A stretch of DNA of 64,000 nt from Candidatus Latescibacterota bacterium (lineage in GTDB: Bacteria > Latescibacterota > UBA2968 > GCA-2709665): contig CAXXJS010000028.1 in assembly GCA_963662665.2 (NCBI GenBank), positions 32,001 to 96,000 on the forward strand, in the 5' to 3' direction. The position numbers and the translations under genes are program-made. Shown here piece after piece: positions 1-64,000 of the stretch. How positions within the stretch are numbered: position 1 is the first letter of the stretch; each line of letters opens with the position of its first letter. The notes under the pieces were generated by a model. The model was given only the letters and a program-made list of their open reading frames with translations. It was not told where the DNA came from and did not search any database.

Positions 1-2046
1 CACCCGAAAGTGTCACCCGACGGCGGGATGTTGTCTTACATCCGATCGGACGGCAGATCGGACCGGAAACTCGTATCCGCCAGGCCCGGTGGCGGTGTCG
101 AATCGACTCTCGCCCGGGTCTGGGGGAGCAACTTCGATTTCACACCCGGCGGGGACGTCCTCCTGGCCCAGTTCGAGTTCGCCGGGCCATACCGGCGGTA
201 TAGTGACATCTACCGGGTGACCCGGGACGGCGTGATACAGCGGATGACCAACGGCGCGCGGCTGACCGCGCCTTCGGCCGGCCCCCGTAACCGGGCGGTT
301 GCCGTCTCGGAAGGAGAGGGCACGAACGGACTTGCCCGCGTCAATACCCTTACCGGCGCCATCGAGACCCTGGTTCGCCCCGATGCGGGCGTCTACGGGG
401 CGTTTCCGGCGGTGTCTCCCGATGGGAGGCGGATTGCGGCAACCCGCTGGAAGGGCGGGTACCACGACGTCGTCATCCTGGACGCTGACGGCAGCCTCGT
501 CAGGCGTGTCACCAATGACCGTGCCATTGACTTTGCCCCCGCCTGGAGCGCCGACGGGCGGTGGCTGGTATGGTCGTCCGACCGGACCGGTATCCTGAAT
601 GTTTTCGCCGCTCGGGTCGACAGTGGGCGGACAGAGCCGCCGGTCATGCTCACGAACGTCCGAACGGGCGCGGCGTGGCCCAGCGTGGACCCATTGGGGC
701 AATGGCTCTATTTCTCGGGGTATCACGTGGACGGCTGGGAGATCGAACGCATTCCGTTCAATCCGGCCGCCGCGCCGCCCGCGCCTCCATACCCCGCCGA
801 TTCAACGCGCACCGCGGCAGGCATGCTCGCGGCGGAAGTCGCGACGGCGGATAGAGGATCTCGCCCGCGCGCTGTCGGGCCGGTACGTGACTACTCACCG
901 GTTCCGACACTCCTTCCCCGTTACTGGCTCCCCTTCGGGACGGTATCTCTCTCCGGAGCCGGAACGGACGCAACGCCGCGGACGAAGGTCCTCGGTTCGT
1001 CAGTCGGCGCCCTCACCTCCGGTGTGGACCTCGTGGGACAACACGCCTACTACGTGGGGGCCAGGATATTTCTGCCCGCTGGAGGATATTCGGGAGGGAG
1101 GGGGGCGGGCTTTCTTTCGTATCGGTACTCCGGACTCGGTAACCCCACGCTGAACGTGTCGACGTCTCAGAACTGGGATGAGGATCGAGTCAGGATGGGG
1201 GGGCGGAACGGCGACGCCCCGGCCGACACCATCTTCATCCTTGAACGTGCGCGCCGGGCCGTCCTGTTGATGACCCTTGCGCGTCCGAGGGCGTGGAGCG
1301 CGGTTTCATTCACGCTTTCAGGCGGCCTGTTGCGGGAGGACCGGGAGGCGCTGGATACGGAACTCAGGCCGGCGGATCTGCCGAAATACGACAGCCCTCA
1401 CAGCACCCTGGGGGAAATTGCGGCGGGTTTCTCGGCCTCCACCGCCAGGTCGCACGCGTTTCAGATGGGCAATGCCGCCGGCGCGTCATTCTCCGTGCAG
1501 GCGACGCGGCGGTTCGACGTCACCAGGGAGTCTTTGGACGACCGTTCCGTGGATGCCGTCTCCGGCGACTTCAGGACCTACGCGAAACTGCCGGGAGGCG
1601 GATTCGCGGCGCCCGTGGTGGCGCTCAGGACAAGCGCGGGCGCGGCGCGTGGACCGGATAGCGGGAGGGGCTACTTCAAAGTCGGGGGCATCGCGCGGCG
1701 CCTGTTTCCCGTTCGGGGGTACGAACACACGCAAAGATCCGGGCGGCGCGCCTGGGCCGCCACGCTGGAGTTACGCCTGCCGGCCGCGCTGGTCAACCGT
1801 GCCCTCGGAACGCCGTTGTTGCACTTCGACCGCGCCTCTCTCACGCTCTTCGCCGACGCGGGCAACGCCTGGGGGCGGGATAACTCGCCGCAGGGCACGC
1901 CCGAACCGCTCTTGTCCGCCGGCGCCGAGTTCGTCTACGATTTCGGCATCCTCTACCTTCCATTCCGCTTCCTCGCCGGCGCAGGATACGGGTTCACAGA
2001 CCCGAAGGGCGCCGTTCCCTACCTCCGCCTTGGGACTTCGTTTTGA
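1..2046 (+). CDS. TolB/PD40 beta-propeller plus C-terminal Omp85/BamA-like surface-antigen domain protein (5' partial)
   Basis: Frame is open from base 1; PD40-like repeats (PAVSPDGRRIA, PAWSADGRWLVW, PSVDPLGQWLYF); C-terminal FPVRGY and LFADAGNAW motifs; terminal Phe (RLGTSF). Confidence 0.75.
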   Translation, partial: HPKVSPDGGMLSYIRSDGRSDRKLVSARPGGGVESTLARVWGSNFDFTPGGDVLLAQFEFAGPYRRYSDIYRVTRDGVIQRMTNGARLTAPSAGPRNRAVAVSEGEGTNGLARVNTLTGAIETLVRPDAGVYGAFPAVSPDGRRIAATRWKGGYHDVVILDADGSLVRRVTNDRAIDFAPAWSADGRWLVWSSDRTGILNVFAARVDSGRTEPPVMLTNVRTGAAWPSVDPLGQWLYFSGYHVDGWEIERIPFNPAAAPPAPPYPADSTRTAAGMLAAEVATADRGSRPRAVGPVRDYSPVPTLLPRYWLPFGTVSLSGAGTDATPRTKVLGSSVGALTSGVDLVGQHAYYVGARIFLPAGGYSGGRGAGFLSYRYSGLGNPTLNVSTSQNWDEDRVRMGGRNGDAPADTIFILERARRAVLLMTLARPRAWSAVSFTLSGGLLREDREALDTELRPADLPKYDSPHSTLGEIAAGFSASTARSHAFQMGNAAGASFSVQATRRFDVTRESLDDRSVDAVSGDFRTYAKLPGGGFAAPVVALRTSAGAARGPDSGRGYFKVGGIARRLFPVRGYEHTQRSGRRAWAATLELRLPAALVNRALGTPLLHFDRASLTLFADAGNAWGRDNSPQGTPEPLLSAGAEFVYDFGILYLPFRFLAGAGYGFTDPKGAVPYLRLGTSF

Positions 2047-2090
2047 ATCGGAATTAAACAAATACAATAGCGGGGATCTGGCGCCCGCAC

Positions 2091-2132
2091 ACAAAAACCC
2101 CCCGGAGATTACTCTTCCGGGGGTTTGTTTTG
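2091..2132. terminator. Bidirectional intrinsic terminator
   Basis: AAAAA-CCCCCCGGA...TCCGGGGG-TTTGTTTT hairpin between convergent genes. Confidence 0.7.
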
Positions 2133-2200
2133 CCGGCCCTGCAATTCTCAAACCCGCGCGCCGTGCTTAGATCATCTTCAAATCGACTCTACGGCAGCGA

Positions 2201-2458
2201 TTATCCGTGATCCACCTTGAGCGCATCCAGGTCGGCGTATTCATTCAGACCCGCTCCCGTACCTGCCCGCCGCATTGCCTCTTTGGTCTCGTCATTGGGA
2301 ATCCTTACCTCAAACGGCAAGCCGCCATACAAGGTAACTTGAGAGTAGAACAATGTGATCGCTTCTGTCGTGGATAGCCCCAGTTTTGAGAAAACCTCCT
2401 CGGCCTGGTGCTTCAACCGGGGTTCAACACGGGCCCGGATGAATTCCGTCTTTGCCAT
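2201..2458 (-). CDS. RelB/DinJ family antitoxin
   Basis: MAKTEFIRARVEPRLKHQAEEVFSKLGLSTTEAITLFYSQV...GLPFEVRIPNDETKEAM is the typical DinJ pattern; GGAGG RBS upstream of ATG 2458. Confidence 0.9.
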   Translation of the reverse strand: MAKTEFIRARVEPRLKHQAEEVFSKLGLSTTEAITLFYSQVTLYGGLPFEVRIPNDETKEAMRRAGTGAGLNEYADLDALKVDHG

Positions 2459-2480
2459 AGAAACCTCCGTATCTTCAAGA

Positions 2481-2500
2481 TGTATCACAAACGGGATACA
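2481..2500. promoter_or_regulatory. Inverted repeat, candidate antitoxin autoregulatory operator
   Basis: TGTATC-N8-GATACA just upstream of the antitoxin RBS. Confidence 0.5.
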
Positions 2501-2582
2501 AATGCAACCGCTTCTTGCACCCAGCCGGAAACCCGACCTCAAGTTATTCATTCGCGGGCGTTTGTCATATCCACGCTGATGT

Positions 2583-3707
2583 TTAGTCACCTGTGCAGGC
2601 CGTTTCGTAAGTCCACTCTCGCCCAAACCCCTGTTGTTTTGCAATTGACATTAGAGGTATCAAGGTCTTGTGATACGCAGATTTCAAATCTTCGCGGTCC
2701 AGCGTTTGGTCTGCACAAATGAAGAGGTCCGTAGTGTACGGCTCGACGACCTTTTTCCATTTTTCGTCGCTCATACTGTCCCGTGCGATGGAAAGCGAGG
2801 TACTTTGGGTTTCAGCCAAACCGTCAATGTATTTCTCACATGGGATTTGGTCACTTTTTTTACTGTTCGCGTAGGAATCAGCGGGTATCAGGTTCCATAA
2901 CTGATCGTGCGCGACGAATCTCCATGGCAGGAAGTGATCCAATTCATAACCACAATCCAGTTTTTTCCCTGTGTAAATACACCGGATATCTGATTCACTT
3001 ATAGCTATATCCCAATACCTTCGCTGGACATTGAGAGACGCCCTCCTATCCGGCGGGAGCAATTTTCGCGTTACAGCGGGAATACCTGGATTCCGCCGCT
3101 GCATATAATCCGCCCAATTCCATAATGCCCATCCCTCGACAATCGTCTGATTTTGTTTCAAATAAGCAACCCACTCCGGATGCAAAAGGATACATTCCTC
3201 AGAATTGTCGAAACGGAAGAGAGGACGTCGTACACAAAATCGCTCGGCAGCGAGATTGAAAACTTCCCGGTTCACCCGTTGATCTGGCATGCCTCTGGTT
3301 TCTCCGGCAAAAAACGGCCGCAAAATCCGGTGGGGAACATAGCGCATCAATTCGTAATCCAGCACCTCATCACAACTGGCAAGGAGTTTGCGCAGTTTCT
3401 GACGCCCGGATTTGGGCAGCAGCTTTCGTTCATCATCGATTTGGGGAATCGATCGCAAAGCTGAGGCGATTTTATCCTGAGTGCCGAATGACAACTTGAA
3501 AAAAACATGAGGATACCATGCAGTAACCAGCATCTCAACTTCTATATCCCTCAATAGAATGCCGTCACCAGTCTCAAAACGCCTGTCCTTTAACAAAGTC
3601 AGCAACGCGAAGAAAAATAGATATTTGTATGAATTTGTCGTATGCCTGAACAAACCGCTCAGAGTTGCGATATCCAATCGATCGGAATGTGGTAATTGTT
3701 GATTCAT
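2583..3707 (-). CDS. HNH endonuclease domain protein (putative restriction/defence nuclease)
   Basis: C-terminal CIYTG...ELDHFLPW...HDQLWNLIPA...NSKKSD HNH motif; N-terminal TTNSYKYLFFFALL; visibly lower GC than flanks. Confidence 0.8.
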   Translation of the reverse strand: MNQQLPHSDRLDIATLSGLFRHTTNSYKYLFFFALLTLLKDRRFETGDGILLRDIEVEMLVTAWYPHVFFKLSFGTQDKIASALRSIPQIDDERKLLPKSGRQKLRKLLASCDEVLDYELMRYVPHRILRPFFAGETRGMPDQRVNREVFNLAAERFCVRRPLFRFDNSEECILLHPEWVAYLKQNQTIVEGWALWNWADYMQRRNPGIPAVTRKLLPPDRRASLNVQRRYWDIAISESDIRCIYTGKKLDCGYELDHFLPWRFVAHDQLWNLIPADSYANSKKSDQIPCEKYIDGLAETQSTSLSIARDSMSDEKWKKVVEPYTTDLFICADQTLDREDLKSAYHKTLIPLMSIAKQQGFGREWTYETACTGD

Positions 3708-4088
3708 TAAGGATCAATCCGATCGGTGAACGGATGGATTATTTGGAACTGAGCAGAAACAATGGGATTTGGCGCACCACGATACCGATGGCGCGTGGTG
3801 TACAAAGGCGTCGTGAATGTCGCAAAATGCGACGTACCGTTCTATCGTACGTTGCGGCATTGTCGTTGTCAATGTGAATCCATATGGGAAAACTGGCGCC
3901 CCTGCACACCTGTAATCAGGGATTCTTTTTTGTTCCGGGCGGAGGTTTACGGTATATTTATCTCTTTCGGATTCGGCAAGCCTGCACCGACCCTTCGACA
4001 GGCACAGGGAGCGGTGCAGGATTCAGTCGCATTTCCTGGATGATTTCGGAGCGGGAGCTTTTCTTCTGTCTCCTTTCCGGGAGAAGGA

Positions 4089-4354
4089 TAGCGACGTGGG
4101 CAGACAGGAATGTCCGCCCCGCCTTCACACCGGCTTTCTCAGGATGACAGTTCAAGCGTGCGTGTCCTGGGTACATCTGACCGAGAGTTGTCGAACAACA
4201 TGTCATTCTGAGCGAAGTCGAAGAATCTCCCGTCTAGTCAATTATCCTCAACGCAGAAACACACGTAAACACATCTGCGCGGAGACATCTTAAGCTCGAC
4301 GGCCTTTAGCGACATGGGCAGACAGGAATGTCTGCCCCACCTTCACACCGGCTT
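4089..4354 (-). repeat. Two 48-bp direct repeats containing a REP-like palindrome
   Basis: 4089-4136 and 4307-4354 differ at 3 positions; second copy reads GTGGGGCAGACATTCCTGTCTGCCC on - (GTRG + hairpin). Confidence 0.8.
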
Positions 4355-4439
4355 CCTTAGTGTGTGAATACACGTGTGCCGGATGCCGGGGCTGATCGAT
4401 GATCCTGTAACTATGGAGAATTGGAGGGATGTTTCGACC

Positions 4440-5699
4440 ATGTCCGACCTGATACCGCTTCATGGGGGGCTGTCCGCGCCCGTTTGCCGCATGGTTCCGG
4501 CCCACGAGAGGGACGTTTTCCGCGAGAATGCATCGAAGCTGGTCCGCGTTCCGGTAAGCGACGCCGATCTGTCCACGGTCTACCGTTTCGGAGACGGGGG
4601 GCTGAGTCCGCTCACCGGTCCGATGAATTCGGAGACCTGGCACAGAGTACTGGAAGATAGTGTCATCAATTTCAATGGGAAGCCGTATGCCTGGACCATT
4701 CCATTGGCCTTGCCGATCGGGAGCGATCTGGCCGGGCAACTCGAGGTCGGGCAGACGGTTGCCCTCGTGCGTCAGGACGGGGGAATTGTGGGCAGCCTTG
4801 ATATCAGCGATGTTTTTCTCTGGGACAAGCTGGCCTATCTGAAGAGCGTCTACCTCACCGAACGGACCGACCATCCCGGCGCGGATATGGTACTGAACGC
4901 AGACGCCGACAAGACCCATCTTCTGGGAGGGGAAATCAGGGTGTTGCCGCAACCGAGGCACCCCGCGTTCGGTCGCTATATGCACACACCAGCCGAGGTC
5001 CGTCGTCTCCTTTCCGAAACGGGTTGGCAGCGGGTGGTTGCGTTCCAGACCCGGAACCCGCTGCACCGCGCGCACGAATACGCCCTGGTATACGGTCTGG
5101 AAACGCTGATTCGGCAGGGGATAAACGCGGGCGCCTGTCTGAACCCCCTGGTGGGAGAAACCAAGTCGGACGACGTCAACGCGGAAATCCGGATGCGGAC
5201 CTACGAGGCGTTGATCGAGTCCCGCGGTCTGGGGGAGGGGGACAGCGATGCCGAATTGTGGGAGCCCAGGGGCGAAGCCGTGCCGGACAGGGTGATTCTC
5301 ATCGGGCTGGATATCAAGATGTTTTACGCCGGCCCCAAAGAGGCGGTTATGCACGGGATATACCGCCAGAACTTCGGTTTTACCGATATCATCATCGGCC
5401 GAAAACACGCCGATGCGCCGTTTCACGACGGCAGTCCGATCTGGGGAGATTTCGACGCCCAGGAGGTGTTCCAACAGCTGAACGGAAGCCTTGAGATCCG
5501 GCCCCTGAACGTGGGTTTCGCGGCGTTCTACGAGTCGTTGGGACGGGTGGACCTGATGGAGAACCATCCCCAAGAGCAGCCCGTGTTCATTTCAGGAAAA
5601 CAGGTGCGGGAGATGCTTCTGAAAGGGGAGGCGGTGGATCCGCGGATTATGAGGCCCGGCACTTCCGTGATTCTGAGCGAGGCGATGGCGGGAAATTGA
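4440..5699 (+). CDS. sat: Sulfate adenylyltransferase (ATP sulfurylase)
   Basis: PLHGG N-terminus, [52 protein letters not shown] motifs; GGAGG RBS. Confidence 0.95.
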
Positions 5700-5765
5700 G
5701 ATCCGGCGAACGCGCCCGCATCCTTGCTCGCCATTCCAGGCGGCATTGAATTTCGGGGAATGCCC

Positions 5766-5794
5766 TTGACAACAATGGGCTGATAGGATAAATT
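5766..5794 (+). promoter_or_regulatory. Sigma70-type promoter of clpP
   Basis: TTGACA-17bp-TAAATT. Confidence 0.6.
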
Positions 5795-5862
5795 GAGCGG
5801 GCTTTGGAAGCCGGCAAACCGGTTGTCATTTCACGCGTTTTTTGTGGGAAGAAGGGGATGCG

Positions 5863-6480
5863 ATGTACGAGTTCCTGTTGGACGAAGATCCGGAGGAAGA
5901 AGAGGAGGAGGAAGCGCAGCGGGAGGGTCATGGCGAGTTCATCGTCAGAAACCTGATCAGGGCGCGCACCATTCTGATCTCTGATCCGATCGACCATAAG
6001 CTGACAACCCGGGTAATTGCCCAGTTGTTGCTGATGGACAGCGCCGACCCGGATAAACCGATCAGAATCCTGATCAACTCGCCGGGGGGCAGCGCGGACG
6101 ACGGCTTCGCCATCTACGACATGATTCGCTTTGTCCGTCCGCCCGTTAATATTGTCAGTGTCGGTTTGTCTGCCAGCGCGGCCACGGTCATCATGCTGGC
6201 CGCGGAAAAAGCAGACCGATTCGCGCTGCCGAACGCGCGAATTATGATCCATCAGCCTTCGATGCGGTATATGGGTGTCGCGGAAGACGTAAAACGCACC
6301 GCGGAACAGATTCTCAAGCTGCGGGAGAGGATCAATGAACTGTACGCCCGGGAGACCGGACAACCACTGGACAAAGTGGTTGAAGACACGGACCGGGACT
6401 ACTGGATGTCTGCACAGGAAGCGGTGGAATACGGACTGATCAGCAGGGTTGTAACGCATTTCAACGAACTTGACGTGTAG
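5863..6480 (+). CDS. clpP: ATP-dependent Clp protease proteolytic subunit
   Basis: INSPGGS, GLSASAA (catalytic Ser), RIMIHQP (His), DRDYWMSAQEAVEYGLI (Asp). Confidence 0.93.
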   Translation: MYEFLLDEDPEEEEEEEAQREGHGEFIVRNLIRARTILISDPIDHKLTTRVIAQLLLMDSADPDKPIRILINSPGGSADDGFAIYDMIRFVRPPVNIVSVGLSASAATVIMLAAEKADRFALPNARIMIHQPSMRYMGVAEDVKRTAEQILKLRERINELYARETGQPLDKVVEDTDRDYWMSAQEAVEYGLISRVVTHFNELDV

Positions 6481-6596
6481 TGACGCGATGGTTTCGCGAT
6501 TCGGCAGGGGCACAGAACGTGGTGCCCCTGCTTTCTTTAATTGGGGGCGTCTGTAGGGCGCCACGCGCCCCTGCGCCACTGAACCGGGAACCCTGA

Positions 6597-7628
6597 ATGT
6601 CCCGAACCGACCGTTTTCTGAAAGCCTGCCGCCGCGAGCCGGTGGACGCCACGCCGGTCTGGCTGATGCGCCAGGCGGGCCGGTATATGCCCGCGTACCG
6701 GAAGCTGAAGGAAAAATACGCCTTTCTGGAAATGGTGAAGACGCCGGATATCGCCACCGAGATCACGTTACAGCCCGTAAATGCGTTCAACGTGGACGCG
6801 GCCATCGTCTTCCAGGACATACTGCCGATCCTGGAGCCGATGGGCCTGCAACTGGAATACGTGGGGGGCGAGGGGCCCGTGATTCACAACCCGGTACGCA
6901 CACCCGCGGACGTGGACGCCCTCACCATTCGCCCCGCGGCCGAAGCCATGGATTTCGCCGCAACCGCCATCCGCCAGGTCAGGCGAGCGCTGGGCGACAG
7001 AGTTCCGCTCATCGGGTTTTCCGGGGCGCCGTTTACGCTGGTCTGTTACGCGGTGGAAGGAGGCGCTTCACGCGACTTCCGGATTGCCAAGGGCCTTATG
7101 TACGGACAGCCGGAGACCTGGCGGCGCCTTATGGAAAAAATGGCCGCGGCCGTAGGAGACTATCTTCAGACCCAGGCGGCGGCGGGGGCCCAGGCGCTGC
7201 AGTTGTTCGACAGCTGGGTGGGCGCGTTGAGCCCTGCCGATTACGAAGAGTACGTGCTGCCGCACACCCGGCGGGCGATTGAGACGGTCAGGGAGAAGCA
7301 CGACCTGCCCGTGGTCCATTTCGGTACGGGCACGTCCGGTATGCTGCCGCTCCTGAAACGGGCGGGCGGGGACGTGGTCGGGGTGGACTGGCGGATCGAA
7401 CTCAATGAGGCGTGGGACCGGTTAGGGGCGGACGTGGCGGTGCAGGGGAATCTGGATCCCACGGTGCTTTTTGCGACGGTACCGGAAATCGAACGGCAGG
7501 CCGCCCGGATCCTGGACGGCGTCCGGGGCCGGCCCGGGCATATTTTCAATCTCGGCCACGGCATCCTGCAGCACACCCCGGTTGAAAACGTGGCCGCGCT
7601 GGTCGAATTCGTACACGCTTACGGATAG
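6597..7628 (+). CDS. hemE: Uroporphyrinogen decarboxylase
   Basis: PVWLMRQAGRY, LIGFSGAPFTL, QLFDSW, QGNLDP, IFNLGHG motifs. Confidence 0.97.
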   Translation: MSRTDRFLKACRREPVDATPVWLMRQAGRYMPAYRKLKEKYAFLEMVKTPDIATEITLQPVNAFNVDAAIVFQDILPILEPMGLQLEYVGGEGPVIHNPVRTPADVDALTIRPAAEAMDFAATAIRQVRRALGDRVPLIGFSGAPFTLVCYAVEGGASRDFRIAKGLMYGQPETWRRLMEKMAAAVGDYLQTQAAAGAQALQLFDSWVGALSPADYEEYVLPHTRRAIETVREKHDLPVVHFGTGTSGMLPLLKRAGGDVVGVDWRIELNEAWDRLGADVAVQGNLDPTVLFATVPEIERQAARILDGVRGRPGHIFNLGHGILQHTPVENVAALVEFVHAYG

Positions 7629-7634
7629 GTGACC

Positions 7635-8570
7635 ATGAAGAAGAAGGCCGTTTTGATGCTCGCCTACGGCAGTCCGGATTCGCTGGACGACATGGAAGCT
7701 TACCTGAACGATATCCGGGGCGGGCGCCCGATGTCTGGGGAATTCGTGGCGGAATTCAAGGGCCGGTACGCACGGATCGGCGGCAGGTCTCCGCTCAACG
7801 ACAACACCTTTGAACAGGCGGCGTGTGCCCAGCGTTCGTTGAGGGCCCGCGGGCAAGACGTGCGCGTTTACGTTGGCATGCGCCACTGGTCTCCATGGAT
7901 AAATGACACGGTGCGTCGGATGTCCGAAGATGGCGTTGAAGAGGCGGTTGCCATTGTGATGGCCCCGCACTACTCCCGTCTGAGTATCGGCAAGTACAGG
8001 GAGGCCGTGAATCTCGCAAACGAATCGGGTGGAAACAGGGTTCTGTTTTCCTTCGTGGATTCCTGGTGGCGGCAACCCGCGTTGCTGGACGCGCAGGAGG
8101 CTCACGTTCGTGCAGGGCTGAAGGCGTTTTCGCGCGAGGATCGAAAACACGTGAAAACCGTCTTCACCGCGCATAGCCTCCCGGAGCGGCTGTTGAAGAT
8201 GGGCGATCCATACGACGACGAACTGAAGAGCAACGCGAGAGCGGTGGCGGCACGCCTTGGCGACGTGGACTGGATGTTTTCCTATCAGAGCGCCGCGCAC
8301 ACGGGAGAGCCGTGGCTGGGCCCTCAGATCGAAGACGTGATCCCGGATCTGGCCGATGAAGGATACCGGCACGTGCTTGTTGCGCCCATCGGGTTTGTCT
8401 GCGACCACGTGGAGATCCTGTACGATATCGATATCGGACTTCAGGAAATTGCGAAGGCGCGGGGGGTGAACGTGAAGCGTATCGCGTCCATGAACAACGA
8501 CCCCACGTTCATCGATGCGGTGGTCGACGCGGTGGAAGGGAAGCTGAACAGTGTCCTGTCCCAAAAATAA
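7635..8570 (+). CDS. hemH: Ferrochelatase (probably coproporphyrin ferrochelatase, CpfC-type)
   Basis: LMLAYGSP, GMRHWSP, MAPHYS, FTAHSLP, YQS..GEPWLGP, PIGFVCDHVEILYDID. Confidence 0.93.
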   Translation: MKKKAVLMLAYGSPDSLDDMEAYLNDIRGGRPMSGEFVAEFKGRYARIGGRSPLNDNTFEQAACAQRSLRARGQDVRVYVGMRHWSPWINDTVRRMSEDGVEEAVAIVMAPHYSRLSIGKYREAVNLANESGGNRVLFSFVDSWWRQPALLDAQEAHVRAGLKAFSREDRKHVKTVFTAHSLPERLLKMGDPYDDELKSNARAVAARLGDVDWMFSYQSAAHTGEPWLGPQIEDVIPDLADEGYRHVLVAPIGFVCDHVEILYDIDIGLQEIAKARGVNVKRIASMNNDPTFIDAVVDAVEGKLNSVLSQK

Positions 8571-8735
8571 GTTGCCTAAATTCGGCCGTCGAGTCGCCCG
8601 GCTCGCAAGGCGACTCCGACCTGGGCAGGTCGGCGAGCGATGGCAACGTGGCGAGACGGGATGAATCGGCGGCCGAATGGTGAGGTATTTTTGGGACAGG
8701 ACACCAGGCTCCCAACGCCACAATGAGGTGCCGAA

Positions 8736-10130
8736 ATGCACGTGACCATCGCTGGCGGAGGAATCGCCGGATTGGCAACGGCCTTTTATCTGCAGGAGAA
8801 GGCCGATGCGCACGGGATGGATGTGAATTATACGCTGGTGGAGGCCACGGGGCGATGGGGCGGGGAAATCCTGACCGAGCGAATCAACGGGTTCACCATT
8901 GAAGGTGGACCCGATTTGCTTTTAACGCGAAAACCGTGGGGCATCGGGCTCTGCCTGGACCTGGGTCTCGAGGATCGTCTGATTGCGCCGAACGAGGAAC
9001 GGCGGAAGACCTTCCTGGCGCAGGGGCGCAAACTGGTTCCGTTTCCCGAAGACTTCACGCTGGCGCCAACAACGTTCAGGTCCGTTGTCCGCTCCCCGCT
9101 CTTCTCCGCCCGCGGCAAGCTGCGAATGGGGATGGAAAGGTTTGTACCGCCCCGTACAACGACGGAAGATGAGAGTCTGGCGTCGTTTGTCCGACGGCGG
9201 CTGGGGCAGGAGGCCCTGGCCAAGATAGGGGGGCCGATGCTGGCGGGCATCCACGGGGCGGACCCGGAGCGGCTCAGCCTGCAGGCCACCTTTCCGCAGT
9301 TCGCGGATATGGAGCGCAAGTACGGCAGCCTGGTCAGGGCGGTTCGGGCCGCCAGGAAACACCGTCCGGATTCGGGTGACGCAGTGCACGCGCCACCTAT
9401 GTTTCAGACCCTGGTTGGAGGGCTCGGGGAACTGGTCGAGGCGCTCGTGAAACGATTGCAAGGCGACCTGCGTACGAACTGTCCGTTAACGGGCCTGGCG
9501 AGGCTACAGCGTGGATTCGAGGTATCGCTCGGCCGGGACTCGCTGAAAACCGACGCGGTGGTACTGGCCGCACCCGCGTTTGCGGTGGCCGATCTGCTGG
9601 AGGGTATCGCGCCCCGGCTGTCGGTCGAACTCCTCCGGATCCGTTACGCTTCCTCCGGAACGGTAGCGCTGGCATACCGGAAGGAGGACTTACAGGACCA
9701 GCATGACCTTGACGGGTTCGGGTTCCTGGTTCCCAAATCGGAGGATCGCCGGATCACGGGGTGCACCTGGGTGTCATCCAAACTTGGCCACCGGGCGCCG
9801 GATGACGGGGTGCTGATCAGGGGATTCGTTGGCGGACACGCGCGGGAAGAGGTGGTTGAGTTGCCAGACGATATGCTTGTACAGGCTGTGAGGGAAGACC
9901 TTGCACACGTGATGGGGCTGACCGCAAAGCCGTTGTTCTCCCGGATTCACCGCTGGCGAAAGGGCCGGCCGCAGTTCGACGTGGGACACCTGGACCGGGT
10001 GGCGAAGATGGAATCGCTTGCCGATGGGTATCCCGGCCTGCACCTGACCGGCAGCGCCTATCGGGGCTCCTCTGTACCCGACTGTATCAGACAGGCAATG
10101 GAAACCGCAGACCGGATTCTGGGTCTGTAA
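8736..10130 (+). CDS. hemY: HemY-family proto/coproporphyrinogen oxidase
   Basis: [13 protein letters not shown] motif, [45 protein letters not shown]. Confidence 0.92.
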
Positions 10131-10149
10131 CGCCCGCCGGACATGCGAC

Positions 10150-11436
10150 TCAGCCGGCGGGTTCCAGGATTTCCTGGCCGCCCATGTAGGGGCGGAGTAC
10201 ATTCGGAATGACTGCCGATCCGTCGGGCCGCTGGCTCTGCTCGACAATGGCGGGAATCAGACGACTTGTCGCCAGGCCTGACGCGTTGAGCGTATGCACG
10301 AATTCATTCCGGCCGGTTTCGGCGCGCTTGAATCGGATGCGGCCGCGCCGGGCCTGATAATCGATCGCGTTGGATGCCGAGCTGACTTCCTTGTATTCCC
10401 CCATGCTCGGAATCCAGATCTCGATGTCGTACGTCTTGGCCATGGACGCGCTGGCGTCCTGCGCCGCCAGTTTTGAAACGCGGTGGTGCAGCTCCAGACC
10501 CTGAACCAGGCCTTCGGCCTTTGCGATCAGTTCTTCCAGGGCCCCGTCGGAGTCTTCGGGACGCGAGAACTGGAAGATTTCAACCTTGTTGAACTGATGC
10601 CCCCGAATCATGCCGCGTTCCTGCGCGCGATAGCTGCCCGCCTCTCTGCGGTAGCAGGGCGTATAGGAAAAGTATTTCCGGGGCAGGTCCGCTTCGGGGA
10701 GGATTTCGTCCCGATGGAAGTTGATCAATGCGGTCTCGGACGTTGGCAACAGGAACCGGGACTCCTTTTCGCTCTCCCATTTCAAATGAAACACGTCGTC
10801 AGCAAATTTGGGAAACTGCCCGGCGGTGTACCCGCATTCATAGGTGAGCAGGTGGGGCGGCAGGACGAATTCGTAGCCGTCGCCGAGGTGCGTTTCGACA
10901 AAGTAGTTCAGGAGCGCCCACTCCAGGCGGGCGCCGGCACCTCTGTAGAGCCAGAAGCCGGCGCCGCCCATTTTGACGCCGCGCTCGTAGTCGACCAACC
11001 CCAACGCGGTGACAAGGTCAACGTGGTCTCTGGCGCCCTCGTGCAACGCCGGCCTTTCGCCCCATGACCGAACGACCTCGTTGTTTTCCTTCCCGCCCGC
11101 GGGCACGTCCTCAGCCGGGACATTGGGCAGCAACTCGAGAAAGCTCCGGATACGACGTTCAATCTCCGACAGTTCCGCCTCAAGGGTTCTGATATTCCCG
11201 GAGACCGTCTTCATTTCAGTCTGGATATCGGTCGTGTCCCGGCCTGCCTTCCTCATCTGTGGAATCTGCGCCGAAACCCTGTTACGTCTCTCCCGCAGGC
11301 CCCCGATCTGGGCGATGAGGGCTCTCCTGCTCTGGTCCCACTGCAGCAATTCCGTAAAATCCACCGTGTCCATGCGTTTCAGCAGCGCCTGTCTGACGCC
11401 CCGGGGATCCTTCCGAATCCGGTTCATATCCAGCAT
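10150..11436 (-). CDS. serS: Serine--tRNA ligase
   Basis: LPTSET, YRREAG, RGHQFNKVE, TYDIEIWIP, EVSSASN, VHTLNASGLA. Confidence 0.97.
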   Translation of the reverse strand: MLDMNRIRKDPRGVRQALLKRMDTVDFTELLQWDQSRRALIAQIGGLRERRNRVSAQIPQMRKAGRDTTDIQTEMKTVSGNIRTLEAELSEIERRIRSFLELLPNVPAEDVPAGGKENNEVVRSWGERPALHEGARDHVDLVTALGLVDYERGVKMGGAGFWLYRGAGARLEWALLNYFVETHLGDGYEFVLPPHLLTYECGYTAGQFPKFADDVFHLKWESEKESRFLLPTSETALINFHRDEILPEADLPRKYFSYTPCYRREAGSYRAQERGMIRGHQFNKVEIFQFSRPEDSDGALEELIAKAEGLVQGLELHHRVSKLAAQDASASMAKTYDIEIWIPSMGEYKEVSSASNAIDYQARRGRIRFKRAETGRNEFVHTLNASGLATSRLIPAIVEQSQRPDGSAVIPNVLRPYMGGQEILEPAG

Positions 11437-11456
11437 ATCGATACCGCCTCACTGTG

Positions 11457-11531
11457 TTGCTTGCACTGAGCTTGTCGAATTGCCTTCGCTTGTCCGAAAC
11501 GTGGTCTTTGCCTGCGCTGAGCTTGTCGAAA
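11457..11531. repeat. Two copies of TTGCYTGCRCTGAGCTTGTCGAA (REP-like intergenic motif)
   Basis: Copies at ~11457-11479 and ~11508-11530; related CCCTTCGACAGGCACAGGG inside a hairpin at ~3980-4020. Confidence 0.6.
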
Positions 11532-11963
11532 CGTCGAAATGCCGGCGTTATCGCTCCCATGGGTTGGAACTTTCGCCACACCCAAACGTCCCCCTTTTCA
11601 CTTGCCCTTCTTCAAGCGTCGGTGAGAGGGTAGAGGTAAGTCACGGCAGAAGTGAGAGAATCGGGTAGAAGGGAGACGGTAGACGGTAGAAGAAATCTTC
11701 GCCCGGTATGTTGTTCCTCCTTGCCTCCGGCACGAGAAGAAACCTCACGAGGCAGGCAATCTCTCCCGTCTCCCGGCTTACGTCTTCCCGCCTTTAGCTG
11801 ATGGCCGTTTTCAATGCACGGGTGGAATACACCAGATTTTTCACACTGTGTGGTGTATTTGAACACATTGTACTGCTATTGTCGGCGTTCTGATGTCAGC
11901 CCGTGCCCCGAAAACGCCCTCAAACGCTCAAAAATAGAAAACATGGTACTCGCGTTTCATTTT

Positions 11964-11978
11964 TGGCACGATATTCGC
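11964..11978 (+). promoter_or_regulatory. Sigma54 (-24/-12) promoter
   Basis: TGGCACGATATTCGC fits TGGCACG-N4-TTGC with one mismatch and exact GG-N10-GC spacing. Confidence 0.65.
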
Positions 11979-12044
11979 TGATGTATTTCGGGTGATTGTA
12001 CTTACCGATATCTTTCTGTCACCCCTTTACGCAAGAGGCCCGAA

Positions 12045-12215
12045 ATGGTTCTCAAAGCAGCGCTGAATCCACGCGACCGCCTGGCTTTTCTGGCGCTTTA
12101 TTATGCGATCCGCGGCAACGAGGAGAGATCGGAACAGCTGAGGCGGGTGGTACGCCGGCACGATCAGGCCGTGATGGGCCGCCCGCAGGTGCACGGGATG
12201 CCGGTGGCCTTTTGA
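12045..12215 (+). CDS. Small hypothetical protein, 56 aa (below the ORF-track cutoff)
   Basis: MVLKAALNPRDRLAFLALYYAIRGNEERSEQLRRVVRRHDQAVMGRPQVHGMPVAF; AAGAGG RBS; sigma54 motif upstream. Confidence 0.55.
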   Translation: MVLKAALNPRDRLAFLALYYAIRGNEERSEQLRRVVRRHDQAVMGRPQVHGMPVAF

Positions 12216-12317
12216 ACTTGAAATCAGGCGCCGGTTACACCTCTTGAACGACAGGCCATAAATGATGGTCTGTCGTTCTTATTTCCCTCCCGAAGACCGG
12301 CCTCGTCCTACCTGGCG

Positions 12318-13298
12318 CTACGCCAGGATTTTCCGGATGTTGAATTTCTCGTGGGGAAGTGTCTGCCGGGTGATCATATCCGCCAGGAGGCCGGTACACA
12401 CGAACTGAACCCCCAGTACGGACATCAGGATTCCAAGAAAGAGAAGCGGATGGCGGTTCTGAATGGTTCCCGTGCGAAGCCAGAGCAGAGCAATAAAACC
12501 ATTGACAGCAACGCCGAGTGCGCTCAGGATAATTCCGATGGTTCCGAACAGGTGTAACGGACGTCCGATATAACGACCCAGGTACATAACGGTAAGCAGA
12601 TCCAGAAAACCCTTGAACAGCCGCGTCCATCCGTACTTGGTCACGCCGAAGCGGCGTGGACGGTGCTGTATGACGATTTCGTCGATCCGGTAGCCTTCCA
12701 TGTGGGCGAGAACGGGAATGTACCGATGGAGTTCACCGTATATCTTGATGTCTCGGACAACCTCGCTGCGAAAGGCTTTGAGACCGCAGTTGAAGTCGTG
12801 GATGGGAATGCCCGATAGCCGCCCCGTAATCCAGTTGAAGAACCTGGATGGAACGGTTTTACTGAGGGGGTCGAAACGCTTCTTCTTCCACCCGGAAACC
12901 AGGTCGAGGCCACTATCGATTTTTTCGATCAGGCGGGGGATTTCCGCCGGATCGTCCTGCAGATCGGCATCCATGGTGATGATCGTCCGGCCCGCCGCCA
13001 TGTCGAATCCCGCGGCGTACGCCGCGGCCTTGCCAAAGTTGCGGCGGAACTGGATGACTTTCACTTCCTCGTGGGCGTCGTGGAGTTCCCCCAGAACCCT
13101 CATGGAGCCATCGGTACTGCCATCGTCTATGAAAATGGCCTCGAAACGAGACCCGGTAGCCGCCATGGTTTCCCGGACCTGTTCCATGAGTGGACGAAGG
13201 CTTTCCGCTTCGTTCAGGAGCGGAATCACAATGGAAATGTCAACGGCGTCCGCGGCCGGGTTATTGAATTCGATTGGAGGTTCGGTATGCGTATCCAT
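12318..13298 (-). CDS. Glycosyltransferase family 2, ArnC/GtrB-like polyprenol-phosphate glycosyltransferase
   Basis: ISIVIPLLNE, DDGSTD, RNFGKAAA, TMDADLQDDP, DFNCGLKA; two C-terminal TM helices. Confidence 0.9.
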   Translation of the reverse strand: MDTHTEPPIEFNNPAADAVDISIVIPLLNEAESLRPLMEQVRETMAATGSRFEAIFIDDGSTDGSMRVLGELHDAHEEVKVIQFRRNFGKAAAYAAGFDMAAGRTIITMDADLQDDPAEIPRLIEKIDSGLDLVSGWKKKRFDPLSKTVPSRFFNWITGRLSGIPIHDFNCGLKAFRSEVVRDIKIYGELHRYIPVLAHMEGYRIDEIVIQHRPRRFGVTKYGWTRLFKGFLDLLTVMYLGRYIGRPLHLFGTIGIILSALGVAVNGFIALLWLRTGTIQNRHPLLFLGILMSVLGVQFVCTGLLADMITRQTLPHEKFNIRKILA

Positions 13299-13476
13299 AG
13301 TATGATGCCCGCGATCAGCGGCAGGCAATTGGCCCCTCCCGTCACTCCCGGGCGAGAGCCTGCAGATTAGAGCCACCTCTCCCTTTCACGTCTCAACGTC
13401 TCCTTCTTGCGGCTTCTCAAGATAGCAAAGTAGGACCCGGTTTTCAAGTCCTGTATCCGGATGCCGCGGTTACGTC

Positions 13477-15885
13477 TTACTGAACCGCCGAGTCGTCAGC
13501 CGCCCCTGGAAGCTGTTTCAGATCGACGAAGAAGCGCTTTCGATCACGGTTTCCAATCCCGTCCACAACGTCCAGCGTGTGCCATCCCCTTGAGAGTTCC
13601 GCGGCCAATACATGACGGCCGCGGCTGTATCCCATATACCGGTCGTCCAGGTACCAATACAGGATTCGATCCCGCTCTCTATGAGCCACCCGCATCGCAA
13701 TCTTCTGCCGCCCTCCGCCGAAGTCTCTGGGGAGCCACAGCCTGGCGTTCTGTTGCGGGTAAGTGATCTTCAGGGGATGGGGCCCGGTCCCGGCCGGACA
13801 ATCCGGTTTGTGCGGAGGAACCACGCCCGGAACATGGCCGCGTTCCCTCAAGAATTCCGCGACCTCTGCGGGAAAGACAAGCCGGCGCACGGAACGGCGG
13901 CCCTTCGGTTGCCAGCAGAGCGAACACACGCGGTGGCTCCCGTCCAACGTCACTTGAAGGGTCCGGTGATAGGGACACGTTCGGAGGGGTTTCATATGTG
14001 ATGGCGCCTGAACGGAAACCGGGCGCTCGCAGTGCGGGCCCGCCCGGAATCCCGTATCCGCGCAAAGCTCTGGACGTCCCAGGTCGGCAACCGGCACATC
14101 GATCCAGGCGTGTTCGCGTCGCTTCGGCAGCATATTGAACAGGTCGAAGAGGAGCGGCGCCGCCGAACTGGCGCCCGTGAGGTTCGCATTCCCGCGACCG
14201 CTGAAATTGCCGATCCAGACCGCCACCGTCCACTCGGGGCTGACGCCGACCGCCCAGGCGTCCCGCTTCCCGTAGCTGGTCCCCGTCTTCCAGGCGACCG
14301 GCCACTGGTTCTGGTACTGATGCCAGTAATATTCCGCACCCGGCCGCTTGAGATCTCGGAGCATGTTGAGTGTGAGAAAACAGGCGCCGGGACTGATGAG
14401 CGCCGGACCCTCTGCGGCGGGCGTCCCGGCGAGTACCCTGAGCGGACTGAACCTGCCTCCTTTGGCCAGCGCGCGGTAGCAAAGCGCCATATCCCACAGG
14501 CGGACCTCAACCCCACCGAGAATCATCGGCAGCCCGTAGTCGCCGGAGGACCTGAAAAGCGTTGTCAGCCCCGCGGATTTCAGAAACCCGTAAAACGGAT
14601 CCATCCCGTACTTACCAAGCAATCGGACCGCGGGCACGTTCAGGGAACGAACGAGCGCCTCCCTGGCCGACACCAGACCGTTAAAATCCCCATCCGCGTT
14701 CCCCGGTGAATACCCGCCGTAGTGTATGGGAAGATCTCGAATCCGCGTCTGGGGCAGCAACAGCCCCTCGTCCATGGCCAGGGCGAACAGAAACGGTTTG
14801 AGCAGAGAGCCGGAGGACCTTGCGGCCGCTACACCGTCCACCTGCCCCTGGTTCCGGTTGTCGAGGAACCCCTGGGACCCAACGTACGCGCGCACCTTCC
14901 CCGTACGGGTCTCGGCAATCAGGGCAGCGCCGTTGTGGACGCCCATGCGCCGCATAAAGGCGGTATGTCGATCGACGAGTTCCGCGCTTTGTTTCTGAAT
15001 ATCCCGTTGAACGGTGGTCCTTATATACGTACTCCGGTGTCGTGACGCCAGTCGGCGGGCCAGATGCGGCGCGTCCATCGGCAACGGCCGTACGCCTTCC
15101 GGGACCTTTTCGAGCCTCGCCAGTCCAAAGGTCTCAACGTCTATCACCCCTTCGTCCAGAAGCCGGTTCAGAAGCCGGTTGCGCCTGATCCGCAGTTTTT
15201 CGGGGTTGGCAAGCGGCGATATCAGCCCGGGCGCGTTCGGAAGAACCGCCAGCGTGGCAGCCTCTCCCCAGGTCAGCCGTTCGGGCGACTTGCCGAAATA
15301 CCGTTGCGCGGCCGAGCGGTACCCAACAATATTGCCGCCATAGGGCGCGTGATCCAGATAGAGGTTCAGGATCTGCTTCTTGTCATAATGCAGCTCAATC
15401 TTCAATGCCTGGAGCGCCTCCAGCGCCTTGTTGACGTACGTCCTTCTCCCGGACGACGTCATCCGGGCAACCTGCATCGTCAGTGTACTCGCGCCGCTGA
15501 CGACATCTCCCGAACGGATATTCTGATAGACGGCCCGGAGCAGCGCCAGTGGATCCACGCCGGGATGGCTGTAAAAGCGACGGTCCTCGAAATGGAGAAC
15601 CGCCTGTTCCAGGGTGCGAGGAACAACGGCCTCCGCCCGATGCGGGAAGCACCACTGTTCGTCGCGATTCAAGAACATCCGCAGGATCCGTCCCTGTTCG
15701 TCCAGAACAACCGTGCTGTAGTCAGGTTCAAAAAGCGGATCCGGCAGTGGAATGGATACGTAGATCGCCGCGGAGAAGAGAAGCAGCGTAAGAAAGATCC
15801 CCATCTTTGCGCGCCTGCTACATGCCGGAAGGGTCCCGGGACGCCTCCTTCCCCTGGCCGCTATCCGCCACCGCTGCCAAGACAT
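13477..15885 (-). CDS. pbpC: Penicillin-binding protein 1C (start uncertain, could be ~15804 or 15975)
   Basis: EDRRFYSHPGVD, SGASTLTMQVAR, RSSGSLLKPF, SLNVPAV, KTGTSYG; adjacent to alpha-2-macroglobulin. Confidence 0.92.
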   Translation of the reverse strand: MSWQRWRIAARGRRRPGTLPACSRRAKMGIFLTLLLFSAAIYVSIPLPDPLFEPDYSTVVLDEQGRILRMFLNRDEQWCFPHRAEAVVPRTLEQAVLHFEDRRFYSHPGVDPLALLRAVYQNIRSGDVVSGASTLTMQVARMTSSGRRTYVNKALEALQALKIELHYDKKQILNLYLDHAPYGGNIVGYRSAAQRYFGKSPERLTWGEAATLAVLPNAPGLISPLANPEKLRIRRNRLLNRLLDEGVIDVETFGLARLEKVPEGVRPLPMDAPHLARRLASRHRSTYIRTTVQRDIQKQSAELVDRHTAFMRRMGVHNGAALIAETRTGKVRAYVGSQGFLDNRNQGQVDGVAAARSSGSLLKPFLFALAMDEGLLLPQTRIRDLPIHYGGYSPGNADGDFNGLVSAREALVRSLNVPAVRLLGKYGMDPFYGFLKSAGLTTLFRSSGDYGLPMILGGVEVRLWDMALCYRALAKGGRFSPLRVLAGTPAAEGPALISPGACFLTLNMLRDLKRPGAEYYWHQYQNQWPVAWKTGTSYGKRDAWAVGVSPEWTVAVWIGNFSGRGNANLTGASSAAPLLFDLFNMLPKRREHAWIDVPVADLGRPELCADTGFRAGPHCERPVSVQAPSHMKPLRTCPYHRTLQVTLDGSHRVCSLCWQPKGRRSVRRLVFPAEVAEFLRERGHVPGVVPPHKPDCPAGTGPHPLKITYPQQNARLWLPRDFGGGRQKIAMRVAHRERDRILYWYLDDRYMGYSRGRHVLAAELSRGWHTLDVVDGIGNRDRKRFFVDLKQLPGAADDSAVQ

Positions 15886-15976
15886 ATTATCAGCTCCTGC
15901 GAAAGAATACCGTTCGGCGAACCGCCCCTGCAAATACAAGGCATCCGTGAATTGACGACGACAGCCCGAAGGCATT

Positions 15977-18900
15977 CTATCGCTGTTTGACCACGACCCG
16001 TTTTCCGGCCGCGGTCGCCCGGTAGGATCGATCGTACATCGCTTCGGCCACCGTTGCGGGCAGCCTGAATGACCCTGCAGTAACCGCGTTCAATCGGACC
16101 ACGAAATCCAGGTGCCTTCGTCTTTCAGCGTCAAGAAACCACATCACCCGGTCGTCGCGCACGTCCAGATATTCCTCGCGGTTCAGATTCAGGCGCTTTG
16201 TCCATTTCGGCGCCGTCCGGTCGGACAGCCGCGGGTTGTCGATTTCCCAACCGGCTGGCAGGACCTGAACCAGCGCAACCTCTTCGATTTTGCGAGCGAC
16301 CGTCATATTGCGGACGCGAAAATGGCCCCAGAAAGCCTCGCCCTGCGACAGTTCCGCGGGATCGACCGGCAAACCCTCATCGTTGCGCCAGGCCACCTCC
16401 AGCTTCAGCTTGCCGGAGGTATCTCCCACGTCGTCCACAAGTGGAACTCCGTCCCAGTCCATTGTTGCAAAAGCCCTCTTGACGGTAGAGGTCGAGTCCA
16501 GAAATATCTCTACTTCCTCGCCGAAGCCGTCTTCAATCTCAACGTGGTGGGCAGGCCGGTCCGTTTCGAACCGCACTACCCGTCCGTCCGGAAGGCGGAT
16601 CGTGCCTGCAAGCACGGAACGGCCGCCGTCCTCGTTGTCGAGAGACCGTAGATATTTGCCCAGAGCAAGAAGCATAAACCCGGTGGTCTGGGTGCTGTGC
16701 CAGCGCCGGGATTTAAGCGCCGCGCCCAATTCTCTGGCGATCTCGTCGGCCTCCGACCAGCGTTCGAACAGCACGAGCGTATTCAGAATGATCGACAGGT
16801 CCCGCAGGCCCGAGCCGTACGTGCCGCCGGATTCGTTATAACGCTTCACCCGCTTGCCCGCGGGGATGAGGATCTGCGCGGCGGTCCGCTCCACGCCGGC
16901 AAGATGATAGGCCGCGGCCAGCATCCACTTCTGGGTGTCGTTCATGTCGTTGATGCCGGTCTCCTTAAGCAGATTCATCGGTCCGATCTGGAATTCGCCG
17001 GCAAGCGCCAGGAGATAGACCCGATAAACCCGTTCCATCAGGTTGTCTTTGGTGGTTAGCGCACGCGATTTTTCATAACGCAGCCAGGTGGCCATCAGGA
17101 CCTGGGGAACGTGGTATCCCAGTTTGCGGGCTTCAATCAGAAAGTGACCCGTGTACAGGGAACCCCAGGGAGAGACCGTCGATCCGCCGGGCCAGTAAGT
17201 GAACCCCCCGGAAACAAGCTTGAATTTCCTCAGCTTGCGGATCGCCGAATTGATGAGCCTGTCGGTGTCCATCGCCGCGTCTCCGGCAAACGTCACGCCG
17301 TCCAGAAGAGTCCCCAGATATAACAGTGGAAAAGCGGCCGAAACCGTCTGCTCGATACATCCGTACGGGTAACGGACCAGCCCGAGCAGCCGATGGGTCA
17401 TCCCCAGATCGGGGCGCCGGCGTATACCCAGGCGGGCGCGATTGGAACCTGGCATTCCTTTGTCCGGCACCGTGAATCGGGCCGTTTCGCCGGGCCGGAT
17501 GTCCTCATCCTCCGCCGCGTAGATCCTGGGTGACGATGGACGGACCCTCACGTCTGTTACATGGTCCGCGGCAACGTTCGACGCTTCTGCCGTAACAACC
17601 ACCCGCGCCTGCCCCACCGCCGCTGCCGCCTGAAGCGTAAACGATAGGTCCCGCTCCCCCGTTTCTGCAAAGTCCAGTTCCCGCCGGACCGGGCCGACAA
17701 CCGATACCGGGCCCTCGGTCTGTATCGAAACTACGGTCGTTCCGATACTGTCGACCATCGCGAAAACAGTCACGGGGACGTCAACGCGATCCCCCGGCCC
17801 AAGTACACGGGGCAGCGTGGGCATCACCATCAGGTCGGTCTTCACCGGAACGGATGTCTCTGCCTTGCCGTATCGTCCGCCGGCGGCGGAAACGGCCATC
17901 ACCCGCACCGAACCCGTGTAGTCGGGCATGTCGAAATCAACGGTAGCCCGTCCCATCGCGTCGGTTTCGATGGGCCCCTTGAACAGCGATACCGCCTTGA
18001 ATCGCTTCCCGCGTTCCGGCTCCAGCTGGGAAGCCCTGTACGCGAATCCGCCGCCCACGGCAAAGGTCTTGAAGACGTCCCCCTTATTCGCGCCAATGAC
18101 GTGGGAATAGACGTCGTGCGTCACCACCCCCAGGCGACGCTTCCTGTAAAACGACTTCCAGGCGTCCGGCGTGGAAAACCCCGTGAGCGCCAGCAGCCCC
18201 TCGTCCACAACCGCAAGCGTGAACTGGGCCGGCTGCCCGTCGCCCGTCTCCACCTGAATCTGAAACGGGGACTCGGGCCTGAGTTCGCCCGGCATGCGAA
18301 TGGAGATTTCCTGGCGGGTATGGGGATCGCTTACATTGAGCGGAACGACGCCGTACAGGCGAATCGGTCGATCGTTCAACGTCTGACTGAACGGCTGGAG
18401 AACCGACACGGCAACGTATGCCGTGGGCGCCATTTCCCGTGTGACGGACACCGGAACCCGGAACTCGCCGCGATGACCGTCCGGTTCGTACCATCGGGTC
18501 TGCAGAACGCGACTGTCCTGTTCCACCGAGACCAGAATCGCGCCACGTCGTGGCGCGGGAAACGTCACCAGTGCCGAATCGCCGGGGGCGTATGACTTCC
18601 TGTCGGTCTTGAGCGCCAGCATGCCTGCCGATTTCGGATCAGCCTGCGCCTGGCCCCATGGATATGCGCGCATGAAGAACGCGGCGGTATGGCCGCCCTC
18701 CTCCTGCACCTCGATCAGGTACTCGCCCCGTTGCTCGGGCGTAAACACAAGCGGTACGGGCGTTGATTGCGAGAAAATCGAACCGCTTTCGATCTGTTCG
18801 GTGTACTGATCTGTCTTGAACCGAAGGCGAAACTGGTCCCGGGACTCGTATTCCCACCACCAGTGCCCCGTGCTTCTGTAAATGCGATATTCAAGCGGCA

Positions 18901-21496
18901 GACCCGGCACCGCCTCCCCCTGAGCCGTTACCAGTACGACTGGAATCTCCAGCGCGGATCCCAGCCGGGCATATCCGTAGTCGAACTGTGGTTTTCGCAC
19001 ACCAACGTAACGGTCGTATGGATCGAAGGCGAGCGTTTCGCGGCTGCGGTTGGGGCGGCCGCCTTTCTCCAACACCGTGGCATCGATTCGGACACGAATT
19101 GCCGATGGCGCGCGGCCCGGGGCCGGCAGCGGCCAGCGCACCTGCGCCCGGCCTTCCTCGTCGAGTTTATCCTTGAAGATGCTGGTGCGAATCGGCGTGT
19201 ACCGAGCGCTCTCGTTGGTGAAGCTGAATCCCGGGTAGTCGGCAAACTGCCGGGCCGCGTGCCGGAATTCAACCGAAATTTCGCCATCCAGCCCGGCGGC
19301 CGGATTGCCGAACAGATAGGTACTAACGAGCGCCAGTCGAAGTTCTTTGTCCTCAGGTGTCAGGCTTTTCTTTTCGGGCTCGATCCGGACCTTCAACCGA
19401 TAGGGGGCCACCGTCTCGACTTTCACCGTTTGGTCGAACGTGCGGCTTCCCACCTCCAGCCGCGCCCGCCAGGTTCCCGTGGGATCGTCGGGCTCGGTCT
19501 TGAAGCTGAATACATAGAAGCCGTCCTTGCCCGTTCGGGCGGTCCGCTCCAGTACAAGCTGATTTCCGGGGTTGAAGAGTTTCAGCGTAACCGGGTGGTT
19601 TTCGGGAAAGGTCTCCTCCGAATTGCGCGCGATCAGCGAAAGATGTATCTCGTCACCGGGTCGGTAAACGCCTCGCTCGGAATATACGAACGCCCTGACG
19701 CCGTCCGGCGGCGCAGAGGCGCCCCCGGTATCAAACGTGGAAAGGTTCCAGGCCATTTCGTTGCACTTTATGATGCTTTTCCGGCCGTCTTTTTCCGCTT
19801 CGACGTAGAAGACGTCCCGCTCTCCGCCAGGGAACGTGGCCGCACCGTGCCTGTCGGTCAGGCCCCGGCCGGCCACCTGGTTCTGGAAAGTGCGCAGTGT
19901 GACCGCAACGCCTGCCATGGGCGCCGCGTCGTTGATGTCTCGTGCATATACGATGTGCCGGCGGTTCGCCTTTTTGTACGTCAGGCCGATATCGCTTACG
20001 ATAACCGGCTTGAATGCCCTGCCGCGCGTGCGGACGTATCCCGGCGAAAAGGGATGGCTGCGGTAATCCCACAACCGCCGGTTCCACCGCCATTGCTTCC
20101 GCGCTTCCTCGGCCTCGCCGGGCGCGCCGTACAGCATGTCAACATGCTTAAAGCTGAGACTCAGCAGCAGCGGCCCTTTTTCGGACGGATCGATCAGTGC
20201 GTTCAGGTCCAGTTCGTGCTGCAGCCACCGGTTGCGGACCTGACCGATCTCCAGGACCGTATCAACAAGCCCCACGCCAACGCGGTTGACCTCCCGGGAA
20301 TAGAAATCACGCCGGCGGTCGCCGGCGCTCTTCAAACTCTGTCTCTGCAGGAACTGGCCCAGGTTCGAGTCGAAAACCTGTTGGACCCGGAGCTTCACAC
20401 GGCTGACGTTAACCGTCCGGAACCGGACCCGCCGGCGGTTGGCCGTTGGCAGGATCATCCCGTCTTCAGAGAAACGAACCTCCGGTTTGAGGTCGGGTAT
20501 CTGGACCGTTTCGGTATGTTCGGAGCCGGTTGCCACACCCCATCGGCTTCGAATGCCGGGATGGACGGTGAGTGTATAGTGCCTGCCGTGCTGAAACTCA
20601 CCGCTCACGTGGATCTTTCTCCCGGCCGCCCTGACCTGGATATCCATCGGCGGATCCACGGCAATCAGCCCGCGGATGTCCTGGCGGGGGTCCGGATCGT
20701 CCGATAATTCGACCGTGAGGCCGGGCTGCCGCCCCTCCACGTGACCTTCGACTTTGACAATTTTCATTACGGTTACGGGTGCCAGAACCGTGGTCTCCCT
20801 GTAGTCTCGGGATATCGACAGCGCTTCCTTATCGAGGGTGAAACGGAGTTCACGGCTGTTGCTTCTTCGCTCGACCGGATCGGAGGCGAACGAGAAAATC
20901 TTCCCCTCCACGTCGGCTTTCCAGGCAAGGGACAGCCGTTCCCGGTCCAGAGACACCCGGGCTGCCTGTCGCACCTGTTCGAGAGGCGTCTTCTCGCTGA
21001 ACGAGATCCGCCCTTTGTAAACCACCAGGCGCGGATCGTCTTCCTCGATCAACTCGAAATCCGCGTTCAACGAAACAATCTCCCGGCCGGCTATCTCAAA
21101 TGCAAACGCCAGGGGTTGCAGGTTTTTTCGCTCAGGAAACAGGGCGGGGAGGTCCAGGACGCCGTTGTAGCGCTGCCGGAAGGGGAGCGGCGATTCGGGC
21201 TGAAAGATAAGGGTGCGCCGGTCCGCCCAGCGGGCGGCGCCTTCGATGCGCGGCTCGAATGCAAACACGGTCTTCTCCGGACTCTGGCCGACCCGGTTTC
21301 CGGACACGACGGGCGACACGAAACGTACGCGGACGTCGTCTTCCGAGCGGATGAGATCCGAGGTCACGTGGCTGACCAGCCTTGCCGTCTCCCGCGAATA
21401 GGTAATCGTCCCGGTCTCGTTCCGCTTCGTAGCACAACCGGCAATCAACAAGCCTGCCAGGAACAGCATGCCGCTGTCAATCCATTTGTGCGTCAT
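15977..21496 (-). CDS. Bacterial alpha-2-macroglobulin lipoprotein (YfhM-like)
   Basis: Lipobox LIAGC; ERGVYRPGD MG2 motif; thioester motif YPYGCIEQ; C-terminal DVRDDRV...AEAMYD; paired with pbpC. Confidence 0.93.
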   Translation of the reverse strand: MTHKWIDSGMLFLAGLLIAGCATKRNETGTITYSRETARLVSHVTSDLIRSEDDVRVRFVSPVVSGNRVGQSPEKTVFAFEPRIEGAARWADRRTLIFQPESPLPFRQRYNGVLDLPALFPERKNLQPLAFAFEIAGREIVSLNADFELIEEDDPRLVVYKGRISFSEKTPLEQVRQAARVSLDRERLSLAWKADVEGKIFSFASDPVERRSNSRELRFTLDKEALSISRDYRETTVLAPVTVMKIVKVEGHVEGRQPGLTVELSDDPDPRQDIRGLIAVDPPMDIQVRAAGRKIHVSGEFQHGRHYTLTVHPGIRSRWGVATGSEHTETVQIPDLKPEVRFSEDGMILPTANRRRVRFRTVNVSRVKLRVQQVFDSNLGQFLQRQSLKSAGDRRRDFYSREVNRVGVGLVDTVLEIGQVRNRWLQHELDLNALIDPSEKGPLLLSLSFKHVDMLYGAPGEAEEARKQWRWNRRLWDYRSHPFSPGYVRTRGRAFKPVIVSDIGLTYKKANRRHIVYARDINDAAPMAGVAVTLRTFQNQVAGRGLTDRHGAATFPGGERDVFYVEAEKDGRKSIIKCNEMAWNLSTFDTGGASAPPDGVRAFVYSERGVYRPGDEIHLSLIARNSEETFPENHPVTLKLFNPGNQLVLERTARTGKDGFYVFSFKTEPDDPTGTWRARLEVGSRTFDQTVKVETVAPYRLKVRIEPEKKSLTPEDKELRLALVSTYLFGNPAAGLDGEISVEFRHAARQFADYPGFSFTNESARYTPIRTSIFKDKLDEEGRAQVRWPLPAPGRAPSAIRVRIDATVLEKGGRPNRSRETLAFDPYDRYVGVRKPQFDYGYARLGSALEIPVVLVTAQGEAVPGLPLEYRIYRSTGHWWWEYESRDQFRLRFKTDQYTEQIESGSIFSQSTPVPLVFTPEQRGEYLIEVQEEGGHTAAFFMRAYPWGQAQADPKSAGMLALKTDRKSYAPGDSALVTFPAPRRGAILVSVEQDSRVLQTRWYEPDGHRGEFRVPVSVTREMAPTAYVAVSVLQPFSQTLNDRPIRLYGVVPLNVSDPHTRQEISIRMPGELRPESPFQIQVETGDGQPAQFTLAVVDEGLLALTGFSTPDAWKSFYRKRRLGVVTHDVYSHVIGANKGDVFKTFAVGGGFAYRASQLEPERGKRFKAVSLFKGPIETDAMGRATVDFDMPDYTGSVRVMAVSAAGGRYGKAETSVPVKTDLMVMPTLPRVLGPGDRVDVPVTVFAMVDSIGTTVVSIQTEGPVSVVGPVRRELDFAETGERDLSFTLQAAAAVGQARVVVTAEASNVAADHVTDVRVRPSSPRIYAAEDEDIRPGETARFTVPDKGMPGSNRARLGIRRRPDLGMTHRLLGLVRYPYGCIEQTVSAAFPLLYLGTLLDGVTFAGDAAMDTDRLINSAIRKLRKFKLVSGGFTYWPGGSTVSPWGSLYTGHFLIEARKLGYHVPQVLMATWLRYEKSRALTTKDNLMERVYRVYLLALAGEFQIGPMNLLKETGINDMNDTQKWMLAAAYHLAGVERTAAQILIPAGKRVKRYNESGGTYGSGLRDLSIILNTLVLFERWSEADEIARELGAALKSRRWHSTQTTGFMLLALGKYLRSLDNEDGGRSVLAGTIRLPDGRVVRFETDRPAHHVEIEDGFGEEVEIFLDSTSTVKRAFATMDWDGVPLVDDVGDTSGKLKLEVAWRNDEGLPVDPAELSQGEAFWGHFRVRNMTVARKIEEVALVQVLPAGWEIDNPRLSDRTAPKWTKRLNLNREEYLDVRDDRVMWFLDAERRRHLDFVVRLNAVTAGSFRLPATVAEAMYDRSYRATAAGKRVVVKQR

Positions 21497-21685
21497 CCTC
21501 GGCTCCCAATGGGATACGCGTGAAAACATCGCCATACGAGGCAGGCCTCGGGACATTGGAGGTCCCATCAACGGCGGCCCATCTCCCTATACCGACCAGC
21601 AAAACCGCTTGACTTCATCGCTTCTATCTATACCTTAAAACGCGCGGAAATCGGCGCCCTGTTCCAAATCCAAAGGAGATTAAAC

Positions 21686-22747
21686 ATGCAATTCGGCCAA
21701 TTCTATCTGCTGGAAACACCGCCCGGGAAAGACCACGCGCAAGTGTACCACGAAGCATTCGAACAGTTCAAGCTCATGGATGAAACCGGATGGGACGCCA
21801 TCTGGCTGGCGGAACACCATTTCGACCATAAGGCGCCGGGGGCCAACTACTATTCGATCACCCCGTCCATCCACACCATGGCGGCATACGCATCGGCCAT
21901 TACCGAACGCATTAAAATCGGCACCGCGGTTATCGTGCTGCCTTTTCACAACCCGGTCATTGTCGCGGAAGATTTCGCCACCGTGGATATCATGTCCGGA
22001 GGGCGGCTTCTCTTCGGCGTGGGGCGCGGCTATCAGCTCGAGGAATTCCACAACTGGGGGATCGACCTGGAAGAAAGCCGCGAACGATTTCAGGAGGAAC
22101 TGGATATTATCCTGAAAGCCTGGACAGGCCCAGTCCAATACGACGGCAAATTCCACAAGGTCCGGAAAGTCAACGTCATCCCGAAGCCCGTACAAAAACC
22201 GCACCCGCCGGTTTACGTCGCGGCGGTGAGTCCGTCCACTTACGAATGGGTCATTAAGAACGGGTACAACGTCCTGACCTCGTTCCTGCATCCCTACGAC
22301 CAGGTATTCGAACTCTACGAGGCGTACCACAAGACGGCGGACGCGTGCGGACTGACGGGGAAGCTGGACTTCCCCCTGGCGCGATTCCTCTATGTCGCCG
22401 ATTCCACGGAGAAAGCGCGGGAGGAATGCCACGACCAGCTCATGTGGTATTTCCGCACGCTGCTTGCGGAAGTTATCGCACCCCCGCCGGAAATCGCGCC
22501 ACCGGGACAGATGGAATTCTATCAGGAACTGAAACAGAAATTTTCGAACATCACCTTCGACGAGATCCTGGCCGAACACGCCATCGTAGGCGATCCGGAT
22601 TTTGTCGCCGACAAAATCGACTGGATCCGTAAACACACGGGTTTGCAGAACTTTATGGGGTGGACCCGTATCGGAGACCTGAATCCCGACCTGGTCTGCA
22701 AATCCCTACGAATGTTCTCCGAACGCGTCGCGCCCGCGTTTAATTGA
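21686..22747 (+). CDS. LLM-class flavin-dependent oxidoreductase (luciferase-like)
   Basis: WLAEHHF, TERIKIGTAV, VAEDFATVDIMSGGRL..GVGRGY, PKPVQKPHPP. Confidence 0.92.
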   Translation: MQFGQFYLLETPPGKDHAQVYHEAFEQFKLMDETGWDAIWLAEHHFDHKAPGANYYSITPSIHTMAAYASAITERIKIGTAVIVLPFHNPVIVAEDFATVDIMSGGRLLFGVGRGYQLEEFHNWGIDLEESRERFQEELDIILKAWTGPVQYDGKFHKVRKVNVIPKPVQKPHPPVYVAAVSPSTYEWVIKNGYNVLTSFLHPYDQVFELYEAYHKTADACGLTGKLDFPLARFLYVADSTEKAREECHDQLMWYFRTLLAEVIAPPPEIAPPGQMEFYQELKQKFSNITFDEILAEHAIVGDPDFVADKIDWIRKHTGLQNFMGWTRIGDLNPDLVCKSLRMFSERVAPAFN

Positions 22748-22792
22748 ACTCACCGTCAGACGCTGCGGTTCCCCGAGTGCCTCACCCTTCCT

Positions 22793-23128
22793 TCATTCCC
22801 GCCACGCCGGCTGGGTGACATGCAGCAGCAACGCGCCTTCCGGTACCGTGATCACGGTCGACGTTCCCTTTTCGATATAGCCCAGGTCCCCGACGTTGAA
22901 ACGCACAGGCTCCTGGCCCCGTGCGTGGACTTCCAGCGCGCCCTTCAACAGGAAAAAGACCTCGTTATAGTCGAAGGTCCATTCCAGCCGGCTGGGTTCG
23001 AGATATTCCGTGAATCCGGCCGCAAGGCAGTCATCCTTGCCCAGGATCGGATCGGATACCTGTACCTTCGCCCCGGGCGCGTCGTACAGTTTCATGTCCC
23101 TCTGATCCGGTTTGACTATCTGTACCAT
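22793..23128 (-). CDS. Cupin protein, EutQ-like
   Basis: LAAGF..LEWTFDYNEV..LKG..GDLGYIEKG; GGAG RBS. Confidence 0.75.
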   Translation of the reverse strand: MVQIVKPDQRDMKLYDAPGAKVQVSDPILGKDDCLAAGFTEYLEPSRLEWTFDYNEVFFLLKGALEVHARGQEPVRFNVGDLGYIEKGTSTVITVPEGALLLHVTQPAWRE

Positions 23129-23226
23129 CTTAACTCTCCCTGGTAGTAAAGCATTCCGTTATCTGCCGTCAGCGAGAAGCTGGACCTCGGGAAAAGCCGT
23201 CAGCCGTCAGCTTTAAGCTGTCAGCT

Positions 23227-23525
23227 AAAACCGAAACAGTTGACGTCCGCGCAATTATGTTGAAAACCGCGATGGCCGCAGACCTCTCCCCCCGGCCCCC
23301 TCTCCCAAAGGAGAGGGTGAGGGCCAGCGATACGGCTTGGCGAGATCCGTCAGCGATAGCAGCGCCACCAATCGGGCGACCCATGGGTCGCCTCTACAAA
23401 TGCAACAACGGCGCAGCGCAGGTCGGTTCCGCGCTTTATCGTACAGGATCTCGACCGAACCGAAAAGAGCGAGATCGTTTCAAGCGCACGGTTGTGGCGA
23501 GGGGGCTTTTGTTCGCGGCAAAAAA
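23227..23525. repeat. Modular intergenic repeat family R2, copy 1
   Basis: Shares AAACCGAAACA.TTGACGTC...ACCTCTCCCCCCGG.CCCCTCTCCCA...GCGATACGGC with ~33477-33720, and the core plus GGGGGCTTTTGTTCGCGGCAA with ~29670-29940. Confidence 0.8.
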
Positions 23526-23668
23526 TTAGGTGCTTATATAGGAAACGACTACCAGCAATCAACAGAAACAGCCGTCAGGCTTCGGTGTGCAATATACGCG
23601 CGCTACCAACCGCTTGACGGACATCATCGAGCTGTAAGAGAGATCCCCCGAATGGTGATGACACCGGC

Positions 23669-26002
23669 CTACGGCTCGAGCCGCTGCCGTGTCTCCGCCT
23701 CCGAGGCAATGGTCTCCCAGTCCCACAGTTGAGGGATATACGCCACGTCTGCCCAGAGTTGGGCCTGGTCCGCGTAATGTGCGCTTCCGGGATGCCCCGA
23801 TGCCCCCAACGGCACGATCCACCGGGAATTGCTCCAGTTCCCGGGGTCGTGAATGTATCGGTTTACCGACATCCCGGTGGCAACAAAGGGTTCGCTAACG
23901 TCGTACCCGCCGGCAAGCGGCACGTCTCCGTCTCCGTGCGTTGGCAGGCAGGGTGGATCCAGAAGCCGAGCGCATTCCGGAAAAACCCGCGAGAGCGGAT
24001 GCCTCGGCCGCGTATGGTGAACGCGCCCCCACCGCCATTCCGTCATATCCTCACCCAGGCGTTCCTTGAGTTCAACGACCGCCTGCCTGAGAGCTTCAGC
24101 CAGCAGGTCTGCCCAGGTGTGTCCGTCCGGTAACATCGATCCGTCACCGCGTTCGAGACCCAGGATCATCTCCAGTACGATCAAACGGATATGCGCATCC
24201 GCTCCGGGAACCCCCTCGAGCGCGATGGCCGCCACGTCGCCCAGCAGATGCTCCGCCAGCAGGCGGGTGGCGCACAGGCGGGTCTGCGAGTAAATCGTCG
24301 GCTGCGCCAGGTCTCGGTCCATACGATAGTCCCACCGGCTCAGAAGCGCCAGAGCCCGCCGTGAATCCGCGTCCGGAGCCTGTACGTCCAGGAGCGCCGT
24401 GGTAAATATCCTTGCCGGAATCGAGGTACGGTCCGCGTGCATCCGCGCCATGTCGTCCACGGTCGCCGCGCCCGGCTTCAGATCCAGTATATCCAGCTGA
24501 AGCCGCCTTGCCCGATATTCCGGACTGAAGTACAGTCCCACGTAATACGGGTAGTCGTGTCCGGCCACGCGCTGGTTGCACGTCACCGCGTATCCTGCCT
24601 GCGGACAAATCGCCCGCGGCAGATCATCATGGGGTATATACCCCCGCCACTCGTATTCCCCGGTCCACCCCGGCACGGCCCGCCATCCGTTGGCTTCCGT
24701 GCGAATGGGGATTTTTCCCTCGTGCAAATAGCCGAAACTCCCATGGACGTCCACGACGGCATAGTTGTTCACCCTGTCGGTCCAATTTTCAAATGCATCG
24801 TGCAGTTCCTGTACAGTGGTCGCGAGCATCGCTTTCCTGGCGGCATCCAGCCATGGGGTGCCCTGAATCAAGCCGGGGTCGCTGATCGCAATACCATACC
24901 CGGCCCCCGGACTGCCCGCGATAACGGGTCCATGATGGGTAATGGTCACTTCGATCTCCACTGACTCGTCGTTCCGGACCGCAATCGACTCATTCAGGAC
25001 TTCGGCCGGTCTCCACGTGTCCTCGAATTCATACTCCCGTCCCTCGCCCGTTTCCCGGAACCGCTCCACGAAGAGGTCCTGCGTGTCGGCATTTCCGTAG
25101 GTCATCCCCCATCCTACGTGCGCGTTGTGGCAGAAGTGCAGGACCCCGGGCATCCCGGGTACCGAGGAGCCGATAATCGAAAAATCCGGACAGGAAAGGT
25201 GGACCTGATAGTAGACGCCCGGCGTATCCAGGGCCCGGTGGGAGTCTCCGCCCATCAGCGGCAACCCGGATCGGGTCAATTCACCAGAGATCGACCATGC
25301 GTTGGAACCGGCGTCCGTTTCCCTCAGCCAGTTCACGTCTTCGAGCGCCCTGCGAAGTTCCTCCAGTCCGTCGACGCCAGGTCCCGCATACACCTCCCCC
25401 GGGGGCACGGTGAGCAGATGGCCGCCCGGGTACCCCTTGATTATGCGTGCTGCCTTCCCGGGGCCAATTGTGAGGGCAAGGCGCGTTCGGTAGAGTTTCG
25501 GCTCGAACGTCCCCAAAAGGGTATTGCGCATCTTATAGACTGCAATACAGTGCCAGTTCTCCCAGGGTTCGGGCGTCATGCCCAGAAGTTTGTACTCGAC
25601 CGGGTACGCTGACGTCGTTTCCAGGAACGCATTCACGCCCGCGGTGTAGGCGTCTACCATCGCCCTGGCCGCCGCGCCGGCCGCCGCGTAGTCCAGCCTG
25701 GCCGTACGTCCCATTCCTGCCGTTCGCAACAGCCGGTCCTGGGCCACGCCGTCCGGTCCGGCTATTTCGGCCCATCTCCCCAGCGCCCTGTACCGGTCGT
25801 AATCCATGTGCCAGAACCGGTCCTGGGCCGTGGCGAAACCCTGCGCGAAGTAGAGGTCGTGTTCGTTCTCCGCCAGAACGTGCGGAATGCCCCAACGGTC
25901 GCGATAGATCGTCGCTGCGTCGATCAAGCCCGGCAGGCGGAGCGTGGATGTCATATCCGGCAGCGCCGCGGCCAGGTCGGCTCTTGTGAGTTCCGCAGCC
26001 AT
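23669..26002 (-). CDS. Penicillin acylase family (Ntn hydrolase, peptidase S45)
   Basis: RDRWGIPHV, FAQGFATAQDR, GSNAWSISG autoprocessing site, GASGHPGSAHYADQ. Confidence 0.93.
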   Translation of the reverse strand: MAAELTRADLAAALPDMTSTLRLPGLIDAATIYRDRWGIPHVLAENEHDLYFAQGFATAQDRFWHMDYDRYRALGRWAEIAGPDGVAQDRLLRTAGMGRTARLDYAAAGAAARAMVDAYTAGVNAFLETTSAYPVEYKLLGMTPEPWENWHCIAVYKMRNTLLGTFEPKLYRTRLALTIGPGKAARIIKGYPGGHLLTVPPGEVYAGPGVDGLEELRRALEDVNWLRETDAGSNAWSISGELTRSGLPLMGGDSHRALDTPGVYYQVHLSCPDFSIIGSSVPGMPGVLHFCHNAHVGWGMTYGNADTQDLFVERFRETGEGREYEFEDTWRPAEVLNESIAVRNDESVEIEVTITHHGPVIAGSPGAGYGIAISDPGLIQGTPWLDAARKAMLATTVQELHDAFENWTDRVNNYAVVDVHGSFGYLHEGKIPIRTEANGWRAVPGWTGEYEWRGYIPHDDLPRAICPQAGYAVTCNQRVAGHDYPYYVGLYFSPEYRARRLQLDILDLKPGAATVDDMARMHADRTSIPARIFTTALLDVQAPDADSRRALALLSRWDYRMDRDLAQPTIYSQTRLCATRLLAEHLLGDVAAIALEGVPGADAHIRLIVLEMILGLERGDGSMLPDGHTWADLLAEALRQAVVELKERLGEDMTEWRWGRVHHTRPRHPLSRVFPECARLLDPPCLPTHGDGDVPLAGGYDVSEPFVATGMSVNRYIHDPGNWSNSRWIVPLGASGHPGSAHYADQAQLWADVAYIPQLWDWETIASEAETRQRLEP

Positions 26003-26180
26003 GAATACCCCTCGCTTACATAACATCCTGATTAATAAAGAGTTTGTTCTGAATTTGCTGACAGTAACGATGTCTCAAATGGATGAACGCATCTCTACCG
26101 CCCCGGGATGATTCACTGCCTGAAACGGTTTCCGCGATTCTTCCTGACCATGTGCCTCTGTGCGAGAAAGTTACCCCGTG

Positions 26181-27041
26181 CTAACCGGACTGCACGTGGC
26201 CGAGCCACCGCTGAACCGCCTCCGAAAAGCCGTCCGCGTTGTGGTCCGGTACCACCGGAAACCGTTCTCTCAAGGGTTCGGGGGCATTCTGCACCACGAA
26301 TGGAAACCCGCACCACGCCAACATATCCGAGTCGTTGTAGTCGTTTCCAACGGCGGCGGAACGCCCGGCATCCACGCCAAGGCGCTCGCAGAGCCTGGCC
26401 GCCGACCGGGCCTTGGAAACCTGTCCCGGAAAAATCTCGAACCACGTGGACTGATGGTCCAAAGGCGACGTGGTCCGGATCACTGAAAGGCCCTTCAGCG
26501 CGTTCGAGAGCGCGTCGTGGGTGCGCCAGGGATCCGCTTCACCGGGACAGACCACCACGAACTGCGATGCCCGGCCGTTCCTCGGACAGCCGGGATTCAA
26601 CGGTCGACAGTATTCCTGGTTGTGTTGACGCCTGCGCAGGAAATCGGGATTGTGTTCGTTCTGTTCCCAGTACTCGAACGTATGGTTCTCCGGGACCGGC
26701 GCGTGAACCATAAAGTCAAATCCCCGATCGATAAGGTACTCCGTAACGCGGTGCACGACTCCGGTGGAAAGTGAATGGGATTCCACCAGCGTCTGATCCC
26801 GGAAATCGAAAATACCCACGCCCGACGAGGTAATCAGAAAATCGATCGGGAAGGTGTCCGCCAGGACGGTCCGCGCCGACATCAGCGACCGGCCGGTAAC
26901 CACAGCCCTCCAGATGTTCTTTCTACCAAGCGTATTCAGCGTTTCCAGGCTTCGGCCGCTCGCCTTTCGGTCGCTCTGCAGCAGCGTCCCGTCCAGGTCT
27001 GTAAACAAAGCAAGGTTCGTTCGTCTTTCCGGCAGCTTCAA
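26181..27041 (-). CDS. Cof-like HAD-IIB hydrolase
   Basis: TDLDGTLL, TGR, EIFPGQVSKA, VGNDYNDSDML. Confidence 0.88.
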   Translation of the reverse strand: MKLPERRTNLALFTDLDGTLLQSDRKASGRSLETLNTLGRKNIWRAVVTGRSLMSARTVLADTFPIDFLITSSGVGIFDFRDQTLVESHSLSTGVVHRVTEYLIDRGFDFMVHAPVPENHTFEYWEQNEHNPDFLRRRQHNQEYCRPLNPGCPRNGRASQFVVVCPGEADPWRTHDALSNALKGLSVIRTTSPLDHQSTWFEIFPGQVSKARSAARLCERLGVDAGRSAAVGNDYNDSDMLAWCGFPFVVQNAPEPLRERFPVVPDHNADGFSEAVQRWLGHVQSG

Positions 27042-27193
27042 CCCGTGCCTCCATCCCCGTGCGACCAGTCGCCTGGCGGGAGTCCGCGATCTGCCGCCAG
27101 GTCGATTGGTGGCGCATTGTCATTCAGCGGGAATATAAAAAACCCGGAAGTAAACACATAACCGATTTGCTCCCGGATTTCCGCCGCGCACAT

Positions 27194-27221
27194 AAAAAAA
27201 AACGGCGCACGGTCGTGCGCC
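27194..27221 (-). terminator. Intrinsic terminator downstream of the CDP-alcohol phosphatidyltransferase gene
   Basis: On -: GGCGCAC-GACC-GTGCGCC followed by G and T9. Confidence 0.7.
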
Positions 27222-27281
27222 TTCTCCCTGGTGACTCCCCAGACTCGTATTCAGTTCCCGTGATCCCCGTAGGCCATCGGG

Positions 27282-27863
27282 TCAATCCTGTGACCGCTTT
27301 CGAAAATACAATACCCGGTGCAACGCCGTATAGTTGGCCAGAAACGCAATTGCCCAGATCGCTACCGTAAGACCGATTTCGCCTACCAGCGCCCCCACGC
27401 CGATGGCAATGACCCGCTCCGGCCGTTGCATGAAGCCGACCTTGCACTCTTCGCCCAGACCCTCTACGCGCGCCCGGATATAGCTCACCATTAAAGAGCC
27501 GGCCAGCGCAAAAAACACGGCGGACGTAGTCCACAGGGAGTCTGACCGGATGAAGCTGACCGCCATCCCAAACCAGATGAAAATCTCTGAATACCGGTCG
27601 ACGGTCGAGTCCAGAAGGGCGCCGAACGTGGTTTCGCTTTGCCCCACGCGGGCCACCTGTCCGTCCAGAAAATCGAACACGCCGGCCAGCAGCACCACGA
27701 AACCTGCCCACCTGATGTAGTCGAAACCGAAAAGCACCGCCGCAACCAGGTTCAGTATGAACCCAACGAGGGTCAGTACATTTGGCCGGAACCGCTTCTT
27801 CACAAGAAATTGCGTGGAGGGTTCGAGCAGTTCGGCGACATCCTCTTTAACCTTTTCAATCAC
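27282..27863 (-). CDS. CDP-alcohol phosphatidyltransferase (phosphatidylinositol-phosphate synthase-like)
   Basis: PNVLT, DFLDGQVAR...FGALLDSTVDR signature, SYIRARVE, GFMQRPER. Confidence 0.9.
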   Translation of the reverse strand: MIEKVKEDVAELLEPSTQFLVKKRFRPNVLTLVGFILNLVAAVLFGFDYIRWAGFVVLLAGVFDFLDGQVARVGQSETTFGALLDSTVDRYSEIFIWFGMAVSFIRSDSLWTTSAVFFALAGSLMVSYIRARVEGLGEECKVGFMQRPERVIAIGVGALVGEIGLTVAIWAIAFLANYTALHRVLYFRKRSQD

Positions 27864-28216
27864 GAGCCATCATTCCCAATTGGCCTTGGCATTTCATTTC
27901 CGGGCATTATACGACAACGTTTTTGACGAAATATAGAATAATCGCCGGGGGGTAGCAAGCGAAATTTTCGGTATCGCAGGCGGTTCGGATCGACCCGTTT
28001 CGGCGGGTGCGCAGGGGCGGGAAATCGTTCGGAGACCCCCGGTACCGGTCGTGTATGGGGGTTGACGTTCGCTCGTTGCCACCCGGGAATTCCTCACGCG
28101 AAGCGTTCGCATCCGGCGTGGTTTCGAGCGACCGGGTCACGATTGTCGCGGGCATCGGTTCCGCGGCGCACACGAAGGCGCCGCAGTCTGCCGGGGGGTT
28201 GGGGAGGCCGGGTATT

Positions 28217-28349
28217 TTTTCCACGTATTATCCACATGTCGATGCCTTGTTCAGGGGATAAATTACAATCTGTTAAGAATAAAAACTATAAAAACAATCG
28301 TTTATTTATTAACATCCATTTTTGTGCAGTTATTCAGATATGTGGATTT
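28217..28349. promoter_or_regulatory. DnaA-box cluster flanking an AT-rich stretch
   Basis: TTTTCCACG 28217, perfect TTATCCACA 28228, AGGGGATAA 28253, AT-rich 28260-28325, TTATTCAGA 28330, TGTGGATTT 28341. Confidence 0.55.
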
Positions 28350-28432
28350 CCTGGTATTGCGATACTTCATCGTTCGCCATTCGTTGCTCCTCCCCCGGGG
28401 CATGCCGGTGCCCGTCCAGTCGTCCGAATTCC

Positions 28433-28461
28433 TTGACAGTCGTCGGCCGGCATGTTATTCT
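28433..28461 (+). promoter_or_regulatory. Sigma70-type promoter of the FAH gene
   Basis: TTGACA-17bp-TATTCT with extended TG. Confidence 0.65.
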
Positions 28462-28515
28462 TCGCACCCTGTTCGGCAGGATAACGTCATCCTTCAAACG
28501 AAAGGTAACCTCTTT

Positions 28516-29373
28516 ATGCGACTGCTCACCTTCGATTACCAGGGAGCGCGACGCGTGGGCGTCAGGTCGGGAGACACGATCGTGGACGTGAGCCGTATCG
28601 ATCCCAACCTCCCGCCCGATCTCATAGGCCTGCTGGAGGCGGGGCCGACCGCGCTTGCAGCCGTGCGGGAAGCGGCAGAGAGCGGCGCAGGCATCGACGC
28701 CGGCGCCGTCCGTGTGGCGGCGCCCATCCAGAACCCGGAAAAGATCCTCTGCATCGGCCTCAACTACGCGGATCACGCCGCCGAAAGCAATATGCCCATT
28801 CCCTCGGAGCCGGTGGTGTTTTCCAAGTTTTCTTCCACGATTATCGGACCCGGCGATGCGATACGCCTGCCGTCAGTGACGCAGTCTATAGACTACGAGG
28901 CCGAACTGGTGGTTGTCATCGGAACGGCAGGAAAGGATATATCGGAATCCGACGCGATGGACCACGTCGCGGGCTATACCGTGGGCCACGACGTCAGCGC
29001 GCGTGACTTCCAGCTTGAAAAACCCGGCGGGCAATGGCTGTTGGGCAAGACGTTCGACACGTTCGCGCCGCTGGGACCGGAAATTGTCACCCCCGACGAG
29101 GTCGACGATCCGCACAACCTGGGCATACGGTGTATCCTGAACGGCCAAACCGTGCAGGACTCGAATACCCAACAGTTGATTTTCAACATAGACCAGTTGA
29201 TCGCCTATCTGTCCCGGGTTATCACTCTCCAGCCCGGCGATCTGATCTTCACGGGCACGCCACCCGGAGTCGGTATGGCCCGTCAGCCGCAACTCTGGCT
29301 GTGCGCAGGGGACACCGTGGTTTGTGAAATAGACGGCATAGGCAGGCTTGAGAACCCGGTTGTCTCCGGCTGA
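28516..29373 (+). CDS. Fumarylacetoacetate hydrolase family protein
   Basis: KILCIGLNYADH, IDYEAELVVVIG, HDVSARDFQ, GKTFDTFAPLGP, GDLIFTGTPPGVG. Confidence 0.93.
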   Translation: MRLLTFDYQGARRVGVRSGDTIVDVSRIDPNLPPDLIGLLEAGPTALAAVREAAESGAGIDAGAVRVAAPIQNPEKILCIGLNYADHAAESNMPIPSEPVVFSKFSSTIIGPGDAIRLPSVTQSIDYEAELVVVIGTAGKDISESDAMDHVAGYTVGHDVSARDFQLEKPGGQWLLGKTFDTFAPLGPEIVTPDEVDDPHNLGIRCILNGQTVQDSNTQQLIFNIDQLIAYLSRVITLQPGDLIFTGTPPGVGMARQPQLWLCAGDTVVCEIDGIGRLENPVVSG

Positions 29374-29669
29374 CCAGTACAAGATTGAAAAACCGGAGTC
29401 GTTGCGGCGGGTCCGAAAACCTCCGAAATCCCGCCAGGTCTCGTGGGTCCCGCTTCCCCCGAGACTCGATCGCATTCAGGTTTCAGCCATCAACTAATTT
29501 TATAAATATTTAATGAACACCATATTATATTCGATTTCAACGCACACAAGTGTGTGTATGCGTCCCTCGTTTCACAATTGTACTCTCCGGCCCTTGCAGT
29601 CGCCGCATCTCCTGAGGCGCAACCTCTCCCTCCGGGCCCTCGGTAAAAGCTGTCAGCTTGAATCGACGA

Positions 29670-30125
29670 GACCTCTCCCCCCGGCCCCCTCTCCCAGGGG
29701 AGAGGGGGAGGGTTGGCGATACGGCCAGGCGATATCAATTAGCGATAACCGCACCAGTATATCGGCAACGTCGGCGCGGTGCCCTCACGGGGGAGGGGGA
29801 ACAATGCGGGATGTCTTCAGTTAATGACAGTTCCCCCCTTCCTTCAGGAAGGGGGATAGGGGGTAGGTCGCGCCCCATGGCGCATCTGCCCCTTCGCGCG
29901 ACCGGTGGCGGAGAGGGGGCTTTTGTTCGCGGCAAGAAACGCGCCGCTCACCAGCAACCTCGAACGCCAGAACCAGGCGTCCCCTGTTGTCCCGAAAAAT
30001 CCCGGAACAACAGGTCACCCGCTTCGCGGGCGGAGGTTGGTTCCGCGTGCTACCGTACGGCATCACTAAGATTCCGTATGTCGTCAGGTCCCATCAAGCG
30101 CCCGGTGGTTGCGCCGGGGCTTTTC
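29670..30125. repeat. Modular intergenic repeat family R2, copy 2
   Basis: ACCTCTCCCCCCGGCCCCCTCTCCCAGGGGAGAGGGGGAGGGTT, GTATATCGGCAACGTCGGCGCGG (shared with copy 3), GGTTCCGCG...CAAGCGC (shared with copy 1). Confidence 0.8.
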
Positions 30126-30493
30126 CACGCTCTTCCGTCTGGCACTGAAGTACCGTGGGACGGGATTCGTACGCAGGCCACCGACACAGATATATACCCT
30201 TGAGACGATTCGTGGAAAAGCAGCCCCGCGGCGTTTGAGCGGCGCCGTTCTTTTTGGTCCTTTTTCTTTGGCGAAAAGGAAAAAGGACATGGAAATAGGG
30301 GAAGTTTGTGGGTGGAGTAGAATCTACGTCGCTTTGCATCCAATATCCCCCCGAAACGTAGTTCCAAAGGGAGACTGTCCGCTACCAATCGAGCCGGCAA
30401 TGGCCAACGCGTAACGCAAAAAGGGCATTCTCACAGTTGTGTTGCCGTCTGATGCGGCATTTTCCACGCGCCCACGTAATGGAGGCATCGCGG

Positions 30494-32335
30494 ATGAACT
30501 TCGGAGATATGATCGAGAAGGCACGCAGGGGCAGGTTCAGCCAGCAGGGCCTGGGCGAGAAAATGGGCGTCTGGGGCACATATATCGGACAGATAGAGAG
30601 CGGGAAGCGAATCCCTTCGGATGAGCGATGCCTCGACCTGGCGGCCATTCTTGATCTGGACCCCAGGGCCCTTCTGATTCAGGCTTACAGGCAGCGCGCC
30701 CGCACTAAAGAGGCCCGGCGCCTCTTTGGCCGGATGGCGAGGCTGCTCGTGGATCCGCCCGGGAACCGGAAGGCGGCGGACGGCATCTCCCGCGACGAAC
30801 AGGGGCCGGCCACAGCTGCGCCGGGAGAATCCCTGCCGGATCGGATCGGGCGCGCGGGTGAGCCGCCCTTCACCCGCGGCGCCTACTCTTCGATGTATCG
30901 CGGGCGCCTCTGGACCTTTCGCCAGTACTCGGGATTCTCCACCCCGGCCGAGACAAACGCCCGGTTTCGCGCACTGCTTGCCGGGGGCCAGACCGGCCTG
31001 AGTGTGGCCTTCGACCTGCCCACGCAGATGGGTTACGACTCGGACCATCCCGGTGCGGAGGGCGAGGTGGGCAGGGTGGGCGTGGCGATCGACGGCCTGT
31101 GGGACCTGGAAGCCCTGTTTGAGGGGATACACCTGGACCGCATCAGCACTTCCATGACAATCAACGCGACGGCGTGCATCCTGTTTGCGTTCTACACGGG
31201 CCTGGGAAAAAAACGCGGGCTGCCTTCAGCGATGCTTACCGGAACCGTCCAGAACGATATTCTCAAGGAATATGTTTCACGTGGAACATATATCTTTCCG
31301 ATTGCCGACTCGATGCGAATGGTCGTAGACCTGATGGGTTATTGTCTCAGGGAGTCGCCGAAGTGGAATCCGATCAGCGTCAGCGGGTACCATATGAGAG
31401 AAGCGGGCGCAACCGCCGCCCAGGAGTTGGGTTTCACGCTCGCCCACGCACTGTCGTATGCCGAGGCCGCCAGGGAGGCCGGGCTGGAACTGGAGGGGGT
31501 GCTTCCGAAATTCTCCTTCTTCTTTGGCGTCCATAACCACTTCCTTGAAGAAATCGCCAAATTCCGGGCGGCCAGGCGCCTCTGGAGCCGCCTCGTCGAG
31601 GAACGCCTGGGCATAACGGACCCGCGCTGCCGGCGGTTGCGATTTCACGCCCAGACCGCCGGCTCGACACTCACGGCGCAACAGCCGTTGAACAACTGCG
31701 CACGGACCACGCTCCAGGCGCTAGCCGCCGTGCTGGGCGGGACCCAATCCCTGCACGTCAACGCCTACGACGAAGCGCTCGGCCTGCCGTCGGATACGGG
31801 AGCGCAACTGGCTGTCCGTACCCAGCAGATCCTCGCCTGTGAAAGCGGTATTCCCAACACTGTCGATCCGATGGGTGGGTCGTTTGCGGTCGAACAAATG
31901 ACCGATGACCTGGAGGAGGAAGCCATTGCCGTTCTGGAGTCGGTCGACCGGGAGGGAGGGGCCGCGCCAGCCGCCGCAAACGGTTTCACGGCAGCCTGTA
32001 TCGCGGACTCCGCATACGATGCGCAAAAGAAGATTGAATCCGGTGAAACCGCCGTCGTGGGAGTGAACCGGTATCAGGAAGCTGCGGATCCGCCGGTTTC
32101 CGTGTTCCAGCCCGCACAGGAAACGGAGCATACGCAGAAAGACGCGCTGGCGCAGGCACGAAACCTGAGGGATTCGGATGCGACGAATGCTGCGCTGGAC
32201 GACGTCGCACGTCGGGCTCGGGGGAACGGCTCGATAACGGAGGCGGTCGTGGCCGCAGGGATGGCCGGCGCAACGGTAGGCGAGATTTCAGACAGGCTGC
32301 GCGCGGTTTTTGGATCCTACAGACCCGGAGGTTGA
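30494..32335 (+). CDS. XRE-type HTH domain fused to methylmalonyl-CoA mutase large (substrate-binding) subunit
   Basis: N-terminal FSQQGLGEKMGVWGTYIGQIESGKRIPS HTH; then PFTRG, WTFRQYSGF, GLSVAFDLPTQMGYDSD, QNDILKEY, SGYHMREAG, NAYDEAL; no DxHxxG B12 domain; GGAGG RBS 8 nt before ATG. Confidence 0.88.
   Translation: MNFGDMIEKARRGRFSQQGLGEKMGVWGTYIGQIESGKRIPSDERCLDLAAILDLDPRALLIQAYRQRARTKEARRLFGRMARLLVDPPGNRKAADGISRDEQGPATAAPGESLPDRIGRAGEPPFTRGAYSSMYRGRLWTFRQYSGFSTPAETNARFRALLAGGQTGLSVAFDLPTQMGYDSDHPGAEGEVGRVGVAIDGLWDLEALFEGIHLDRISTSMTINATACILFAFYTGLGKKRGLPSAMLTGTVQNDILKEYVSRGTYIFPIADSMRMVVDLMGYCLRESPKWNPISVSGYHMREAGATAAQELGFTLAHALSYAEAAREAGLELEGVLPKFSFFFGVHNHFLEEIAKFRAARRLWSRLVEERLGITDPRCRRLRFHAQTAGSTLTAQQPLNNCARTTLQALAAVLGGTQSLHVNAYDEALGLPSDTGAQLAVRTQQILACESGIPNTVDPMGGSFAVEQMTDDLEEEAIAVLESVDREGGAAPAAANGFTAACIADSAYDAQKKIESGETAVVGVNRYQEAADPPVSVFQPAQETEHTQKDALAQARNLRDSDATNAALDDVARRARGNGSITEAVVAAGMAGATVGEISDRLRAVFGSYRPGG
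31273..31288. promoter_or_regulatory. parS site inside the mutase CDS
   Basis: TGTTTCACGTGGAACA, identical to the site at 33440. Confidence 0.8.
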
Positions 32336-32736
32336 CCGTGGAAGGACGCTTGGATCACGTGGGCATTGCGGTGGAGGAGATTGACCGGGCCCTGGCTGTC
32401 TACTCCCTGCTCGGGTTCCAAAAAATGGAAGAAGAGACCGTGGAAGCCGAAGGCGTCCGGGCCGTTTTTCTCGGCGGCGCCGGCCTCACCCGGATCGAAC
32501 TCCTCGAACCACTGGACGATCGCGGTTCTCTGGCGCGATTTCTTTCCGGGCGGGGACAGGGTCTACACCACGTCGCAGTCCGCGTGAAAGATATCGAGGT
32601 GGAGGTCTCACGGTGCAGAGAAAGCGGCCTCGCGATCTCCAGGGAAATCCGGAAAGGCGCCCTCGGCAGACGTGTGGCGTTCGTGCATCCCCGGAGCGCG
32701 TCGGGCGTTCTGATTGAACTCGTTGAAGCCAACTGA
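32332..32736 (+). CDS. mce: Methylmalonyl-CoA epimerase (VOC family)
   Basis: LDHVGIAV, RIELLEP, GQGLHHVA, VAFVHPRSASGVLIELVE; 4-nt overlap with mutase stop. Confidence 0.9.
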   Translation: MTVEGRLDHVGIAVEEIDRALAVYSLLGFQKMEEETVEAEGVRAVFLGGAGLTRIELLEPLDDRGSLARFLSGRGQGLHHVAVRVKDIEVEVSRCRESGLAISREIRKGALGRRVAFVHPRSASGVLIELVEAN

Positions 32737-33384
32737 TCATGCGCGCAGGGCGGAAACCCTTACAAGAATCGTATTTCTGTGGTGCGACTCCGGGGTAATG
32801 GCCTCAATGGACACGACCGGGCCGTCGGGTCCGAATTCTTCTGCTTCCCGGCGGGCGCCGGGACCCTTCAGCGCAATTAACTCTCCCTTTGTTCTGAGGA
32901 ATCCTGACGACAGACGCCAGAGAATGGGCAAGGCGCCCACAGCGCGCGCCGTTACAACGTCGTAGCGTCCCCGATGCTCGTCACGCTCGCAAGCAGCCTC
33001 CGCCCGGTCGGTTAAGACCGACAGACCGTCCAGGTCGAGTTCTCCCGCCAGTTGGTTCAGGAAAAGGCCCTTCATTCGTACCGATTCGAGAAGCACAACA
33101 TTTATTTCCGGGCGGGCGATCTTGACCGGGACCCCCGGAAAACCCGCACCCGATCCCAGGTCCAGCAGGGAAATCGGCCCCGCGGGCAGGAATGGCGTCA
33201 CCCTCAAGCTTTCAATAATGTGGCGCTCCCTGATTTTGTCCCTGTCCCCCCGGGACACCAGTCGCACCCGCTCGGACCATGTCCTGAGCAATGTCTCATA
33301 CCGATAGAACCGCGCGGCCTGTTCCGCCGACAACGCTGTTGACAAAGCGTCCTCGGCCGCTGCCAGGAATTCTCGATCGTTCAC
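32737..33384 (-). CDS. rsmG: 16S rRNA m7G527 methyltransferase
   Basis: ERHIIES, LDLGSGAGFPG, DRAE, YDVVTARAV, LKG; GTG start at 33384 with GGAGGAG RBS. Confidence 0.93.
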   Translation of the reverse strand: MNDREFLAAAEDALSTALSAEQAARFYRYETLLRTWSERVRLVSRGDRDKIRERHIIESLRVTPFLPAGPISLLDLGSGAGFPGVPVKIARPEINVVLLESVRMKGLFLNQLAGELDLDGLSVLTDRAEAACERDEHRGRYDVVTARAVGALPILWRLSSGFLRTKGELIALKGPGARREAEEFGPDGPVVSIEAITPESHHRNTILVRVSALRA

Positions 33385-33439
33385 GGCTCCTCCACGCGCG
33401 CCCGAATCGCAACGCGCCGATCTCTCCCGCACAATCCGA

Positions 33440-33455
33440 TGTTTCACGTGGAACA
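33440..33455. promoter_or_regulatory. parS site
   Basis: TGTTTCACGTGGAACA within extended palindrome GATGTTTCACGTGGAACATC, upstream of rsmG near the origin. Confidence 0.88.
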
Positions 33456-33476
33456 TCAGCGGTCTGCTAAAAGCTT

Positions 33477-33720
33477 AAACCGAAACACTTGACGTCGGCG
33501 CAATTACGTTGAAAATCGCCAAGGGCGCGGACCTCTCCCCCCGGACCCCTCTCCCAGGGGAGCGGGGAGGGTTAGCGATACGGCCTGACGATATCCGTTT
33601 GCGATGGCCGCGCCGGTATATCGGCAACGTCGGCGCGGGAGCCCTCCCGGAGGCAGGCGGAGAAGACGGAAACCCCTTCAAGAAGTGACAGTTTCCCCTT
33701 CACCTGCGAAGGAGGAAAGG
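33477..33720. repeat. Modular intergenic repeat family R2, copy 3
   Basis: First ~110 bp align to 23227-23340; 33530-33700 aligns to 29670-29845. Confidence 0.8.
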
Positions 33721-33721
33721 T

Positions 33722-34676
33722 TAGCCTCAATGTGAAAAAAACAGCAACTCGGCAACGCGACGAAAACCCCTGAAACGGGCCGTAACGGTCGTCAAAAAGG
33801 ACGTTTTTTCAGTTCACGTCCAGTCACCGGGTGTATCTTGGTAATCAGAAGTTAAATCGCCTTTATCTACTTGCATATATTCGGTTTTACTTCCCCGAAG
33901 AAGTAGAGTCGAGATGTGGCGCGGTGGTTTAGGAGTGGCCTGTCTGTTCCCGCCCCTTTCGTCTGGCGGTGCCTCAATAGCCCCTCCGTGCTCCGTTTCC
34001 ACATCCCGCTCGTCGAACCGGACGTGCGGAGTTACCGCATCCGGCTCTCCGACGGACATCGCCTTCAGGTACACACTGCCCGATCTGCCCGGACAGCTTC
34101 ACCTGAAACCTTAGCTTGATCTGGAGTCGCCTCGTCTTATTCTGGAGGAGGTTATAGGCTTGCGCCACTCTCCCGACAGTTGTCCCCTTCACAAGCACAT
34201 CCGAAGTCAGGCCCCTTTCCTCCGCCGGCGTTACCCGGCATCACAGGTACTACGAGCCTGTCCGCCACCCCATACGGCCCGGCCTGGCCCTCACGGGCTT
34301 CCGGTTGGTGGCTCTCCACCACCGCTGGGGCTTCCCGTGTTGCGTCGGATCTCCTTGTATGCGTGCCTCCGCCATTACCCCGGCGGGACCGTTGGGTGCT
34401 CTCGTTGCCTGCTTCCCCAACGACGGCGGCCTTCCCCGTTCGCAAGCCGGGTCGGCTCCCGCATTACCCTTTTCGAGGCCTGCTCAGCGTTTACTCACGT
34501 TTCAGCCCACATACTCGCCGAGTCGCCTGGCGACCCTCTACACCGGAGGCTTCGGAGATGTCGTTACCTACGTCTCCGCTCCGATTGCTTCCGACTGTGG
34601 CAACATCTGTCGGGTGGGACTCTCACCCACTGAAGTTCCGCGCCTTTTCACGGCGCACTTGCGAATCAAGGTTAGG
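33722..34676. repeat. Dispersed ~200-bp repeat family R1, copy A, split by the group II intron (33722-33902 + 34659-34676)
   Basis: Removing the intron gives ...CCCCGAAGAA|TTGCGAATCAAGGTTAGG, gaplessly matching CCCTGAAAAA|TGACCAATCAAAGTCAGG (copy B) and CCCCGAAAAA|TGACGAATCAAAGTTAGA (copy C). Confidence 0.85.
33903..34658 (-). mobile_element. ORF-less (RT-deleted) group II intron, 756 nt, resembling bacterial class E
   Basis: 5' GTGCGCCGTGAAAAGGCGCG; domain V GAGCCGGATGCGGTAACTCCGCACGTCCGGTTC (34047-34015); domain VI ending CTCGACTCTAC; EBS1 TTGCGAA (34445-34439) pairs 7/7 with 5' exon TTCGCAA; only ~110 nt of IEP remnant. Confidence 0.92.
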
Positions 34677-34735
34677 TGTCGACCCATCGCGCATCTCACC
34701 ATTCGCGCGACCGCAGCACAACCGATCATCCGTTT

Positions 34736-36091
34736 TTACTTGCCGATACAAAACGTACTGAAAATCCGGTCCAAAATCTCCTCCGACGTGGTTTCGCCGA
34801 CTATTTCAGCCAGCGCGTCGGCCGCTTCACGCAAATCCACCGCTACCACTTCCCGTGGAAGACCGTCGTCCAGCGCCGCCGTTGCACGGCCAAGGGCTTC
34901 TCCCGCCCGCCGCAGCGCCTGGACGTGGCGGGCGTGCGTTACCGCGCCGGGATCGGGATCGGAGGCCTCGATTACACGCTCGCGGATGAGCTTCCTGAGA
35001 CAGTCGAGCCCATCCCCCGAAAGGGCGGAGACGTTGAGACCCGCGAACTCGTGATCGCCGCGCCATTCGGCATGAAGGCCGAGATCCCTCTTGTTCATCA
35101 CGAGAAGCACGTTTTCGGGATCCAGGCCCGCAACGATGTCTTTCAACCCCGCGCCAACGGGGACGGACGCATCCACGATCAACAGCACAAGCGCGGCCCG
35201 GGCAATCGCAACCCGCGACCGCCGGGCGCCTTCCCGTTCAATGGCGTCTCGCGGCTCTGCGATACCCGCCGTATCGACCAGCGTCACGCAAATTCCGTCC
35301 AGGGTGATGGACTCCTCAATCGTATCCCGCGTGGTTCCGGACACCGGCGACACGATCGCCCGATCCTCTTCCAGCAGTCGGTTGAGCAGGCTGGACTTGC
35401 CGGCGTTCGGGGGTCCCGCCAGCGCAACGAGGGCGCCCTCGCGTATGACTTTGCCATGCCGATACGAGGCGATCAGGCGCTCGATTTCTTCCCCCGCCCG
35501 TGCGACCGATGGACGCACCGCCTCCTGTTCGACGCCCGCGTCTTCGTAGAAATCCAATCCTGCCTCAAGCAGCGTCAACGAATCCCGGACGGCTTCCGCC
35601 AGATCCTCGAACCTCGACCTCAAGCCACCGCGCAACCGGAAGTATGCGGACCGAAGACCCCGGTCCGCCCGGGCGGTGATCATATCGGCAATCGCCTCGG
35701 CCTGGGTGAGATCGATCCGGCCACTGAGGAACGCCCGCCTGGTGAATTCGCCGGGTTCAGCTGGCCGTGCGCCCGCCGATACAAGGGCCTCCATTGCCCG
35801 CTGCAAAAGGAGAGGGCCCCCGTGGCAGTTGAATTCAACCGTATCTTCCCCCGTAAACGAACGGGAAGCCCGCATCACGGAGACAAGGACCTCGTCCAGG
35901 TCCCGGTCTCCGACAACAAGCCTGCCGTACGTCAGACGGCGGTCCTCAATATGGTTCAGATCGCGTGACCCACAAAAAAAACCGGAGGCGATTTCTACCG
36001 CCTCCGGACCCGTGAGCCGCACGATGCCTATCGCTGCCTCGCCGGAACCGGTGGCGATTGCGACAATGGTATCGCGATCCGAAGGTCTCAT
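34736..36091 (-). CDS. mnmE: tRNA modification GTPase MnmE (TrmE)
   Basis: DTIVAIAT, SFTGEDTVEFNCHGG, GEFTRRAF, GPPNAGKSS, GTTRD, DTAG, C-terminal FCIGK. Confidence 0.97.
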   Translation of the reverse strand: MRPSDRDTIVAIATGSGEAAIGIVRLTGPEAVEIASGFFCGSRDLNHIEDRRLTYGRLVVGDRDLDEVLVSVMRASRSFTGEDTVEFNCHGGPLLLQRAMEALVSAGARPAEPGEFTRRAFLSGRIDLTQAEAIADMITARADRGLRSAYFRLRGGLRSRFEDLAEAVRDSLTLLEAGLDFYEDAGVEQEAVRPSVARAGEEIERLIASYRHGKVIREGALVALAGPPNAGKSSLLNRLLEEDRAIVSPVSGTTRDTIEESITLDGICVTLVDTAGIAEPRDAIEREGARRSRVAIARAALVLLIVDASVPVGAGLKDIVAGLDPENVLLVMNKRDLGLHAEWRGDHEFAGLNVSALSGDGLDCLRKLIRERVIEASDPDPGAVTHARHVQALRRAGEALGRATAALDDGLPREVVAVDLREAADALAEIVGETTSEEILDRIFSTFCIGK

Positions 36092-36103
36092 TGTGACTAA
36101 CCC

Positions 36104-37795
36104 TCAGGGGCTGCCGAGCACGCGTTTCACACGTTCCATAACATGCTGCTGCAGAATCGTGAGCAGGTTGAACATGGTCCAATAGAGTACCAGCCCGGAG
36201 GACATGCTCCAGAATATCCACGTCATGAAGACGGGCATAATATAGACCATGATAGCCTGCTTGGGGTCTTTCATGGTCATTTTTGACTGCACAAACGTAG
36301 AAACGGCCATTAGCAGCGGCAACAGGTGGATTTCAAAACCGCCGATGAACAACCGGTCCGGTTGTGAGAGGTCGGTAATCCAGAACACGAACTCGGACTG
36401 GCGGAGTTCGATCGCGCCCCGGAACACATTGAACAGCGAAAAGAGGATGGGCATCTGGATGACCATCGGCAGGCACCCCCCCAGGGGGTTCACGCCCTCC
36501 TCCTTGTAGAGTTTCATCATCTCCCGGCTGACCTTTTGTTGATCATCCGGGTATTTTTCGCGCATCGCGGCGATCTTGGGCTGAAGTTGCTGCATCCTGG
36601 CAGCTGCTTCGAGGCTCTTGTGGGTTAGCGGAAACACCACGATCTTGATAAGCACCGAAAAGACGATGATGACCACGCCATAGTTCGGTATCAGGGGATG
36701 GAGCGCCAGAAAAGCCCGGAGATTCAGATTGGTGATGGGCTTTATGATTGGCCGGAACATGGCGAAGCCATACTCCATGAATTCTTCCATCTCCAATTCC
36801 CGGTAATTGTCCGACAGATCCCGATTCTGCTGTCTGAGCAGATCGTAGGATTTCGGACCCAGATAAACCCCGTATCTCTGACCTGGATCGACGCCCTTTG
36901 CCTGGATTTCGACGTCGTACCATTCTGCGGCGTCTCGCATGTCGCCGCCCAGGCCCAGGCTATAGCTGCCTTCCGGCGGGATCAGGGCAACCAGGAAATA
37001 TTTGTTGTGAATCCCAACCCATGAGATCCGCCCGCGTGGCGGAGGGTCGCCGTCTGGGCCGAGGTCCTCCACGTTCCAGGTTTCCACCTCACCGCCGGCG
37101 CGTGTGACAACTGCCATATAGGCTGCGTTTTCTTCCGGGCTGTTCTCGGTATCGGCGAGACTGCCCGACCAGCCAAGGCCCAGCTTCTCCTGAGCCTGCA
37201 ATCCGGATACGGCGACCGCAATATCCGCCCGGTACCGGTTACCCTGGAAGCGAATCCGTTTCTCCACCGTGCGCGTTCCCGGCTGAGCCCTGAAGATCAG
37301 TTCGGCCTGCTCGGACCCGATCAGCGTGAGCCTGGGTGTGTCGGTGGAAAACTCGAACTCATCCAGCGATTCACCGGCTAGCGACAGACCCATCGCTGTG
37401 CTGCCGGGCGTCATCAGATCCAGAACCCCCCCGTCCGGATGTTCGTAGGCCTTCAGGCGAAGGCGGGTCAGTACCCCGCCCCGTGTGCTGAACGTGGCGG
37501 TAAAAAGGTCGGTTTCGACGATGACGTCCTGTGGGATGAATTCGCCTTGGCCGTATTGGGCGATCCGTGGATCTCTCGATACGCCGGAGGACACTTCCGG
37601 CGCAGTCGGCGCAACCTCCGGTTGACGGACGGGTTGTTCGGGTGGAAGCGCCCGAGGCGTCCGAAGGCTTTGGGCGGGAACCCGCTCAGGAGTCGGGACC
37701 GGCGTCGGCTCCCCCATTATCCATTCCATATAATGGGGATAGAGTATGATGATCAGTCCGATTAAAATAAAGGCGAGGATTGTACGTTTATCCAT
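36104..37795 (-). CDS. yidC: Membrane protein insertase YidC
   Basis: MDKRTILAF, NYGVVII, LQPKI, LYKEEGVNPLGGCLPM, WITDLSQPD, SGLVLYW. Confidence 0.96.
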   Translation of the reverse strand: MDKRTILAFILIGLIIILYPHYMEWIMGEPTPVPTPERVPAQSLRTPRALPPEQPVRQPEVAPTAPEVSSGVSRDPRIAQYGQGEFIPQDVIVETDLFTATFSTRGGVLTRLRLKAYEHPDGGVLDLMTPGSTAMGLSLAGESLDEFEFSTDTPRLTLIGSEQAELIFRAQPGTRTVEKRIRFQGNRYRADIAVAVSGLQAQEKLGLGWSGSLADTENSPEENAAYMAVVTRAGGEVETWNVEDLGPDGDPPPRGRISWVGIHNKYFLVALIPPEGSYSLGLGGDMRDAAEWYDVEIQAKGVDPGQRYGVYLGPKSYDLLRQQNRDLSDNYRELEMEEFMEYGFAMFRPIIKPITNLNLRAFLALHPLIPNYGVVIIVFSVLIKIVVFPLTHKSLEAAARMQQLQPKIAAMREKYPDDQQKVSREMMKLYKEEGVNPLGGCLPMVIQMPILFSLFNVFRGAIELRQSEFVFWITDLSQPDRLFIGGFEIHLLPLLMAVSTFVQSKMTMKDPKQAIMVYIMPVFMTWIFWSMSSGLVLYWTMFNLLTILQQHVMERVKRVLGSP

Positions 37796-37955
37796 TCGAC
37801 AGCCCTGTTTTCGTGGTATGCAAACGTGACGCGTAGTTCCGGATGGACCAGGAATGCGAGCCGGGCGAATCCTGGCAATCCATTTACGGGTCAGAACAAT
37901 GGCGGGGGCGTAATGAGGAAGGCGACACACATTCGAAGACAAAGCGGAGGACGAT

Positions 37956-38318
37956 TCAACGAGGAAGCAACCCGATCGGCGGGTTGGTCGACACGGGAAG
38001 AAGATCCAGACTTCGAAACGCAGAGATCAGATCCGAGCGCAGATCCGGGAACCGTGCAGAGGCCGAACCGTCGCCAACGTAAATGACGACCATGTGACCC
38101 GTGCTGCCGTGCGGGACCATTTCCCTGCAGATCGCACGAATTCGCCGCCGCGCGCGATTTCGCGCAACTGCCCTTCCAAACCGCTTCCGCACGGAGATAA
38201 AGATACGATCTTCTGCGGATCTGCACGCACGGACATGCAGCCAGCGGCCCCTGAAAAAAGACCCGGTCCGGCGCAGATTCCGGACCTCACTGCGCAGCCG
38301 GGCATTTAGCCTGCTCAT
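37956..38318 (-). CDS. rnpA: Ribonuclease P protein component
   Basis: ISVRKRFGRAVARNRARRRIR (RNR motif); lies between rpmH and yidC. Confidence 0.88.
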   Translation of the reverse strand: MSRLNARLRSEVRNLRRTGSFFRGRWLHVRACRSAEDRIFISVRKRFGRAVARNRARRRIRAICREMVPHGSTGHMVVIYVGDGSASARFPDLRSDLISAFRSLDLLPVSTNPPIGLLPR

Positions 38319-38319
38319 T

Positions 38320-38454
38320 CTAGAGGGAGACCCGTTCGCGTCCCTTGCGTCGGCGCCGGGAAAAGATCAGACGCCCGCCAGGGGTCCTCATGCGATGGCG
38401 GAAGCCGTGCTTGTTTTTTCGTTTCCGGTTGCTGGGCTGGAATGTCCGCTTCAT
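38320..38454 (-). CDS. rpmH: 50S ribosomal protein L34
   Basis: [39 protein letters not shown]. Confidence 0.98.
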
Positions 38455-38520
38455 TATATCGTCCGTGGGTTGTGCTGGAAACCGCCGTTCGCGTATCTGA
38501 ATGAATTGTAGGAAGTTATG

Positions 38521-38549
38521 AATATAGAGGGGGATGGAATCTTTGTCAA
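38521..38549 (-). promoter_or_regulatory. Sigma70 promoter of the rpmH operon
   Basis: On -: TTGACA-17bp-TATATT. Confidence 0.75.
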
Positions 38550-38585
38550 GGGATTTCGTCTGCATCCATACAATCACACATTATA

Positions 38586-38631
38586 CCACTATATATTGTA
38601 TTTACTTCACTTACTATCCATTATATGGCGC
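38586..38631. promoter_or_regulatory. Candidate tandem NrdR boxes
   Basis: CCACTATATATTGTAT (38586) and ATCCATTATATGGCGC (38616) against consensus acaCwAtATaTwGtgt. Confidence 0.5.
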
Positions 38632-38687
38632 CTCCACTTTACCGAATTACAATTGCAAAATAAGATGAATTTTCCGGTAAAAAGGGC

Positions 38688-38716
38688 TTGACTTTTCAAT
38701 ATCTATTCTTTAGGTT
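38688..38716 (+). promoter_or_regulatory. Candidate sigma70 promoter of dnaA
   Basis: TTGACT-17bp-TAGGTT. Confidence 0.5.
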
Positions 38717-39031
38717 GCTCCATCCAAATTGCCGAGCCCAGTTCTTTCGGCGACTCCCCCGCTATTTGTTCGTCATTACTTTTATCTTGATTATTCTTGT
38801 GACCGGACGGCCACCGGCAGGCCGCTTTATTGTCCGAACGTAAGGAATTCAACCCTTCCTCTGCCGTGAATTCCATCCCCCCAGAAAATCTTCTGTAATA
38901 CTCCCTCCAATAGATGATCTTCTGGCTTCTGGCGGGGCTCCGCGCACTTCCCGGCCAACTTCTTCTTATATTGCCAATCGGGTCCAGCGACGGCAAATGT
39001 CCCTCGCTGGCGTATGGGTGGTTTTGTCTAT

Positions 39032-40441
39032 ATGGTAGAAAATCCTTCCGACCTCTGGGGCCGGTGTCTGCGAAAAATAGAGGGGAAAGTCGAGGCGGAT
39101 GCGTTCAGCACATGGTTCGCACGGACGTCGTCACCGCGGCTGGGCGCCGAGACCGCCGTCATTGAAGTGCCAACCACATTTTTTGCGGAATGGCTTGAAG
39201 AACATTGGCTCGATTTGATCCAGTCTGCAATCGAAGAGATTACTTCCTGGACGCCGGCAGTCAGATTCATTGTCGAGAAAAATGTCCGGTCTTCCTCAGG
39301 GGCGCCACTCGATTTCCTGCCCGACGACGGCCCCGCACCCCCGCGGAACCGCGAACCCGAAATAACGCCGGTCGCTCCAGCACCTGTTTCCGAGGCTGTC
39401 TTTCCGCTGAATCCCAGGTATCGGTTCGAAGACTTCGTCGTCGGCGAGAGCAATCAATTCTCATTCACGGCGGCGAAAGCCGTCGCGGAGTCGCCCGGCC
39501 GGATATCCTACAATCCGCTCGTTATCTATAGCGGCGTGGGGCTGGGGAAAACCCACCTGCTGCAGGCGATTGGCGACTATTGCGTACGCAACAACACCGC
39601 CCGCCGTGTGGTGTATACCACGGCCGAGCGGTTCTTTACCGATTATCTGAAAGCCATTCAGAAGCGGGATTCATCCGCGTATATCGACATTTATCGAAAC
39701 GCTGACATTCTTCTGATTGACGACATCCAGTTTTACGTGAAGACCGAAGCGTGCCAGCGCGAACTCATTCACACATTCAACACATTGTATCAACTGAACA
39801 AACAGATCGTTTTGAGTTCAGACCGCCCGCCGTCAACCCTCAAGGGATTCGAAGACCGGCTTATTTCACGGTTTCAATGGGGCCTGGTTTCGGATATTGA
39901 CCGCCCGGACCTCGAAACCCGGATGGCGATTGTCAATCAAAAGGCGGCCGATCACGGTGTCCGGATTCCCCGGGATGTTGCTCGTTTCCTGGCGGAACAG
40001 GTAGATTCCAACATCCGGGAACTGGAAGGCGCCCTGACCCACCTCATTACATTTTCGGTATATAAACGCGCACCGGTTTCACTTGAAATCGCCAGAGATA
40101 CCATAAAGAGTCTGGGACGGGCGAACGCCATCGGGTCTACCTCAGTCAGCATAGAGGAGATCCAGAAAGGTACCGCGGGTTTCTTCAATATATCCGTTGA
40201 AATGTTGACCGGCGCAACGCGAAAGCAGGAAATCGCCACGGCTCGACATATCTGTATGTACCTCTGCAGAAGGCTTACCGAGGCGCCTCTAAAGGCCATC
40301 GGAACCGAATTCGGAAATCGGGATCATACAACAGTCATTCACGCGTGCAGAAACATCGCGTCCAGGCTTTCAACCGACGCCGATTTCCAGACGCTAGTCA
40401 GCCGCATCCAAAACAGAGTTCAGCAGTTCGCATCGGCCTGA
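39032..40441 (+). CDS. dnaA: Chromosomal replication initiator DnaA
   Basis: LNPRYRFEDFVVGESN, YNPLVIYSGVGLGKTHL, LLIDDIQF, NIRELEGAL, RDHTTVIHA. Confidence 0.98.
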   Translation: MVENPSDLWGRCLRKIEGKVEADAFSTWFARTSSPRLGAETAVIEVPTTFFAEWLEEHWLDLIQSAIEEITSWTPAVRFIVEKNVRSSSGAPLDFLPDDGPAPPRNREPEITPVAPAPVSEAVFPLNPRYRFEDFVVGESNQFSFTAAKAVAESPGRISYNPLVIYSGVGLGKTHLLQAIGDYCVRNNTARRVVYTTAERFFTDYLKAIQKRDSSAYIDIYRNADILLIDDIQFYVKTEACQRELIHTFNTLYQLNKQIVLSSDRPPSTLKGFEDRLISRFQWGLVSDIDRPDLETRMAIVNQKAADHGVRIPRDVARFLAEQVDSNIRELEGALTHLITFSVYKRAPVSLEIARDTIKSLGRANAIGSTSVSIEEIQKGTAGFFNISVEMLTGATRKQEIATARHICMYLCRRLTEAPLKAIGTEFGNRDHTTVIHACRNIASRLSTDADFQTLVSRIQNRVQQFASA

Positions 40442-40574
40442 ATCCCCATGCATCCCTGGTTTCCGTTATGGCCGCAAGGTCACCTGGAAGCTTTTTCAAA
40501 ATTCCCAGCGGTCTGCACGCCCTTCGTGCCTCATAGCCGCCGCCTTTTCGCTCTTACTCGGGAAATCACAGGTA

Positions 40575-40793
40575 ATTTTCAAATAGCTTCTCAATTGCGG
40601 CGAGAACCCTGATAGTTTACCTGATGCGCCGCGACAGTATAACGACCGATTTCCGTCCTGAATCGGTTTTTTCTGTTTATGTCCGTTCACGTCCAGTGAC
40701 CTGAAGTATCCTGGAAATCCGCCGTCAAATCGCCTTTACTCACTTGCGCGTATTCGACTTAGCGTCCCTGAAAAATGACCAATCAAAGTCAGG
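40575..40793. repeat. Repeat family R1, copy B (intron-free; equivalent site 40775/40776)
   Basis: GTTCACGTCCAGTGACCTGAAGTATCCTGGAAA...AATCGCCTTT...ACTTG...CCCTGAAAAATGACCAATCAAAGTCAGG; left boundary approximate. Confidence 0.85.
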
Positions 40794-40829
40794 CTGTTTA
40801 CCTCGCCCGAATTTTTAACTGAAAACAGC

Positions 40830-41210
40830 CCATCATGTTGTTAATGTCTATTGAATCTTAAATACATGACATCTAAAAATACTACAACGACATGGCCTGT
40901 TGAAAAGTGGAAAAGATCGAATTCGACCGATAAAATAAAGGAAAATCCGATCGTGCCATTGTTGAATCACTATGGAAACCATGTGTATATCCAATGTATT
41001 GTTCACCTCCATTGGACATGCAGTCCGCGGCTCTGAGGTTTTCCACAATTCATACCGAAAGAATTTCACAGACCGGGAACTCGGAAACAGATACAGGAGT
41101 AATTTCCTTAACTAACATAAAACCAAATATTTGTATCCATAATGTAAACGAGGTTTGTGCGGAACTGCACTGAAGTTATCAACAATGATGAATGTGGATA
41201 TCGTGCCGAT
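40830..41210. other. Probable oriC core (dnaA-dnaN intergenic)
   Basis: AT-rich stretch with degenerate DnaA boxes TGTGTATAT 40982, TTTTCCACA 41039, TTATCAACA 41176, TGTGGATAT 41193; canonical location. Confidence 0.6.
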
Positions 41211-41464
41211 GCCCGAGGCGGAATAAAGTAAGTGCCGTTCGCCCGCATTGGACGGTGATCCGGCAGGATCGTTCCCGTCGCCGGACGCACGGGGTACGCC
41301 TGGCCGGAACTGCGAATATTGTTGCCGTCCGGATCTGAAGCCACAGTGGCCGTTTCAGAGATGGTCGGAGGAGAATTGAGGGGCTTGGAAGGACCGGCTC
41401 CGAGAAGGCTTTCAGGGCGGTTCGAGAGCGGGTTTGCGCCGGACCCCGAAAAAGACAATAAACG

Positions 41465-41493
41465 TTGACAAATTCGATAAAAATCAGTATATT
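41465..41493 (+). promoter_or_regulatory. Sigma70 promoter of the dnaN operon
   Basis: TTGACA-17bp-TATATT. Confidence 0.75.
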
Positions 41494-41610
41494 ACGTTAT
41501 GGTATCCAACGGCCCGCCAAGCCGTTTTTTTCGATGAATACAAAGCGGGATTCAAACCTGGATTTCGATGGGGAAACGTCACGGGAAGGCGTGTTCCCGG
41601 GAGACAGAAA

Positions 41611-42810
41611 ATGAAGGTGGTTATTGAGCAGGAGATACTCATTTGGGGCATCAATTCGGTGCTGGATATCGTCCCGTCCAAAACAGCCCTTCCGGTGCTA
41701 TCGAATATTCTTGTCGGTACCAACGCGGGCGGGGAGATATTCCTTAGCGCGACCGATCTTGATATTTCCATTCACTGTATGCTCGCGGGTACCGTGGAAA
41801 CAGCCGGCTCAACCACGGTTCCGGCGCGGAAATTCGCCGAGATCGTACGGGAGTTGCCCGAGGGCCCCATTGTTCTGTCCGAAGAATCGGGGCGCGTAAC
41901 GATCCAGTGCCAATCGGGACTGGAAGGATCGTACGCCCTCATGACAACGCCCTCCGAAGACTTTCCTGAATTGCCATCGGAGGTCGAGGGCCCCGAGATG
42001 GTTCTCGCACCCGGAGAAGAAGCGGCCGAGGGTGTTGGCGAAGGCCAGCTGTTGCGTGAGATGATTCTGAAGACAACGTTTGCCGTCTCAAGAGATGAAA
42101 CCAGGCCGGTCCTGAACGGCGTATTCTGGAAGGTTGGCAGTGGCCGGATGACCATGGTGGCCACGGATGGAGCCAGGCTGGTCAGATACTCCAGGACGCT
42201 CTCCGGTTCGGAGGGGAGAGAGGTCTCCACGGAGGCGATCGTGCCCACGCGGGCGCTGAACCATCTGGTCAAGCTGGCTTCGGCAGGCAGCAGCCTGACC
42301 CGGGTGCAATTCGCTCAGAATCACCTGCTGTTCGATCTGGCGGCCGCCAACGGCTCCGCAGCGGACGCCAGGGGCGGCATTCGTCTGTTTTCCCGTCTGG
42401 TCGAAGGCCCCTATGTAGACTACGAGCAAGTCATCCCCCAGGACAACGGCACAACAATGAAGGTGCCCAATGCCCTGTTCATGCCCGCCGTCCGACGGGT
42501 CTCCATTCTTTCAAGCGCACAGACGCACCAGGTCCGCCTTGAAATGAACAGCAACCGCGTCGTACTCTCGGCCTCGAGCCAGGAAATTGGGGGTGAGGCC
42601 CGCGAGGTGCTCGAAGCCGAATATAGCGGCGACGAAATGGCGGTTGGTTACAATTCGAACTATCTCCTGGATATTCTCAGGCGTATCGACTCCGAGCAGG
42701 TATTGTTCGAGCTGGACGGGCCAATGGCGGCAGGGATCATTCGGCCGGCCGAGCAGCCGGAAGGTGAAGACTACCTGTGCCTGCTGATGCCGCTTCGGAT
42801 AAACGAGTGA
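41611..42810 (+). CDS. dnaN: DNA polymerase III beta sliding clamp
   Basis: LPVLSNIL, ATDLDI, DETRPVLNGV, VATDG, SRLVEGPYVDY, C-terminal LLMPLR. Confidence 0.97.
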   Translation: MKVVIEQEILIWGINSVLDIVPSKTALPVLSNILVGTNAGGEIFLSATDLDISIHCMLAGTVETAGSTTVPARKFAEIVRELPEGPIVLSEESGRVTIQCQSGLEGSYALMTTPSEDFPELPSEVEGPEMVLAPGEEAAEGVGEGQLLREMILKTTFAVSRDETRPVLNGVFWKVGSGRMTMVATDGARLVRYSRTLSGSEGREVSTEAIVPTRALNHLVKLASAGSSLTRVQFAQNHLLFDLAAANGSAADARGGIRLFSRLVEGPYVDYEQVIPQDNGTTMKVPNALFMPAVRRVSILSSAQTHQVRLEMNSNRVVLSASSQEIGGEAREVLEAEYSGDEMAVGYNSNYLLDILRRIDSEQVLFELDGPMAAGIIRPAEQPEGEDYLCLLMPLRINE

Positions 42811-42823
42811 TCGGCGATGCGTT

Positions 42824-43906
42824 TTGAACCTTACGGCGCTCAAGCTTGTCAACTATCGAAACTTCGATACAGTCGACTTTGAGTTTCCAGGCCGAAAAAC
42901 GGCCGTATACGCCGAAAACGGCGCGGGCAAGTCCAACCTGCTGGAAGCCATATATTTTCTTGCCATAGCCAAGTCCGGCCGCGGCTCAAGAGACAGGGAC
43001 GTCGTTCGATGGGGGGCGGAATACTTCAGCATCGATGCGGCGATTGCCTACAAAGACCGGTCCAGGTCGATCCGAATCGCATTTGATCGAAGAGCAGGCA
43101 AAAAAAAAGCGCTTCTGGATGCGGCCCCACTCCCTCGTCTTTCGAACCTTATCGGCACCTTTAACGCCGTTCTGTTCTTCCCGGAAGATGTAGACCTGGT
43201 CTTACGGGATCCTCCCCAGCGTCGCCGTCTCCTGGACATCCTTGTTTCTCAGTCTGAGACCTCCTATCTGTCCGATCTGGATCAGTACCGTCGTGTACTC
43301 GCCCAGAGAAACCGGCTGCTGAAGGAAGGTCAGGGGCGGACCCTGGACGTCCGTCATCTGGCGCCGTGGGACGTTCAGCTGGCCCAGCTTGGGGCGCGGA
43401 TTATTCGTGGCAGGCTGGGCGCACTGGATGCGATGCGACCCGCAATCGACGCGTATTACGGAGAGATTTCCCGTAGCAAAGAACAGATCGCGTCGGTTTA
43501 CCGCAGTCCCGTAAAGGCCGATGACCGAGACCGCGGGCAGGAGATATTGGAGGTCGAACTGAGGCAACGGCGGGCAGACGAAGCCGAACTGGGTTATACG
43601 CTGGTCGGTCCACACAGGGACCATCTCATTTTCACGTTGGATGGGCGAAGCGCGCACAAGTTTGCCTCCAAGGGCCAGCTCAAGAGCATTCTGCTGGCCT
43701 GGAAGCTTGCAGAGGCATTCTATCTGGAGTCCCACACCGGCCGTTCCCCTGTGCTGCTGCTGGATGACATTTTCGCCGAACTGGATCAAAACCGGGCAAA
43801 GGCCGCGATGGATCTTGTCGCTTCCTTCGGGCAGGTGTTCATTACGTCCGCGCGCGAACCCGACGTGAATTTCAAGGACCGGGGATTTCAATTGCTGGCG
43901 CTTTAG
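42824..43906 (+). CDS. recF: DNA replication/repair protein RecF
   Basis: NYRN, NGAGKSNLLEAI, RRRLLD, QRNRLLK, GPHRD, ASKGQ, LLLDDIFAELD. Confidence 0.95.
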   Translation: MNLTALKLVNYRNFDTVDFEFPGRKTAVYAENGAGKSNLLEAIYFLAIAKSGRGSRDRDVVRWGAEYFSIDAAIAYKDRSRSIRIAFDRRAGKKKALLDAAPLPRLSNLIGTFNAVLFFPEDVDLVLRDPPQRRRLLDILVSQSETSYLSDLDQYRRVLAQRNRLLKEGQGRTLDVRHLAPWDVQLAQLGARIIRGRLGALDAMRPAIDAYYGEISRSKEQIASVYRSPVKADDRDRGQEILEVELRQRRADEAELGYTLVGPHRDHLIFTLDGRSAHKFASKGQLKSILLAWKLAEAFYLESHTGRSPVLLLDDIFAELDQNRAKAAMDLVASFGQVFITSAREPDVNFKDRGFQLLAL

Positions 43907-43958
43907 CGGCGACTGCTGGCGCTAAAGCGGCGACGTCGCCGCCGCCTGGAACGTAAGA

Positions 43959-44306
43959 ATGGCGTATTTTGAAGAGCTTGAGCATCAGAAGCCGGCGTCC
44001 GGCCGTACCGGCGGCGGTACCGTCCCTCTGGAGGTAGCCCTCCGGGAGGCGGTACGGTCGCTGGGCATCGAGGCGCGGCTGCTCGAGCAGCGTGCGCTGA
44101 TGCTGTTGCCCGAGGTGATAGACGAAATCAGCGGTGTGCAGGACGCGATGGCCCGGCCGGCCGAGATTCGTCGAGGCGAGCTGGTGATCTGGATCAGACA
44201 GCACGCCGTGCGCCACCGTTTACTGTTCGAGCGGCATCGAATCCAGGCGAGGCTGAACGAGTCCCTGGGGCGAGACGTCGTCGCGTCGATTCGGTTCGGG
44301 AGATGA
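43959..44306 (+). CDS. DUF721 / DciA-family protein
   Basis: Position between recF and gyrB; C-terminal RLNESLGRDVVASIRF. Confidence 0.7.
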   Translation: MAYFEELEHQKPASGRTGGGTVPLEVALREAVRSLGIEARLLEQRALMLLPEVIDEISGVQDAMARPAEIRRGELVIWIRQHAVRHRLLFERHRIQARLNESLGRDVVASIRFGR

Positions 44307-44410
44307 ACGACGGCCGCGGCGGCGCGGATGGGCCATCATGACAAGCCCCGGGTGACAAAGGCTCAATTGGAGAAAATGCCGGGATAGACATCGATCCCAA
44401 CAAGGAGTAG

Positions 44411-46354
<1,944 letters not shown>

Positions 46355-46425
46355 GAGCGTAACGCGCCTGTCCTGCGGCCTGGCGGGAACCGGCGCTGAA
46401 CTGACAAACACTGGAGATATGGAGC

Positions 46426-48912
46426 ATGATGAACTCGCGGCAGCGGATTGTCCCGATGGACATCGGCGATGAACTGAAAAAGTCCATGCTGGACTACTCA
46501 ATGAGCACGCTGGTGAATCGCGCGTTGCCGGATGTGCGCGACGGGCTCAAGCCCTCGCAGCGGCGCATCCTCATCGCGATGAACGACCTGAACCTGGGTC
46601 CCGCCCGGCAACACAGGAAGTGCGCCAATATCGCCGGACATACGTCCGGAAACTACCACCCGCACGGCGAGGAGATCGTCTACCCGACGCTGGTCAACCT
46701 GGCGCAGGACTTCAAGTTGCGATATCCGCTTGTGGACGGACAGGGCAATTTCGGCTCGATCGACGGGTATCCCCCTGCGGCGATGCGGTATACCGAGGCA
46801 AGGATGGCCGGCCCGGGCAGCGAGATGCTGCAGGACCTGGACAAGGATACGGTGGATTTCAACCCGAACTACGACGAACGGCTCGAGGAACCCGCCGTCC
46901 TGCCATCGCGTTTTCCGAATATGCTCTGCAACGGAGCCGTGGGTATAGCCGTGACCATGGCCACGGCGATTCCGCCCCACAACCTCCGTGAAGTGGTCGC
47001 CGGTATGTTGGCATTGATCGAAAATCCCGACCTTGATATCACGGATCTCATGGAATACATCAAGGGGCCCGATTTTCCTACGGGCGGGGTGATCTACGGG
47101 ATGAGCGGCGTGCTGGACGCCTACCGAACCGGCCGGGGGCTGATCCGGGTGCGGGCGACCGCCACCGTGGAATCCCTCAATAACGGCCGCGAAAATATCG
47201 TCATTACCGAAATCCCGTATATGGTGGCCAAAGCCACGCTTCTGGAGAAGATGGCCGATCTGGTTCGGGAGAAGCGGGTTGAAGGGATATCGAATATTCG
47301 TGACGAGTCCGACCGAAAGGGTATGCGGGTTGTGGTGGAACTGAAACAGGATACCTACAGCGAGGTGGTCCTGAACCAGCTTTACAAACATACGCAACTG
47401 GAAAGTACGTTCGGCGCCAATATGATTGCGCTGGTGGACAGACAGCCCAGGCAGCTGAACCTGAAACAGATGCTCAAGCACTATATCGATCACCGGCATG
47501 ACGTGGTGATGCGGCGCACCTCGTACGAACTTCAGGTTGCGGAAGACCGCGCGCATATCCTGGAAGGATTGAGAATTGCGCTGGATGCTATTGAAGAGGT
47601 GATTCAAATCGTCCGCGGAGCGGCCGATCCCGATGTCGCCCGGTCGACCCTTATGGATCGGTTATCCCTGTCCGAGAGACAGGCGCAAGCGGTTCTCACG
47701 ATGACCATTCAGCGGCTGACGGGACTTGAACACCGGAAGATCGAAGAGGAATATCAGGCCCTGGTAGAAAAGATCGCGCGGCTGAAGTCTATTCTGAACA
47801 GCAGGGCAGAGCGAATGGAGCTTGTGAGGTCGGAACTGTTGGAGGTTGAAGCGAAGTATGGAGATGAACGACGAACCGACGTCGTTTTGTCGGCATCGGA
47901 GTTCAACATCGAAGACCTGATTGCCGACGAGGACATGGTCATCACCATCTCCCATCAGGGATATATCAAACGACTTCCGGCGGACACGTACCGCCAGCAG
48001 CGCAGGGGTGGACGCGGCGTGACGGGTATGCGGACCAAGGAAGAGGATTTCGTGGAGCATCTCTTTATTGCCTCAGCCCACAGCTATATTCTGTTCCTGA
48101 CGGATCAAGGGCGCTGTCACTGGCTGAAGGTACACGAGATTCCGGAAGGCGGGCGTGTTTCCCGGGGGCGCCCGGTCGTCAACCTGATCGAGATCGACGC
48201 GGGTCACAATGTGGCCGCGATCGTACCGGTCAGGGAATTTGACGATGTGCGCCATCTGATGAAAGTGACCCGAAACGGTCTGGTCAAGAAGACGGTCCTG
48301 TCCGCGTACAGCCGGCCGCGGCGAGGTGGAATCATTGCGATGAACATTCTGGACGACGACCGGTTGATCGGAGCCGAAGTCACGAACGGGTCACAGGAGA
48401 TTGTACTGGCGACCCGAAACGGCCAGGCCATCCGGTTCCACGAACAGGACGTGCGCGATATGGGCCGCGGCACCCGGGGGGTTAGAGGGATTTCCCTGGA
48501 GGACGACGACGAAGTGGTGTGCATGGTGGTGGTGCAGGACGCCGGCAGCACACTGCTTACGGTCTCGGCCAAGGGATACGGCAAACGAACGTCGGTTTCG
48601 GATTACCGGTTGACCCGTCGTGGTGGCAAAGGTGTAATCAATATCAGGACCACTGAGCGAAACGGCAAGGTGGTGGCGGTGAAGGGCGTGGAGGACGAGG
48701 ATGAACTGATGATCGTGAGCCTGAACGGAATCCTGATCCGGCAGCCGATCGGAGAAATCAGTTCGATCGGGCGGAATACGCAGGGCGTGCGGCTCATCAA
48801 TCTTGACGATGACGACGAGGTGATCGACGTTGCGCGCGTGATTTACCAGAATAACGGCGAGGGCTCGGAAGGGCTTCCGCCTGAGACCGGTCCCAATGGA
48901 GACGTGCAATAG
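46426..48912 (+). CDS. gyrA: DNA gyrase subunit A
   Basis: RALPDVRDGLKP, YHPHG, AAMRYTEARM, GyrA-box QRRGGRG, CTD repeats. Confidence 0.97.
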   Translation: MMNSRQRIVPMDIGDELKKSMLDYSMSTLVNRALPDVRDGLKPSQRRILIAMNDLNLGPARQHRKCANIAGHTSGNYHPHGEEIVYPTLVNLAQDFKLRYPLVDGQGNFGSIDGYPPAAMRYTEARMAGPGSEMLQDLDKDTVDFNPNYDERLEEPAVLPSRFPNMLCNGAVGIAVTMATAIPPHNLREVVAGMLALIENPDLDITDLMEYIKGPDFPTGGVIYGMSGVLDAYRTGRGLIRVRATATVESLNNGRENIVITEIPYMVAKATLLEKMADLVREKRVEGISNIRDESDRKGMRVVVELKQDTYSEVVLNQLYKHTQLESTFGANMIALVDRQPRQLNLKQMLKHYIDHRHDVVMRRTSYELQVAEDRAHILEGLRIALDAIEEVIQIVRGAADPDVARSTLMDRLSLSERQAQAVLTMTIQRLTGLEHRKIEEEYQALVEKIARLKSILNSRAERMELVRSELLEVEAKYGDERRTDVVLSASEFNIEDLIADEDMVITISHQGYIKRLPADTYRQQRRGGRGVTGMRTKEEDFVEHLFIASAHSYILFLTDQGRCHWLKVHEIPEGGRVSRGRPVVNLIEIDAGHNVAAIVPVREFDDVRHLMKVTRNGLVKKTVLSAYSRPRRGGIIAMNILDDDRLIGAEVTNGSQEIVLATRNGQAIRFHEQDVRDMGRGTRGVRGISLEDDDEVVCMVVVQDAGSTLLTVSAKGYGKRTSVSDYRLTRRGGKGVINIRTTERNGKVVAVKGVEDEDELMIVSLNGILIRQPIGEISSIGRNTQGVRLINLDDDDEVIDVARVIYQNNGEGSEGLPPETGPNGDVQ

Positions 48913-48943
48913 GATCTGAGGACAGGGCCGCCGCCGGTTCCGT

Positions 48944-50251
48944 CTACAGCGCTTCAATTCGGAGTATCTGAGCCGGTTCGGTGATTACGGGAAGTCGATC
49001 GATCTGCTGAACGGCAGTGCGCATGCTGGCTTCGCGAGCCTCGTGGGTGGTCATAATGAGCGGCACCGTGCCCTGCTCGGTTTCAGACCGGCCGTGCTGG
49101 ATTACGGTTGCAATGCTGATATTGTGTTCAGAAAAAATGAGGGCGATTCGCGCGAGTACTCCAGGTTGATCAAATACTGTAAAGCGGCAGTAGAAGCTGG
49201 TTTCGACTTCCTCGGGCGGAATAGGATCGGCCTCGGGAAGGTCGGCGAGGGGTGCGCGGCCCGTGGGCCGGCCCGTCATACGCCGTTCGGCCAGGTCGAG
49301 CAGATCGGAAACCACGGCGCTGGCCGTGGGCATCTGTCCGGCGCCGCGACCGTACAGAACCTGGGGTCCGACGGCGTTGCCCACGATCTCTACGGCATTG
49401 AATTCGTCCTTGATATTCGCCAGAAGCGCGTCCGACGGCACGAGAACCGGGTGGACGCGGGCTTCAATTCGATTGTGAATCGCTTTTGCAATGGCCAGGA
49501 GCTTGATTGTATATCCGAGTTCCCTGGCGAAGTCGACGTCGAGCGGAGAGACGTGCGAGATGCCCTCTTTAAGGATGTGCGAGGGATTCAGGCCAACACG
49601 AAAGGCAATGCGGCAAAGAAGGGCGAGTTTCTGGGCAACGTCCGTGCCGTCGATGTCCATGGTCGGATCCGCTTCGGCAAATCCCATTTCCTGGGCGCGG
49701 CGCAGCATGGCTTGAAAGTCACCGCCATCATCGGTCATTCTGGTAAGTATGTAGTTGGTGGTCCCGTTGAGAATCCCGTAGATGGACTGAATGCGGTTCG
49801 CCGCCAGGCCATCCGTTAGCGATCGGATGATGGGTATGCCGCCGCAGACGCTGGCTTCAAAGCCGATGTTTGCGCCGTTGCGCGCGGCGGCGCTGAACAG
49901 GTCGTCGCCCTGTTCAGCCAGCAGGGCCTTGTTGGCCGTGGCCAGGTCTTTTCCGTTCTCCAGCGCTTTCAGGCAGAGGTCCCTTGCGGGGTCGAGTCCT
50001 CCCATCACTTCAACGACGATCTGGATATCGGGGTCTTCAATGACTTCGCTCGCGCTGGCGGTGAGGATATCGGTGGGCAGATCACTATCGCGCGACCTGG
50101 AAATATCCCGCACGGCGATGCGCCTTAAATCGAACGCCACGCCACGGATGGACCTGAAATAGTCGGCGCGCTGCCTGATAATGCGAACGACGCCGGCGCC
50201 CACGACGCCCAGGCCGATGAGTCCGATGCCGATGGGTCGTTGATTGGACAT
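48944..50251 (-). CDS. hom: Homoserine dehydrogenase with C-terminal ACT domain
   Basis: GLGVVG, TANKAL, FEASVCGGIP, ILNGTTNYIL, GRGAG..PTASAV, DQPGVLA. Confidence 0.95.
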   Translation of the reverse strand: MSNQRPIGIGLIGLGVVGAGVVRIIRQRADYFRSIRGVAFDLRRIAVRDISRSRDSDLPTDILTASASEVIEDPDIQIVVEVMGGLDPARDLCLKALENGKDLATANKALLAEQGDDLFSAAARNGANIGFEASVCGGIPIIRSLTDGLAANRIQSIYGILNGTTNYILTRMTDDGGDFQAMLRRAQEMGFAEADPTMDIDGTDVAQKLALLCRIAFRVGLNPSHILKEGISHVSPLDVDFARELGYTIKLLAIAKAIHNRIEARVHPVLVPSDALLANIKDEFNAVEIVGNAVGPQVLYGRGAGQMPTASAVVSDLLDLAERRMTGRPTGRAPLADLPEADPIPPEEVETSFYCRFTVFDQPGVLARIALIFSEHNISIATVIQHGRSETEQGTVPLIMTTHEAREASMRTAVQQIDRLPVITEPAQILRIEAL

Positions 50252-50441
50252 GCGGGAATCCATTTTCCGGATAATGGTTAACCGCGAATTGCCGAATATG
50301 GACAGCTTTGAAGCGACGGGTCAATATAAGACAAAGGGGAACGGGAGGCAAGGAGGGACACGCCGAGAAACGCGTGTGGGCGTTGTCGTCCGGCGATGGT
50401 TCCGGCGTCCCGTCGCCGGTTTGGAATTCACTTGAAAAGCC

Positions 50442-50470
50442 TTGACAGCTTCAGGGGGCTGTGTTATCTT
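50442..50470 (+). promoter_or_regulatory. Sigma70 promoter of tRNA-Asp
   Basis: TTGACA-17bp-TATCTT with extended TG. Confidence 0.75.
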
Positions 50471-50519
50471 TACGCCCGCTCAAAATAAAGGTCGATTTGG
50501 GCGTTTGTCAATATGGAGC

Positions 50520-50598
50520 GGGGTAGTAGCTCAGTATTGGTTAGAGTGCAGGCCTGTCACGCCTGAGGTCGCGGGTTCGAGCCCCGTCTACCCCGCCA
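50520..50598 (+). tRNA. tRNA-Asp (GTC)
   Basis: Acceptor GGGGTAG/CTACCCC, anticodon arm CAGGC-CTGTCAC-GCCTG, T-arm GCGGG-TTCGAGC-CCCGT, G discriminator, encoded CCA. Confidence 0.96.
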
Positions 50599-50875
50599 TA
50601 TAAACGAAGGATGGCCACAAAAGGTCCCTCCTTACCACCCTCCGGCAGGGTCACGGACGCACGCCACTTCTCTCACAACCGGATGGGTGGCTTTTTGTGT
50701 TTTTGTTGACGATGCCCGACTCAAAGCAGGGTCGGGCGTTTTGGTGTTGTGGACGACCCTTCGCCGGTTCACCGGAAGGTACGCCCTTGCGAATGGTCCT
50801 TTGCGGTTGACGTTTTTCCCGGCGGCCGTTTCACGTGCGGAAGTGTGTCGGCCGAAAGGATCCGAGGGAATGTGA

Positions 50876-53800
50876 ATGTCGATCAAACGGATATACGACA
50901 GGATGGTAAAGTCACAGCCGTTTGAGGAACTGGCGCGTCTGATCGACGCACGGACGCCGGCGATTCCGGTACGCGGGTTGCCGGGTTCGCTCGCGGCATT
51001 CGGCATTGCGTGGGTGGAGGAGACGGCGCCAGGGCCGGTTCTGGTGGTGTGCGCTTCGGAGGATCGTGCGGAAGAAGTGCGCGACGATCTGGAACGGGTG
51101 CTGGGTTCCAGCCGCGTTGGGATTTTTCCGGCGTGGGGAGGATCGCCGTACGACCACCGGTCCCCCCATCTGGACGTGATGGGGCTGCGGCTGGAGGCGC
51201 TGGATCAGCTGCAGCGGGAAGGTGGCGGGGTTGTTGTGACGCCGGTGGAGGCCTTGATGAGCCACACCCTCACGCCGGACCTGTATGATCTGGCGGTCCA
51301 GGAAGTGAGGGTGGGGGACGAGGTTGCGCCCGATACACTGGCTGAACATCTGGTGGATATCGGATATGAGCGTGTAACGCTGGTGGGCGGTGTGGGTCAG
51401 TTCAGCGTACGGGGAGGCATCCTCGACGTCTGCTCGTTTGGCAGCGCACATCCGGTCCGGATCGAGTTTTTTGGCGATGAGGTGGAATCGATTCGCGCGT
51501 TTGATCTGGGCACGCAGCGGTCCGTGAACAGGCAAGAGACGGTGAGGGTGCTGCCGTGCCGCGAGGCGGTCCTGGCAGAGACGCTGTCGGACGTGTTCAC
51601 GACACATCTGACGGAAGCCGAACGGCGGCTTGGAATGGGCCTGGAGGGACTGCGTGAAGCGATGGATAGCCAGGGTGCATTCGACGGGATGGAAAAGTAC
51701 CTGGGCATTCTATACAAGGACAAGACCTGCCTGCTGGACCACGTTTCGGATGGCTATGTCGTGGTGGACGACCCCGTCGCAGTCGAAACGGCCGCAGCTG
51801 ACGCGTGGGCCCGGGTGGAGGTGGCGGCCCGGCGACAGAAGAAGAGGCGCGGAGAGCCCGAGCCGCTACCCGCGGATGCCGTGGCCCGCCATCCGGAGGC
51901 GGTTCTGAGACGTCTGGGCGGAATGCGCCGGGTCCTGAACTGGCCGCTGGGCGGACGATCGGGGGAGGGCGTCCACTTTTCGGGCATCGGCGGGCGGCGA
52001 TATGAGGGCCATCTCGAAACACTGAAGGAGGATTTGAGGAGGAACTGGCAGGCAGACTACGAGGTAGTGCTGTTGTGCGAAAGCCAGGGCCAGAAAGCGC
52101 GGTTCGAGGAACTGCTGGAAGACGAGCAGAATCTGATTTCGATATACGTGGGCACCCTGCACAGCGGCTTTACATTTACGTCCCCAACCGCACGAATCGT
52201 GGTACTGAACGACCACGAGATATACACCCTTGCGCGCCGCCGCCGCCGCTACAGGCGGTTCAAGGACGCCACGCCCATCCGCAGCATTTCCAGCCTGCGA
52301 GCCGGCGACTTTATCGTACACGTTGACCACGGCATCGGGCGTTACGAGGGGATCGAGCACCTCACGGTGGATGGTGTTCGCCAGGACTGTCTGTCCATGT
52401 TCTATCGAGGCGGCGACCGGGTGTTCGTACCGGTGGATCAGATGGACCGCGTACAGAAATATGCGGGACAGGACAGCGTCGTCCCCGCGTTGAGCAAGCT
52501 GGGTACGGCAACCTGGGAACGCGTAAAGGAAAAGGCCAGGAAGGAGGTCTTCAAGATGGCGGCGGAGTTGCTGTCTCTTTACGCTGAGCGAAAGGCATCT
52601 CCGGGCATGGCGTTTTCGAATGACACGGCATTCCAGGGAGCCCTTGAAGCCTCGTTTCCGTTCCAGGAAACGAGGGACCAGCTTCAGACGATTCAGGAAG
52701 TCAAAAAGGACATGGAACATTCGGCGCCGATGGACCGACTTGTGTGCGGCGACGTGGGATACGGGAAGACCGAAGTCGCGGTGCGCGCTGCGTTCAAGGC
52801 CGTGGCCGATGGTAAGCAGGTTGCGGTTCTGGCGCCAACCACCATCCTCGCGCAGCAGCACTTCCGTACGTTTCAGGAGCGAATGGACGGACTGCCGGTA
52901 ACCGTCGACGTGTTGAGCCGGTTCCGCACGCCCCGGGAGCAAAGGACGGCGCTCGACGGCCTTGCGGCCGGCCGGGTTGACGTTGCGGTGGGTACCCACC
53001 GCCTGTTGTCCCAGGACGTCCGGTTCCGGGATCTCGGGTTGCTCGTGATCGATGAAGAGCACCGATTCGGCGTTCGCCACAAGGAACGGCTCAAGCAGTT
53101 ACGGCGGCAGGTGGATGTTCTGACCCTTACGGCGACGCCGATCCCCCGGACGCTTCATATGTCTCTGATGGGGACGAGGGATATGTCAATCATCCGTACG
53201 CCCCCCAAAGACCGGCTGCCGATAACCACCGAAGTCCTGCCGTTTGACGAAGAAAGGGTCGCGGATGCGATACTGCGGGAGGTCGACCGCGGGGGGCAGG
53301 TGTATTTTGTTCACAACCGGGTGCAGTCGATGCCCGCCATCGTCAATTTCCTGGAGCAGTTGGTCCCGCAGGTGCGGTTCGGGGTAGCCCATGGACAGAT
53401 GCCGGAAAGACAGCTTGAAAAGGTGATGATGGATTTTCTGGAGGGAAAATACGACTGCCTGGTTTCCACGATGATTATCGAGTCCGGGTTGGATATTCCG
53501 AGCGTGAATACGCTGATCGTGAACCGTGCCGACCGGATGGGGCTCGCGCAACTCTACCAGTTGCGCGGCCGGGTGGGCCGGTCCACGCGGCAGGCGTATG
53601 CGTATCTTCTGATTCCTTCGTGGAAATCGCTGAAAAAGCCGGCGGTCCGTCGTCTTCGCGCCATCGAGGAATTCGCGGATCTGGGCTCCGGCTTCAATAT
53701 ATCGATGCGCGACATGGAGATCCGAGGAACGGGCAATCTGCTGGGCGCACAGCAACACGGTCATATTGCGGCGGTAGGTTTCGAACTGTATTGCCGTTTG

Positions 53801-54286
53801 CTGGACGAGGCGATCGCGCAGAAACATGGCAGTGAGGCGGAACCTGCGGCCGAACCGGAGGTGCAGGTGGCCGTATCCGCCTATATTCCGGAAACCTATA
53901 TTTCGGATGAAGATCTGAAGATGCTGTTTTACCAGCGGCTGGGCGAATGCCGGCAGACGGTGGAGATCCTTGCAATGGAAGAGGAGTTGGCGGACCGGTT
54001 CGGTCCGTTACCCGGGCCCGCCGCGGCGCTGCTGGATACGATAGCCGTTCGGATACTGGCGCGGCAGCTTCGCGCGCACTCGGTTCGGACGGGTCGAACG
54101 CTGGCTGTCAAGTTTCCGAAAGACCGGATGTTAACGCGGAAGCAGGTAGAAGACTGGGTGGCGGCTGCGCCGGTACCGCTGCAGTTTTCCCTGGGCGACC
54201 AGGTGCTCATTGAGGCGGAGCTGGAGGGCAACGGCCCTGGGGAACGCCTCGCAAATGCCAAAAAGGTGTTGCAGTGCCTCGTCTGA
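50876..54286 (+). CDS. mfd: Transcription-repair coupling factor
   Basis: [64 protein letters not shown]. Confidence 0.97.
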
Positions 54287-54432
54287 ACGGATATATTCCC
54301 GGCCGAATTCCGGGACAGAACATTCGGAACCAGACGACGCCCCGGCAGTCACATGTAAGAGCGACGGGACGGATAGACGGTCGCCCTGCGAAGGCCGTGG
54401 GGGACGTATCTCGCAATCGGAGACGGAACACT

Positions 54433-55734
54433 ATGGCAAGAATCCCTCAAAAAGGTGCGTGGGTTGCTTTGGCGGCGGGTGTGGCGTTGATCTGCACGGC
54501 GAACGCCGTGGCGAAACCGCAACTGCTCGACCAGATCGTGGCGGTGGTGGACGATCAGATCGTGTTGCGTTCGGACGTGATGTCGAACATGGCGCTGGTT
54601 GCCATGCGGCAGGGGCTGAACCGTGAGGACCTCACGCCGGACAGAGTCAGTGAGCTGTTCGACGTTATCCTTGGGAACATGATCCAGGAAAAACTCCTGT
54701 TGGCCAGGGCGGAACAGGACAGCATCGAGGTAGACGAGGAAGTCATCGAGCGTGCGGTCCGGTCCCGCGTCCGGGAACTCAAGGCGGAACATGGCGAAGA
54801 GACATTTGCCGAGCAACTTGTCGAAGGTGGTGTGACGGAACGCGATCTGCGCGATCAGTATCGCCAGGAGTTTCGGAAAGATTTCCTGCGGCAGCGGATG
54901 TACGCGCGCCTGAGTCAACAGGTCGAAGTGTCGTTCAAGGACGTTCAGGACTATGTGGCGCGGTATCAGGACCGGCTTCCGCCGCTGGTGAGTATCAGTC
55001 ATATTCTGGTAGCGATCGAAGCCTCCGACGATCGCGATACAGAGGTCAGGTCGCAGGCGGACATATTGATTGACCGCTTGCGCAACGGCGAAGATTTCGC
55101 GGCATTGGCGCAGGAGTATTCGAGCGACATGGGAAGCCGGGAAGACGGCGGCGACCTGGGTTATTTCCCGCGGGGACGCATGGTTCCGGCGTTTGAGGAG
55201 GCGGCTTTCGCGTTGCGGCCCGGTGAGATCAGTGAGCCGGTAAAGACAAAGTTCGGTTACCACATCATCAAGGTGGAAGCGGCATCCGGCGACCAGGTAC
55301 GGGCACGGCACATTCTGATTCCTTTGCAGCCGTCGACACGGGACGTGACGGCGGCGTACGACAAGGCGCTCGAACTCGCGAAACAGGCGCAGGCGGGAGC
55401 CGATTTCGCGGAGTTGGCCGGAGAACATTCCGCGCACGAGGAGACGGCGAAAAAGGGGGGTCGTATTCCCGGGCCGAACACCCCGGAAAATTTACCATCC
55501 GAATTCTCGGATGTACTGAAGACCATGCGTATGGGCGAAGTGAGCGCGCCGATTCAGACGGAGTACGGATGGCATGTCGTAAGGGTCAACGACGACCAGG
55601 CCGCCGTTAGGGAAATCATCCAGCAAGAGCGCCTGCAAGAGCGGTTTGAAGAGGTCCTTGAGGAAACGCGGGCGCGACTTTACGTGGAAGTTCGGCCCTA
55701 CGAACTGGGATACGGAAGCCGGCCGCGGGAGTGA
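54433..55734 (+). CDS. SurA-like parvulin peptidyl-prolyl isomerase
   Basis: Signal peptide; DQIVAVVD SurA N-domain; two parvulin domains ([27 protein letters not shown]; ARHIL..YGWHVV). Confidence 0.9.
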
Positions 55735-55839
55735 GGTCCCCCTGCAGCTGAGGTTTCGCCGCCGCCGGTGGTCTGCGCCGCCGGAACGGACAACGGGCAA
55801 CACCTGAATTCGGGATCGACTACGGGCGTCTATTTTGAT

Positions 55840-56112
55840 ATGCGGCTCGATTTATTCTTGAAGCGATGTTGTTTGACGAAGCGCCGGTCCGAAGCAAAAC
55901 GCGCCTGCGAGAACGGGATCGTAATGCTGGACGGGCGTCGCGCGAAGCCGGGACAGGTTGTTGGGCCCGGCAAGCGGGTGAGCATCTCCTTCCTGGACCG
56001 GTACCTGGAACTGAAAATCATCAAGCTGCCAACCGGGAACGTCTCCCGGGCGAACGCAGGGTCATATTACCAGGTGCTTCGTGACGAGGCGTGCGAGGTC
56101 ACTGACTTCTGA
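55840..56112 (+). CDS. S4-domain RNA-binding protein (Hsp15/RqcP-YabO-like)
   Basis: MRLDLFLK..LTKRRSEAKRACENG..LDGRRAKPG. Confidence 0.85.
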   Translation: MRLDLFLKRCCLTKRRSEAKRACENGIVMLDGRRAKPGQVVGPGKRVSISFLDRYLELKIIKLPTGNVSRANAGSYYQVLRDEACEVTDF

Positions 56113-56146
56113 CGTCATACGAATCCAGGATATCAAGTCGGCCAGT

Positions 56147-56173
56147 CCAGCCCTGCCGGGGCTGGGTTTTTTT
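56147..56173 (+). terminator. Intrinsic terminator
   Basis: CCAGCCC-loop-GGGCTGG followed by G and T7. Confidence 0.75.
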
Positions 56174-56248
56174 ATAATGGACACCCGGAGTCGCGCAATC
56201 GCGGGCTTGTCGTTTGCCCTTTCTCTGTGACCTGTTTATATTGAATTT

Positions 56249-57034
56249 ATGTTCCGAAGAAAAAAAGACATATGCAAAGCGCAGCCCTACACCAGGCTTG
56301 CGGAGATCTACGACTACGTGATGCGTCACGTGAACTATGTGCAGTGGGCGGATTACGTGGAGTCCGCCTTCGCCAGACACAACGTGGCGCCGTCGCGGGT
56401 GCTCGATCTCGCGTGCGGCACGGGCAGTATGGCGCTGGAACTGCGAAAGCGGGCTTACCGTGCTTCCGGTGCAGACGCCTGCAGGGAGATGCTGGACGTG
56501 GCGGAAGAAAAGACCCGAAGGGCGGGGTGCAACGTGGAGTTCTTCCACAGAAACCTGCTGGACCTGTCAGATCTGCCGCGGTTCGAAGCGGTTCTTTGTC
56601 TGTACGACAGCATAAATTACCTGATGACGATAGAAGACGTGGACCGGGCATTGAAGGAAGTCCACGCGATCCTGCTGCCGCAGGGCGTCTTTGTTTTTGA
56701 CGTTTGTACCGAAACCAACTCGTTGCGATACTTTCGCGGGCTGACGGATAAAGACAGTGGAGACGGATTCACTTACGTCCGTGAGAGCTTTTACAGGAAC
56801 GGGATTCAGTTCAATCGATTTGACATCCGGTTCAAGCAGACGGATGAAGCCGTGGAAGAGGTGCATCGTCAGCGAATATATGCACTGGCGGACATCCGGG
56901 CCGCCCTGGAGCGGTCTCCGTTTGCGCTGGAAGGGGCCTACGACGGTTTCGGCTTTTGCGAGCCCGATGAAGGGTCGGACCGGGTGCATTTCGTATTAAG
57001 GAAAGCCGGCGAGGCGGGTGAATCGCGCAGTTGA
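56249..57034 (+). CDS. Class I SAM-dependent methyltransferase
   Basis: LAEIYDYVM, VLDLACGTG, YDSINYL, GVFVFD. Confidence 0.9.
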   Translation: MFRRKKDICKAQPYTRLAEIYDYVMRHVNYVQWADYVESAFARHNVAPSRVLDLACGTGSMALELRKRAYRASGADACREMLDVAEEKTRRAGCNVEFFHRNLLDLSDLPRFEAVLCLYDSINYLMTIEDVDRALKEVHAILLPQGVFVFDVCTETNSLRYFRGLTDKDSGDGFTYVRESFYRNGIQFNRFDIRFKQTDEAVEEVHRQRIYALADIRAALERSPFALEGAYDGFGFCEPDEGSDRVHFVLRKAGEAGESRS

Positions 57035-57058
57035 AAGGGAGTTTCCTGAAACGGGGCT

Positions 57059-58018
57059 ATGGATTTAACCGGAGCCATATCGTTTTTCGAGCCGGACGAA
57101 CCGTATCTTCTTTCTACCCATGTCAATGCGGACGGCGACGGTATCGGATGCCTTCTGGCGTTGAGGGAAATGCTGGTCCAGAAGGAACGGGTGTGTCGGC
57201 TTGTGGTGGGCGACGAGACCTTAAATCCGAAATTTGCTTTTCTACAGGGATTTGACCATATTGAGTTGTACGGGTCTCTTTCCGACAGGCCGGTGTTCAA
57301 ACGGGCGGTATTCGTGGACACGCCCACCCTCGACCCGCGCCGGGTGGGCAACGTGGGTCGCCTCCTCGGTGTTGGCGCCCGCACGATGATTATCGATCAT
57401 CACGCGAGCGAAAAGCAGGAGGGCGACGTCCGTATCGTCGATCGGGAGGCCAGTGCCGCCAGTGAACTGGTTTACAGGCTGCTTCTGGCGGCGGGAACGG
57501 CGATCAATCCCGCGGTTGCCAACCAGATTTACGCCGGAATCGCGTTCGATACCAAGCTCTTCAGGGTCTCCCGTCCTGAGCGGGGGTTGAAGGTCTGCAG
57601 CGAACTGGTGGATTTGGGCGCGAACCCGGAGGCGGTCGCCGATGCGCTTTTCGCCCGTGAAAGCTATGAAACCATGATGACGCTGGCGGCCGCATTAGGG
57701 ACCCTGGAACTTCATTTCGGCGGTCGGGTGAATACCCTGGTGGTGGACCACGGGACTTACCGCATGGGCGGCAATCTGGATCCTGTAGTGGACCACGCCA
57801 TGGCAATTGACGGGATACAGGCGGCGTTGTTCTTCAAGGAGGAGGCGCCCGGACGGTTTCGCGTCAGTCTTCGTTCCCGGGGCGCGGTGGACGTGAATCG
57901 AATCGCCGTGACGTTTGGCGGCGGCGGACACACCCGGGCATCGGGGTGCAAGATCGAAAAGCCGATTGACGAGGCGAAACGGCTATTGCTGGACGAAGTA
58001 GGGAAGCAGCTCCGATGA
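57059..58018 (+). CDS. nrnA: DHH/DHHA1 bifunctional oligoribonuclease/PAP phosphatase
   Basis: HVNADGDGIG, IIDHH, RVSLRSRG, GGGGHTRASG. Confidence 0.88.
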   Translation: MDLTGAISFFEPDEPYLLSTHVNADGDGIGCLLALREMLVQKERVCRLVVGDETLNPKFAFLQGFDHIELYGSLSDRPVFKRAVFVDTPTLDPRRVGNVGRLLGVGARTMIIDHHASEKQEGDVRIVDREASAASELVYRLLLAAGTAINPAVANQIYAGIAFDTKLFRVSRPERGLKVCSELVDLGANPEAVADALFARESYETMMTLAAALGTLELHFGGRVNTLVVDHGTYRMGGNLDPVVDHAMAIDGIQAALFFKEEAPGRFRVSLRSRGAVDVNRIAVTFGGGGHTRASGCKIEKPIDEAKRLLLDEVGKQLR

Positions 58019-58100
58019 TTTCCGGCGATCGATCTGATCTGAATCGGGCGGCGGTCGGTAATCGATCGCGCGAACGGATGAGAGGGAGCGTGGTTCGCCC

Positions 58101-59009
58101 ATGGATTTAATTACGCTCAAGACATGGTCGGAAGCGGACATCCTGGAAACAGTAGAAGCGGGTCTGTTGATGAAGGCAGCCCCGAAACGGTTTTCGGGCG
58201 CACTGCATGGCCGGACGCTGGCGATGCTGTTTCAGAAGCCGTCGACGCGTACCCGGTGTTCGTTTGAGACGGGCATGAACCAGTTGGGCGGGTATGCCAT
58301 GAATCTGGACTGGCGCGCCACCAATTTCCAGCTGGCGGATCTTGGAGATGAGGCCCAGGTACTTTCCCGGTACTCTGACGTCATTATGGCCCGGATGTTG
58401 AACCACTGCGACCTGAAGAAACTTGCCGCCGGGGCCGAGGTGCCTGTGATTAACGGGTGCTGCAACCGGTACCATCCCTGCCAGGCGCTTGGCGATCTGA
58501 TGACGGTCCGCGAAATCCGGGGAAAACTCGAGGGCGCTCACATGGTTTACGTGGGCATTCGGAACAATGTGTGCAATTCATTGATCGCCGGATGTACCAA
58601 GGCCGGAGTGAGAATCACGACGGTGACGCCGGAGGTGAACAAACCTTCCAACGACGAGGATCTCACCGAACAGGCTCGGACGACCGGTCTCTTCGAGGAG
58701 ACCCTTGACCTGGAGGCGGCAGTGGCGGACGCGGATTTTCTATATACGGACACCTGGATCGACATGGAGTTTTTCGAAGATCCCGCGTATGAATCCGAGA
58801 AAAAGCGTCGCGTTGAGGCGTTCGCTCCGTATCAGATAAATGAGGACCTGCTCGACAAGACCGGAGCGCTGGTTATGCATTGCCTGCCCGCACACAAAGG
58901 ATACGAGTTGACGGCGGAAGTGATGGCAAGCCCGAGATGCGTGGCGGTGGACCAGGCGGAAAACAGGATGCACGTCCAAAAGGCGATCCTGACACAGTTG
59001 CTGGGATAA
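58101..59009 (+). CDS. argF: Ornithine carbamoyltransferase
   Basis: KPSTRTRCSFE, HPCQALGD, YTDTW, MHCLPA, QAENR. Confidence 0.9.
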   Translation: MDLITLKTWSEADILETVEAGLLMKAAPKRFSGALHGRTLAMLFQKPSTRTRCSFETGMNQLGGYAMNLDWRATNFQLADLGDEAQVLSRYSDVIMARMLNHCDLKKLAAGAEVPVINGCCNRYHPCQALGDLMTVREIRGKLEGAHMVYVGIRNNVCNSLIAGCTKAGVRITTVTPEVNKPSNDEDLTEQARTTGLFEETLDLEAAVADADFLYTDTWIDMEFFEDPAYESEKKRRVEAFAPYQINEDLLDKTGALVMHCLPAHKGYELTAEVMASPRCVAVDQAENRMHVQKAILTQLLG

Positions 59010-59047
59010 CGCCGCCACCCACGCGCGGCATGGGAGTATGGATCGGC

Positions 59048-59683
59048 GTGGCCGGACTGTTTATTACGTTTGAAGGCATCGACAGGAGTGGGAAAACCAC
59101 GCAGGCCGAACGGCTTGTCGAGCGGCTTCGTGCGGAAGGCCGGGCCGTGGTATTCACTCGTGAGCCGGGTGGCACCGGGCTGGGCCGAATGGTTCGCAGT
59201 CTTGTGCTGGCGCGTCGATCGGAAGTGGACCCCGCCGCGGAGATGCTGTTATTCGCAGCGGATAGGGCTCAGCATGTCAACACGGTGGTCCGGCCTGCCC
59301 TGTCACAGGGGAAAGTGGTTGTTTCAGACCGCTATGTCGATTCCACCGTCGTCTATCAGGGATATGGGCGCGGGCTGGAACTGAATCGCATTCAGGCGGT
59401 TCAGGAAGTGGCCGCCGGGGGGCTCAGGCCTGACCTGACCGTTTGGATCGACGTGAACCTCGAGACCGTTAAACAGCGGTGGATTCCCGCAGATGCCGAC
59501 AGGCTGGAAGCGTCCGGAGATGCATTTTTCGGCAGGGTAAGGGACGGGTATCGAAAGATATGGCTGTCGGAACCGGACCGCGTTCTTCGGATTGACGGTC
59601 GGCGATCCGTCGAAGATCTGGCGTGCAGGATCTACAACGAGACGCATAGACGGCTGGCCGGCGCGGTTGGGCCCAACGGTTGA
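59048..59683 (+). CDS. tmk: Thymidylate kinase
   Basis: FITFEGIDRSGKTTQ, TREPGG, LFAADRAQH, SDRY..YQGYGRG, PDLT. Confidence 0.95.
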   Translation: MAGLFITFEGIDRSGKTTQAERLVERLRAEGRAVVFTREPGGTGLGRMVRSLVLARRSEVDPAAEMLLFAADRAQHVNTVVRPALSQGKVVVSDRYVDSTVVYQGYGRGLELNRIQAVQEVAAGGLRPDLTVWIDVNLETVKQRWIPADADRLEASGDAFFGRVRDGYRKIWLSEPDRVLRIDGRRSVEDLACRIYNETHRRLAGAVGPNG

Positions 59684-59798
59684 TATACAGGCAAGACCGG
59701 GCGCATGGGCGGGTGTCCGGGAAGAAGAGGTCGCGTTTGGAATCGCAGCATACAGGGACTTCATGGAATAGCAGGACCTGAGAATGCGGAGGTGGAAA

Positions 59799-61721
59799 AT
59801 GAGCGGACGGAAACGCAGACGAATATGGGTTGGAGCGGTGCTGGTCGGCCTTATGGGAACCTGCGTGGTACTTGATTCGCGGCTTGTAAAAGGGGAAGAC
59901 GGGTATGCCTCCGTTGGAAGCGGTATAGAAGAATACGTCGAGACGCTGAAGCTGCTCACCACGAGCTACTACAAGCCCCTGGCATCCGACTCGCTCACGA
60001 CTTCAGCCATTGAAGGCATGCTGGACGAACTGGATCCGTATACCCAAATCCTCGATCGGCGCGGCTTCGATGACCTTATGATCGATACCCAGGGCAAATT
60101 CGGCGGGTTGGGCATCACAATCAGCACCATGAAGAGGAATGGCGTCGAGGTGCCCGTCGTTCTGAGCGTGATCGAGGGTACGCCCGCCGACACATCCGGA
60201 CTTGTCGTTGGCGATCGGATCGTCGCTGTGGATGGCGACCCCACGCTCAACAAGAAACTCGAGGAGGTCGTGGATGTGCTGCGTGGGACGCCGGGGAATC
60301 GGGTTGTGATTGCGATCGACCGGCCCGGGAGATCCGAGCCGTTCGACCAGGAGATAATCCGGGCGCGTATTCGTGTAAAAAGCGTGGCCAGCATTCCCGG
60401 GATTGAAGAAGGGATCGGTTACATTACCATGTCCGGTCTGATCGGCAGCCGGTTTTCGGAATCCACGCCCGGTGAGCTGAAAGCCGCCGTGGATGAGCTG
60501 AAAGCGAAGAATACGAAGGGCATTATCCTGGACCTGCGGGGAAATCCGGGCGGGTTGCTGGCGCAGGCCGTCGCCGTTGCCGACGTGTTTCTGGGACCCG
60601 ACCTGCTGGTTGTCACAACGCGGGGCCGTGTGGATTCGCAAAATAAAGAGTATCGCACTGCGGAAGCGTCCAGGGTTAAGGATATCCCGCTGGTCGTTCT
60701 GGTCAACGCACACAGCGCGAGCGCTTCCGAGATCGTCGCGGGCGCAATCCAGGACTCGGACCGGGGATTGATCCTGGGTATACCGACCTTTGGAAAAGGA
60801 TCCGTACAGTCCTTCCAGCGCGTCAGCCCAAAAAAAGCGCTGAAGTGGACAACGGCGCTCTACTATACCCCCAGCGGACGGAGCATCCACAAAAACAGAC
60901 GGTTTGGACGGCTGGGCAACCTGGCGCTGAATGTGGGGGACTCGCGGGTGCCTCTGTATCAAACCGTTGCAACGATTGCCGGAGAAGAGAGTCGGGAAGA
61001 CGCGATCACGCGGCTTTTCGAGCAGTTTGATCTGGAATCAACGCAGCAGGCGGAGCAACTGTTCGAGATGGAACTGGGGCAGATATTGGGGATGGCGTTG
61101 CGGGAGGACCGTGTCGCCGCCGACGTCTCGGACTCGGCCCGGGCTTTCACCACCGCCGGTGGGCGCACGGTATATGGCGGAGGAGGTATCACACCCGACA
61201 TCGTGGTGAAGCCGAAGCACAGGCCGCGGCTGATTCTCGAAATGTACAGAGCCGGACTCTTTTTCGATTTTGCCGTTGAATACGCCGCGCGGAACACGTT
61301 ACCCCCGAGTCCGGAGGGGTACGAGGTGGGGGACAGGGAGATCGCCGCGTTCCGGGCATTCCTCGCCGACTCGACGAATCTGGGAAATTTCAGGCGTTAC
61401 CGCTCTCCAGCCGAAAACCAATTGGAGAATCTGAACCGGACTCTGGAGGCCTCAGGCCTCGAGGCGAAAGTCGGCCAGGCGTTGGAAGCCCTGCGAACCG
61501 TTGTCGAAGCGGAGCGGGACGCGGAATTCGAAAAGGCCGAACCGTTTATCAGGCTGGAAATCGGAAGGGAACTGGGAAACCGGGTCTGGGGAAAGAGGGG
61601 GCGCATTCTGGCGCGGCTGAAGGGCGATGAACAGTATCAGGAGGCCGTTAGAATTCTCAAAGATCCGGAACGATACAGAAAGAGTATGAAGTTGGCGTTT
61701 GCCGACGAGAACGGGCGCTGA
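59799..61721 (+). CDS. S41A carboxyl-terminal processing protease (CtpA-like) with an internal helical insertion
   Basis: LDPYT, FGGLGI PDZ, LDLRGNPGGLL, SASASEIVAGA, TFGKGSVQ, YYTPSGRSI, GGGITPD. Confidence 0.93.
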   Translation: MSGRKRRRIWVGAVLVGLMGTCVVLDSRLVKGEDGYASVGSGIEEYVETLKLLTTSYYKPLASDSLTTSAIEGMLDELDPYTQILDRRGFDDLMIDTQGKFGGLGITISTMKRNGVEVPVVLSVIEGTPADTSGLVVGDRIVAVDGDPTLNKKLEEVVDVLRGTPGNRVVIAIDRPGRSEPFDQEIIRARIRVKSVASIPGIEEGIGYITMSGLIGSRFSESTPGELKAAVDELKAKNTKGIILDLRGNPGGLLAQAVAVADVFLGPDLLVVTTRGRVDSQNKEYRTAEASRVKDIPLVVLVNAHSASASEIVAGAIQDSDRGLILGIPTFGKGSVQSFQRVSPKKALKWTTALYYTPSGRSIHKNRRFGRLGNLALNVGDSRVPLYQTVATIAGEESREDAITRLFEQFDLESTQQAEQLFEMELGQILGMALREDRVAADVSDSARAFTTAGGRTVYGGGGITPDIVVKPKHRPRLILEMYRAGLFFDFAVEYAARNTLPPSPEGYEVGDREIAAFRAFLADSTNLGNFRRYRSPAENQLENLNRTLEASGLEAKVGQALEALRTVVEAERDAEFEKAEPFIRLEIGRELGNRVWGKRGRILARLKGDEQYQEAVRILKDPERYRKSMKLAFADENGR

Positions 61722-61831
61722 ACCCGGATCTCGCGGCGCGATCCGTTCATGCGTGATCGAAAGTGTATTGCAATAGGAAAAACACGAGCGGAACCAGTAA
61801 TGGAATGCGGGGTCCGGTGGGCAGTTTTGGC

Positions 61832-61860
61832 TTGCCATTTGCCAACACGTGATTTATACT
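61832..61860 (+). promoter_or_regulatory. Sigma70-type promoter
   Basis: TTGCCA-17bp-TATACT. Confidence 0.55.
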
Positions 61861-62029
61861 TAGAACACCGGGTTGATTTCAAATACTTTAATAAACAATA
61901 TCTTAAAAACGTATTGTCCCACCGGACCGGCCGTCGGAACGTCGTCACTCCGTCAGAATCACGCGCAGGATGGTCGGACTCTTCGTGAAGCGCGTACCAA
62001 ACGATATCGTCAATGCGTGGGTGGAGAAG

Positions 62030-62476
62030 ATGGAAGAATCAAACGGTGAACGGGACGATCTCTACGAAAAGGTACTCGAGCACGCCCGTTGCGAAATAGA
62101 TGCCTCCGCATCCCGGGTTGAGGAACTCAGACGCGCGCTCGGCCTTCTCGAAGCGCGCGTTGAGGCGGCCAGGGCGGTCTACGAAGCCGCTGCCGCGCGT
62201 CTGAATCTGGAAGATGAATCGGACGGTCAGGGTGTGTCTGTTTCGGAAACATTGTCATCCGTTCAGACCCTTCTGTCTGTAGACCGACCCTCGAAGCCGC
62301 TGCCGAACCCCCGCGACCAGCGGGAACCCGCTGCGCAGACCGAAGAACAAGGCGGGAATACCGGCAAATCGGGCGAGCCCTGGCGGCGGATGCGGATCGG
62401 TGGATCCACCGTCGTATGGAAACGAGTGAAGAAGCCGAAGCGACGCCGTAGCCAGCGCGGGAGTCAGCCATCCTGA
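62030..62476 (+). CDS. Hypothetical protein with N-terminal coiled coil
   Basis: GGAG RBS; heptad-like LYEKVLEHARCEIDASASRVEELRRALGLLEARVEAARAVYE; disordered basic C-terminus. Confidence 0.55.
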   Translation: MEESNGERDDLYEKVLEHARCEIDASASRVEELRRALGLLEARVEAARAVYEAAAARLNLEDESDGQGVSVSETLSSVQTLLSVDRPSKPLPNPRDQREPAAQTEEQGGNTGKSGEPWRRMRIGGSTVVWKRVKKPKRRRSQRGSQPS

Positions 62477-62608
62477 GCTTTCGCCGCGCGAAGACCGCCG
62501 GGAGTTTTTATACAGCTTCTCAAAGTGAAACCCGGACGCCGACGCAGGGAATGTCATTTAATGGCACATTCCCTGTTTTTTTGCTATCTTAACCTTGTGT
62601 TCAGTACC

Positions 62609-62817
62609 ATTTTCGCATATTACCTCAATTCGATAAATACAGCAACGCGGCGCCGCGACAAGACCTTCCGAAATGGGCCGAAAAGGTCGTTTAAATGGAC
62701 ATTTTATCCGTTCACGTCCAGTGATCTGAAGTATCCTGGAAAACCGAAGTCGAATCGCTTTTGTTAACTTGAATATGTCCGATTCAACGTCCCCGAAAAA
62801 TGACGAATCAAAGTTAG
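62609..62817. repeat. Repeat family R1, copy C (intron-free; equivalent site 62800/62801)
   Basis: Aligns along its length with 33722-33902+34659-34676 (CCTCAAT..ACAGCAAC..CGCGAC..GGGCCG..GGTCGT..GTTCACGTCCAGT..AATCGC..GAATCAA.GTTAG). Confidence 0.85.
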
Positions 62818-62888
62818 AGATGGCGGTGAATATCCGCGTCCGCCATTGAAGAATCTTTATTGGAAACCACCAGGTCAGGTGAGCAAGT

Positions 62889-64000
62889 ATGGGAATCTGT
62901 GCAGAGGAAAAACAGATTGAAGAGATCGACGCGAGGGAGCGCAGCCTCCGTATTGACAGGATGACGCCTTCCGGCGGCCTTTATACGGATGTCCAGCGTA
63001 CCGTACACCCCAACTCGAACAGCCCGTGGAGGGTGTCGCCCGAACCGTTCTGGATGCCACCTCGGGTTGTAGAGCATCTGGAACGTCTGGGCGGGCATTT
63101 GTATGATTTCTATAAAGCCTGCAACCGCCTGTATTCACAAAGCGTCCGGAATATCCAGCCGTCCTGGGTAGCCGCATATCTTGACCAGGGGAAGCCGGAA
63201 ACGGTGATCGGATACGGCCGGATGAACCGATTCAAGCAGCATATGCCCCTGGTAATCCGGCCGGACCTGATTCCGACCCCCAAGGGAACGATCGCTTCGG
63301 AGTTGGACTCGGTGCCGGGGGGCATCGGGTTTACCGCCAGCCTGGCGGAGCGTTACGGCAGTTTCGGGTTTGAAATTGTGGGTGGCGCCGCTGGAATGGT
63401 GAACGGATTTATGGGGATGGTACGGTCGGTTGCCGGCATCGGGGAGCCGGTGCTGGGCATTGTCGTGTCGGACGAGTCATCCGGGTACCGCCCTGAAATG
63501 ACCTGGTTGGGAGAGGCCTTGAATCGTGCCGGATTGGAAACCTATGTTGTGCGCCCGGAAGAGGTCATTTTCAGCGAAGCCGGACTGTTCGTGACCGGGG
63601 CGGGCGGAAGACGGCAGATCGACGTGCTTTACCGGTTTTTCGAGTTATTCGACCTGAAGAATATACCCAAAATGGACCTGATCCTATATGCCATTCGAAA
63701 GGGTACGGTAAAGGCAACGCCGCCGCTGAAGGCCCACCTGGAAGAGAAAATGCTGATGGCCCTGTTCCACCATCCTCTGTTGCGTTCGTTCTGGATTCGC
63801 GAGCTCGGGGAAGAGGGGGTGGAGTTCCTGATGCAGACCTTTCCGAAGACCTGGATAATGGACCCGCGTCCCCTGCCGCCCCACGGCGTTATTTCGGAAT
63901 TGAGCGTGGACGGTCGGGTTTTCGGTAACTGGCAGGACCTCGGCTCACTGCGGCAGAAACAGCGCCGTTTTGTCATTAAGCCGTCCGGGTTCTCGGAACA
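62889..64000 (+). CDS. Conserved-looking hypothetical protein, possibly circularly permuted ATP-grasp (3' partial, absent from ORF track)
   Basis: Open frame to window end: WRVSPEPF, VIRPDL, SELDSVPGGIG, DVLYRFFELFD, HLEEK, FVIKPSGFSE. Confidence 0.7.
   Translation, partial: MGICAEEKQIEEIDARERSLRIDRMTPSGGLYTDVQRTVHPNSNSPWRVSPEPFWMPPRVVEHLERLGGHLYDFYKACNRLYSQSVRNIQPSWVAAYLDQGKPETVIGYGRMNRFKQHMPLVIRPDLIPTPKGTIASELDSVPGGIGFTASLAERYGSFGFEIVGGAAGMVNGFMGMVRSVAGIGEPVLGIVVSDESSGYRPEMTWLGEALNRAGLETYVVRPEEVIFSEAGLFVTGAGGRRQIDVLYRFFELFDLKNIPKMDLILYAIRKGTVKATPPLKAHLEEKMLMALFHHPLLRSFWIRELGEEGVEFLMQTFPKTWIMDPRPLPPHGVISELSVDGRVFGNWQDLGSLRQKQRRFVIKPSGFSE

Follow-up and report, generated by a model that had tools for sequence, protein, structure and literature searches.

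A MITE family as landing pad for an ORF-less group II intron probably mobilised in trans in a Latescibacterota genome

The window, a stretch of 64,000 nucleotides from a Candidatus Latescibacterota bacterium, carries on its minus strand the genes mnmE (34736–36091; TIGR00450, 327.7 bits, cut-off 252.6) and rsmG (32737–33456; TIGR00138, 124.4 bits, cut-off 99.5), with yidC farther upstream. Between mnmE and rsmG lies a group II intron without an open reading frame (33903–34658, minus strand), which is co-oriented with both genes and interrupts a copy of a dispersed repeat. The 5′ exon consists of the outermost 13 nt of the repeat's left terminal inverted repeat (CCTTGATTCGCAA, 34659–34671, minus strand), and the other 178 nt of the repeat form the 3′ exon (33725–33902, minus strand; profile match C28:65913–65702 and alignment). 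The identical 4-mer CTAA borders the whole on the left (34672–34675, minus strand) and on the right (33721–33724, minus strand). A preliminary description of this DNA had delimited intron and repeat at 33722–34676, and the repeat, the intron and the 4-bp duplications found here agree with this span within one base. In 10 of 14 relatives of the genus, the orthologous mnmE–rsmG locus has neither repeat nor intron between the genes, and mnmE followed directly by rsmG appears to be the ancestral state. Scanning 33400–34800 for promoters and terminators revealed one weak promoter-like site on the plus strand and no terminator-like site.

The intron is 756 nt long and reads GTGCG...CTCTAC; the boundaries GTGCG...AC are present in all 11 copies of the genome, short and long (see below). 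The 5′ part of domain I (34495–34632, minus strand) matches the Rfam model group-II-D1D4-4 (RF02003) over model positions 1–138 of 138 with 89.7 bits (gathering score 49, E = 2e-18). Domains V and VI were placed by Rfam alignment and a consensus fold. Domain V (GAGCCGGAUGCGG-UAAC-UCCGCACGUCCGGUUC, 34015–34047, minus strand) shows the usual two helices with a 2-nt bulge, and all 13 predicted pairs are held in 17 of 17 copies except for two single-copy breaks. Domain VI (33903–34011, minus strand) has a long distal extension, and its distal hairpin is absent from five of the 17 relatives. Intron nt 750 (33909) is the bulged branch-site A; it precedes the 3′ end by 7 nt and is unpaired between the paired alignment columns 987 and 989. 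In the consensus fold of domain VI, pair 883:987 is changed on both sides in three sequences. Domain IV (34053–34217, minus strand; intron nt ~442–606, approximately 165 nt, delimited by local alignment to a full-length copy) contains no ORF. Among 17 copies from nine genomes, two of its pairs are changed on both sides (707:765 in four sequences, 800:810 in two). No match to RVT_1 or GIIM was found in the ORFs of the 756-nt intron.

The Rfam check proposed earlier gave a clear match to one of its two models: group-II-D1D4-4 exceeds its gathering score, but Intron_gpII (RF00029, domains V/VI) reaches 35.7 bits over 33903–34049 against a gathering score of 40, with the domain V half aligned flawlessly and about 90 nt inserted in domain VI. 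In the scan of the genome the same model gave 30–30.9 bits. A separate EBS3 in domain I that reads the first base of the 3′ exon is the defining feature of IIB introns, and here the +1 exon base is read by such an EBS3 and not by the base beside EBS1. The Rfam D1D4 families carry no class names, and a tblastn search of plasmids returned only 'ltrA' annotations with at most 65% identity. Judged by its sequence, this is a group II intron without an ORF, probably IIB-like, with an apparently complete ribozyme that lost the RT gene from domain IV. The preliminary description of a ribozyme with intact domain V and GTGCG/AC ends but no RT is thus borne out.

For a characterization of the surrounding repeat, an nhmmer profile was built from the rejoined flanks and run on the whole genome, which is a metagenome-assembled draft of 66 contigs and 4.86 Mb with 5.4% contamination. 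The profile matches at 78 places, namely nine 3′ halves adjoining introns, 64 empty copies with an intact 5′ end and five copies without a 5′ end. Both empty copies previously reported from the window are real. One extends from 62818 to 62620 (minus strand) and has TTCGTCA at the IBS1 position; the other, more diverged, starts at 40793 (40678–40793, minus strand), has TTGGTCA at this position and matches the profile over its 5′ 116 nt only. The repeat is approximately 190 bp long, has no ORF and ends with CCTTGATTCG... and ...CGAATTGGGG, its terminal inverted repeats being imperfect (7 of 10 positions complementary by manual count). The same 4-mer, mostly CTAA or TTAA, flanks 42 of 66 copies, whereas shuffled pairs agree in 14.6 cases on average and in 24 at most. 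A 4-bp duplication so far above the shuffles marks the repeat, on the evidence of its sequence, as a MITE-like transposon relic and not as a REP-like structure. Its fold is no more stable than that of shuffled sequences (z = −0.55). No parent IS sharing the MITE ends was identified: a resident IS with 15 copies, whose transposase is 83–84% identical to an ORF of a relative matching PF13701, makes a 4-bp NTAR duplication of the MITE's kind but has different ends (TCTGAATAATTCA...).

The insertion point lies between ...YTAA-CCTTGATTCGCAA and TTCTTCGG..., 13 nt inside the left inverted repeat, and the 13-nt 5′ exon holds IBS1 and most of IBS2. Splitting of the inverted repeat would probably immobilise the MITE copy concerned. 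At the level of the genome, blastn revealed eight copies of the 756-nt intron, which are at least 99.7% identical, and three copies of a 1975-nt form with 95–97% identity in the ribozyme parts. A search of the whole genome with a domain V model (E ≤ 0.01) returned exactly these 11 places. All eight ORF-less copies and the long copy C61 interrupt the MITE at this one position. A second long copy, C24, is inserted in the reverse strand of its MITE; by eye, the left end of that MITE is a near-perfect palindrome, so that the target word is also present on the reverse strand. With eight of eight ORF-less and two of three full-length copies in the repeat, the idea of a non-autonomous intron using a repeat family as landing pad is supported. 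Recurrence on this scale, in a repeat with 78 genomic places, also speaks against a chance insertion.

The eight short copies differ from each other at 0–2 of 756 nt (19 differences over 28 pairs, 0.09%). Divergence among the surrounding MITE flanks amounts to 9.5% (539 of 5699 positions), so the MITE copies are far older than the introns inside them. In a tree of 66 MITE copies, the occupied ones are scattered among the empty ones. A single position in a single repeat family for all eight ORF-less copies would also be expected if one MITE had been invaded once and the composite of MITE and intron had then been multiplied by DNA transposition, with the intron as an immobile passenger; the repeat has target-site duplications and hence did transpose. 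Such joint multiplication is nevertheless most improbable, as the introns and the MITE halves around them differ by such unequal amounts, the occupied MITEs form no clade, and the separation of the 13-nt outer inverted repeat from the rest of the element should hinder transposition. The data fit recent independent retrohoming of the intron, not co-transposition with the MITE.

Near-identity and placement of the copies might in principle be produced by assembly or polishing. Apart from the draft state and contamination of the genome, two observations point in this direction. First, in the assembly all three long copies have EBS1 loops that mismatch their own 5′ exon at positions −1 and −2: C61 and C24 carry TTTTGGA beside TTCGATT, and C16 carries AATCGAA beside TTCGGAA. 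If the loops are exchanged, both pair 7/7, the first with three G–U pairs. The simplest reading is mis-assembly or mis-polishing within the 1975-nt repeat, the other being gene conversion, and the mismatches cast doubt on the fidelity of the assembly within these repeats. Second, contigs of the short-read run X1 break at the repeat borders. X1, probably a DNA run, is one of four read sets with contigs placed on 33000–35400, the others being the RNA libraries X18–X20. Each intron copy, however, has a unique upstream flank and its own diverged MITE half on the 3′ side, and in relatives with closed single-contig genomes the copies are likewise multiple and near-identical. The X1 contigs contain both unique flanks without a difference at depths of 6.8 and 11.8, compared with 83–98 for the intron body (approximately ten times the flanks) and about 1100 for the MITE. 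These depths, which are not copy numbers, fit a multicopy intron in a high-copy repeat. Taken together, an artefact as the source of the pattern is very unlikely.

Recognition of the target was examined through the pairings between intron and exons. EBS1 (TTGCGAA, 34439–34445, minus strand; intron nt 214–220) lies in a 9-nt loop closed by CCCG/CGGG and pairs 7/7 with TTCGCAA of the 5′ exon, exactly as previously noted. Among 92 related copies, drawn from the present genome and others, with 62 distinct combinations of EBS1 and IBS1, on average 5.79 of 7 positions are paired, compared with 3.01 in controls in which each loop was matched to exons of other lineages; at least six of seven pairs are formed in 38 of the 62 combinations and in 4.1% of the controls. 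EBS3 is an A at 34375 (minus strand, intron nt 284) and pairs with T, the first base of the 3′ exon. At this position (alignment column 453) 16 of 17 ORF-less relatives complement their +1 base, as A–T, T–A or C–G. AGGGT at 34466–34470 (minus strand, intron nt 189–193) is probably EBS2: judged by eye, it could pair with IBS2, ACCTT at exon positions −14 to −10, including one G–U pair, and its loop varies among related copies, as few other stretches do.

The preliminary description had suggested that polymorphism of the repeat decides which copies are occupied. The occupied sites have the IBS1 words TTCGCAA (six) and TTCGCTA (two), and the 64 empty sites have TTCGTAA (12), TTCGCAA (11), TTCGAAA (6), TTCGTCA (6) and 22 rarer words (29). 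Six of the 17 perfect TTCGCAA sites are occupied, and 53 of the 64 empty sites have other words, which gives p = 0.0016 for perfect against other words in a Fisher test and p = 1e-5 when TTCGCTA is counted as perfect. All 12 sites with TTCGTAA, which differs in pairing by a single G–U, are empty. The suggestion is supported in part, but 11 of the 17 perfect sites remain empty, and these also have the usual IBS2 and a T at +1; IBS1 polymorphism is thus not the sole determinant. As far as the target sequences indicate, a matching IBS1 appears close to necessary for occupancy and not sufficient. With about one-third of the perfect targets filled, the invasion looks recent and incomplete.

The genome search that had been proposed for RT-encoding relatives returned the three full-length copies with an open RT gene. 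Their 441-aa ORF contains RVT_1 and GIIM and nothing else, carries the YADD motif, scores 354 bits against TIGR04416 (cut-off 300) and is open in three of three copies; an endonuclease domain is absent. Across the whole genome, RVT_1 and GIIM match only in these three copies. It is likely, going by these domains, that the 441-aa RT/maturase acts in trans as helper for the ORF-less copies. In domain IV, what is left of the region bound by the helper has only about 70% identity with the full-length copies, and recognition by the resident RT is for that reason not assured.

Most probably, the ORF-less intron was mobilised in trans by the resident RT and recently retrohomed into copies of the MITE. 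Its RNA would be transcribed by read-through, at the mnmE–rsmG copy from mnmE, and after splicing would be bound by the endonuclease-less 441-aa RT/maturase supplied in trans by the full-length copies. The complex would then reverse splice into MITE copies matching ACCTT-N2-TTCGCAA|T, and copying of the inserted intron into DNA would complete retrohoming. The ORF-less form would have arisen once, before the species of the genus split, and its EBS loops would since have changed, following different repeats.

The short and long forms align throughout with the exception of domain IV. At its beginning, the short domain IV has a stretch of ~70 nt that is approximately 70% identical to the ribosome-binding site and first codons of the long form, the ATG being lost. 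This stretch appears to be the diverged remnant of the start of the RT gene. Intron matches were found in 13 of 14 other genomes of the genus, and none among 19 genomes of a sister family. At least eight of the related genomes (G001, G003, G005, G006, G007, G009, G011 and G016) have the same domain IV in ORF-less copies with 75–97% identity along all or most of the 756 nt, and domain IV of this ORF-less lineage is conserved as much as the core. One domain IV common to these genomes indicates that the ORF deletion happened once and predates these species. This age of the ORF-less lineage, greater than that of the genus's species, goes beyond the preliminary description, as do the interpretation of the repeat as a MITE and the site 13 nt inside its inverted repeat.

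The relatives appear to have been retargeted. G001 contains three sets of near-identical short introns (0–2 differences within each), which fall into two target types that differ both in EBS1 and in the repeat used as target. In G009, two copies are inserted in the same MITE at the same position, and their EBS1 TGACGA matches TTCGTCA. One copy in G006 occupies the corresponding, mirrored position in the right end of the MITE. The supply of helper genes varies as well, with 10 in G001 and at least 12 in G007. G009, a closed single contig rated 99% complete, has six ORF-less copies in two sets of three near-identical introns (0–2 and 3–6 differences). No group II RT was found in G009 with either query, the only RT-like match being a Drt8-type defence RT, and none was found in the drafts G005 and G006. 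The ORF-less lineage can therefore sit in a genome that lacks a helper.

These relatives also bear on the question of present activity. The copies might be stranded relics or elements that only splice, left by a past burst of mobility and no longer served by the present RT. The diverged start of domain IV, the eleven perfect targets that are still empty and the retention of six copies in the closed genome G009 would all agree with this. Furthermore, contigs of X18–X20 and X1 contained no spliced exon joint 33902/34659. The X18–X20 contigs cover only the intron body, without flanks, and are 90–99% alike, mostly 90–95%; they may derive from related introns or from DNA in the libraries and for this reason give no verdict on splicing. 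On the other hand, the eight copies are so alike that the latest insertions must have occurred very recently, the catalytic parts are all undamaged and are conserved in 17 related copies, and three RT genes are open with their YADD motif. We consider the relic interpretation unlikely and prefer recent mobilisation by the resident RT.

The intron and its hosts do not show parallel distances. In G006, the intron is 97% identical and mnmE 77%. G011 is the closest host by mnmE (87%) and has the most distant intron copy (81%). These values could indicate transfer of the intron between species; as the comparison involved one host gene, mnmE, this is a lead and not a result. RT relatives with 60–72% identity occur in records from many phyla, and the closest (86–90%) are in records titled Candidatus Latescibacterota. 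Two metagenome contigs matched a 21-nt signature of domain IV, too few for a statement on spread. A phage as vector for helper or intron was considered and rejected: the RTs retrieved from IMG/VR were all distant (61%, 32% and 27% identity), and a 28-nt domain IV signature had no match there. We tentatively raise the possibility, which we rate well below even chances, of a long-lived, SINE-like lineage that moves between species and persists, or perhaps multiplies, in genomes without a group II RT.

Among 93 distinct 5′-exon ends of the whole intron clade, YTAR occurs at positions −17 to −14 in 36, compared with 0–5 at any other offset; it is present at −17 to −14 in 21 of 47 loci from other phyla. 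Three downstream ORFs were compared with Pfam: two gave the PF13701 transposase, and the third gave DUF4096, a domain of IS4/5 elements. The position bias of YTAR and these ORFs argue that homing sites of the clade frequently lie a short way inward from the ends of transposons with YTAR duplications, and the MITE site fits this habit. The whole clade may be specialised on the outermost 12–13 nt of YTAR-flanked IS and MITE ends. If this is true, DNA transposons are the hosts of a parasitic retroelement, which inactivates them when it splits the repeats to which transposase binds. The remaining downstream ORFs of the clade's loci were inspected by eye.

Of the published systems, the ORF-less TeI3 introns of Thermosynechococcus elongatus and RmInt1 of Sinorhizobium meliloti resemble the present one most. 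The T. elongatus TeI3/TeI4 introns combine one ORF deletion, families with different EBS and helper RTs acting in trans (Mohr, Ghanem and Lambowitz, 2010, PMC2882425). As in TeI3, the ORF of domain IV was removed by a single ancestral deletion, the form without an ORF then multiplied and is more numerous than the one that has it, families are split by their EBS, and RTs of related introns provide mobility in trans, which for the intron described here is proposed (PMC2882425). TeI4 proteins have an endonuclease domain and the RT here does not (PMC2882425). Further differences are the MITE ends as targets, the other host phylum, an ORF-less lineage that spans several species including genomes in which no group II RT was found, and that the present system is known from sequence alone. 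RmInt1 shares the endonuclease-less RT/maturase, a homing site in a multicopy insertion sequence and the divergence of target specificity among related introns. Unlike the intron described here, RmInt1 carries its own RT.

Other systems resemble single aspects. According to Zimmerly and Semper (2015, PMC4424553), ORF-less introns are rare in bacteria, with one named case that has no related RT in its genome. This case, C.te.I1 of Clostridium tetani, is ORF-less and without a related RT like the introns of G009, but it is a single-copy intron within a gene that takes part in alternative splicing, whereas the introns here are multicopy and located in repeats (PMC4424553). IIC introns, found after terminators or at attC sites, likewise target a recurrent non-coding DNA motif and not a gene; they read a stem–loop and a short IBS1 (PMC4424553), whereas the intron here uses long pairings of EBS1, EBS3 and probably EBS2. 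IStrons, group I introns fused to an IS, also bring a ribozyme and a DNA transposon together in one place, but as a single chimera that depends on a transposase for its movement. Here, one parasite lies within another, separate one, and the intron would move on its own.

Thus the mechanism proposed here, in the form of TeI3/TeI4, and RmInt1-type homing of an endonuclease-less RT into a multicopy element are already known from these accounts. In titles and the first parts of abstracts, no group II intron was described in a MITE or inverted repeat, nor in Latescibacteria. Three features go further than the precedents: a MITE serves as landing pad, the ORF-less lineage is old and extends over several species, and it occurs in a genome in which no helper was found. 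Thermosynechococcus is one well-studied case of ORF-less intron proliferation (PMC2882425). The introns described here would provide a second, independent system from an uncultured lineage, in which one non-autonomous parasite is nested within another, together with a natural series of retargeted EBS1, EBS2 and EBS3 loops and relatives that keep the intron without any detectable helper. Such introns are missed by surveys based on the RT. The compact 756-nt ribozyme and the small endonuclease-less RT are a candidate pair for working out the rules of mobilisation in trans.

Finally, the orientation of the copies was compared with replication and with neighbouring genes. There was no replication-strand bias, as GC skew is negative at four and positive at four of the eight ORF-less copies, and the perfect empty sites are mixed too. 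A crude ORF scan gave no clear orientation rule for these copies, five of the eight being located behind an ORF on the same strand. In the same kind of scan, all three full-length copies are co-oriented with both of their neighbours.

Full-length introns are present in the genome under study (G000) at C61:80849-82823, C24:8271-10245 and C16:124183-126157 (loci L001-L006). In all three, positions −1 and −2 of the intron's own 5′ exon are left unpaired with the EBS1 loop, and the loop of each could instead form a 7/7 pairing with the 5′ exon of the other type. The EBS1 loops of these introns look as if they had been swapped among loci, either by gene conversion or through an error in assembly or polishing. 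Three shorter stretches of the same genome resemble the 5′ part of the intron, with 78% identity over 215 nt (C5:13735-13949), 70% identity over 146 nt (C10:148815-148959) and an exact match of 23 nt (C40:161333-161355). These fragments may be remnants or may belong to other intron families.

In the related genome G013, a full-length intron is inserted 13 nt inside the end of an IS type of which G000 has 15 copies. The resident copies of this IS, approximately 1.7 kb in length and near-identical (e.g. C28:185437-186753, outside the window), are flanked by matching 4-bp NTAR duplications, and their transposase shares 83-84% identity with a PF13701-matching ORF of a relative. All 15 resident copies lack an intron. 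Variants of the intron use two further repeated targets in G001, in G009 and in records titled Latescibacterota (loci L019-L026, L032, L034, L047-L050 and L027-L031). The first of these targets contains many CATCCTGT heptamers and ends in ATCCATG, while the second ends in AAGCTGACA, followed by ACTGCTCTTCCTGACCACTGG; both were found again at many loci.

The mnmE-rsmG spacer of G007 likewise holds an ORF-less intron (L130/L041, contig C1), located approximately 370 nt downstream of mnmE. Since both EBS1 and the flanking repeat differ from those of the window's intron, the G007 intron represents an independent insertion into the same spacer. For the closed genome G009, a TIGR04416 search (E ≤ 1e-5) returned a single RT-like match, a 522-aa reverse transcriptase encoded on the minus strand (L127:494-2062) that matches the Drt8 defence family with 530.7 bits (PADLOC).

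At several points in some relatives (L032, L035-L037, L044 and L046 in G009, G011 and G016), the intron is interrupted by short GC-rich palindromes of approximately 27-80 nt with the form GCCTGCCTG...CAGGCAGGC. These palindromes appear to form a third family of repeats, very small ones, lodged inside the intron. At a contig end of G003 (L045, C52), the last 25 nt of one intron copy are followed immediately by the start of an ORF-less copy, an arrangement that is either tandem or nested.

Elsewhere in the window, a tRNA gene lies on the plus strand at 50520-50595 (Rfam RF00005, 65.7 bits). An ORF of 632 aa occupies positions 30437-32335 on the same strand; as read by eye from its sequence, the N-terminus resembles a helix-turn-helix regulator and the remainder a methylmalonyl-CoA mutase subunit.
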